Assembly (NCBI GenBank): GCA_013239625.1
Contig: MU053279.1
Location: 18,935 to 72,171, forward strand
Source of the DNA: Lama guanicoe
Lineage: Eukaryota
Reading direction: 5' to 3'
DNA: 53,237 nucleotides
Every line of letters starts with the position of its first letter. The stretch's first letter is position 1. The notes under the pieces were generated by a model, which was given only the letters and a program-made list of their open reading frames with translations, did no database searches and was not told the origin of the DNA. Position numbers and translations under genes: made by a program. Positions 1-53,237 of this stretch are shown here, one piece after another.

Positions 1-176
1 TACACTGTATAGCACAGGGAAATATACACAAAATGTTATGATAACTCACAGAGAACAAAATGTGACAATGAGTGTGTATATGTCCATGAATGACTGAAAA
101 ATTGTGCTGAACACTGGAATTTGACACAACATAGTAAAATGATTATAAATCAATAAAAAATGTTAAAAAAAAATAA
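1..176 (+). mobile_element. L1 3' UTR end with polyA signal and A-tail (camelid-type L1)
   Basis: tatagcacagggaaatatac...gtgtgtatatgtccatgaatgactgaaaaattgtgctgaacac...caataaaaaatgttaaaaaaaaa, a typical artiodactyl L1 3' terminus; truncated by the window edge. Confidence 0.85.
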
Positions 177-431
177 AGGATGTGGAGAAATTGGAAAAAA
201 ATCCTTTTAAATTTAAAAAGTCATTACATATTTAAAAAAAGAAACTTCAAAATTGAACTTATTTTTGATACTTAAGTTGGGGGCTACACGGCTTCAAACT
301 TACTCTAAATGAAACCAGTACTTTATGCTCCCAATTGACGGGATTCTACTAACAATGCTTTTAAATTGTTTGAAATACTTAGTCTTACTGGGTTTTAGAA
401 GTCTTGAAGCCTAATTCCCATTTTACCTTAC

Positions 432-2673
432 TTTTCTGCAGGTAGGCTGTTATAGAAATGGTGGGTGGTGATTTTAACTTTCACAGAATTCATCACCCGG
501 TGTTAAAACACACTGCATTTACGCCTTATCTGTTCCTGCAGTTTGTTGGGGTAGAGCACAAAGATTACTGCCAGACCTCCCTCTAATTATTTAAATCTAT
601 GGACCAGCTTCATAGCTTTACCTTCTCTTATGTTTCCCTCCTTTTCTTTGCACGTCAGCCTTCTTCCTCCTGTCAGGTATTTCTGGGATGGAGTTTTCTA
701 TGTTTCATTTTCCTTTCTTCTCCCACATAAGGAATAGAACTATAATTATATCTTGACTTTTACTGTTTGTGTTTTTTGACAACTGTTTTGTTCCTTTTAC
801 ATTCCTTACTTTTCCCAAATATGTTCATCTGTTAAATAATTTCCAGAAGTGTGATTTTGTTTGTGTTAATCATGCACTTTTCAACTTTTGCAGTAACAAA
901 ATAGATTTACCACTAAAATTCAACTGTATATTGTATTTACATTTTAGTACCCAATGGCTTTGTGCATTATTAAACTCACAGAATAGTCTTCTAGTTTATT
1001 TAGAGACTAAAGATTCTAAGAAAGATTTTTATATTCTTAGAAGACAAAAAAAAAAAAAAACCCGAAAAACAAAGCTATCGCCCTTGCTAAGCCATTCTTT
1101 TCTGACCTACCTTTAAATGTTGTAAGTGCTTAACCTACGCCTCTCTCTCTTCTATAACCACAAATTCCTCCAGGGAGTTCTCATTCTCACCCAAACTTTT
1201 GGTTTTTAATGCCATAATATAACCCAGTGATTCTCAAATCTCCATCAACAGACTTGACCTCTCCTTAGTGCTTGAGACTAAGCTGCTTATTTGACATCTC
1301 CGCTTGCTGTCATAAATCCAGCACAGTCAAAAGAGTACACTTAATATTAATGTTTTCCTTTCTCTATGCCTTTCAACCATCTTCCTCCTCTCAACAATAT
1401 ACTCAAATCCAAAAATCTTTGATTCCTCTTTTTCCCTTACCTCTCAAGCCCAATGCAATAACTATTCTGAACCCGAGTCCTTCTACTGCCTTGACTACCA
1501 CCCAGTTCAAGCTCTGTCATTTCTCATTTTCTCCATCCCTCTCTCCAATGCAGCAACCAGTACAAAAACTAGAAACATAAATGGTGTAACACACTTGTAT
1601 ACAACCACCCAGTAGCTCTCTATTGAACTTAAAATAAGACCCAAATCTCTTATCCTGGCCTGCAAAGCCCTTAATGATTTGGCCCTTGTCGATCTCTTTG
1701 TCCTCATATCATTTCACTTGCCCACTTCACCTGCTAGATTCCAACCAGGCTCTTTCTTATCTGGGAACAATCCATTCTCATTCTCACTTTAGAGTCATTG
1801 CACCATCTCTTCCATCTACAATAATCCTTCCTCCACACATCCAATGGCTGCTTCCTTCTGGCTATTCAATAGTCAGAGAGGCCTTCTATGACCAAACCAA
1901 TCTAATGGAGTCATCCTGCCATGTACCACCAACTTATCCTCCACAGTATGATCACTAACTGTTAACTAAATTCTTTTCTGTCTTCCTCCAGTAAAATAAA
2001 AGATACAGAAGGGGATGAACTCTGTCTCAACCACTGCTCTATCACCACAATTTGGGACATTTCTTAGCACATAGTAGGCACTCGACAAAGCTTTTATTAA
2101 ATGAATGAATTTAAAGAAGTGACTTTAAACATAACAAAACTATGAATTTCATGGCATTGATTTTTTTTCCTTTTCACAGAAAGTTATCACATTTACTAAA
2201 AGATCTCAAGTAAACATTTATTTTAGACAACTTTCATGGAAATCTGAGGCAGTAAAGAATATTAAAATGTTACATTACAATGCATAAACTATTCCAGAAT
2301 TTATAGTACTCTCAAACCCTACATGATATTACTTATGTATTATAAATTATTGCATTGTCAATAACTAAAATGCAGATAACCCATACCTCAATGTCTCTTT
2401 ACCTCATCTAAAGCATATTTTATCTTTCTCTGGATTTAAGGAATTTAATCTCAACTTTATGTGAATTTTGCTGGCAATGTGAGATATATCACCAAGGTCT
2501 GCTCCTATGGTTTGGTCTCCAATTTTTCTGGACCCCATCTGTCTCGCACTAAGACAGGTCACATTTTTCATCACATTATTCTTATAGGAAGTAGTACTTA
2601 TAGGAAGTAATCCTCCCTCCATTCTTCTGGCTTTCCCCCTCCATTTTTGTTTCAAACATTGTAAATGTAATTT
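432..2673 (-). pseudogene. Candidate decayed multi-exon gene (exon candidates 2673-2403, 1035-622, 535-432); product unidentified
   Basis: AG/GT-bounded minus-strand blocks (ttcttttag|...GAG|gtaaag; T15-gtcttctaag|...AAG|gtaaag; aactgcag|...AAA|gtaagg). Phase-1 junctions join as ...NPEKDKICFR*|EYKNLS*NL*SLNKLEDYS... and ...KYLTGGRRLTCKEKEGNIRE|GTDKA*MQCVLTPGDEFCES*. Several stops and frameshifts; no homologue recognised. Confidence 0.3.
1140..2110 (+). mobile_element. L2 LINE fragments including the 3' end
   Basis: ctgcttatttgacatctcc, aaaataagacccaaatctcttatcctggcc, and the terminal cacatagtaggcactc...aatgaatgaat typical of L2. Confidence 0.75.
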
Positions 2674-3528
2674 CTAAAAGAATATTTTGCCTAAGTCATC
2701 TTTCTGTCCAAACAAACAAACAGAAAAACCTATACTCTAATACTATTTCAGTAACTCTTCTCACAAAGACTTTGTGCCCCAGGTTAATCATATCTTCTTG
2801 AAATCTTCAACTTATAATTCAGAGGTTGCCAACCTGTGAGCCTGGGATTGTATATTATAAGAAAGAATAAGTGAAATCACCATATATTCCAGAAGCACTG
2901 TCTGATACTGAATCATTTACACACTGAAAATGTCTGTCTATGCATATGCAATTGCATATACTATGTTTAAATTTATTTGACTAATCAAATAAAACATTTT
3001 ATTTAAATATATAATAGTGTTTCTGAATTCATAATAGTATTTTAGTCATGTTTCATTTTCTCAGTAGACACCAAATATACAACTACTATGATGTTAAAGT
3101 CCTAAAAGTTTTTTGAAATTTAAAGGGGACTCAATATTTCAAGTTCTATTACATTCTATTTCATCAATTGACCTCACAATACAAATACTATGCTGCCAAT
3201 CCAGGTACCTCCCACACCAAAGCAATAGGCGGCACGCAAACAAATTAAACCACTGGGATTTGAGGGAGGGGGCTCATATTTTTTCTTACAAAAGCATGAC
3301 TTAGCCTATCCTGACTCACCCAGGAAAGCAAGTCAGCTTCATTTCAGGTGCACCCTTCTCTAGGTCATCCTGGGGCCAGTGGGGTGGTGACAAGAGTATG
3401 GAGCCTGCTGCAGGGAAGCCAGTGCTCTGAAGAAACATACAGAGGAGGAAAGACAGAGATGCCTGGAGAGGGGGTGCTGGCTATTTCAGGTAGGTTAGCC
3501 AGCAAAGTCTTTTTTGTGAAAACAGTAT

Positions 3529-4040
3529 TGTTATCGCATCCAAGCTCATACCACTTGCCCCACGACCAGTCGAGAGACAAGGTGCTGGGGCAAGGGATAG
3601 CAACTTTATTTGGAAAGCCAGCAGACTGAGAAGATGGTGGACTAGTGTCCCAAAGACCATCTTACCCGGGTTAGAATTCAGGCTTCTTTTATACTCAGAG
3701 GGAAGAGGGTATGACTGGTTGTTGCAAACTTCTTCGTGTTGGAATCCTTTGTTCTTCCAGCTGTCCAAGCAGGTCAGATCACAATGTTCTTGTAAACCTC
3801 CAACAAGACACATGTTATTTTCTATTCTGCAACTTCTTAATCTTTGTATGAATGGAAAAGTATTACACCCTCAAAGGCCAGAGACTTGAGAATGGGCTAC
3901 CTTGTATATCTAAAGCTCTAGGCAACATTCTTTTACAAAAAGTGCAGAACCAACATGACCAAGCCCAGGAAACAGAGCCCAGGGTTAGAGCTAAAGGAAC
4001 AGATCTCATATGGAGTCATATTTTTTCTTCCCCATCAACA
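3529..4040 (-). mobile_element. ERV1-type solo LTR (same family as 8228-8726)
   Basis: TG...CA ends; minus-strand AATAAA (tttatt ~3606) and TATA (ttttata ~3687); clearly similar to 8228-8726 over its length; no clean TSD seen. Confidence 0.8.
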
Positions 4041-4079
4041 TTCCCACATTTCAGTGACCTATGTAAAATGATTACACCC

Positions 4080-5090
4080 TGAACTTCCGGCTCCCCAGCC
4101 CTGATGCTCTGATGTGGTTGCCATGGAAACAGGGAGATTCAGTAGTTGTGAAGCAGCTCCAAGATCTGAGATAAGAGAAATAGGATGGAAAGCAGGTGAA
4201 CTGACACCGGTGATGCTGGTAAACTGGATCCTTGAGGCACATTTGCTCACGGAAACTGGGAGAAGGCAGCACCCTGGGGCGCCCAGAGGACAGCTCAGCC
4301 AGAGATGACAGCAAAGGAGGGCTTCTGGGCACTTTGGAAGATGGGGAGGCAAAAAGTGGAGTCCAGAGCTATCGAGGCACCTGACAGTTGAGAGAAATGC
4401 AATCCCACAGAGAAAGGAGGACAGGCTGTAAGACCAGACTGAGACTCTGCTTGCCTTTAAGGCATTTGCCAATTCCCACATGGCTCATGGTAGGATGCGG
4501 GGGAACATACAGAAAGCTGCCTCTAAGAGGATGAGATGCTGAGCTGAGGTTTTGGCTAAAAATGGTTGAAAACTTGTGTTTTCACAAGAAATTGAGCCTT
4601 TATAAAAAATTATAATAAGGACATGTTTGCCACTGGAAGCAGTGAATGGCTATGACCTAGGGTTAGGAGTGAACCAGCAATAAAGCCTTAGAAAGACCAA
4701 AATTCAACCTCAAACCAACTCAGTCTATGGATGGATTAAGGTAAATTGCCCCCAATTCAACAGCAGGTCAGAGCTAAAATAAAACCTCTCTAGGAGAAAA
4801 TGACATGGCCCAGAGTCTCCACTTGGTTTATACTGGTGTTCAAACATTTAATAAAAATAAATAAATAAAACTGAAGACCCTCAGGGAATTCCAGTGTACT
4901 AGCCCAAGAGAGGGGGAAAAAAACTAAACGAGAGGAACAGACTCTTGAGTGATATCAATATTGTAGTTTTTTAAATTTGGGTTTAAGAATTGTGATGATT
5001 TTTTTTGAGAAATTCAATCATATAGAACTATAGCAGTTCCAAAAGTTGAATTTTAGAGAAAAAGAAACATGAAAATTCTAGAACCAAGAC
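4080..5090 (+). mobile_element. Old L1M (L1MC/ME-like) 5' end fragment
   Basis: ggattaaggtaaattgcccc...aacctctctaggagaaaatgacatggcccagagtctccac resembles ancient L1M 5'-end consensus. Confidence 0.55.
4117..4130. promoter_or_regulatory. RFX X-box motif
   Basis: GTTGCCATGGAAAC, one mismatch to the palindromic GTTGCCATGGCAAC; ETS-like ACTTCCGG at 4083-4090. Motif only. Confidence 0.35.
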
Positions 5091-5840
5091 TATAACAGGA
5101 ATAAAGTACCCTGTCCATTTTTCTTTCTCATTATCTATCACCTCGGTTCAGAGGCCTTCCAGAGGATAATGCTGGGTGAGATTAATAAGCCAAGAAACCC
5201 CTGAGGCTGTTAAACCCCAGGATCTGTGACATTCTTCAGTCTTTGGGTCTGGGAGATAGACAGATTTTAGTCTTGGGCTGACTGTTACCCAGAAATAACT
5301 TCTCTTCAGTTCTTGTCCTGACCTCTGGCTGCGGACTAGTTAGTTAATTCACATAAATGTCAATAAATCAGTCAGACTTTAATGGAAGTGATGAAGTTAA
5401 TGAGATCTCCGAACATGCTGTGATTGGGTGAACAGTGCTTAGCACCATCCAAGTTACAGCCATTGAGACCAGGGGAGGCTGGCTTGAGATGTGCTGGGGT
5501 CTGCGTGGCCAGATCGTGGTCTCACCCTGTGGAGACAGCAGTTGGTGGTGTTTCTGTTTCCTGGCACAAGCAGATTTGGGCAGTACCCACCCCTCCACCC
5601 CAAGATCTCCTCTCTTGCCTTCTATTTAAAGGTGTGGGAATATGTGCCAAGTCAGAGACCTCTGTGTGGTAGAAACTTCCATTGACTCCCATTAAGTTAA
5701 TTTCTATCAAGTTAGAATGGCCCTTCAGGGCTCCACAAGAAATTTATTTTGCACATTAATAAATGGCCCTTAGGGCTCCACAAGAAATTTATTTTGCACA
5801 TTAATACCATGAATTTAGTTATTTGGTATCTCAACTCACA
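5091..5840 (+). mobile_element. Probable old LTR fragment
   Basis: tatttaaa TATA-like box ~5623, attaata polyA-like region, and an LTR-like end ...ttatttggtatctcaactcaca. Confidence 0.4.
5716..5806. repeat. 46/45-bp direct tandem duplication
   Basis: aatggccctt(c)agggctccacaagaaatttattttgcacattaata twice, differing by one base indel. Confidence 0.95.
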
Positions 5841-6269
5841 GCAGGTAAGAAACAGCAAACTAGCAAATGGGATTAAGCAACAGGGAGGTGATATGACGGC
5901 TTAATAAGAGACAATAAAAACAAACAAACATGCACACGTATACCCACAGCAGAAACAAGAATTCAAAAAAGCATCCGTTTTTGGCCTCTAATTATTGGAG
6001 CAAATCTCTATTCTGACTTCAATAAACCTTACATTTGCTTCCATGTTTCTTCACACTATCAAAATGCATGTTGATAATTATTGTATTGATTCATGATTAG
6101 AAGGTTAAGTAAAAATCAGTAGAGCATGCAATTAGAGTTGAGGGGGAAAAGTAATAGTCTAAAAGTTATCCTACCCCACCTGAAATAACACTTATCTGGG
6201 ACTTAACGCATAACAAGCATTATTTAGATGTTATCTGATGAAATGTAATGAATTCTCAAAATAATTCTT

Positions 6270-6390
6270 TGCTGCACCCATTTTACGGGTGGATACACTG
6301 AGGTAAAGAGAAATTAGTTAACTTGCTGAGAGTCCCATCCAATATGTGATGGAATCTGAATTTGGACACAAGCAGTCTTACTCTGGTCCT
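6270..6390 (-). mobile_element. MIR SINE fragment
   Basis: cccattttacgggtggatacactgagg...agttaacttgctgagagtc core. Confidence 0.7.
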
Positions 6391-6869
6391 CACTATAATC
6401 ACTACAACATGCAGAATTCCATCTTCACAATGGCTTCAGGCCACCAAGATTTTTACTTTATCATAAAAGTGATTCTACTGCTGTGAAGATTAAAGGCACT
6501 GAGATCCCAGGTATGTCTTCCAACATAATTTTAGCAAATACAGCCGGTGAGGTTCATGTTTGTTCTGTTCCCATGTGGCAGCAGCTCTTATGAGCTGGAT
6601 TAAATGTCGTAAATGGACCAATGTGGTAAATATTAATTAGAAAAGAAATTCAGCAGATAAACGAAAAGGATAGAAACAGAGGTCGTCAAATACTACTGTG
6701 CTGACATCATGAAACTCTTGACTACATGCTACTGGTTGCCCATTTATCTTGCATGCCTGATGACTTTTGCAGGAATGGCAAATATGTTTGGAATAGAATG
6801 CAGATGTGTGTTTAAGTGAAGAAATGTGGCATTAAATAATCCAGTTGGGCTGTAGGTTACAGAGGTAGA

Positions 6870-7640
6870 GGTATGGAGAGACTTGAATTGCTCCCAGCAC
6901 TATGATGTACAAGCTTTTGGGCAAATGGGCATCCTGTAGCCTCAGTTTCTTCATCTTTAAAACTCTGGGGTGCTTAGTGCTGTGGCAGGCACCAAGGATG
7001 TCCATACTCTGTCCACAGAACATGTGAATATATTACATTACCCAGCAAAGGGAAATTTGCAGGAGTGACTAAGGTGGTGAGCTTTGAGATGGGAAGACGA
7101 TCTTAGATTATCTGGGGACAATCAATACCACCAATGAGCCTTTAAAAACAGAGAGTGGTGGCAGAATCCAAAAGCAGACTTGAGTTGTGGCCAAAGGGGA
7201 GGTAGGGAGATTCTAAATCTGGGAGGCTCAGGACCAGCCATCAACCTGGAGGAAGGAGACTACACTCTGAATCATGGAATGGGGGTGGTTTCTAGATATT
7301 CAGAAAGACCCCAAAAGACAGCTGTCAAAGTAACAGGATCTCACTGCCTCAAGGAACTAAATTTTGCCAAGAACCTAAGTGAGCTTTGAAGTTGATTCAT
7401 CCCCAGATCTTCTTGCCAAGACCTTGATTACAGTCCAGAGACATCCATGCACAGAATGGTGTGATAATAAAGTTGTTGGGTTCTAAGCTTTTGTGTTTGT
7501 GCAAATTTGTTACAGCAGTAATGGGAAACTAACAGATGTCCTCCTCCTTAAAGAACTGTTGTGAGAATTAAATGAAGGATTCATGTATATTTCATTGGAC
7601 TGTGCCTGGCATAGTCTTTGTGCCTGGCACAGTAATAAAT
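6870..7640 (+). mobile_element. MIR SINE split by an MLT1 insertion
   Basis: gcctcagtttcttcatctttaaaa at ~6940 continues as ctgttgtgagaattaaatga...gtgcctggcatagt after 7540. Confidence 0.7.
6981..7533 (+). mobile_element. MLT1 (ERVL-MaLR) solo LTR
   Basis: tgtggcagg...aaggatgtcc...tgtgaatatattacatt...tttgagatgggaagacgatcttagattatctgg...aatttgttacagcagtaatgggaaactaaca. Confidence 0.85.
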
Positions 7641-7801
7641 CCTTTATCAACGTTCACCCCAATAATAGCTGTTTAGTTGAGAAGTGAGGTCAAATCCTAA
7701 AATATCTGGTATAGTGCCTAGCATATGGAAGATGCCTGATAGATGGTAATTATTATAATAAAGAGATGATTACTTATGAGCTATAAGAGAGCATGTGGCT
7801 C

Positions 7802-8941
7802 TATGAAGATAAATTTTAAGACCCCCAGTCCTTGAGAAACCGATGGTAAACATCAGTTAGATCCATTAAACTCTAACTTGCTTAGTAAATGACAAACTGC
7901 AACCTGCCTTCCCCAGTCAAGCTTTTGCTTTAATTGTTTTTATGAAAACGTGCATGTCTCCCAAGCATCACGTAGGCTGAACAGTAAGATATTTGCCCAA
8001 GTTGTTTTTCAGGGTCTGGGATCAGCTGTCCCCAGTTCACACTCAAGCCATTTAAGACTGGCTGAGACCACCAACTCTCCATGACCTTTTGACATCAGAG
8101 AGCCTAAAACTCCACCCTCAGAATGTGCTGACACCCCCATTTTTGAACATGCATCCCATGAAAATGCCTGTAGCTTAGTTGTGCCTTTGCAGAAGGATAA
8201 TTACCTCACCTTTTTCTTATCTCCAATTGTTACTGAGTCCAAACTTGTTCTGCTAGCTGCACGACAGGCTGATAAATCAGGAGACGAGGCGTTGGGGCAA
8301 GGAATAACAACTTTATTCAGAAATCCGGCAGACTGAGAAGATGGGGAACTCATGTCCTAGAGAATCATCTTCCCCAAATCAGAATTCAGGCTCCTTTTAT
8401 ACTGAAAAAGAAAGGGGGTGTGGGTGGTTCTTGCAAACTTCTTGGTGTCGGAATCCTTTGTCCTTGCAGCTGTCCACATAGGTCAGGTCAAGAAGACACA
8501 TGTTATTTTCTATTCTGCACCTTTTTAATCTCTAGATGAATGGGAAAGTGTTCTACCCTTAAAGGTCAGAGCCTTGAGAATGGGCTGTCCTGTGTATTTC
8601 GGGCTCTAGGCAACATTCTTTTACAAAAGGTGCAGAACCAGCCTGACTCAGCCCAGGAAACAGAGCCCAGGGTTAGAGCCAAAGGAACAGACCCAACACG
8701 GAGTCAGGTGTTTCTTCCCCATTACAGAATCACCTTTCCTCACGCTCCCCAAGCCTAAGGCCACCCTGCTTCTTTATCCCATAAACACTTGGAGCCCCTC
8801 ACCTTTGGGAAGGCAGATCTGAGACGTGTTCTCCCCTCCCCTCACTTAGCTGCCTTGTGTATAAATCCTTTCTCTGCTGCAGACGTTGGTGTCCAGCATT
8901 TGACTGGCTGCACGTCAGGCAAGTGGACCTTGTCAGGTTCA
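7802..8941 (+). mobile_element. ERV1-type solo LTR, interrupted by a second LTR
   Basis: 4-bp TSD GCTC (7798-7801 and 8942-8945); ta(tg)...ca ends; cataaa TATA-like box ~8780; polyA-like tataaa ~8860. Confidence 0.75.
8228..8726 (-). mobile_element. ERV1-type solo LTR nested in the 7802-8941 LTR
   Basis: TGTTA...TTACA inverted ends; flanks caat/gaat (4-bp TSD, one mismatch); the host reads ctccaat|cacctttcc across it; paralogous to 3529-4040. Confidence 0.85.
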
Positions 8942-9351
8942 GCTCCACTTGCTTCCTTGTTTTCATAGAGAATGGCTATTTACTGGACAGTGTACATTGG
9001 CTAAAAAGCAACCATAGGCTTAAAAAGATAAACTGAAAATAAAATTTTGTTGTACAGAAAAGTAATTTTGTCAGTGTTTCCATTGTTAGATTGCTCAAAA
9101 TAGAATGGATTTTTTTTTTTTAATAAAAAAGGTCAGATCTCTTTTTATGTCATGTTCAGGACTTCCCTGACCTTGAGATCTCTCTCCTGGAAGCTGCAGA
9201 TGCCCTTTCTTCTTGAAACATTTAAATGCATCCCCTTAATATGAGTACTAGGTGAATTCATGGAGGGGATCAGGGCAGGTGGGGGGGGCAGGCTGAACGG
9301 CAGAGTTCTGGTCTTCTCCAGCGGGTGTCACTCTATAAAAGCACAGCATTT

Positions 9352-9965
9352 TCTTATGAAAGTATAGTTGCTGTATAATATTATATAAGTTATAGGTGTA
9401 CAATATAGTGATTCACAATTTTCCATTTATAGTTATTATAAAATATTGACTTGATCCTCTGTGTGGTACAACCCATCCTTCGAGCTTATTTTATACCTAA
9501 TGGCTTGTACCTCCTCACTCCCATCCTTATCTTGCCCCTCCCCTCTGCTCTCTTCCCACTAGGAACCACTACTTGTTCTTTATTATCTGTGAGTCTGCTA
9601 CTTTTTTGTTATATTCTCTAATTTGTTGTACTTTTTAGATTCCACATATAAGGAACATCATACAGTATTTGTCTTTTTCGGTCTGACTTACTCACTTAGC
9701 ATAATACCCTCCAAGTCCATCCATGTCAGCTGCAAATGGTAAAACTGCATGTTTTTTTCATGGCTGAGTAGTATTCCATTGTGTACATATACCACATCTT
9801 CTTTATCCATTCGTCTGTTGATGGACACTCAGGTTGCTTCCATATCTTGGCAAATAACACTGTGAACATTGGGATGCTTGTATCTTTTTGAGTTAGTGTT
9901 TTTGAATATTTCGATATATACCCTGGAGTGGAATTGCTGGGTCCTATGCTAGGTCTATTTTTAGT
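9352..9965 (-). mobile_element. 5'-truncated L1 3' end
   Basis: ttagattccacatata, catggctgagtagtattccattgtgtacatataccacatcttctttatccattc, ggagtggaattgctgggtc. Confidence 0.9.
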
Positions 9966-10287
9966 GTGCGTTTTTGAATGTCAAGTCAACTAACATATCA
10001 GACCTGGGAACATCTGCCTTACAAGAGCTGAATGATTAAATCCTGTGATGGCTGAGCATCTTACCTAAAGTTGAAAAATCAAGATTTACAACATTCTTGT
10101 CAACAGGCACACTTTCAGCAGTTTTGCCACGCCTCACAATAACCAGAATGTCCGGGCCAGTTCTTGTGCACAATTTCTGATGCTTATTAGCTCGTGGAAG
10201 CAAGTATATTTAGACATAATACTATGTACATCACTAAGCAAAGATGAATCATAATTTAATTTAAATTGAAATTTTAATTGAAATTAC

Positions 10288-10410
10288 TTTGGTTCATCTG
10301 TCACGGTGGGGAGATATGTTTCACCTGCTGGCTGTGACCATTGTTTTTGCCTCCAACCTGGCTTGGAGGAATTATCGGGGGTTGAAACCAAGAGACCGGG
10401 TAAGATCCAC
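10288..10410 (-). other. Candidate exon (123 nt, phase 2-2, open)
   Basis: ataacag|GTGGATC...CCAAA|gtaatt; reads WILPGLLVSTPDNSSKPGWRQKQWSQPAGETYLPTVTDEP; the pyrimidine tract is weak. Confidence 0.25.
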
Positions 10411-11039
10411 CTGTTATATAACACCCTGTGCACACTCCCTGGGGTTTTGTGGCTGTTGTTAGTTTTTCTTTCATAACATGGATCATGTGTGCAAACAAAA
10501 CACTGTCTGTGGAATTTTCTAAAGGCCACCATCAGCAAAGAGGTGACTTGAATGAATGAACGCAGCAGGCAGACTGCATGCAGTCAGCTGGAAGACTGTG
10601 CAGACAGGACAAGGTGACGGATAAACATCCCTTGGAGAGATGACATGTGCCTGTTTTATAGATGAATGGGAGCTCCAGAAAAAAAAGCAACTTCTACTCT
10701 CAGATTATTAGTACCGTAATTTATATGTACGCGCTGTGAAGCAAACGTCTCTCTTAAATCATAGTTGGTAATTTCCTCAAGTAGGAAGCATATTTTAAGA
10801 TACGAAATATTCATACATTCTAACCCATTAGTCAGTGAAGGGAGCTTCAACATTGTCTACCTACTTAGCCTCCTGATAAGCAATGCCGTCTATAAAACTG
10901 TGCACACCCCGTATCCACACACATTAAAGTACATATGTGCTACTTATTTGTAATTGTTTGTGTATTTAAATCATGTACCAGTAACTCATTGTGTCATCCC
11001 TTGGTACAAAGAAATAGTACGAAGAAATGCCTGTATGTT

Positions 11040-11310
11040 CCGGGAGGTTACCACCCAGAATAGGAAAAATAGGTAATTATACTACACGAGAAAGAAGTTG
11101 CTGTCAAAAAAAAAGAAGTCTAAACAAAATTTCCAGGAGCACAAAGAATGGAAAGGCTTCCTATTAGGCTGGAATCTTCAATGAGAGTGCCATGAAATAG
11201 AGGGGAAAAAAAGGTACAGGGCTCTGAAAATCAAAGATAGGGAAGGGCATCCCAGAGGTAAGGAACAGCCTGTGCAAACGTGCAGAGGTTGGAAGAGCAT
11301 GAGTACCCTA
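11040..11310 (-). mobile_element. L2 fragment
   Basis: gggaagggcatcccagaggtaaggaacagcctgtgcaaa...gaggttggaagagcatg. Confidence 0.6.
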
Positions 11311-11501
11311 ATAGCCATGAAAAAATATTTTTGAAAACATCTCTAATCTACTTATTATCAAGCCACAATAAACTCACATAAAGTAATCATCTTTATTAAA
11401 TATATTAAACAAGACAGTTCTTTTTGAAAACTGAATTATATTAACTACGTAATTTTGAGCATCCACTCCAGGCTGGGATCTCTTTAACAAAATTCACTTC
11501 T

Positions 11502-11611
11502 TCTTTTTTCTTTTTTTTTTTTGGTTGAAGTCTAGTCAGTTTACAATGTTGTGTCAATTTCTGGCATACAGAATCATGTTTCAGTCATACATAGACACAC
11601 ACATATATTCC
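11502..11611 (-). mobile_element. Very short L1 3' insertion with TSD
   Basis: polyT then gttgaagtctagtcagtttacaatgttgtgtcaatttctgg; TSD caaaatt(c/t)ac(t/c)tct at 11488-11501 and 11612-11625. Confidence 0.85.
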
Positions 11612-11947
11612 CAAAATTTACCTCTGATATTTAGAACTTCTCCAAGACTGATATTATGATATCCTGTTTATGAATGAAAAATCAAACACAAACCATCAAT
11701 AAAACAAAAACGAGATTCAGATTAAGAGACTTGTTCAAAGCCCCACTTATTCTGGTACCTTTGGAGCTTAAATACAAGTCTTCTCCATGTTGAAGTGTTT
11801 AATCATTTTTAATGCTTCGTGTTGTTTCAAGAGGAAATTAGTGACCTACTTAAGAAAACAAACTTTTGGATGATGCTTTGAAGCAATATTTGACAGCAGT
11901 TTGGAAGAATATTCTATGTGTATCATTAGCCTATGGATTTTAATCAC

Positions 11948-12038
11948 CTTTCCTGCATCAGTGGTCCAAAAGTAGCAACAACAGAGAAACACCTGTTCTG
12001 CTGGGAGCTAGCCAGTCCATTCTGGAAACAGATAGTAT
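11948..12038 (-). other. Candidate exon (91 nt, phase 1-2, open)
   Basis: ctctgtcttattttgttcctgggtccctgcag|ATACT...GAAAG|gtgatt; reads TICFQNGLASSQQNRCFSVVATFGPLMQE(R) and joins 10410 in frame. Confidence 0.3.
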
Positions 12039-13554
12039 CTGCAGGGACCCAGGAACAAAATAAGACAGAGGGCTGGGCCACCTGATCATTATTCATATAA
12101 TTTCTAAAACTCACTGGGATTTGAATGTCACAACCTCCACTTACCGTCATGGCCAAAATGCAGTGTCTTTATTTGCACTGTCCCAGTGGTAAGTCTAGAG
12201 GTCATTAGAAATACTTCTGGATGGGTTAGTTCCCACGTGGTAGCACATTCAAAAATATAATGATCAGAAAATAGATAGAATGGTTACTAAGCCTGTGGAT
12301 AGTTATCGACTCCATAAGAAACCAAGAAATGCTCCATAAAAGAGCAATGTACCCGGTACTTGTGTTTCCGGGAAGGCCAGCTTCCACGAACGCAACAGGG
12401 GTCTAAGACATTAATAATGAACTCCAGGTCGAGCTTCTGGGAAATACAGACACCCTACAGGGTAAGCACAGGTTTTCAGGTCTCTTTTCCCTGGAAGACG
12501 ATTGTGGAAAACATGGCTGAACACACATTTCGACCTTGCGAGACTAAGGCCAAGGATTAGGGTTCAGGGACTGCTTGACAGGAGTGCTGGGTCCACACCC
12601 CACGCTTCACTCGGGGGCCCTGGAAGATCGCATCCTTGGAGTGAGGCTGAACCAGAGGTGGACCCCACTCCTGTCTTGTCCCCTCCATCAGCTTCTCCTC
12701 CTCTGTGCTGCTTCCAAGCTCCGAGATGAGCGCAGCTGTGGCTGGCGGCTTTGCCTATCAAAATGTCAGCCCCAGGATTTATTATACTGTTTAGTTTCAT
12801 TAGTCGCCATTAATTGTTTGGAGTTCCCAAGTCATTAGCTGAGGTCCTCCAGCCCACTCAGCAATACTGTCAATGAATGCCCTGAAAGAGCCTCTCTGCA
12901 CCACAACTGGTACGTGGTTGCTGATGGGCAATCAGCGGGTCACGTCCGAGCGTCTCTTTTCCAGACAGGACAATAAAGCCAGAACAGGGGTGATTTACAC
13001 ACAACTGGAGAGGATTTTGTGTACTCCTTTTCAAAACGGTGGGCGTAATCAAAGATTTAACAGCTGGTTTTACATCTAAGCCTTCCCTTCCATGTGTTTA
13101 GAGGGGAAAAGAAGTCGGTATTGATATGGTATAGATATTCATTTTCTAAGCTCTCTGCCATCTTCACACACAAACTTGGGGAGAAATGTAATAAAACATT
13201 GAAAAGAAAGACAGAAATAGCCCTGTTGACCACTTTGTAATTTTTTTTTGCATGAATGTGAGATCTGTCTTCTTATGAATTCTGTCCTCACCATAATTTC
13301 ACACTCAGTAGCAGGTCCTTGGTGATCCAGAGACATTTAAGTAGATATCAGAGCTGGTCAATTTCCTTAGGGTGGCCAGACACTGGGCAAGACAGTCTGA
13401 GGTAGACAAGGAAAGGGCTGAGCGGACCATGTGCCAGTCAGAGGGGGACACCAGCCTGGCAGCCAGCCAGCAGGCAGTCAGATGTGAAGCTGATCTGTGT
13501 CCCTGGGTCATTGAACCCCTGGGCTCTGGAAGGAAGAGAAGGGATTGATTTCCT

Positions 13555-14731
13555 CTTTTTTTTTAATTGAAGTACAGTCAGTTATAATCTGTCAATTTCT
13601 AGTGTACAGCATCATGTCCCAGCCATGCATATATATATATATACATATATTTGTTTTCATATTCTTTTCCATTAAAGTTTATTACAAGATATTGAATATA
13701 GTTCCCTATGCTATACAGAAGAAATTTATTTTTTATCTATTTTTATATATTGTGGTTATCATTTGAAAATCTCAAACACCCAATTTACCCCTTCCCACCC
13801 CCTTCCCTCTCTGGTAACCATAAGATTGTTTACTATGTCTGTGAGTCTGTTTCTGTTTTGTATATGTCCTCTTTTTTCTTTCTTTTTTTTTTTAGATTCC
13901 ATTTATGAGTGATATCATATAGTATTTTTCTTTTCTCTTTCTGGCTTACTTCACTTAGAATGACGATCTCTAGGTCCATGCATGTTGCTGCAAAAGGCAT
14001 TATTTTATTTTTTTTACCACTGAGCATTCTATTGTATAAATATACCACAACTTCTTTATCCAGTCGTCTGTCAATGGACATTTAGCTTGCTTGCATGTCT
14101 TGGCTATTGTAAATAGTGATGCTATGAACACTAGGGTGCATGTATCTTTTCGAATTAGAGTTCCCTGTGGATATGTGCCCAGGAGTGGGATTGCTGGATC
14201 ATATGGCAAATCTATTTTTAGCTTTTTGAGGAATCTCCATACTGTTTTCCACAGTGGCTGCACCAAACTGTGTTCCCACCAGCAGTGTAGGAGGGTTCCC
14301 TTTTCTCCACAGCCTGTCCAGCATTTGTCATTTGTGGCCTTTGAATGATGGCCATTCTGACTGGTGTGAGGTGATACCTCATTGTAGTTTTGATCTGCAT
14401 TTCTCTGATAATTAGCGACACTGAGCATTTTTTCATGTGCCTATTGATCATTTGTATGCTTTCACTGGAGTGTTGCTTGTTTAGGTCTTCTGCCCATTTT
14501 TGGATTCGATTGTTTGGGTTTTTTTTTATTATTATTAAGTTGTATGAGTGGTTTATATATTCTGGAAATTAAACCTTTGTCAGTTGCTTCATTTGCAAAT
14601 ATTTTCTCCCATTCAGTATAGTGTTGTTTTGTTTTGCTTATGGTTTCCTTTGCTGCGCAAAACCTTATAAGTTTAATTAGGTCCCATTTGTTTGTTTTTG
14701 CTTGTATTTCTATTGCCTGGCTAGACTGCCC
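13555..14731 (-). mobile_element. 5'-truncated young L1 (ORF2 C-terminus plus 3' UTR)
   Basis: ORF 14000-14428 encodes L1 ORF2 C-terminal sequence ([36 protein letters not shown]...KKLWYIYT); polyT; TSD tgatttcct at 13546-13554 and 14732-14740. Confidence 0.95.
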
Positions 14732-15874
14732 TGATTTCCTTGTGACAGGAACTTCCTTCTTAAAAGCTCAGACCCCCTTTCCCAGGGGCAGGGAGACTTG
14801 CCCCAGAGCTGAGGTCTGGGATTCAGACTTAAGGCATAGCTCTGCACTGCCCTGAAGGAAACTGACAGGTGTGAGGACATTGAAACTTACATGTTGAAAT
14901 TACCTTCCGAGGACCGTGACCCAGAAGAATGGAGCACATGCAGGACCACTCACTCGTTGGGCTCAGTCACCATTCATTGCCCACCTTGGTTTGCTCTAAA
15001 CAGGAACTGATTCATTTATTGTGAAATGCAAACCCAGCCTCTCCAGCTCCACGCCTTACGTCTTGCCTCCCATCCACTCGGGTTTACTTAGTTGCGTGAC
15101 TCACTCTGTCCAAAGTGAAAACACACTTCACATAAAGACAGAGCAGGCAACAGTTCAGGAAAAATGAGCCTTCTGAGACAGCCTGGTCAGTGGTCCCTTG
15201 TGAGCATTCCCCAGCTTGTCTGGCCTTCAGTGCCAGGAGTTTGAAGAGTGATGAGTGAGAACGGTCCCTGTCCATGGTGTCACCATGGTGAGATTCCAGC
15301 GAAGTAAGTCTGAGACCCAAGGGTGAGACTCCAAAGGCAAGACTCCTCCAGCGTTCTGCAGGATCCCCTAAAGGGGAGGTGAGTGAAAGCAGAGGTGACG
15401 CCCTGTGTGCCCTGGGGATGTGACTCTAAGGCATTTGGCATCATAGTACCTGCTTTCACGAGTATGCCGTTCAAACCAAGTCCTGCCCTCCCCCGGTGTT
15501 CAGACCAGCAAGTCAAGATGGTAAATGTGTTTCCAAGGACTGTTGGTCTAAAACATGCTTTCACAGTGTGTTCCTTCTCTAAATCTGTGGCTCTTGGAAT
15601 TCTTTTCTGTGGCTCTGAACAAAGACAACTTCTGCGCTTCATTGGTTATCTTCTAGAATGCAAGTGAGGCTTTTATTTTTTTCTTCCAGCTTATTTAACT
15701 TAGCTTGGAGCATTTATCATTTGATTGAAGTGGCAGTTTTTATAAATATTCATCAACCCCAAATAAGTTTCCAGGGTCAGCAGGTCATGGGCTAGGAAGG
15801 AAGACCAAGAATGTTTTCCTCTCCCAAGAGCAAGCTTCCACTCATGAATTTAGCAGCAGCCTTCTCTCCTTCTG

Positions 15875-15975
15875 TAAATTCAGAAAGAATTTACTGAGGG
15901 CCAGTAGAGGTGAGGGGTGTGCCTGGGACCTGAGGATACAGAGGTGAACACAACACATCTGCTCCCTTCACACCT
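15875..15975 (-). mobile_element. L2 3' fragment
   Basis: attcagaaagaatttactgagggcc...ctgaggatacagaggtgaacacaacaca. Confidence 0.55.
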
Positions 15976-16227
15976 TTTTATGCATCTCTCTGTGGTCCAT
16001 CTACATTTACATCCATTTTCTTTTGATGTCCATTTATAATAGATCCATATTTAAAAGCCTATATATATATAATCACAGAAATATGTATGTATCATTGTAA
16101 TGTCAGAGAAAAGAAATGCAGAGGGATGAGGGAGAGAGAAGAGAAGCATTGAAGACACAGTGTAAGCTCTGATCTCTTCTGGGTGGCAGAGTTATGGTTA
16201 TCATCTCATTTAATGTATTATCCATCG

Positions 16228-16620
16228 TGTCAGTCAGGATAAGCTACGCTCTGCTGCAGCAACAAATATTGTTAAAATATCAATGCCTACAGTCAAGATG
16301 TGTAATTCTTAGTCATTCTGCCTGTTCATGGTGAGTGGGCTGTGGCTGAGATCCACATCTTCCTCTCTCTGGGTCTCAGCTCATGGAACATCAACTATCT
16401 GGAACATTGCTGGTTATTAAGCCAGTAGAAAAAGAGAACATGGCAAAAGCACTTTGAGCTGACTTCTAAAGCTTTTTCATGGAAGTGGCATATATTATTT
16501 ATGCTCACATTACATTGGCCAATGCAAGTGACACACTCACTCCTGAGTTCAGAGAGGGGGCAAGGATTTACATTCCTTCCTTAGGCAACAGCAATGCAAG
16601 GAAAAGCACCAAATGTGCAT
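16228..16620 (-). mobile_element. MLT1J/K-like MaLR LTR
   Basis: tgtcagtcaggataagctacgctctgctgcagcaacaaa...actatctggaacattgctgg...gctcacattacattggccaatgcaagt. Confidence 0.75.
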
Positions 16621-17351
16621 GAAGGATGTAGAATCATTAAATATAAATCATCTATTTTTTTCTGAAAGAATCATAGATTTTCTTGTGCATTAAGAGAAAA
16701 TCCAGTACAAATTAAAATCAGAAATGGGACACATCACACATTTCTTAGATCCTGGAAAGCAGAGACCTAACCCACATGCACCCTCCTAATCCCCATGCCC
16801 AGAAGAGAGCTTGGCGTGGAATAAGTAATTGTTGAAAGAAGAAAATGATGTTAATGGAAATGTTAGTGGCAAACTCAGATCTACCCTACCAGGAAGAATT
16901 CTGCACATGTCCTTTTAAATGAAACACTCTTTTACTCTCAAGTGGATAATCCATATTCCAAATTGATAACCTCATTTTCTACCAGAGTCATTATGGGACA
17001 AGAGGGGATTTATTATTTCTCCTTGACTCTCCCATAGAATCAGCAGCCAGTCTGGCCACCTCTGGGACCTCTGTAGATGATCAAAGAGGAGAGAAATCAA
17101 GTAAAACCATATGGTTTACATGTACTGTCCACTCCAGTCTCTTAGGGTAGAACAGTGGTGAACATTCCTGTCTCGTTCCAGACCTCTTCAAGGAGACTGC
17201 ATTGAAGCCATCCCCAGCCTCTTTCTTCATTAGAAAATGTAATTCAGATGGGAAAATCAAGCAGAATAAATTTGCAACAAGTGATTGACTGTGAGATTGG
17301 TAAGAGCCAGCTCTCCCATTATTTATAATCGAGGGACACTGACTTTCCTTC

Positions 17352-17875
17352 TATATATATATATAGTGGAATACTACTCAGCCATAAAAAAGAATAAAGA
17401 CAGGTCACTTGAAGCAACATAGATGGACCTGGAGATTGTCATACTAAGTGAAGGAAGCCAGAAACAGAAAGAAAAATACCTTATGATATCATTTATACAT
17501 GAAATCTTAAAAAAGGACACAAATGAACTTATTTACGAAACAGAAACAGACTCACAGACACAGAAAACAAACTTATAGTTACCAGAAGGGGAAGGAGGGA
17601 GTGAAAGGATAAACTGGGAGTTTCAGATCTGCAGATACACACTACTATATATAAAATAGATAAACAACAAGGTCCTACTGTACAGCACAGGGAACTATAT
17701 TCAACACCTTGTAATAGCCTATAATGAAAAAGAATATGAAAAGGAATATATATATATATATATATACACATACACATATATGTATATGTATATGTATATG
17801 TATAACTGAATCAATGTGCTGTACACTAGAAACTAGCAAAACATTGTAAATCAACTACACTTCAATAAAGAAACT
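17352..17875 (+). mobile_element. L1 3' end (artiodactyl type)
   Basis: ggaatactactcagccataaaaaagaat...cagactcacagacacagaaaacaaacttat...cacagggaactatattcaa...aaatcaactacacttcaataaa. Confidence 0.92.
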
Positions 17876-17959
17876 AATAACCATTTATTACCATTTGTAA
17901 GACTATGGGCAAACTGGGTAATCATGCTTATCTTCACTGGTATTACCCTTAGTGGGGTT

Positions 17960-18250
17960 TCCCCCCAGTTTTGCCTGGCACTCATTTACATGCCTGGCTG
18001 TCAGCTATGACACAGACTTAGAATAAGCTCACTTGGGAAGACTGGCTTGGCTCTGTGGTCTCTCATCCCGAGCAGGCAAGCCTGGGCTTGATCTCATCCT
18101 AGAGACAGAGGCACAAGACAAAGAGCAGAAGCATGCAAGCCTCCTGGAAGCTAGACTCAGAAACGGCAGGTCACCACAGCCACCACACTGACTACAGTCA
18201 GTCACGTGGCCACACAAGATTCAAGGTTGGGAAGGGTTGGAAGATACTTA
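17960..18250 (-). mobile_element. MLT1 LTR fragment
   Basis: tctctcatcccgagcaggcaagcctgggcttg...gcagaagcatgcaagcctcctggaagctagactcagaa...agattcaaggttggga. Confidence 0.7.
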
Positions 18251-18429
18251 TAGACTGAGGGCTTCCAGGAAGGTGGAGAGCTTCTTCCTCCGCCCGTTGG
18301 CCTTCCGTGAAGCTTTCAGCATCTAGAGAGAAGCGGGAGAGGCTTCCAGCCCAGGAGATGCATAGACGACCTGCTGGAAGGTGGCCAGAGCAGTGAGTGA
18401 GGTCCATGGATGTGGCACCCACAGAGTCT

Positions 18430-18740
18430 TCTACGCCTGCTGTTCTGTTGTCTGCCTGAAGACCTCCCTTTGCTCCCTTGACTGAGCCTACTCCTAATTA
18501 GCCTTATTCTTTCAGCTTAAACAAAATCTCTAAGAAAGCCTTTCCTACGCCCTGACGTCCTGATCTGTGCCCTGCTGCAATGCCCAAGGATTTCTTGAAT
18601 TCTATGGTGTAGAATCCATCACCTTGTCATTCATGGCTCGTTGACTGTATTCTCCACCCGGGCACAAGCAGATTCAAGGCTGAGATGTTGGTGACCACTG
18701 GGTTCCACAGTGCCTGGGTCAGAATACATATTTGATAAAC
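18430..18740 (+). mobile_element. L2 3' fragment
   Basis: ttcagcttaaac...aagaaagcctttcct...cagtgcctggg...catatttgataaa. Confidence 0.55.
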
Positions 18741-20689
18741 AGTGGTGTCTTTTAAACAGCATTTAACTATGTCTTTACACTCAAATGTAAACCTGATGGT
18801 ACGAGCCTGAGTTAGATATCCCATTGGATCCCAAACAAGTAATTCACATCTTCTCAGTGACGTGGTGTTCGACACATATGAACTTCAGAAGAGCGTCCCC
18901 TGTCTGTCAAGTGTAAAAAATCACCTTTCAGGACGTCCACATGGGAACTGTAGAGCAGCCAAGAAAACTGAAGCTGTAATAAGATAGCGTTTTTCAGCTG
19001 AATAATTGGATTTCCCAATACACGTGTGTTTCATGTCTCCTTATATTAATCACTCTTGGAAATTATGTTGCTGTTAAATAAAAGAGCGTATGACAACAAT
19101 CAATAGACACGCAACGATTTTTCCCTTTCACGCTTGGTTAGGTAAAAAGTTTGCCATGATGTGCTGCCAAATGTAAGTGATCACTGTCATTAGGAACAAA
19201 AACACGGGAGTGCTTAATGTGAGCTGCTGCTTCAGTGCAGAACCAGGCGTGGAGTAATTGTGAAGTGAAGCCTCAGACATCAGATCCAAACAAGGTGATT
19301 ACAGTTACCATCGTCCCAATCCCAGCTTCTTAGTAAAATTTATAGGATGGATCTTTCTATGTATCGATGCACCTATGTATCTACCTATGGCGTGGTTTGC
19401 TATTCCTTATTACCTGTGTGAAACCACACCCAGATTTAAAACATGTAACTCACTGAGGCTCTGTTCCTCTTAACTCAGCGCCAGAAGCCAGTCTGTAGTT
19501 TTCACGAGCCAATCCAAGTCCTCTTGAATCTGTCTTCTTATTGAAAATCAATTATGAAAAACCCATTGGGGTCTCCAGTGCTCAGGATCTGCGGAGTGTG
19601 TTGTCATTTGAACTGACGCTGCTCTTCTGACTCCTGAGTCAGCTGCAGAGGCTCACGTGCTGCTCAGAGGGTACAGGAGCCAAGCAGGTTGGATTTAGGA
19701 GATTTAAATAAACGCTTGAACAATGAAGATGGCCAAGCAACTTTTCTTTCCTGCAAAGAATGCACTTCATTGCACACACAAACTCCTTCACCTTGGAAAT
19801 AAGATAAGCAGGTGGCTGCAACGTATATCAATTAACTCATGACCTCGTTTCTGTAATTTGCATTGTTTTCCTCTCTTAATGATAGCTTTTTAACAAAAAT
19901 GCTGATGGATAAGCACTTCTGTGGTTTGATTTTTCTACGTCCATCTTCTTTTCTGCATGACTTAGAAAAGTTTTAATAAGCAATATAACCACTCTCTGCT
20001 TGAAACTTAATGAACAAGGAACTAATGCACTTTCTTTTTATTTAAAGAAAACCTGTAAAGCCAAGTAGAGCACTTTTGGAAATGATCAGTAGAGAAATTA
20101 TAATTCTTCATTTTGGTCTTGTAAAAATTTTGTCTGTCAGATCCTGAATTATTAGGCTATTATTAATGAAAACTATTTCTCTTGAGAAAAAAAGATGAAA
20201 TTTCAAAACTCAAAACAGCAAAGGCAAGTGAGACAGCAGCTGATGCAAGAAGTTAATTCAAAATTGGATGAGTTGATAGACTCAATAGTTACAAATAGCG
20301 ATGCGAGCTGCTTTTGTTGGTAACAAGCTTTCCATTGTGTTAGTTTATTCTATTTTTCTTGCTGGAGTTGTATTAATGCACTTCAGTGTGCCAGGCAACA
20401 GCTTGGTTTGTGAAAGTCATTTTGACAACAGAGGGATGGAGTCAACAGCTGGATCTGCAGTTTGTGGGCATCAAGGATTCATACGGCTCCCTCCCCGCTG
20501 GGTACCACTCCTAGTTGTGTCTAGTGGTTTTGCAGTGTTCACTTTCAAGCAACGCCACCACTGGCATCATCGCCATCAACACAACTCCTTTATCCTCAGG
20601 ATTGTCCCATGGTCCTGCCTGGCTCTTCATAAACCACCAGACACAGTAGCACTGACTCCCCCACTAATTCAATTCCCCAGAGCATTTTA

Positions 20690-20850
20690 ACATCTGTGTA
20701 TATGTGCACACACATGTACTTACACACATATCATATGCATGTATATAGACAAATGTACATCTTTGCATATATCATGGTCATAGTTTAAGTATGTAGCACA
20801 TATGTTATAAATGTATGCATTCAATATTACATGTACACAGCATGCATTTT
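20690..20850. repeat. Degenerate CA/TA/TG low-complexity repeat
   Basis: tgtgtatatgtgcacacacatgtacttacacacatatcatatgcatgtatata... Confidence 0.7.
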
Positions 20851-21152
20851 TGGTACATTCTTTGGATGTTCTAAGTGTTCATCTACTTATACAATAAATA
20901 TTTGCTAGGGACGATGTGTATACTGGCCACATTGTCACGTTGTATGATACGTTATGAAAAAGGCAAAAGTCCATCCCTTATGTCACTTTCAGTCACTGAT
21001 GATTGAGTGCGATTGGATTTGGGGGCACATAGGGGACCACACTGATGATGAAGTGTGTTCAGATGGAAAGGAGGGATAGTCTTACTAATGATGGTGATAA
21101 ATAATAATGACAGAGAGTGACAGTGATCATGATAATAATGATGATGTCATTA

Positions 21153-21300
21153 ATGTGGAAGACTGCTCAGGAGATGGCCCTCCCTCCCTCCCCCAGACAC
21201 GTGGGACAAGGCTTTCTCCCCTAGTGATGTCCGACTTGACTACAGATTTACTTTGGCCAGTGGAAATGTGGACAGGAATGGCAGGGTGCCAGTTAAAAAG
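21153..21300 (+). mobile_element. MLT1 LTR 5' fragment, preceded by (TGA/TAA)n
   Basis: tgtggaagactg...atggccc...atttactttggccagtggaaatgtggacagga. Confidence 0.55.
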
Positions 21301-22856
21301 CATGTTAAGTTTCTGCCCGTCCTGGTTTTAAGTTGTCCTTGACAACAGAGCATTTCACCATGTTTTGATGTGCAGAAAATCACTGACCTTAAGGCAAGAT
21401 GAATGCATTTGCTTATGGTCAGTGATGAACAGGAAAGATCCCAAATTGTATATAGTTTTTTAAAAATGTTTGCATGTAATGAACATTGTTGTCCCATGTT
21501 TGATTCCACATGCAAAGTAAGGCCACTCCCTGGAACTGAAATTTGCAAGGTTCAGTGTAAAATGATGACTAAATAGAGTTCACGGATGTGCAGAGAGTCT
21601 AAGAACAGTTTCCCCCTGTGTCCAGTTTGGATTGGATCCCTGGAGAAGCCCAAAGATATATTGTAAAACCTGAAGGATAATATGTCAGCTCCCTTGGCGG
21701 GGGGATACCATGATTTATGTTCCCCTGTACCATCTCCAACATCCAGAGAAGGGCTAGATATGAATAGACATAGGAGAGTTCTTCTATTTGATTTGAGACT
21801 AAATCATTAGCTTAGCCACAGGGTCAACAGCAGAGCAACTGGCTATGTAACTTTGAATATCTGCCAGTGCTATATATTATTTGAAGCGTTTTAACATTCG
21901 CAATTACAAAATGCTTCCAAAGACTTCAGTGATGGTAATCCTCAAGCCCAAGGTGCTTCTGGCAACAGGCACTATTATATAGGAGTCTGCAAAAATCACC
22001 GAGATTCCAGTCAGTCACAAAATGCTGAGTAGAAACTTCCAGAGCAAATTAAAATTGAGATTGAGGAAGATCACATATTGATCATGTGAGCAGGTGAGAA
22101 ATGCTTCCATTCCACTTTTCTAAAACAACACTCAACACTTTTCTAAAATAACCCTGTAACATTACGACCCCGTGGAACTGTCCATGGGGAGTCCACCCAC
22201 AGCAGCACTTGGACACAGTGGGACCCATCGGAGGTGGGGTTTTAGACCTGGTCCTGCTACCTGGGTGGGACCGGACAACTTCCAACATCCCAGTCCCCTG
22301 TGGCTGCCACACACTACTCTGTGGACTTACTACATGCCCTGATTAATCCCCATGCTTACTGGGAAGGTCAGAAGATAACTACAGACATATTGTATGCACC
22401 ATAAAACTGGTGAAGTTATCATTGTCTTGTTCCACTGCTGTGCTTTCAGCATGGAAACTGTGCATCCTCCAAGGTGACCCCCAGGTGACGACCACATATG
22501 CACCTCCTGCACGGCACAGAGCTTAGACCAGACCTCCACGTCTGTCTGGAGAAACTCGGAAGTTCCCCACCAGTGCCCAGTTCCATGTGAAGAAGCCCTG
22601 CAGGGTCGCTTCACTCTGATGCCACAGGGACATGTCCTCTGGTCCCTCCCCACCATGCTCCATGGCACTGCTTGGGCAGCCGTTGTGGGCTCTTCCAACC
22701 CTTGTTCTCACAGCCCTTGTGGACTTTCCAACCCTCCTGATCTTGAGAGGCCACCATGTGGTCAGCTGGGTGCATGTCCTCCCAGCTGCTTCACAGCAGT
22801 CCCCTGGGTCCCTGGTTTGCCCTGGAACAGACAGTCCAGCAAAGCAGCTCTCCCCT

Positions 22857-24703
22857 CTGTAGCACAACTGATGATCTCAGACAGTGGTTGCCCAAGACAG
22901 TAACGCTCTGTTATCTACGTGACAGCACAGGGAACGTAACATGCTTCCACACAGGAAAAGGTGGGCCAGCGTGAGCCCAGGACATGGGCGGCCCAAGGGG
23001 TGAGAAGTCAGGTGAAAATGTCTGAGAAACAGCACCACGAATAAGGGTGTCCTCTGCCAAGAGGCGTGAAGATGTCAACATGGTGCAGAGAATGACCACA
23101 GAGAGCCAAGGTGCCAGGTCAGAGGAGGGCAGCCACTCGTACCTTTCTTTAAAGGTTATAAGAGTAGTTCTTCTGTCCGATTAATCAATAATGGGAGCAT
23201 GAGTGGCTCGGTTTTAAGACACCTCAATAACTTTTTTAACGTGAATTCACACACGTGCACACAGACATGCGCCTCCCAAAGGCAAGTGACCTTCCCAAGC
23301 TATAGACAAACATGGGAGCCCCTTGGCCCCTGGGCCCTGTGGGGCAGGTCAGCCTGGAGCTGGCCCAGAGCCCTGGTGTCTTACCTCACAGAAGCTCTGG
23401 CACTGCTGCTTCCTCAGGTCCCAGGACGCCTTGCAGGGCTCCAGGCACTGGGAGAGAGAAACAGGGGAAATAAATTAGTAAACATGGTCAGGAAACAAAG
23501 CGGAAAAGGAAAGGACCCACTTGTGCACCATCCTCACTGTTCGGTGCCTACTTTCCTTGGTGACTTTAGGAAATCTAACTAATCAGAGGATCATGTTAAC
23601 CGGGTATCACAGGGCTCTGTGGGAGAGCATCACTACAGAGCGGGAACAGCTAGATGTGTGTTTCAACTCAGCTGAAAAGGAACAGCTGCACAGTCTGGCT
23701 GGAGGTGACAGCTAGGAAAAGCTGTGACGCTGCCTGGCAGGCACAGCGACTTGGATAGGAGATACTGTTTATTCAGTAACAAATACCTCCTAAAGGCTGC
23801 TGTTACAGATCAATGTTTTCTTCTCATAAACATCAGTAATAACTTGCTTTTACATTGGCAGTGGGATGGGGGTATAGCACGTGCTTGGTGTGCACGAGTT
23901 CCTGGGTTCAATCCCTAGTGCCTCCGTTTAGAGGGAAAAAAAAATATATATATATATATATGTATGCTCTTCTGTAAGTGACTGAAGTATTAAATATATA
24001 TATATACATCTCACACATATTAAGTTATGTCTTTATGTCAGTGAAGCCAACATTCACCCAATTTAAGTTCTCTATTAAAATATATTGAATAAGCTTAAGC
24101 TAAGCACAGAATGATAAACAATAACATTGAATAAACAATGTAAATATAGCTTATTAATACATATACAATGGATAATTATCACACAAAACATAGTACCACA
24201 GAGTACTATATATACTGTCTGTGTAATACATTGTAGGAAGAGGCCTCACGATGGAAATTGTTACATTCATATGAATGGACATCATATTCTCAAAATTACA
24301 TTTCAATGCAATTTTTAATTATTAAAGTATTAATGATTAAAAACTAATCATCATGTATCATTAAATGTTGGTTATCTAAATACTGGCATACCCCTGGCTC
24401 CCAGAGGCTCGTGATTATTTTATCTGTATGACTCTTATTTCATTATTGATTAATTTCCCAATTGAGATTAAAATTCTCAGTTAAATTTCTGACATGTATA
24501 ATGTAGAATTCAGGATATACACCTGTGCTATTCTTTCACTCTACTTTCTAGTACCCTCCCTGTTTTAAAATAAAGATATAGTTTAAAAGATAAACTGAAG
24601 ACTTTATGGTGAAATTTAATTTTCAAATATCCATTGCTATTTTTTTCAGTCAAAAATGCACATATGAAAATAAACCACTGTATCAAGTGTCCATCTGCCA
24701 CGG
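22857..24703. repeat. Tandem segmental duplication, copy 1
   Basis: Starts ctgtagcacaactgatgatctcagac and ends ccatctgccacgg; ORF track pairs are offset by 1848 bp (22911/24759, 23199/25047, 23521/25369). Confidence 0.97.
23862..23944 (+). mobile_element. vic-1-type camelid SINE (internally deleted)
   Basis: ggggtatagcacgtgcttggtgtgcacgagttcctgggttcaatccctagtgcctcc plus A-tail; B box GGTTCAATCC. Confidence 0.75.
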
Positions 24704-24704
24704 A

Positions 24705-26788
24705 CTGTAGCACAACTGATGATCTCAGACAGTGGTTGCCCAAGACAGTAACGCTCTGTTATCTACGTGACAGCACAGGGAACGTAACATGCTTCCACAC
24801 AGGAAAAGGTGGGCCAGCGTGAGCCCAGGACATGGGCGGCCCAAGGGGTGAGAAGTCAGGTGAAAATGTCTGAGAAACAGCACCACGAATAAGGGTGTCC
24901 TCTGCCAAGAGGCGTGAAGATGTCAACATGGTGCAGAGAATGACCACAGAGAGCCAAGGCGCCAGGTCAGAGGAGGGCAGCCACTCGTACCTTTCTTTAA
25001 AGGTTATAAGAGTAGTTCTTCTGTCCGATTAATCAATAATGGGAGCATGAGTGGCTCGGTTTTAAGGCACCTCAATAACTTTTTTAACGTGAATTCACAC
25101 ACGTGCACACAGACATGCGCCTCCCAAAGGCAAGTGACCTTCCCAAGCTATAGACAAACATGGGAGCCCCTTGGCCCCTGGGCCCTGTGGGGCAGGTCAG
25201 CCTGGAGCTGGCCCAGAGCCCTGGTGTCTTACCTCACAGAAGCTCTGGCACTGCTGCTTCCTCAGGTCCCAGGACGCCTTGCAGGGCTCCAGGCACTGGG
25301 AGAGAGAAACAGGGGAAATAAGTTAGTAAACATGGTCAGGAAACAAAGCGGAAAAGGAAAGGACCCACTTGTGCACCATCCTCACTGTTCGGTGCCTACT
25401 TTCCTTGGTGACTTTAGGAAATCTAACTAATCAGAGGATCATGTTAACCGGGTATCACAGGGCTCTGTGGGAGAGCATCACTACAGAGCGGGAACAGCTA
25501 GATGTGTGTTTCAACTCAGCTGAAAAGGAACAGCTGCACAGTCTGGCTGGAGGTGACAGCTAGGAAAAGCTGTGACGCTGCCTGGCAGGCACAGCGACTT
25601 GGATAGGAGATACTGTTTATTCAGTAACAAATACCTCCTAAAGGCTGCTGTTACAGATCAACGTTTTCTTCTCATAAACATCAGTAATAACTTGCTTTTA
25701 CATTGGCAGTGGGATGGGGGTATAGCACGTGGTTGGTGTGCACGAGGTCCTGGGTTCAATCCCTAGTGCCTCCGTTTAGAGGGAAAAAAAAAATATATAT
25801 ATATATGTATGCTCTTCTGTAAGTGACTGAAGTATTAAATATATATATATACATCTCACACATATTAAGTTATGTCTTTATGTCAGTGAAGCCAACATTC
25901 ACCCAATTTAAGTTCTCTATTAAAATATATTGAATAAGCTGAACACAAGATTCTGACATGTGAGTTTCAGAATAAAGTTTGAAGATGTATATTTATATAT
26001 ATAAGAAATATAGTATTACATATAATTTATACTTATACTTAATAATTTATATATATTTTAATAAATCAAAGATGATACCCAGGATCCATTGTTCAGTCAC
26101 AACTGTGATAATAAACAGTAATAGAACTGAATGAACAAAGTACTGAATAAACAAAGTGCATATGTCAAATAGTACTGAATAAACAATAGCACAGAATGAT
26201 AAACAATAACATTGAATAAACAATGTAAATATAGCTTATTAATACATATACAATGGATAATTATCACACAAAACATAGTACCACAGAGTACTATATATAC
26301 TGTCTGTGTAATACATTGTAGGAAGAGGCCTCACGATGGAAATTGTTACATTCATATGAATGGACATCATATTCTCAAAATTACATTTCAATGCAATTTT
26401 TAATTATTAAAGTATTAATGATTAAAAACTAATCATCATGTATCATTAAATGTTGGTTATCTAAATACTGGCATACCCCTGGCTCCCAGAGGCTCGTGAT
26501 TATTTTATCTGTATGACTCTTATTTCATTATTGATTAATTTCCCAATTGAGATTAAAATTCTCAGTTAAATTTCTGACATGTATAATGTAGAATTCAGGA
26601 TATACACCTGTGCTATTCTTTCACTCTACTTTCTAGTACCCTCCCTGTTTTAAAATAAAGATATAGTTTAAAAGATAAACTGAAGACTTTATGGTGAAAT
26701 TTAATTTTCAAATATCCATTGCTATTTTTTTCAGTCAAAAATGCACATATGAAAATAAACCACTGTATCAAGTGTCCATCTGCCACGG
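24705..26788. repeat. Tandem segmental duplication, copy 2 (has extra 25941-26187)
   Basis: Same start and end as copy 1; about six substitutions seen by eye, a 3-bp microsatellite length difference and a 247-bp extra segment. Confidence 0.97.
25710..25793 (+). mobile_element. vic-1-type SINE (duplicate of 23862-23944)
   Basis: ggggtatagcacgtggttggtgtgcacgaggtcctgggttcaatccc plus A-tail. Confidence 0.75.
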
Positions 26789-26867
26789 CCCTGCCCTCAC
26801 AGTGTGATCAGTGACCAATAATACAAGCATCATATTGTTGTTTATTAGAGATGCAAATCCATGTGTG

Positions 26868-26960
26868 CCCCCCAGACCTACAGAGTCATAGCTCTGCAAT
26901 TGGGACCCAAGAATCTCTTCCAGCAAGTTCTCCTGGAGATCCAGATGCTACACTGAGCTC
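26868..26960. mobile_element. MER5A-like hAT-Charlie fragment
   Basis: ccccagacctacagagtcatagctctg...gggacccaagaatct...caagttctcctggagatccagatgc. Confidence 0.6.
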
Positions 26961-26994
26961 TAAAAAGAACTATCTTATTGTGGAGAGCATTTCC

Positions 26995-27109
26995 CAAAAT
27001 ATATATGTATCAAATCATCACACTGTACACCTTAAACTTACACAATGTGCAATTAAAATTATACAATGCATGTTTTGTCAATTACATCTCAATAAGGCTG
27101 GGGAAAAAA
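26995..27109 (+). mobile_element. L1MA-like 3' terminus
   Basis: gtatcaaatcatcacactgtacaccttaaacttacacaatg...gtcaattacatctcaataaggctggggaaaaaa. Confidence 0.8.
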
Positions 27110-28606
27110 CTGCTGTAGAATTTGATGGAAAACAAAGTCTATGATGTCACTTTCTTGTTTCATGCATTTTACATTAAGAATCGGTCTATTTCTTACAAAA
27201 ATATTCTAGATGTTATATTATTTACTGTTGCATATGAACAATTCATCTTTAGTTATTTTAATTTAAAAAAAACCCTGAGCTCCTTAATGATTCTTTCTCA
27301 AGACCTCTAAGAGCTTGTCCCAAGTTCATTCGTATTCACTTCTCCCAAGCATGCTCTAAAACAAATGTACAAACTTTCACCCATACAACAATTCTAAACT
27401 TTTTGAATAGCAAGGAAATAATCCTGAAACCTGTCTACCTTACATATTGTATGCATTCCCTAGAGCTAGTCTTGTTTCCTAAAGGTACACCCAGTGCCTT
27501 ACTCTTAGAGCTATCCTTATGTGTGTCAAGACGTTGGCTCCCAGCCAAAAAATATTTAGTTGTCATTTAATAAATATGCTTAGATCTAATTCCTTCTCAA
27601 GAGCACTTGAAATGAATAAATGGCACTCTTTAAAACACCTTGCAACTTTGTTCATTTGGAGAGTGTCACACGATGGAGAAGAACCAATGACTCCACAAGA
27701 TCTGGGTTTTTTCACGGACAGAGGGTCAGCAACTTGCAAGTTAAGTCTCCATCACTTCATTCAGGAAACGTCCAACAAGCGTTTGTTCCCACATAAAAAC
27801 TTTCAGTGCAATGAGGATAAAAAGGTCTCTAATAATGCAATTCTTGCTTTCTGTCACTGCTGAAAATGTAAATTTGGAAAACACACTATCACATGCGCAT
27901 GGTTGCATTTTCACAACTACAGGCAACAGGGCATTAAAAAGTCAGTGCTTTGTGATAGCCACCATTCCAAGTCAAATTGGAGAACAAATACCTTATTCAA
28001 AACAGGTGTTGTTTACAAACATGGGTATACTTTTAAAATGCTAACGGCAGCAACACATACTGCACCTCTCCTTATTAATCGAACCTGTTTGTCAGGTCTA
28101 GCATTGGGTATACACAACATAGTGAAAGTTCTGTTTCAACTGCACGCTTTCCTGATTTCCAGTAACCACTAGTCAGTAGCATCTAAAGATACGTCTCAAA
28201 ATGCTATTAATGATGGCCAACATTTTCTTTCAGTAATCCTCTTTGAAAACCACCCGACCAGAACAGCCTAGATGGGAACACCTGAGTACATCTCTGTAGG
28301 ATAAATCTGCCAAATCTCTATTTTTTTTATGGGGCTGTTGTTCAGGTAAAATGAGTTCAACAAAAGACAGAAAGGAAAAAAGTGACAGCCATTTCTCTCA
28401 CACTTCAAGCAAGAAGAAAACACGTCCTTTTCCTCCAAGGAATTGTAAGAAAAAGTAACATAAAATAAATAAAACATAAATAAAGTTTTGCCCCAAAAAA
28501 GGGTACCCCTAAATCTCTTCCACGAGAGAAAAGAACAGGAGAGAAATAACACTACAAGCAGACAACTGCACATTTGAGGACCATGATCATATATTGCCTC
28601 AAACTA

Positions 28607-28607
28607 C

Positions 28608-28639
<32 letters not shown>

Positions 28640-28660
28640 AACAAAAAAACAACCAAACAA
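28607..28660 (+). repeat. (CAAAA)n microsatellite
   Basis: caaaaaacaaaacaaaacaaaacaaaacaaaaaaacaaaaaaac. Confidence 0.9.
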
Positions 28661-28954
28661 TAATCAAAGAATATTTTAGCAAGTGTTTTAGGCTTTCAAG
28701 TTTAGGGTGATCAACTATTTGAAGTCATTTCCTCCTAGGCTATTGCTTCAGGCTCAATAAAGGAAAACGTCAAATTTCAGAGAAATTTAGAAAGAAGAAA
28801 AGGTTGAGCCAGCTAATCCCACAGATCATCATTTGGAATGTAGGTTATCAATTAGTTTTTACTTAATCTAAGAAGATACATTTGCAATAGCATTTGCTCA
28901 GGTGACAATTCTGCATTAAATTTATGTTTTAAATAGTACAGTAGTAAACATGTT

Positions 28955-29065
28955 CATTCAGTGTCCCACTGAGATGTAAGGTCCGTGAACACAGACTTTG
29001 TGAAATTTACTAAAGTGCTCTTTGCATATTGTAGCAGCCCAGAAAACACCTGTTGAATAAAGTTA
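28955..29065 (+). mobile_element. L2 3' end fragment
   Basis: cccactgagatgtaaggtccgtgaacacagactttgt...tgttgaataaa. Confidence 0.6.
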
Positions 29066-29412
29066 TTGATAAATTTAAGTGATTTTATAACCAGTACTTA
29101 AAGTTGAGACACCCAGATATTTCCAGGGACCAAGCAAATAATGACTATGAGTTATGGGGGGTAAATGTTGAATAACTGGGAGTGTGAGAAGGGATGGTAC
29201 ACTGAAGAGCTCACCTCAAATCGCTCCTCACTGCCTCTGCTTCTTGTCCAGAATTGCCTGGCACTCAAACTTTACAGAGAAGCCAATGACACAGAATGTC
29301 TGTAAACCAACCCAATTTTTAAATATACTGCACAACACTGTACAGGTCTTTTTTTAGTGTAATTTATTTACATCATAAGATACGCAATAAATTATTTTAA
29401 TTGCTCGAAGGA

Positions 29413-29617
29413 AGTGGTTCTGAAATGGGAGTGATTTTGTATTCCCAGGGGACATGTGGCAATGCGTGGAGATCACTTGTTTGTTACAATTATGGGCTTC
29501 TTGTAGGTAGAGGCTAGGGAGGCTACTTAAATATTCTACAATGTGCAGGAGAGCCCCCCTACACAGTAAAAAAAATTATCTGGCTCCAGATGTTGAGAGT
29601 GCCAAGGTGTAGAATTT
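29413..29617 (+). mobile_element. MER20 (hAT-Charlie)
   Basis: agtggttctgaaatgggagtgattttg...cccaggggacatgtggcaatg...ggtagaggctagggaggctacttaaatattctacaatg...aattatctggctccagatgttgagagtgccaagg. Confidence 0.85.
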
Positions 29618-30349
29618 GTGAACAACATGCAACAGAAATGCAGTGGGCTAACCACAGTAACAGGGTTGATCCTGAGAAATGACTTCCCCAGGATGGAGGA
29701 GCAAATGCTACTTAGGACTATGAGCTCTCATCACGGAACAATTCTATATAATCTGGTCACATTCATCCTTCTAAAATACAGTTCTGAAAATGTGAGGTCC
29801 CTGATGCAATTAGTCAACAATTGTCAAGTGAAACCCAAAATATATGGTTTTATATTTAAAACATCTGGTCAACCAGCAAATCATGTCTAACCAACTTCTT
29901 CAACCTCATATAAATTGCTTCCAGTGAAGTTGGTTGCTTTTCTCTTCCCTAAACCCAAGATCCTTTCCAATTCCACTATATTACTACATTTTTTTCTTAA
30001 AGAGAATCTATTCAGTCCTTCTCCACTCAGATCAGTAGCTGCTTCAAACCATCTAATTTTGACCATTGCTGTCCACACAGTGCACACTGACTTCCCCTCT
30101 CTGCAACCACGGAGCATCTAGAGTTTCTGTCAAGAATCCTTACATTTCACTTTGACTAATTTGTGGAGTCTAAGACTTGTACTGAAGTAACACAGCCTTC
30201 AATTCCTCTTCAGGAGGGAGTGTGCCTGCTAACCCTTTTGCAATCCTTCACGAGGCGTATGGGACTGAGCAGGCAAATGAGGGGATGGACTCTAGAACTA
30301 CCCAAGAGCAGGACCACAGTGCAGCCTGCACAGAATGGAGCAATGGGAG

Positions 30350-30830
30350 CTCCAGTGTGAGCCCCAGCTCTGCCACGTATCTACTCCACAGCTGACAAAA
30401 ATCACATCGACTCTTGAGCCTCGGTTTGCTAACTCAAATATGAGCATACAATCCCCCATGTTAACTGAATGAACTATCACTGAACATGAAAGAGTGCCAG
30501 AACCTTTACTGATGTACGGAACACACTTAAAACCATTTGTTCCATGGTGCCTCACAACAAAACCAAGCGGGAATATAAAATTAGGTAGTATTATCCTTAC
30601 ATTTTAGAGAGAGGAAACTGCAGTTTAGCGAGGTTGAGGAAAGAAAGCAAGTGACAATGGTTGAGACTGTGGGAACTAGAATTTGGACCCAGGCTTTGGC
30701 ACATCCAAAGGAATGTTATTTCCACTATAAAGCACTGCTCTCTGCATGCCACTTGCTGCGAGGATTTAATGAGATGATACGTGTAAAAGGGATTTAGAAA
30801 CTGAAAAGTACTTAGCTAATCTAAGAGATG
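30350..30830. mobile_element. Cluster of MIR fragments in both orientations
   Basis: cccagctctgccac...tgagcctcggtttgctaactcaaatatg (+); attatccttacattttagagagaggaaactgcag (-); gaggatttaatgagatgatacgtgtaaaag (+). Confidence 0.7.
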
Positions 30831-31329
30831 ACTGAATTATCATCATCCCAAGGAGGATTCAGCTCCAGAAAGCTCTTGGTGCTACAGATCCCATGGTATT
30901 TCTGTACACCACCAGCAGAGAGATCCAACTCTTATGAGCCAAAGTACTGACAAAGAGGGAAATGATTGATATTGCTTTGGTGAACTACCATCTGGACAGT
31001 TTGGCACAAAATCCCATACCTTATATTTCATTAAACACTTCATAAAAGTACAGCAACAGAAATTATATCATCTACATAGCAACCACCAAAAATTCTGAAG
31101 CAAAAAGCTTCCCTATAAGATACAAATGTCCACACATGCCCAATCATCAAGGAAATAGAACCCATAATTGCATTACGCTGAATAGATGGAACCCACGTTA
31201 AACCAAAGCAAGCAGAACTCCATACAATGCAACCTGCTCAAACTAACATCTGCTGAATCAGCAAATATGGATTCATATTTCCTTTGTGCAAGGTGCTCAT
31301 CTATTCACTAAGGAGGGGAGAAATCTGGT

Positions 31330-31780
31330 CAAGATTCATTCTGCCCTAAAGTAGCCTATAATCTCCATGGGAGAGAAGCATGTGGATAAAGCAGGGGACA
31401 GCAATGAAGCATACAAGAAATGACAGAAGAATAACATCCCATAAGAAACTGAAGAAGTGATATGTAGCTCCATGTGGGATAACTGGAGAGCATTTCACAG
31501 AACTGAGGGCTCCTGGATTAGCTTGGCAGGATGAGAAGGACTTGAGCATTGTAAGTAGATTAGGGGCCAAGACAACATTGTAAGTAAGTGGCATGTGACT
31601 GCTGTAAGGGGGAAAGAGGCAGTAAAACACATGGCTAGGAAGATGGCCCTTGCAGTTCAATGAGGAGCCACTGATGCTCTCAGAACAGAGTTGCTCGCCC
31701 CAGTTTGCATTGGAAATGACTTGAGTATTAGAATAGGTGATGGATGACAGAGGGAAGATATGCAGCAAATGAAAGCGAAG
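31330..31780 (-). mobile_element. L2 fragment
   Basis: cagttcaatgaggagccactgatgctctcagaacagag...tttgcattggaaatgact. Confidence 0.55.
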
Positions 31781-31919
31781 TTTTTACAATGTCTTCCAAA
31801 TCTTCTACCATTTCTAGCACCCTCTGGAAGGCAAAGGACAGTGAGGAAAAGGATGGGGAAAAGAAACCTGTGAAAGGTAATGGAGGAGCAGGGAGAATGG
31901 GAAAGGCACCAAAATTTCT

Positions 31920-32055
31920 GGGTTTTTTGAGGGGGGGTAATTAGGTTTATTTATTTATTATTATAATCTTTTATTTAACAGAGGTACTGGGGATTGAACC
32001 CATGACCTCGTGCATACTAAGCATGCAGTCTACCACTGAGCTATACTCTCCCCCT
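31920..32055 (-). mobile_element. Full-length vic-1-type camelid tRNA-derived SINE
   Basis: Reverse complement reads ggggagagtatagctcagtggtagactgcatgcttagtatgcacgaggtcatgggttcaatccccagtacctc...aaataaacctaattaccccccc; 15-bp TSD ggcaccaaa(a/c)tttct at 31905-31919 and 32056-32070. Confidence 0.92.
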
Positions 32056-32386
32056 GGCACCAAACTTTCTCAAACCGATCAGAAATGAGCTGACCATGCC
32101 AATAAGATGGAGGGTGCAGGAGACACAAACACGGAGAGGGACACGGAATTAAGTGTTTAACATGATGAGTTTAAGGTGTCTAGTGCATGTACAGGAAGGG
32201 ATGCCCACCAAGCTGCTGGAATTGTGGACGTGGTGTTCTGGACAAAGGAGAAGCTAGTGATGCGCATGTGCAAGTCTCTTTGCTCTTTCTCCCTACATCA
32301 TTCATTCATTCATTTCTTTCATAAATATGTACTTAATTTCATTACCATGATGTCATGCTAAGTGATGTGTCTGCTAGATTTATGAA

Positions 32387-32390
<4 letters not shown>

Positions 32391-32426
<36 letters not shown>
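32391..32426. repeat. (AC)18 microsatellite
   Basis: Perfect AC run. Confidence 0.97.
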
Positions 32427-32429
<3 letters not shown>

Positions 32430-34539
32430 GAAGACCAGCGCATCTAGACTGTGGGGGATTGGGATAGACAAGAGCTACAATGGTAACACAGAGGATGTCT
32501 CATGGTTCAGCAAAATGTTCTTGTTTGCTCTGCTTTGCTCCCTCTTTTTGCATCTGTGCATGAGGTTACTGAAACGAGGAGACGCAAAGAAGATGAGAGG
32601 CAGACACACTGGAAGGCAGAAAGGAAGGGTCAGATGGAGGGGGTCTGATTGAAGATATAGGACAAACAAGAAATAATCAACAGATAAAGGTCTCAGGGAA
32701 AGCTGCAAGGCTTATGACATGGGTACACAGAATTTCAGAAAGGCAAGGAATCTATGATGGCATAGAATCCAACCCTACATCTTCTAGATTTGGCAACTAA
32801 AACAGCTTCACAGCAGCAATGGCTGGGTTGCAGCATTTAGGTCCACAGCTCCAGCTGCGATTGGACACAGACCATTCAATTTGCTGTTCAGCTTAGCGGA
32901 TATAAGAATTTGGATGCAGAGATACATGCCAGTGGTCATGAGTCACACATGGCAGCCAGTCACAGTTTTCCAACATGGTGAGAAAGTGCTGACAATTAGA
33001 TATGTGTCCTTCCAGGTACAATTCTAGGGGCTGGGCATGAGAGGCCTGAGAGGCCTGAGAGGATAGATCACACAGTGAAGGACACAGAAACTGATGATCC
33101 CAGCCAGGTCTGAGGTGTCTGATATATAAAAGAATAACAGTTGCCCAAGAGGATTCTTTGGAAGTAAAAATTTTAATGACAACATTTTTAAATGCTTACA
33201 TGTAGTATATGCTCCATGAATCTGGTCCCCTTCCATTTCCAGAGGACCACAAAGGAGAACTGATTTTCATTCTTTCACATTTCCCTGATATCTACCTTCT
33301 TCCTTTTAATTGAAAAAGAAAAAAGTTCTTTTAATTCTGGTCTCTCAAACACTTTCCAATAATTGTTTTTAAAGTGCCATTTTGGGGCCCAAATTACAAC
33401 AGTTGTGCACACTGTTCTTGTCTGTGTGGCCAGAGGTGGATTCAGAAGGAAAAATCTAAGACTACAGCCCTGTACGTTTTACAGAACATAAAGTATGCTT
33501 TCACAAAAAAATTTTCTGTTGAATAATAAAAAATCAAATAGTGATTTATAGTTAATTTTTGTCTGGATGGTTGCCTGGATGTACAGAATAAATTTGGAGT
33601 TCCACAGAAAATATTCACTTTTCTGTTCATACAGGTCTGTACTCACCGCATATAATAATACTATCAACAGAAGTTTCCAAAGACCTCTTCTGTTTTCTGA
33701 ATTAACAGCAGCAAGTTTCTCTGCGAAACTGTAGATCTGTTTTTTAAATGGAAGTGGGTTTCCCCCCCAATATAGTTCCTACAATATGTGCACTGTACTG
33801 TCTTTAGCATTATTCATGGACTTTCTTCAGTTCTCAATTGGTCTAGAAATTGTTACAGTCCTGTATGTGGAAAAGTGCACTGTTTCTTGCCAAAATAATG
33901 AAATCTTTTGGTGGACAGCCCATGAAAGTAGAGTTGAACAATCATTACAGCCTAAACCACAGAGGATTAGCAAGCCAACCCTGGAGAGCAATGTCACGCC
34001 TCAGATATCTCCAATCCCAAGTCAACTTTCTCTGAAACATTCACAGGATATTTACTCTCCCCTCATGATATTTATCAAGAAACCTGGGCCTCGTTTCATC
34101 ACAAACACTTCTCACAATAAAGGGAGTTCTAACATCAAGAGTTCTTTCAGTTTCAGCAAAACATGTTTAGAAACAAACAGTTAAAATGGAAAAAAAGAAA
34201 TGAATCCAGGTAGTTATCATCAGAAGACCCTCCTCTCACTGTGTCCTCTCTCATGGGAACTGCACCATTATGCATTCCATGAAGTCTTTTGAAATAGATC
34301 CATGAGGGAATTCTGTTCCCCTGAAGACCAAGCACACGCCCTCAGCATCTCGATTTTCCACCTGACCTGTTATGGCATCTTGGCATAGTGCTCAAGTGTC
34401 AAATAATATCCCCATGGTTATTTCTCAAATGAAAAAGATATTATGCATACCTGTAACTTATATAACATTATACATCAACTATACTTAAATTTAAAAAGTT
34501 TTTTAATTAAAAAAATTTTTTTAAATAATGGTAAAAAGG

Positions 34540-35180
34540 CCATTAATAATGAGGAGAAAGTGACAGCTTTACAGTGGAGAAACCTGGAGAAAACACCTTA
34601 ACTGAGTGACAAAGGAAACATCTCCAGGAATGGGGAAACCCACCCGGTGTGCCCCTGGTTTTAGCACAGCAGCATCACCAGTGAGGCAGCGTCCCTGCCC
34701 AAAGGGAAGAACCTGAATTCAACCACAAGGAAGTATCAGACAAGCCCAGAATGAGGCGCCTTCTACAAAGCAACAAGCCTCTGGTCTTCAAAACACCAGT
34801 GGTGTGAGAGGCAAGGAGGGTCAAAGATTGCTCCCAGAAGAAAGGAGGCTAAAGCTGTATGACAGCTAAATGCAAGCATGCTGATGGGCTGGATCCTGAA
34901 GCAGAGAAAACAATGCTAGACAGGGCATTACTGGCACAATTAGTGAAATTTAAATGTAGACCAAATATGAGGTCACAGCAGTACAACAACGTGAAATTCT
35001 CTGCATTCGATAATTCCAAGGCAGTTGTGGAAGAGATACATGCTGAACAATTTAGGGGTAATGAGTCATGATGTCTGCAACTTTTTTAAAAAAAATAGAT
35101 GGAAAAAATAACAATTACAAGTATACTGAAAAGAAGAATGTGGTAAAGCAAATAAAAGTTAATAACTGATAAATCTAGGT
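34540..35180 (+). mobile_element. Old L1MC/ME-like 3' region, left part (resumes at 38261)
   Basis: acagtggagaaacctgg...accttaactgagtgacaaagg...aggaagtatcagacaagccca...aaatgcaagcatg...ctggatcctg...ataaatctaggt. Confidence 0.8.
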
Positions 35181-35245
35181 TGGGGTCAACAACTCAAAAG
35201 CAGGAACCAAACGTGACACACAATCTGTTTTTGCAAATAAAATTT
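35181..35245 (+). mobile_element. MER58 (hAT-Charlie) left half
   Basis: ggggtcaacaac...ccaaacgtgacacacaatctgtttttgcaaataaaattt corresponds to the MER58A 5' part up to GTTTTTGTAAATAAAGTTT. Confidence 0.7.
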
Positions 35246-35393
35246 GGTGGAGGAGGTGGGTCTGAGACGTGTCCTCCGGTCTCTCCTCACACAGCTGCCT
35301 TGTGAATAAGCTTGCTTGACCACAGACGTCGGCCGGCATGTCAGCATTTGGCAGGCTGCGACGTGAGCAAATGGACCTGGTGGGGACAGTCGC
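35246..35393 (+). mobile_element. R-U5 portion of an ERV1 LTR (family of 7802-8941) at the 5' end of a composite insertion
   Basis: tctgagacgtgtcctcc...agctgccttgtgaataag...cagacgtcgg...cagcatttggcaggctgc...gcaaatggacct aligns by eye to 8817-8930 (tctgagacgtgttctcc...agctgccttgtgtataaa...cagacgttgg...cagcatttgactggctgc...gcaagtggacct). Confidence 0.8.
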
Positions 35394-35646
35394 ACCCTGC
35401 TGTAATTTGACCCAGAGCACACATGTCTAGAAACATCATCCTGGCTGTACTGCATCAAAAAGCCTGAAGAGGCTGCTTCATTTAAAACCTTCCCGCTGCT
35501 GTGGTATCTTTCAGAAAGAAGCAGCCATGCCTCTCGGTGCTGTGGAGACACAATGGAGTGGGATGAATGAAACAGAGGAGTTGTGCCAAGTGCCAGAAAC
35601 AGTATTCTCATCGTCACTGACGAGGAAAGACTTGTTCCTGAGGACG

Positions 35647-36059
35647 ATTCTAACACTAAAGAAAGAAGTGGCAATTCTGTGTCTCTGATGGGTATTACTT
35701 TCTTGTCTCATCTCCTTTGACAAAAGCTGGACATCTTAGATCTGTCTCTTGAAAGCATCTACCACATTGGTCTACATTTTGGTCCCAGAGAACAGAAAGG
35801 AAAAAAAGTCTGCTGGCAGCCAAGATGCTGGAGAAGGAGTTCCTTTCACGAAAATTCTAACGCTAAAGAAAGAAGTGGCAATTCTGTGTCTCTGACGGGT
35901 ATTATTTTCTTGTCTCATCTCCTTTGACAAAAGCTGGACATCTTAGATCTGTCCCTTGAAAGCATCTACCACATTGGTCTACATTTTGGTCCCAGAGAAC
36001 AGAAAGGAAAAAAAGTCTGCTGGCAGCCAAGATGCTGGAGAAGGAGTTCCTTTCACGAA
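35647..36059. repeat. 207-bp direct tandem duplication
   Basis: Units start attctaac at 35647 and 35854 and end ttcctttcacgaa; four substitutions seen. Confidence 0.95.
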
Positions 36060-38100
36060 CATGCCAAAATCACAGCTAACTACAGAACAACCATCGATCA
36101 AAAAGACTGGAACCTACCAGAAAAGGACACATTTCCCACTTTCTTTAAGTAAAGACATAAAGAAGGAACCACAGAGAGATGGGGAGGAGGGGCAGACTTA
36201 TGATATAACCAAATTCCACACCCCTGGATGGGGACCCACAAACTGGAGAACAATTATACTGCAGAGGCTCTCCCAGGAGTGAGGGTTCTGAGCCCCACGT
36301 CAGGCTCCCCAGCCCAGGAGTCAGGCACCCCCAGAGCACTTGACTTTGAAGGCCGGTGGGGATTAACTGCAGGAGCACGACAGAACTGGGGGAAATAGAC
36401 TTCATTCTTAGAGAACGCACACAAAATGTCCTACTCATCAGTACCCAGGGCTAAAGCCGTCCTTCCATAGGAGCCTGGGCCAGACCTACCTACTGCTCTT
36501 AGAGGGCCCAGAAATAAACACGCCCACTTACAGTCAATTAATCTTTGACAAAGGAAGTAGGAATATACAATGGAGAAGAGACAGTCTCTTCAATAAGTGG
36601 TGCTGGGAAAACTGCCTGTAAAAGACTGAAATTAGAACACTCTCTAACATCATATATTAAAATAAACTCAAAATGATTAAAGACCTAAATGTAAGACTGA
36701 ATACTCTAAAACCCCTACAGGAAAACAAAGGCAGAGCACTCTTTGACATAAATCGCAGCAGTATTTTTTTGAATTCATCTCCTCAAGTAAAGGGAATAAA
36801 AGGAAAAATAAACAAATGAACCTAATTAAACTGAAAATCTTTTGCATAGAAAAGGAAACCATTAACAAAACAAAAAGAACCTATGGCATGGGAGAAATTA
36901 TTTGCAAATAATGTGACTGACTGACAAGGGATTAATTTTCAAAATATACAAACAACTCATACAGCTCAAACCCAACGCCAACAACAAAAAACCCAAACAA
37001 ACAAACAAAAACAAATAACCCATCAAAAAATGGGCAGATCTAGATCTTTCTCCAAAGATGACATGCAGATGGCCAACAGGCAAAAGAAAAGATGTTCAAC
37101 ATCACTAATTATTAGGGAAATGCAAATCAAAACTACAATGAGGTATCACCTCCCACCAGTCAAAATGGCCATCATTAAACAGTCTACAAATAATAAATGA
37201 AAGAAAGACTGTGTAGAAAATGGAACCCTTGTACACTGCTGGTGGGAATGTAAATTGATGCAGCTACTATGGAAAACAGTATGGAGGTACCTTAAAAAAC
37301 TGAAAATAGACTTACCATGAGACCCAGTAATCCCACTCCTGGGCATATATCTGAAGAAAACTCTAATTCAGAAAGATATACACACCCCAATGTTCATAGT
37401 AGCACTCTTTACAATAGCCATGACATGGAAGCAACCTAAGTGTCCACTGGCAGATGCCTGCATAAAGAAGATGTGGTATATATACACAATGAAGTATTAT
37501 TCAGGCACAAAAAAGAATGAAATAATGCCATTCATAGCAACATGGATGGACTTAGAAATTAGATAATACTGAGTAAAGTAAGTCAAAGACAAAGGCCATA
37601 CGATTATCAGTTATATGTGGAACCTAAAAAAAAAATGATACAAATGAACTTATTTACAAACTAGAAATAGACTCAGACATAGCAAAGTATGGTTACCAAA
37701 GGGGAGAAGGGGAGGGGGAGAGATAAGTTAGGAGTTTGGGATTAACATATACACACTACTTTTATATAAAACAGATAAACAACAAGGACCTATGGTATAA
37801 CAGTATCCAGTATCTTGTGATAACCTATAGTGCAAAAAAATCTGAAAAAGAATATATATGTATGTATATGTGTTTGTGTGTGTGTGTATACATATATATA
37901 TATATTTGCTGTACATTTGAAGTTAACAATATTGTATATTTTGGGGGGGTGGTAGTAATTGGGTTTTATTTATTTTTTAATGACGGTACTGGGGATTGAA
38001 CCCAGGACCTCGTGCATGCTAAGCACCCATTGTCACTGAGCTGTACCCTTCCCCCTAACACAACATTGTAAATCAACTATACTTCAATGAAAAAGGTGGT
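36026..38100 (+). mobile_element. L1 with 5' UTR, large internal deletion, ORF2 3' part and 3' UTR
   Basis: 5' UTR (ccaagatg...aaaagactggaacctaccagaaaag...gggttctgagccccacgtcaggctccccagcc) to ~36505 is joined to ORF2 (cccagaaataaac...aatctttgacaaagg...ctggtgggaatgtaaattg...) and a 3' UTR ending aaatcaactatacttcaatgaaaaa. Confidence 0.9.
37937..38055 (-). mobile_element. vic-1-type SINE inserted in the L1 3' UTR
   Basis: ggtactggggattgaacccaggacctcgtgcatgctaagc...ctgagctgtacccttccccc; degenerate TSD taacaatattgta / taacacaacattgta. Confidence 0.88.
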
Positions 38101-38260
38101 TAAAAATTTATTGGAACACAGCCACATCCACTCCTTTATGCATTTGTATATGTGGTTGCTTTTGTGCTACAAGAGCTGAGCTGATAGTTGGAACAGTTTG
38201 CATGGCCAAGAAAGGCAACAATATTCACTAATCCTTGTCAGCACATTTTGCCGTACCCTG
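38101..38260 (+). mobile_element. MER58 right half
   Basis: aaattttattggaacacagccacatccactcctttatg...tggttgcttttgtgctacaa...atggcc...aatattcacta...tttgccgtaccctg. Confidence 0.85.
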
Positions 38261-38346
38261 ATTTAGAGGAAAGGTATACGAAAGTTCTTTATACTATTCT
38301 CGTAACTTTTCTGAAGTGTTTAAAATCAAGTTACAAATTAAAAATC
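38261..38346 (+). mobile_element. Old L1MC/ME-like 3' end, right part
   Basis: atttagaggaaaggtatacgaaagttctttatactattctcgtaacttttctg continues from ...aatctaggt at 35180. Confidence 0.75.
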
Positions 38347-39368
38347 AATACATCAAGTAATGTTAAAATTACACAAAATCTCAAATTTTCTTCAACAGGC
38401 ACCCTTGAGATTTGTTATGGGCACGTATCTACGGGGAAAAGGTGATTTTAAAAATAGCAAAGTGGCTATAAACAAGCTGTAAGAAGAAATGGAGGCTTAG
38501 AAACAAATGCTTGAGATATGAAACCCCATCCTGACTAGACAGCATGTCTTCCCACAATGTTTAAAAAGAACCTTCTAGGCTTTGTAAAGTTGTATCTACC
38601 AGGTTCTATAAACAGGTGGTTAACCACAGTCTCAGGAACCCTAAGGGTCCTGAGGCCAGAGAAGCCCCAGGCGTCCTGGGGTCCCAGGGTAATTCCACGG
38701 CGGTTGTGTGAAGACTCCAATCATCCTGACTCTGTCTTGGTTTCTAATTATAAAGCACAGGAAATGAGCCATGTGGTCCAGTTCATGTCTGAGAATGTCC
38801 CTCCATCCTCTGTCCTAAATAAACCCTTTTTGCAACATCAAAGCAAAGCATTTCTCACAGTGAAAATAGGAAATGAGTATAACCTACTTATTTTGCCATC
38901 ACAAACCATTCAATGACATGTCCTGGGCATTGATTCGCTTTCAGTAGTATTTGCACTTGCTGCGTAAAGTCATACAGAAATTCTAAAATCAGCAGAATCA
39001 GCCCATCTCTGTTACAAATCCCCCGAGGAAAAGCTGACATCGGTGCCTGGCCAATGCAGGGATGTAAAGTTTCTTCTCCCTCAGATGAGGAAGCTTAGGT
39101 CCTAATGTGAACATTTTTCTAAAGAGAAGTGGAGAAGTGACCCTCAGTGGGAAATGTACCACAGAAGCAGACGGCTCAGTCAGATGATGTCCACAGACAG
39201 CCTCTCCTCCCAGAAAACTAAAAGTGTGCATTTCACCCACGTGCTGAAAAACTCAATGACAGCTAGAAGATATTTCTCTGTGTCATTTCAAGGCCAGAAG
39301 GTATAACATGCACACACACGTACACTTTTTATTATAGTTTGATCACAGCATCTGTATCTTTTTTGCAG

Positions 39369-39413
39369 GTACCAAATCAACCACCCCCTCTTTCTCCCAT
39401 GTGACCCCCTCAG
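39369..39413 (+). other. Candidate 45-nt symmetric micro-exon
   Basis: tgtatcttttttgcag|GTACC...CTCAG|gtaatc; phase-1 reading TKSTTPSFSHVTPS. Confidence 0.2.
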
Positions 39414-39949
39414 GTAATCAAAATACCTCAGGGAAGCTGTCATCACCATTAGTCAGATGTTCAGGCTAAATCAAGAGCCATCTCGTGCTTCCATTTTGTC
39501 CGATTCTGCACAGCTCCATGGGAGTTCCCTGTCACAGCGGACTGCGGGCTTAAACAGTCAGGCGCCACCTCCCTGGTGAAAGCCAGAACTGAATCCTCAC
39601 AGCAGGGTCCTGATGTGGCTGAGGCCCAGGTTAAGGGACTCCTCCTGACATGGCCCAAGCTGAATGGAGATTAGGACTTCCCTCCCTTCATGCCACATTT
39701 AAAACCTTAGGCCAGTCTAGCATTGATCCTTATCTCTGTATATATTTTTCCTACACATTTTCTTAACAATGCACAATTCTTCAGAAATCGTGTAATTGGT
39801 GGTGTTGGAGAGCCGTGTCAATCGTGTTCCCAAGCTGGGTGGCCTGCTATCCTTTTCCCCCTGAGCTCCTGGGCTTATAAACTGTGACATACGTCACGGG
39901 AGTCACTCAGCTTTGCAAATTTGCCCCTATGTTAAGCCTCTCAGAGCTA

Positions 39950-40022
39950 TTTTTTAAAAAATTTTTTTATTGTAGTCAGTTTACAATGTGTCAGTTTCTG
40001 GTGTACAGCATAATATTTCAGT
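39950..40022 (-). mobile_element. Very short L1 3' tail
   Basis: tttttattgtagtcagtttacaatgtgtcagtttctggtgtacagcataat, same family as 11502-11611. Confidence 0.7.
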
Positions 40023-40941
40023 ATCTTATTTGTACTCTGTGCTCTGGGTTAGTAAGATTGTTTATATCAGCAATATATAAGAAGGGCCTACCTAGACAGA
40101 CACTCTGGCTAATTATTTTTGAGAAATTGGATCTACTTGTCTGAGAGGTGAGTGATCGTGGCAGGTACTAAGCAAGAATGCAGGAAAGAAACAAATCCTT
40201 ACTGTCAAATTGTCCAGAGTGTCAGCAGCAGCCCTTTTCGCACAGATGCAGCCTGTTACACTGACAGCTTAATACGGATCTGCAGGGTTCGCCTGCCGAC
40301 GCTTGCAGCTCCAGGAACACACGGCATGCTCTTGAAAGGACCGGGGAGCCAAAGCTCATGAGGATGCTCCTGTTTCCTGTCTCCTGTGCCAGATCAAAGC
40401 ACCCCAGCTTTGTCACCAGTAAAGGGCCTCTGGGACATGAGGGCATCTCTGAACAAACCCATTCATGCAGGCATAATGTGGGAGGTCTGCTCAAAATTAA
40501 TGATTGAGGCGTAATACTTGTTTCTTTACAGAAGCTGAAAAGAAAACCCTGGGGAGGAGGCTGTGGAGTAGTTGGGGTGGGGGACCCTATTTATATAGAA
40601 CCTATTCAGCCTTTCAACTCACACTCAGAACTTGCACAATCTCACTTGGATATTTAGCTTTGTTCTCCCTTCACCCCCAAAAGAGTGATACTGAGGTTCT
40701 TGTGTCCCATGGAAGTCCTTTATAATAAAGCAACAATTACAGTGACTTGTGTGCCCAGTCAAAACTAACAGCAAGTGCAAACTTAGCAAGTCTGTATCAC
40801 AATGAAAGTTTGGTAATGATTCAGAGTTTGCGCAGGGCTAGAAAAGCCTTCCTTACACCGTGGGCAAGGCGGACAAGGGTTTCTTAGCTAATTTCCCCTC
40901 ATGACTCTTTTGACCTGAGACACACAATTAAGAACCAACCA

Positions 40942-41039
40942 CACTGTAAAATGATTATGAATCAATAAAAAATGTAAAAAATAAAAATTAAAAAAATAAA
41001 TAAAAGCAGTATAAAGAACCAAAAAAAAAAAAGAGAGAA
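40942..41039 (+). mobile_element. Minimal L1 3' insertion with two A-tails and a 12-bp TSD
   Basis: TSD aagaaccaacca at 40930-40941 and 41040-41051 after tt; gtaaaatgattatgaatcaataaaaaatgtaaaaa matches the L1 end at ~134-170. Confidence 0.85.
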
Positions 41040-41204
41040 AAGAACCAACCAAAGAAGTTTCCTTTTGTTTTGTATGTTACAACTCAGCAAACTGAACCCC
41101 ATCTGATGAAGTCTAGGCTCACTTTTTCCACTCCTTTATTCAATCATCGGTTGCTCTGCTGAACCAAAAAGTGCAGAAGAAGAAGGCATTTTGCATCATC
41201 TTGA

Positions 41205-41429
41205 GTAGTGGTACCCAATAATGCATGAGTGGAAGTGCTGTATGCGTGCGCTGCCCGATATGGTAGCCATAGGTCAGAGATGAGAGACATACATGACCTA
41301 TAATACAGTGAGGGCTTGAAATCTGCCCTGTGTAACCAAGATACTAAACATTTAATTTTACTGCATTTTAATTCATTTAAATTTGCACAGCCATATGTGG
41401 CTAGTGGCCACCAAATTGGAGAGGACAAG
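41205..41429 (+). mobile_element. MER3 (hAT-Charlie)
   Basis: tgcgctgcccgatatggtagcca...cttgaaat...ttttaattcatttaaattt...agccatatgtggctagtggccaccaaattggagaggaca. Confidence 0.85.
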
Positions 41430-41519
41430 TTAAGAGTGTTAAAAGAAAGTACAAGAGTTTGACTTCAGCGTCCATCATACACTCCCTCTAGTGGGAAAGG
41501 GAATAAAAAGTACACTTCC

Positions 41520-41956
41520 CAGATGACCTTATCACTAAGATTCTGAATTTAATTTGGCTATGCTAATGAACGCACTGATGCAGCATTTGAAGGCAGAAGA
41601 GAAGCAGAAGGGGTTTTCCTTGCCTGTCCCGTGTTCACTGTGTCTGCTGTTCAGAAACACAGTGGAAGAGGAAAGATTTTCTGCCTGTAGTCCTCAAGTC
41701 CTCAGCTTCCTGGATGCCTCCTGGGGAGACTTCACTGGAGGGGATGCTGGGCTCTGAGATAATAGTTCCTGAGAGGCCTCAGAGCCAGCGAGAAGGTCAG
41801 CTCTACAGTGCACTGGAGTCATTTCTGCAGGTCTGGATAGAGCCCCTTCCTTCAACACTTCCAGTCATTTTAGGAGCACCAAATTCCCTGTATTAAATTC
41901 CTTCCTGTTTATGTACCTAGAGCAGTTTGTTTCCTTCATCAACGCTGGCTGACACA
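41520..41956 (+). mobile_element. ERVL-type (LTR16/33/41-like) solo LTR fragment
   Basis: aattccctgtattaaattccttcctgttt...acctagagcagtttgtttcct...ctggctgacaca 3' end; the 5' boundary is uncertain. Confidence 0.65.
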
Positions 41957-42104
41957 AGGGACTAAAGATGACAGATGTGCATTCAAATTTAACCCCTATG
42001 CTATCAAAAATGTGAAGAATATAGCCACGGCTTCTCTGATTGTCTGCTGTGTCACCCATGTTAATTTATAAACGGCCTTCACTTTGTTACCTCTCTACCT
42101 TCCC

Positions 42105-42420
42105 AGCATGCGTATTTGTTGAGCCACATCTATGCGTCTTACACTCTGAGAGACATGGGGAAAACATAGACACAGGGAAAACATGGACACGTAAGACAGA
42201 CAGTCTGCCTACTTCAACCTTAAGTGTGCTGGAGGGCAAAATTAATCAAGCCATTATGACACGTGGGATCAATGCTATAGAAAAAGGAGAGAAGGACCAG
42301 TGGCGACCACCTCCCTCTGGCACGGAGTTGGCCAGAGCTCCCTGGGTGAAGGGATGACTAGACAGAAAACAGAACAATGAGCAGGAAGAGAGTGAGGAAC
42401 AAAAGCAAGTGGGATGTTCG
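42105..42420 (-). mobile_element. L2 fragment
   Basis: cagcatgcgtatttgttgagccacatctatgcg...gtaagacagacagtctgcct. Confidence 0.55.
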
Positions 42421-45242
42421 TGTCAGATTTGATCTTTAGAAGCATGAAAATAAAGCTGTAAATTTCAGCAATGTAGATCCACCCCAAAGGTTTCTGCTGG
42501 GTTGTGAAATGAAAGGTGTTTGTGATTTATAACACACAGGCTACTCAGAGTAAGCTGTAGCTTTTGAGCAAAGAGAATCTGGGATCTTAGCGAGCCTTAG
42601 AGTAATTGCTGAATGTGTTTCCAGAAGCATCACAGGCATGATGTCAAAGTGTAAAACAGAGGACAGAAAATAACTCTGTTATTGAAGAAATTTATGTTCC
42701 CTTTATCAGAGACAAATGATCTAGCTTCTGTTTCTCCAAATATCCAGGGACATTTCTAGAACCAGTCCTTTAGTGACCTAATAAATACAGCCTGGGAGAG
42801 AGAGCTGCCTTATGAAATGGTAAAATTCCTAAGAAAGATTTCATGCACTTGAAAAGAACATAGAGTCAGACACTCCTATATTATTACAGACACATGTGGT
42901 ATTTATGACATAGTTGGTATATTGAAGCCTGCTTTCTTCCATTTTAGGGGAGCTTAAAAATAGTCTCCCTCACACATAAAACTATTTAGGAAAGTTTAGA
43001 TAAGATGTACAAACCCAATAAATCTGAGCAGGCAGCTCAGGGTAATGGCAGACGACTCCATTGGGCAGTGTAACTGCTGTCTCTATAATAAAGCCAAGAG
43101 TATTTCTCCCACAGGTTTTATGATTTTCTGCCCAATTCAATTTGTTGTCCATTTGTGAGTTCATGAGACTGACCTAAAACACGTTGAATCTGCTGAATAA
43201 TGTAGCAGTGAACTCAGCCAAGACCTGCTCAGCGATGGTAATGCAACCACATCACGGAGGGCCAAGCACGTCTGACTGATTCCTGGTGGCACCTAATAAG
43301 TGCACTTTTACACGGTGAGCGACGCTCTTCCTCTGTTTCTTTCATATGCTTGCAAATCTCTACATGTTTCTGCAAAACAGTATGAACTCGTACCCAGTGT
43401 ATGAACTGTGCATAGGAAATGCGACTGACTCATATACAGACCGTATTTCAGAGGAGGCACAGCAAAGCAAAACAGAAGGGTCCCTTCTACAGGAAATGCA
43501 GTCTGCTCATTCCTCCTAGAGAGTCAAGACTTGTCCAGCAGAGTAAGTCCTTCTCGTGAAGCGATGACCTTCTCTTGCTTTTATTTTTTGGAAATGAAGT
43601 TGCTGCCATTTGCTAATGAGGCAGACCAGGGACACTCATGTGCAGAGATGGCTCCCAGTACCCTCTCCAGCCCATCCACACCCAGAGTAAGCTGGGAAGA
43701 CAAAATGAGCTTGTGCCTGGTGGACAAGGATCATTTCTCAGGAATTTACAGACGACCTAGCAGTCAGAGAAGGGGGGCAGGCCCCTTGGTGCGCTGTCAT
43801 TTTGTCCTTTTGTCCATCCTCCTGGCCCGGCTTCCCCACCTTCCCGTAGCACCATCACCACTGCCTGCATGGTCCTCCCGCAGCACTGTCACCGCTCCCT
43901 GCATGGCTAGGCAGCCAGAGGCAGGGCTTTTCACTCCGAATTTCATGGCCTGATAAAATGCAAGGGCTGTTTTCCTGGGGACCTGAAAGCCCTCCTTTGT
44001 GAGCTGGTGGAGGGTCAGGTTAAGTCCTGCGTTTTGGCAGCAGGCATCTGTTTGTTTTCAGCGAGGTCTCCCAACAGAAGGGAGGGAGGGAGGCAGAGAG
44101 GTCAGTTCAGAAAGCCCTCTTGGCAGGGCAAGCCCCCTTCTGCCTGCACTCGACAGACATCAGGCACTTGTAAATCGGCTGCCCACCACACCGATAGCCC
44201 GACCGAATCAATTCAATTAAGCGGTGAGACACTGAGCCTTCTCTGTCTTGCAGACTCAGCTCTCACTTGTTGCTTTAAGGGGGTGGGGAGCAAAGCATAG
44301 CCTTTTGCTCAGACTTTTTAATTAGCAAAAGGAACCTGTAGGAAACATTGACTACTTATGGGCCTTTTTTTTTCTGCTTGCAATAAAATCGTAGAACTTT
44401 GAAATTAATGCTTCTCAATTCAGGAAACTTGTTGGGCTATTAAGAGACATTTGCTATTCTAGTCCGGTAAAGAGCTCATTCTATCAAAAGTCTCTATGAG
44501 AAAGCTTTTGCAGAACATGACTAATCTTGATTATTTCTGTAAGTCATAGCTACAATGTCTACTCCAGAAAGAAACCAACAGGTAGAGACAGTCCCTAAAA
44601 ACTTAAATCACTGAATATGACCCAGACCAGTAGTTCAAAAACACAGTTTTCTAATGTCATTATAATTGGCAGAGTGATGCTTTCTCATTGTAACAGGATT
44701 GTACTTTCTCCAACACTATTCTTCAAGATGATACTTCAGTAGATCAGCTTATATGAAGAAAAATAAGCATTTGTATATTGGGAGAAGTAATTACTGGAAA
44801 TAAGCAGATTAGTCAGACACAGGGAATCCCAAAGAGAAAGGAATTCTACAGGCAAGAAAGCAATAAAAAATAATATATTTGATGAATCTGAAGTCATTGT
44901 AAACATAACCGGTACAGATACACACACACACACAGAGCAAAGAAGTAAAAGCAGTACATCGCCAACTATGCAATTCTTCTTTGGTAAATGAGGGGATAAT
45001 AATCAGATGTGTGGGAAGAGGGGAAAAGAGGCTTCAGGAAAGTGTTCGGTGAAATAGAATAGTGATCCTAACATTCATCTTCTCATTAGACTATTTTATT
45101 TCCTGTGATCCCCTTTTTCTCCCTTTTCTGTAAGGTGGATGCAATTACTCCAGCGATCTTTTTAAAAGAAAGACAATATGCATTGGAAAATTAACCCCTT
45201 TAACAACTGTCATCCTTCCTCACTCCATTAGAATATTATAAA

Positions 45243-45605
45243 GACAAACATAATATGATATCACTTATATGTAGAATCTTTAAAAAAGATACAAATTTTA
45301 TTTACAAACCAAAAATAGACTCACTCACGGACTTAGAAAACAAACCATGGTTACCAAAGGGGAAAGGGCAGGGAGGGATAAATTAGGGGTTAGGGTTTAA
45401 AAGACACACATGACTATATATAAAATCAATGAACAAGGACCTACTATACAGCATGGTGAACAATATTCAATATCTCATAATAATCTATAATGGAAAAGAA
45501 TCTGAGAAAATATGTGTATATATATGTATAATTGAATCACTTTGCTGTATACCTGAAACTAACACTGTAAGTCAACTGCACGTCAATAAAATATTTTTTA
45601 AAAAG
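45243..45605 (+). mobile_element. 5'-truncated L1 3' UTR with TSD
   Basis: gacaaacataatatgatatcacttatatgtagaatct...ggttaccaaaggggaaaggg...caataaaa; TSD agaatatta(t/c)aaa at 45230-45242 and 45606-45618. Confidence 0.92.
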
Positions 45606-46089
45606 AGAATATTACAAACACAAAGTGCAAGACCCGAAAATCAGAAGATGAAAAAGCAAACCACAAACACGGACACATACAAATACACACGCCTTTTTGA
45701 CTGGAGACCTCGTGGATTTCTTCAAGCCCAGAGAGATGCCACCTCCAATACTAGATACAGAACCTGGTTACGTCCATGTGCCCACAGAATGTCACTCTGA
45801 CAGAGTGACAGAAATGGTGTGGATGTGTGGGGGCAGCCGACTCATCTCTCCTCAAAAGTGTTAACCACATCGCCCCCACGCGGATTTAAGGTTAGTGTTT
45901 AGCGTTCCAGAAAGGCACCACTCTGGATTCGTGCTGCTGTTGCAGTCTTCATGTCAGACACTTGAGTTTTATTACATCAGGAATTTGCAATGTGGACCAA
46001 CGCCAAAACAGAGTTTATATTCATATTATAACAGACGGTTCTACAATAACTTTAATGCAAAATTTTAAGGATAAACTAAGTCCAAGAGG

Positions 46090-46286
46090 TTTATAATTCC
46101 ATCCATACCACCCAACATTTGTACATAAATCTTAGTAACAGCACTATTCATAGTAGTCAAAAAGTGGAAACAAGCCTCATGCCCTTTAATTCATGAATGA
46201 GTAAATGAAATGAAAATGCACAATGGAATATTATTTGGTAATGAAAAGGGTGGAATACTGATGAGATACTTGCTACAGTACAGATG
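46090..46286 (+). mobile_element. Old L1M ORF2-end/3' fragment running into the gap
   Basis: cagcactattcatagtagtcaaaaagtggaaacaa...cacaatggaatattatttgg. Confidence 0.75.
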
Positions 46287-46985
46287 NNNNNNNNNNNNNN
46301 NNNNNNNNNNNNNNNNNNNNNNNNNNNNNNNNNNNNNNNNNNNNNNNNNNNNNNNNNNNNNNNNNNNNNNNNNNNNNNNNNNNNNNNNNNNNNNNNNNNN
46401 NNNNNNNNNNNNNNNNNNNNNNNNNNNNNNNNNNNNNNNNNNNNNNNNNNNNNNNNNNNNNNNNNNNNNNNNNNNNNNNNNNNNNNNNNNNNNNNNNNNN
46501 NNNNNNNNNNNNNNNNNNNNNNNNNNNNNNNNNNNNNNNNNNNNNNNNNNNNNNNNNNNNNNNNNNNNNNNNNNNNNNNNNNNNNNNNNNNNNNNNNNNN
46601 NNNNNNNNNNNNNNNNNNNNNNNNNNNNNNNNNNNNNNNNNNNNNNNNNNNNNNNNNNNNNNNNNNNNNNNNNNNNNNNNNNNNNNNNNNNNNNNNNNNN
46701 NNNNNNNNNNNNNNNNNNNNNNNNNNNNNNNNNNNNNNNNNNNNNNNNNNNNNNNNNNNNNNNNNNNNNNNNNNNNNNNNNNNNNNNNNNNNNNNNNNNN
46801 NNNNNNNNNNNNNNNNNNNNNNNNNNNNNNNNNNNNNNNNNNNNNNNNNNNNNNNNNNNNNNNNNNNNNNNNNNNNNNNNNNNNNNNNNNNNNNNNNNNN
46901 NNNNNNNNNNNNNNNNNNNNNNNNNNNNNNNNNNNNNNNNNNNNNNNNNNNNNNNNNNNNNNNNNNNNNNNNNNNNNNNNNNNNN
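46287..46985. other. Assembly gap (699 N)
   Basis: Run of N. Confidence 1.
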
Positions 46986-48170
46986 TGCAAGAATTGGCAC
47001 TCATTTATTCATTCCTAACAGTGCATATGTTATCCAGGAAAGGCCTTTATCATGAAAACAAAAAATAGGAGGTGTGTCTGCAATTTGTAATCACCAGATT
47101 CTCTGCTAATCAATCAATGTAGCAAAATGATGTATGACCCTGAGATACAGGTGACCATGATTTTAAGCTTAAATCCATCGTTGCATGACTGAATCTGGCC
47201 CTTCCATTCTCATACCATAATTATGAAGACTCAACTTCAAGTACAAGTCCCTCAACATGCAAGCCCGGGTTCCTTGTGGGAGAAGTGCATTGAGGCAGAA
47301 GAGTACCTGAGAGGTGTGTGCAACCTCACATCAATGGAGGGGGGTCAACATGTCCAGCTGCCCAGTGGTGGAAGGAATGCCCGTGGCCACTTGACCCAGA
47401 AGGGTGACCCAAAAGGCTTTTGGTAAAGGTCAGCAGAGCATGAACTGCCTAAGATTTCTGACTACTGGCCTGGCCTTCCAATACAGGAAGACTTCTCATG
47501 AAGTCCCTCTGATTTTGGAAAAAGATTGACTGTTTTAAAACTCCCCATATTTACTTTTGCAAAAGAGGCAAGAGTATCTCTAGCTATACCTAGGCTTCTA
47601 GACTTACGGGAACCCTTACCTGGGGAAGGAGGGCACTGTGATAAGTGATGTCTATCACAGACTCTACTTTCCAAGTTAGTAAAGAGCAGAGGAGCAGCTG
47701 CTGACTTCGGGGACAAGAGTCATAAGCGTGGGACAGTCGCGGGAGACACCTCCAGGCGTGTGAGACCTGAATTCTGTAGGTCTAGCAGTTTGCTGCTAGT
47801 ACATTCAAGTGCTTTGAGAGAGGCTACTTGAAATGACATCATACTTCTCAGCATGAACATAAAGGTAGACTGTAACAGCCACCTTCCATCTTTACTTGAC
47901 GGCAATAAAAGCTTTATATCTTCTGTATGTTGCAATTATTAGTAAAGTAAAGGCTACCCCTGCACCCCCCAAAATGGGAAAGTCTTGAAAACAGAATCTT
48001 ATCTGAAGAGAACATGTCACATGGCATTTGCATTACTTCTGAGATCAAGGTTGAGGGCTGCCACCCGAAGTGGCACAATGTGTCGCATGCTGGGAAAATC
48101 TGTTCTACCTCCGAGAGCAACGTGAGCAGACTTCTGGTAAGAGATGCACTGTTCATCCTGAGGACACAGG

Positions 48171-48357
48171 CAGGGTTTCTCAGCTGTGGCACTGTGGACA
48201 TTTGGGGTTGGATGTATCGTTGCTGAGGGAGGCTGAGCTGTGTTGTAGGGTGCTAGCAACACCCCTGACCCCCACCCACTAAACACCAGCAGCACCTCCA
48301 TCTCCATCTGTGAAAACCCAGAATGTCTCAAAATACGGCCCCTGGTTGGAACCAATG
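48171..48357 (-). mobile_element. MER20 (hAT-Charlie)
   Basis: cagggtttctcagctgtggcactgtggacatttggggttggat...ttgtagggtgctagcaacacccctgacc...aatgtctc...cccctggttggaaccaatg. Confidence 0.85.
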
Positions 48358-50124
48358 AGAGAGGGTGAGAGCATGTTAACAAATCAGCTTAAAACCATCA
48401 CCACTGAGGGGAGAAGCGGTCAGAGCACGTCCTACTGACCCTGAATCAGAACCCTCATCTCCGCAGTACAGACTTCTCAATAATATAACCCAGACTGAAA
48501 GTCTGACGTGAGGTTACAATGAATAGGTTAGATGTGATTCATGGTAACAATTCAAAGGATGAAAAACAGTAATAATTATAACTAACACTTCAAAGTAACT
48601 TCAGGGTTTTAAAGTATGTTCACACATCAACATGGCTTTGTATAATGCTTCTGTGGTGCTTTTGGAATATTTATGTAAAGAAGTAAAATCGGTTAGCTTT
48701 TTAGGGAACAGACTATTTCCAGCTAGAAGCCACTTTAAAGCTACTTCCCCTCTTATAAGCAATAAGCAAACTGAGCTGCTATGTTCAACCTCCTTGAGAA
48801 AAGACATGGGATCTCCATGAAGATGAAGAAAAGAGGGAAAAAATGAATTGTTACATTATTGAAATTCCTCATTATGCTCTTTTGAGCCAAAGGAGCCCCT
48901 TAAAAACACACATTTTGATTGTATCTCATTTCAGCACTCAGCTCTGTTCGGTTCAGCCATCTACTTGAAGGCATCAAATATCATCAAAACTTCCCATTTC
49001 CACAGAGCATTTGAAACCCGGTAAGTTCATTAAATTGCAGTGATGTTATCAATTGTGAGATGAGCCAATTTAATTAATGTTTCTCGGGTTAATCTTCATA
49101 GTGGAAAATAATTTATATGTTTCCTTTAAAGAGGACCAATATGACATATTATAATAGAATAATTATACAAAGATAATTTTATTACAAAGGAAACAAAATG
49201 CATCAGCTCAAGTAAATGCTAAAAGTAAGCACCTAATAAACATCGAAGCTAAGTTACTACTGGCCATAATTCTGGAGTCGAAAATAAGCAAAATAATTCA
49301 AAAGTGGGTAAATTTTTTTTTATCATTTTGCTATACCAAAGCCAAACTGAAGAATAAAAATTCTTTAATATACATTAACTTTTTATATTCTTTGTATTTT
49401 GACTGCATATTATCACTTCATACAATTAAAGAACCATAGAAATTTGTTACTCTACTAACATTAAGTAACAATATTTTATTTAAAATACTCTTATGAATCT
49501 TTAAAAGGGCCAGAGTTACTAAACAGTGAGTTACTAAATAGCATATATGCTTATTTGATTATTAATTTACTTTTTAATTTAATCTCCAGATATGTCATTG
49601 AATAACACACATGCTCATGTACTTTTTAACACCCAGTTTTAATACACACTTACAGACACATGGACACGTGGTATTTTAAGGGCCACTACACAACCAGCTG
49701 CACTCTAGATGTTTAGTCAATAAATACTGAAGCCAGGACTGAATATCCCCTTTGATAGCCTCTGTTTAACATAAAGGACCTAGCAAGGAATGGCACTATC
49801 CCAAGCCAGCATCTCCCTTATCACCAGACTCTTCGTTAAAACAGTCCCAATAAGGAAGGTTTAAAGACATGAAAATCCACTAGAAAAATCCAACACTGCC
49901 CTAGTCTATGTCTCTCCCAGGAATGCCACCTGAATTCCTCTAGCACCCCGAGTATTTAAAAGGGGCTTATCCTCACCTCCAAGACATCCCATGAAATGCA
50001 AATTCAAAATTATCCCAGCATCTCTGATAAGTCAGATATGGATGGAATCTTTGGGACAGGCTGTGAGACAGAGAAAACCAAATATAAGAATTTGTAAATC
50101 ATAAGAAAGAGCCAGAAGAGTCTA

Positions 50125-50225
50125 AAGGATCCCATTTTTCTGCTGAGGACTTCATGGCCCAGGAAAGTGACATACATAACTAACTCCTCAACATGACAAA
50201 ACCAGGACTTGAAGACATCTCATCA
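50125..50225 (-). mobile_element. MIR fragment
   Basis: atcccatttttctgctgaggacttcatggcccaggaaagtga...aaccaggacttgaa. Confidence 0.5.
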
Positions 50226-50571
50226 CCTCTCTGCCAGGCCCCCAGCACTCACCTGCCAGTCACAGCATCTTCCTGAGCCTTGAGAATGGACCTCCCAGTG
50301 CAACCCTATCTCCCTTTCGCTTTATTATTATTTTTTTTCACCACTGCCTCTTCACCCTCTTCTCTTGTATGTATGAGAACAAGATGTGTGTCTCTTTTCT
50401 TGGGGATGCTGTGCATAAGCAGGAGGTCCTCCCTTGAATGAAGACAGCAATACAGACCCAGCTCCCTCCATCTGCACGGGACCAAGTCCTACCATTTAAA
50501 ATTCCTCACAAACGGGAGTGGTCATCTCAAGTTTCAACAGCACAAAATGGTGCGCACACAAGTACCAGCCA

Positions 50572-51266
50572 TTTTCTTTCTTTTCTTTTTTTAATTGAAG
50601 TACAGTTGCTTTACAATGTTGTGTTAGTTTCTGGTGTACAGCAGAGTGGTTTAGTGACATATACATATATATATTCTTTTTCAGATTTTTTTTCATTATA
50701 AGCTATTACAAGATATTGAATATAGTTCCCTCTGCTATACAATTGGTCCTTGTTATTTATCTGTTTTATATATAGTAGCTTGTATCTGCTAATCCTAAAC
50801 ACCTAGTTTATCCTTCCCTTACTCAATTTCCCCTTTGGTAACCAAAAGTTTGTTTTCTATGTCTGTGAGTTGTCTCTGTTTTATAAATATGTTCATTTGT
50901 ATCATATTTTAGATTCTACATATAAGTGATACCATCTGGTATTTTTTTCTCTGTCCGTCTTACCTCACTTAGTATGATAATTTCTAGGTCCATCCATGTT
51001 GCTGTAAATGGTATTATTTTATTCTTTTTATGACTGAGTAGCATTCCATTGTGTTTGTGTGTGTGTGTATGTATATATATATATATACATACACACATAC
51101 ACATATCACAACTTCTTAACCCAGTCATCTGTTGATAGACACTTAGGCTGCTTCCATGTTTTGGCTATTCTAAATAGTGCTGCTGTGAACACTGGGGTGC
51201 ATGTATCTTTTCAAATTACAGTTTTTTCCAGATAGGTGCCCAGCAGTGGTATTGCTGGAACATAGG
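50572..51266 (-). mobile_element. 5'-truncated L1 3' end with perfect 12-bp TSD
   Basis: polyT then ttaattgaagtacagttgctttacaatgttgtgttagtttctggtgtacagc...; TSD aagtaccagcca at 50560-50571 and 51267-51278. Confidence 0.95.
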
Positions 51267-52619
51267 AAGTACCAGCCAATGTGAAATACACCTTCTGGGG
51301 GCAGAAAGTGGCTGAGCCCTTTCCCTTGGCACTGAGCTGGATTCCCAGGACACTCACTAAGTTGAAATCTCAGGGCTCCTCACTCCATCTAAGTCCCCTC
51401 CAAGGCCCTGGAAGATGACATCTCTGCAATGGGTTCACATATAAAATTTGCAAAATTAACATATCTTCATTTGTTTTTTGTAACCACATATGGTTCCATT
51501 CCACATACCTCTCTAGTATGATGACAGGCTTTATTTTTGGCAAAGGGTCGGTCAGTGTAAGTTTACTCTGCGGCCCATGACAGCTGCCCAGGGGACCCAC
51601 CACTGCCCCCTCATGGAGATATGTGACATCCTCCAGAGGACCCAGGGCTGCAGAGTGTCTCCTGGGTGCTAAATGGCAGCCTCAGCACATGCACATGATC
51701 TGTCTGCTACCGCACTTTCCCTGCGCCCTTTATGAGAGCATCCCCGAAGGCGTTTTGGACGATCAGGAAAAGGCACGTGAGAATTGCCCAGTGTGAGATC
51801 ATGTTCTGTTTGTAAGGAGAGAACAGCGTCGTTGGAACTGAGAGAGAACTAGAACTGGGGGGAAAAGAACCACCATAGGAATTTCAAAAAGCAGACAGCC
51901 CATGAGAGAGGGTGGAAGATCTCCTGCTATAAAATACCGTCTGGCAAAGAGGCACAGGCTGCTGAAGACTGTCCCTCTCGGGAGGCTGTCCTTTCAACCA
52001 CACTGCCCAGCCCAAGTGATAGGAGAGGTGTAGACGGAAGGGGGTGGGGAATCCAATTTGTAGTCACAGAGGGAGGACTGGGTGAAACCGATGTGAAAAG
52101 GCGTCAAGGCTTAACAGAACTAGTTTATCAGCGAAAGACATTTCAAAGCCTTAAAAGGAAAATTACAATGACCATTGCTAATGAATCATTCCACAGATTC
52201 TCATGCAAATATCCTTTGGGTGGCTTTGATCCACACTGACACCTGAAAGAAAGCATACAGTGTCTCCAGACTGGACAGATGATTGGGAAGAAATGGTACA
52301 GCCAGGACACAGAACCCCCGGCCAACACCCTGGGAACTCTGGGGCCAGCAGCACACGGCTCCCTCCCCGCCCACCCTAGGGACTCCGGAACTGTGTCCTC
52401 TCCATTTAGAAACACAGACTAGGATCTAGGATTGGCCACTTGTAAGAGTGACGTTTATGAAACATCTGGTTTTGTGGTACGTATGAGCTGATGACCCTCA
52501 CGGTGAAAGCCACAGGGAGCTCTCACTTAAAGTGTTACTTTCCTTCCACTAAATTGTGCGAGACATTTTATTTAGAATTTATTGAGGATTAAATATTGCA
52601 TGAAAGGAAATACTATGTT

Positions 52620-52875
52620 CTGTGTTTGGGGAGTATAGAAATGATCCTATTTTTAGGGTAGTGAAAATACTGTCTATGATATCATGGTAACAGATACACG
52701 TTGTTACACATTTATCCAACCCCATGGAATGCACAGCCCCAAGGTAAACTGCAGCCTTTGGGTGATTGTGGCGTGGCAGTGTAGGTGCATCACTGTCACA
52801 GGTGCACTGTGGGAGACACTGATAATGAGGTGGAGCTACACACGTGTGAGGGACGGACTATAGGGACATCTCTGA
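52620..52875 (+). mobile_element. L1MC1-like 3' fragment
   Basis: tttttagggtagtgaaaatactgtctatgata...cacatttatccaaccccatggaatg...ctttgggtgattgtggcgtggcagtgtagg...gataatgagg. Confidence 0.8.
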
Positions 52876-52899
52876 TCTTGCTCCTTGCCGCTCTCTGCC

Positions 52900-53237
52900 T
52901 GGATCATTATGTCCCATCCATTCTGCTATTTTATATTTCCTTGGAAATGCCATGGCAATTCTTGAATTAGAGTCATCACTCTCTAGAATTTTCATCCCAC
53001 TGATTCTCAGCTGACTGTTTCCTTTTCATCATTTTTTTTCAATTATTCGTTCTCATCAGTATTAAGTTTATTAATATATTTCAAAACTTTTCCTAAGAAA
53101 ACCTCAACAGCATTCAAAGTCAGCTGAAATGTTACCTGCTAACAGGATCTTTCTCTGTCTACCTAATATGAAGTACCTTCCATGAAATAATCATGGCCCT
53201 CCATTTCCAAGAACTCTGTTCTCATGGCCACATTCTG
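52900..53237 (+). mobile_element. Degraded L2 fragments
   Basis: cattcaaagtcagctgaaatgttacctgctaacaggatctttctctg. Confidence 0.4.

What the first reader, a model, noticed from the sequence alone, without database searches (positions are those of the whole stretch)
35246..38100. Chimeric retro-insertion: an ERV-LTR-promoted transcript carrying unique sequence plus an L1 (candidate 5' transduction)
Seen: a MER58 is cut into halves (35181-35245 and 38101-38260) with aaaattt repeated at both junctions (35239-35245, 38103-38109), so the 2.86 kb between them behaves as one insertion. The L1 5' UTR only starts at ~36026. The first ~150 bp are the R-U5 of the LTR family found at 7802-8941. They start at the position ~25 nt after that LTR's cataaa TATA-like box, with no U3, and carry AATAAG where the LTR polyA signal would be. 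About 600 bp of non-repeat sequence follows. Established: L1 target-primed reverse transcription makes A-rich TSDs, and upstream promoters can produce 5' transductions. Inference: an LTR elsewhere in the genome drove a read-through, possibly spliced, RNA into a full-length L1, and that RNA was copied here from its cap site. This is a fossil record of a germline LTR-driven L1 source locus.
Basis: partly seen in the sequence, partly recalled or inferred. Interest (0 to 1): 0.75.

Follow-up and report, generated by a model that had tools for sequence, protein, structure and literature searches.

The report
LTR-started spliced RNA fused to L1
A 2.86-kb insertion in an old DNA transposon is a reverse-transcribed copy of a spliced, non-coding RNA that started in a retroviral LTR and is joined to the exact 5' end of a LINE-1, a rare but already described kind of chimeric retrocopy.

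Summary
35246-38100 is one insertion, flanked by an exact 7-bp duplication (aaaattt), inside a MER58-like element whose halves are contiguous in 8 of 8 other copies. It starts with R-U5 of the LTR family at 7802-8941 and has no U3.

The "unique" leader is a processed copy of spliced exons. The only related locus in this assembly, contig C6176, holds the pieces in the same order and strand:
- an LTR with U3, whose U5 end reads cag|gtaaat;
- 7.1 kb on, an exon bounded by AG and GTAAGT;
- 182 kb on, another exon preceded by a pyrimidine tract and AG.

A 40-nt exon was not located. The L1 5' terminus is complete, judged against 10 other L1 5' ends. The L1 lacks about 4 kb internally.

Two corrections:
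- 35647-36060 is a window-specific 207-bp tandem duplication, so the L1 5' end occurs twice (about 35812 and 36019).
- The only "siblings" are segmental duplicates that share the flanks.

C6176 has no L1 where the last exon ends, so an LTR-driven L1 source locus is not shown.

Best reading: one L1-mediated insertion of a chimeric RNA (0.75). How the joint formed is open. This is a new member of the known mRNA/lncRNA-L1 5' chimeras.

The parts
35181..35245 (+). Left half of the interrupted MER58-like DNA-transposon copy
   Evidence: Contiguous with 38110-38262 in 8 of 8 other family copies. 2 of 8 by BLAST, overlapping by the TSD length.
35239..35245 (.). Left copy of the target-site duplication, AAAATTT
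   Evidence: Exact 7/7 with 38103-38109. The paralog reads aaaatct / aaaattt.
35246..35251 (+). Six nucleotides (ggtgga) of unassigned origin at the 5' end of the insert
   Evidence: Not securely alignable to any LTR copy. Present in the paralog too.
35252..35384 (+). Exon 1 of the copied RNA: R-U5 of an ERV LTR, no U3. AATAAG at 35305-35310.
   Evidence: 74.4% to window LTR 8818-8933. 64-69% to the C6176 LTR at 9593595-9593464. Only this sequence and the C6176 LTR share a 4-5-nt extra 'ggc(a/g)t' and a 'ggcc' variant among 8 aligned rows, two of which are the chimera and its segmental duplicate.
35385..35550 (+). Exon 2 of the copied RNA
   Evidence: 79% to C6176:9586377-9586219 (minus strand). 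There it is preceded by ccaccaccag| and followed by |gtaagt.
35551..35590 (+). Exon 3 (40 nt, ends ...caag); genomic origin not located
   Evidence: Lies between two exon-exon junctions. No credible match in C6176:9400001-9600000, which contains 3 N runs of 363, 508 and 1723 nt.
35591..35811 (+). Exon 4 of the copied RNA. Its last 4 nt (gtct, 35808-35811) are unassigned.
   Evidence: 78-82% to C6176:9404018-9403792 (minus strand), preceded there by ttttcctgtccatatccag|. Homology ends at the A-run. The paralog reads ggagaaaac, as C6176 does.
35647..36060 (+). Window-specific tandem duplication, 2 x 207 bp, spanning the end of exon 4 and the first ~45 nt of L1
   Evidence: 97.6% identity between the units. 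The C1594 paralog has a single unit.
35812..35853 (+). First occurrence of the L1 5' terminus (cut short by the tandem duplication)
   Evidence: Same text as 36019-36060. It matches the 5' ends of other L1 copies.
36019..36508 (+). L1 5' terminus and 5'UTR
   Evidence: Ten other L1 copies (L008-L016, L019) become alike 30-45 nt before the position matching 36048 and have unrelated sequence upstream. The window copy starts within a few nt of L008 and L013.
36509..37566 (+). Remnant of the C-terminal part of L1 ORF2. ORF1 and most of ORF2 are deleted between 36508 and 36509.
   Evidence: 37321-37566 matches human ORF2p residues 1170-1250, E 2e-23. Other L1 copies align only from about 36500 onwards. 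0 of 8 full-length 5'UTRs have GT at the breakpoint.
37567..38094 (+). L1 3'UTR with a (TG/TA)n stretch, ending ...caactatacttcaatgaaaaa
   Evidence: The 3' terminal text is shared with other L1 copies in the window and in fetched loci.
37946..38054 (-). tRNA-like SINE nested in the L1 3' end, a later insertion with its own ~16-nt duplication
   Evidence: Read. Matches other SINE copies in the window. Shared with the paralog.
38095..38102 (+). Non-A residue of the tail (ggtggtta; the paralog has gtttgtta)
38103..38109 (.). Right copy of the target-site duplication, AAAATTT
38110..38262 (+). Right half of the MER58-like element
7802..8941 (+). Copy of the same LTR family with U3, used for comparison.

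Best explanation
One L1-mediated (target-primed) insertion put a chimeric RNA copy into a MER58-like element.

**The 5' part.** It is a capped, spliced, apparently non-coding transcript that started in the R region of an ERV LTR.
- It ran through U5 to a splice donor at the very end of the LTR.
- It was then spliced to three downstream exons.
- The parent-like locus, or a duplicate of it, is on contig C6176: the LTR at 9.5935 Mb, exon 2 at 9.5863 Mb and exon 4 at 9.4039 Mb, all on the minus strand.

**The 3' part.** It is an L1 RNA with a complete 5' terminus.

**Later events.**
- A SINE inserted in the L1 3' end.
- The whole region was segmentally duplicated (C1594, about 7-8% K2P).
- In the window copy only, a 207-bp piece across the exon 4/L1 joint was tandemly duplicated.
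- The ~4-kb L1 deletion predates the segmental duplication. Whether it arose during or after integration is unknown.

**Shown.**
- One TSD pair encloses everything.
- The insert starts at the expected LTR cap site.
- The copy lacks the introns that the source-like locus has.
- The L1 5' end is complete.

**Inferred: how the lncRNA and the L1 became joined.** I split the 0.75 into two routes.
- About 0.4: joining without an L1 at the source gene, by a reverse-transcriptase jump from the L1 5' end onto the other RNA, or by RNA-RNA joining.
- About 0.35: read-through into an L1 that sat at the end of exon 4 on an allele or duplicate that is no longer in the assembly.
For: **One insertion.**
- The TSD is 7/7 exact, and the host element is contiguous in 8 of 8 other copies.
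- Both junctions are shared with the paralog.

**LTR start.**
- R-U5 homology starts 27 nt after the TATA-like box, and there is no U3.

**Splicing and source locus.**
- A genome search with 35246-36100 found 23 matches. The leader matched only its own segmental duplicates and two places 182 kb apart on C6176.
- A sensitive BLAST of 200 kb of C6176 added an LTR R-U5 7.1 kb upstream of exon 2, on the same strand.
- The boundaries in C6176 read cag|gtaaat (LTR end), ccaccaccag| and |gtaagt (exon 2), and tccatatccag| (exon 4).
- The C6176 LTR extends at least 400 nt upstream of the TATA-like box, as shown by 586 aligned columns with another family copy.
- Only the chimera and the C6176 LTR share a small insertion and a 'ggcc' variant among the 8 aligned rows, two of which are the chimera and its duplicate.
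- Only 2 copies of this LTR family were seen in about 310 kb of sequence that was not chosen for containing it. An LTR in the right orientation within 7 kb by chance is therefore roughly a 2% event (my estimate).

**L1 5' end.**
- It is complete when compared with 10 other L1 5' ends.

**No separate L1 duplication.**
- The best 12-mer match around the L1 is 8/12. Shuffles reach that in 933 of 5000 trials (paralog) and 2854 of 5000 (window).

**Literature.**
- 17 human L1 insertions carry mRNA or lncRNA first exons on the 5' end of mostly near-full-length L1s.
- 15 of the source genes have no intronic L1.
- These events favour exons that lie before long introns (passages of bioRxiv 10.1101/2025.02.02.635956).
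Against: - Identity to C6176 is low: 79-84% in the exons and only 64-69% in the LTR part.
- The C6176 LTR is no closer overall to the chimera than other family copies are (70-74%). 20 of the 47 mismatches lie at CpG sites. C6176 may therefore be a relative of the true source, not the source itself.
- At the predicted exon 1/exon 2 joint, 3-4 nt do not match (window ggg against predicted tcag).
- Exon 3 was not found.
- Exon 4 does not end at a good splice donor or poly(A) signal in C6176.
- The poly(A) tail is only 5 A followed by 7 non-A bases.
- No empty orthologous site could be examined.
- The LTR-to-exon 2 splice was not seen in RNA.
Confidence: 0.75

Rival explanations
1. Classical 5' transduction. 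A full-length L1 lay at the end of exon 4 in the LTR-driven gene. The LTR transcript was spliced, read into the L1, ended at the L1 poly(A) signal, and was retrotransposed in cis. This is a sub-case of the single-event reading: it differs only in how the joint was made, and its 0.35 is part of the 0.75 above.
For: - The L1 5' terminus is complete.
- An A-run lies 12 nt before the L1 start, as expected for the start of an older L1 target duplication.
- The only poly(A)-type signal near the 3' end of the insert is the L1's own (aatgaa).
- L1 5' transductions are documented, including one human source element with 20 events, all at the 5' end (passages of bioRxiv 10.1101/2024.04.18.590093).
Against: - C6176 has no L1 after exon 4.
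- The genome search found no other locus with leader plus L1 apart from segmental duplicates.
- There are no sibling insertions.
- The L1 lacks ORF1 and most of ORF2, so cis mobilisation requires that the deletion came later.
Confidence: 0.35
2. Two separate events. A processed retrocopy of the LTR-started RNA inserted first. Later an unrelated L1 inserted into its last few nucleotides, in the same orientation.
For: - Nested L1 insertions are common, and A-rich retrocopy tails are good L1 endonuclease targets (established knowledge).
- A weak repeat exists around the L1: aaaacgttgtct upstream and aaaaagtttgtt downstream in the paralog.
Against: - That repeat is no better than chance: 933 of 5000 shuffles reach it.
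- The L1 would have to be one of the minority with a complete 5' end.
- It would have to land within about 13 nt of the retrocopy's end.
- The retrocopy would end without a poly(A) signal and with a tail of at most 5 A.
- The only clear TSD encloses both parts.
Confidence: 0.15
3. The leader is not a gene copy at all. It would be ERV internal (post-PBS) sequence, or native L1 5'UTR monomers like those of mouse L1.
For: - It directly follows U5.
- It contains a 207-bp tandem repeat next to the L1 5'UTR.
Against: - The leader's relatives on C6176 are split by 7.1 kb and 182 kb and have splice signals.
- None of 6 LTR copies examined (the window LTR, C6176, L007, L017, L018, L020) is followed by leader-like sequence.
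- The leader is low-copy in the genome.
- The tandem repeat is absent from the paralog and from 10 other L1 5' ends.
Confidence: 0.02

Closest known systems
[quoted passage not shown]
   Same: - First exon(s) of a transcript, spliced and in sense orientation, sit on the 5' end of an L1 with a (near-)complete 5' end.
- One TSD pair encloses both parts.
- The source gene has no L1.
- A very long intron is involved (182 kb here).
   Different: - Exon 1 here is the R-U5 of an ERV LTR.
- The last exon does not end at a recognisable splice donor.
- The L1 has lost about 4 kb internally.
- The event is old, and identity to the source-like locus is only about 80%.
- The species is not human.
Classical L1 5' transduction (read-through from a promoter upstream of a source L1). 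Population data are in bioRxiv 10.1101/2024.04.18.590093 (passages read). The first descriptions are recalled, not read here.
   Same: Non-L1 sequence lies 5' of a 5'-complete L1, inside the TSD.
   Different: - The transduced part is spliced from about 190 kb of genome rather than being contiguous flank.
- No source L1 was found at the related locus.
SVA_F1 / MAST2-SVA: a 5' exon acquired by splicing (seen only as titles and abstracts in the listing; the details are recalled)
   Same: A host gene's first exon is spliced onto a non-LTR retroelement RNA and carried along by the L1 machinery.
   Different: - That chimera became a propagating subfamily. Here there are no independent siblings.
- The acceptor element there is SVA, not L1.
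Template-switch or RNA-ligation chimeric retrogenes (U6/L1 and tripartite pseudogenes: PMC6789731, PMC2104539, PMC4476161; listings and abstracts only)
   Same: Two or three different RNAs are copied head to tail, in the same orientation, within one TSD pair.
   Different: - In U6/L1 chimeras the L1 part is usually 5'-truncated and the 5' partner is a small RNA.
- Here the L1 5' end is complete and the partner is a spliced Pol II transcript.
LTR-derived alternative promoters and first exons of host lncRNAs or genes (established knowledge, recalled)
   Same: The TATA-like box, start in R, donor at the U5 end and splice into downstream host exons are all readable at C6176.
   Different: Use of this LTR as a promoter is inferred from the fossil cDNA copy. 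It was not demonstrated by RNA data here.

Membership tests
L1-mediated (TPRT) retro-insertion | Target-site duplication flanking the insert at a T|AAAA-like site | tested here: met
   AAAATTT 7/7, preceded by ...aat. The host element is contiguous in 8 of 8 other copies.
L1-mediated (TPRT) retro-insertion | Poly(A) tail at the 3' end | tested here: inconclusive
   Only gaaaaa, then 7-8 non-A bases, before the A-rich TSD. This is compatible with decay of an old tail.
Processed (spliced) retrocopy | Colinear with exons of a multi-exon locus, with the introns missing and GT/AG at the parental boundaries | tested here: met
   C6176 holds the LTR end cag|gtaaat, exon 2 bounded by ag| and |gtaagt, and exon 4 preceded by ag|. 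The spacings are 7.1 kb and 182 kb. One 40-nt exon was not located.
Classical L1 5' transduction | A source locus where the transduced sequence directly abuts a full-length L1 | tested here: not met
   The own-genome search gave only segmental duplicates and C6176, which has no L1 after exon 4. A lost or unassembled source cannot be excluded.
Classical L1 5' transduction | Sibling insertions with the same leader at other sites | tested here: not met
   0 independent siblings. C1594, C45399 and C45424 share the flanks or are 99.6-99.8% duplicates of the C1594 copy.
mRNA/lncRNA-L1 5' chimeric insertion | First exon(s) in sense orientation, joined to a 5'-complete L1, within one TSD pair | tested here: met
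mRNA/lncRNA-L1 5' chimeric insertion | The upstream exon ends at a splice donor (seen in 6 of 17 human cases, so not obligatory) | tested here: not met
   In C6176 the homology ends at ...ggagaaaac, followed by ctaa|gtacaa, which is only a poor donor.
U6/L1-type template-switch chimeras | The 3' partner L1 is 5'-truncated and the 5' partner is a complete small RNA | tested here: not met
   The L1 5' terminus is complete. The 5' partner is a spliced Pol II RNA.
LTR-initiated host transcript | Transcription start in R, about 25-30 nt after the TATA-like box | tested here: met
   The cDNA copy begins 21-27 nt after the box. This is indirect, because it rests on the fossil copy only.
LTR-initiated host transcript | RNA reads joining the LTR to a downstream exon | not testable with these tools
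   RNA runs hold exon 2 words (X1 0.65; X2-X5 0.53 of 17 words).
L1 5' monomer array (mouse-type) | Tandem units that are a family property of the L1 5'UTR | tested here: not met
   The 207-bp duplication is absent from the paralog and from 10 other L1 5' ends. It also includes non-L1 exon sequence.

The most novel reading that the evidence does not exclude
The joint was made at the RNA level, by a reverse-transcriptase jump from the capped L1 5' end onto a germline-expressed, LTR-driven lncRNA, or by RNA-RNA joining. On this reading the fossil records an L1 acquiring a foreign, ERV-derived 5' leader outside primates. The later 207-bp tandem duplication across the leader/L1 joint would show how monomer-like repeats can arise at L1 5' ends. 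If the C6176 LTR-lncRNA is still expressed in reproductive tissue, as the unlaid RNA-run listing hints, the donor gene of a roughly 50-million-year-old event would still be identifiable.
Probability: 0.3. Interest if true: 0.55.

Novelty: new member of a known kind. Interest (0 to 1): 0.4.

Why it matters
The locus is a clean, dissectable example of three things.
- An ERV LTR acted as the promoter and first exon of a host non-coding transcript in the germ line. The heritable cDNA copy is itself the evidence for this.
- It shows the rare class of insertions in which spliced host exons ride on the 5' end of an L1. That class has been proposed as a route by which L1s change their 5' regulatory regions.
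- It shows how such a composite is later reshaped by SINE nesting, segmental duplication and tandem duplication.

It is not a new mechanism, and it has no evident function today. Its value is as a non-primate case that bears on the open question of how these joints form: read-through, trans-splicing or template jumping.

Tried and rejected
1. **L1 with its own TSD (nested model).** The candidate repeat aaaacgttgtct / aaaaagtttgtt is not better than chance: 933 of 5000 shuffles reach it for the paralog and 2854 of 5000 for the window.
2. **L1 internal deletion as a splice (spliced L1 isoform).** 0 of 8 full-length L1 5'UTRs have GT at the breakpoint. Rejected.
3. **Exon 3 (35551-35590) in C6176.** The two weak minus-strand matches (9481001-9480972 and 9540000-9539958) lack AG/GT boundaries. 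Not located.
4. **Coding potential of the leader.**
   - The longest sense ORF is 53 aa (35527-35688).
   - Five ORF translations were scanned: the 53-aa leader ORF, a 73-aa ORF in the L1 5'UTR, and three ORF2-remnant frames.
   - There were 0 Pfam hits at E<=0.01 for 0 of 5.
   - The ATG of the 53-aa ORF is GTG in C6176.
5. **RNA evidence for the LTR-exon 2 splice.**
   - The look-up of sequencing runs listed 6 RNA rows from 3 studies (P1, P2, P3) that hold exon 2 words.
   - Five of them hold at least half of the 17 words; these come from 2 studies.
This is therefore only a hint. It cannot tell spliced RNA from pre-mRNA or DNA.
6. **Further genome fetches.** Loci were not cut. The full extent of the segmental duplication is therefore unknown: it is at least window 33726-39861.
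7. **Earlier notes of this scan.** None for this place.
8. **Dating the L1 against the leader.** The best non-duplicate L1 matches are 74-80% identical, but only 40 of 30373 candidates were scored. This is compatible with a single event and is not a test of it.
9. **Literature search.** The terms '5 transduction' + spliced + LINE-1 + LTR returned 0 papers. The apostrophe in the usual spelling probably defeats that search, so this is no evidence that LTR-started cases are unpublished.
Full report
**1. The observation**

The window is G000:C546:18935-72171 of a 2.05-Gb assembly.

- AAAATTT stands at 35239-35245 and at 38103-38109.
- I searched the genome with the right half of the host element and printed the neighbourhood in eight unrelated copies. 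All 8 of 8 read ...tttgtaaataaagtttt-attggaacacagcc... without interruption and carry the 7-mer once.
- With BLAST at E<=0.01, only 2 of the 8 showed the short, diverged left half. In both it overlapped the right half by 7-8 nt, which is the duplicated length.
- So 35246-38102 is one insertion with a 7-bp target-site duplication at a T|AAAA-type site.

**2. The LTR part**

- 35252-35381 aligns to the 3' end of the window LTR (8818-8933; 74.4%, E 2e-12). It also aligns to four further family copies found in the genome (L007, L017, L018, L020).
- Secure homology begins at 35252, which corresponds to 8809, 27 nt after the T of the 'cataaa' box. No U3 is present.
- The hexamer at the family's poly(A)-signal position is AATAAG (35305-35310).
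- The six bases 35246-35251 (ggtgga) cannot be assigned.
- The start of the insert therefore coincides with the expected cap site of an LTR transcript. This is inferred from the TATA distance. No mapped start site exists for this family.

**3. The 'unique' leader is a spliced RNA copy**

- An own-genome search with 35246-36100 gave 23 matches.
  - Besides the window itself, the leader hit one contig (C1594) and two 0.5-kb contigs that proved to be duplicates of the same locus (section 6).
  - It also hit two places on contig C6176 that lie 182 kb apart on the same strand. Window 35384-35548 matches 9586378-9586221 (79%), and 35589-35806 matches 9404020-9403792 (78%).
- In C6176 the first segment is preceded by ...ttccccaccaccaccag| and followed by |gtaagt. 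The second is preceded by ...ttttcctgtccatatccag|.
- A sensitive BLAST of 200 kb of C6176 then found R-U5 of the same LTR family at 9593595-9593468, 7.1 kb upstream of the first segment and on the same strand.
  - Its U5 end reads ggacctggttcag|gtaaat, a good 5' splice site lying in the last bases of the LTR.
  - That LTR continues at least 400 nt upstream of its TATA-like box: it gives 586 aligned columns with copy L018. So it has U3.
- Order, orientation and boundaries therefore match a transcript made of these exons, in window coordinates:
  - E1: R-U5, 35252-35384.
  - E2: 35385-35550.
  - E3: 35551-35590, 40 nt, ending ...caag. It was not located in C6176, which has three N runs in the interval.
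  - E4: 35591 to about 35811.
- Only the chimera (both duplicate copies) and the C6176 LTR share a 4-5-nt extra 'ggc(a/g)t' and a 'ggcc' variant among the eight rows aligned, two of which are the chimera and its duplicate.
- I saw only two copies of this LTR family in about 310 kb of sequence not chosen for containing it. A same-strand LTR within 7 kb by chance is therefore roughly a 2% event. This is my rough estimate from a small sample.

Against a simple 'C6176 is the source' reading:
- The LTR part is only 64-69% identical (K2P 0.41-0.49), against 79-84% for the exons (K2P 0.18-0.26).
- 20 of its 47 mismatches lie at CpG sites.
- At the predicted E1/E2 joint, 3-4 nt disagree.
- C6176 is thus the source or a close relative of it. 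It is the only candidate in this assembly.

The leader has no convincing coding capacity.
- The longest sense ORF is 53 aa.
- None of the five ORF translations scanned (the 53-aa leader ORF, one ORF in the L1 5'UTR and three ORF2-remnant frames) hit Pfam at E<=0.01.
- The ATG of the 53-aa ORF is GTG in C6176.

**4. The L1 part**

- Ten other L1 copies (L008-L016, L019) become mutually alike 30-45 nt upstream of the position matching window 36048, and each has unrelated sequence before that.
- Their 5' ends read ...g(g)(c/t)tggcagccaagatgg.... The window has gctggcagccaagatg at about 35812 and again at about 36019. The L1 5' terminus is therefore complete.
- The 5'UTR runs to about 36508. The element then jumps to the last quarter of ORF2.
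  - Other L1s align only from about 36500 onward.
  - 37321-37566 matches human ORF2p residues 1170-1250, E 2e-23.
- About 4 kb, comprising ORF1 and the endonuclease and reverse-transcriptase domains, is missing.
  - The deletion is shared with the paralog.
  - It shows no splice-donor signature in 0 of 8 full-length 5'UTRs.
- The element ends ...caactatacttcaatgaaaaa, like other L1s. Then come 7-8 non-A bases and the TSD.

**5.

- 35647-35853 and 35854-36060 are a 207-bp tandem duplication, 97.6% identical. It spans the end of E4 and the first ~45 nt of the L1.
- It is absent from the paralog and from other L1 5' ends. It is therefore a late, local event, not a monomer array and not extra 'unique' sequence.

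**6. Copies elsewhere**

- C1594:1045527-1051500 is colinear with window 33726-39861 at about 90% (BLAST identity, gaps counted) or 92-93% (gap-free columns; K2P 0.07-0.08). It includes both flanks and both junctions.
- Contigs C45399 and C45424 are 99.6-99.8% duplicates of that copy.
- These are segmental or assembly duplicates, not sibling insertions. There are 0 independent siblings.
- The paralog keeps ggagaaaac at the end of E4, exactly as C6176 does. The window's longer A-run is derived.

**7. Mechanism**

The case for a single target-primed insertion of a composite RNA (0.75):
- One clear TSD pair encloses everything.
- The 5' end is an RNA cap site.
- The introns are gone.
- The L1 5' end is complete.
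- No L1-specific duplication exists. The best candidate is reached by 933 of 5000 shuffles (paralog) and 2854 of 5000 (window).

A nested, two-step origin (0.15) needs all of the following:
- a 5'-complete L1 landing within about 13 nt of the retrocopy's end;
- a retrocopy with no poly(A) signal and almost no tail;
- an L1 without a recognisable TSD.

How the two RNAs were joined is not resolved.
- *Read-through from an L1 resident at the end of E4 (classical 5' transduction, 0.35).*
  - It fits the complete L1 5' end.
  - It fits the fact that the only poly(A)-type signal is the L1's.
  - C6176 has no L1 there. An L1-bearing allele or duplicate would have to have been lost.
- *Joining without a resident L1 (0.4).* This would be a template jump from the L1 5' end, or RNA-RNA joining.
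  - It fits the absence of that L1.
  - It fits the human precedent: 17 mRNA/lncRNA-L1 5' chimeras, mostly with near-full-length L1. Fifteen of the source genes lack an intronic L1, and exons before long introns are favoured (passages of bioRxiv 10.1101/2025.02.02.635956).
  - Here, however, E4 does not end at a usable splice donor, which speaks against trans-splicing in particular.

**8. Rough timing (inference)**

- I assumed a neutral rate of about 2.2e-9 per site per year. That rate is recalled, not measured here.
- The exon distances to C6176 (mean K2P about 0.21) put the retro-insertion at about 50 million years ago.
- The flank distance between the window and C1594 (0.07-0.08) puts the segmental duplication at about 17 million years ago.
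- The tandem duplication (0.025) is placed at about 6 million years ago.
- The L1 body is 74-80% identical to the best-scored other copies, but only 40 of 30373 candidates were scored. This is compatible with an old, contemporaneous L1 but is not a test.

**9. Expression**

- RNA-labelled runs hold exon E2 words. X1 holds 0.65 of the 17 sampled words. X2-X5, labelled reproductive-system samples, hold 0.53 each.
Whether these are spliced, LTR-joined transcripts is unknown.

**10. Verdict**

It is unproven in its last step, a resident full-length L1 at an LTR-driven source locus.
- The structure belongs to a rare but described class, so I rate it a new member of a known kind, of moderate interest.

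Noticed in passing
window 195-1072 and 37663-39768; locus L043 (G000:C2563:11831300-11834461): A third, rearranged duplicate. In C2563 a 97.7% copy of window 37663-39768 is joined directly to a 96.8% copy of window 195-1072. That copy therefore lacks the 36.6 kb in between, including most of the insertion studied here. The region is rich in segmental duplications.
   Followed up: partly
window ~37946-38054 (minus strand): A tRNA-like SINE is nested in the L1 3' end with its own ~16-nt duplication (taacaatattgtatat / taacacaacattgtaaat). The C1594 copy has it too, so it is older than the segmental duplication.
   Followed up: partly
contigs C45399, C45424, C11766, C42285 (L003, L004, L042): Four contigs of 0.4-0.5 kb are 99.6-100% identical to parts of the window or of its C1594 paralog. 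They are assembly redundancy or haplotigs, and they inflate apparent copy number.
   Followed up: yes
L040 / G000:C6176:~9593560-9593530 (minus strand): The C6176 LTR has lost the aataaa-type hexamer that the other family copies keep in R. This would favour read-through of the LTR into its U5-end splice donor.
   Followed up: no
window 35385-35811 versus C1594 and C6176: The window copy of the leader is further from C6176 than the paralog is (E2 K2P 0.263 against 0.189; E4 0.206 against 0.180). The window copy has therefore changed faster since the duplication.
   Followed up: no
window 36022-36060 versus other L1 5' ends: This L1 lacks about 12 nt (…ccagagctcacc…) that 9 of 10 other L1 5' termini carry just after the first 30 nt.
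   Followed up: no
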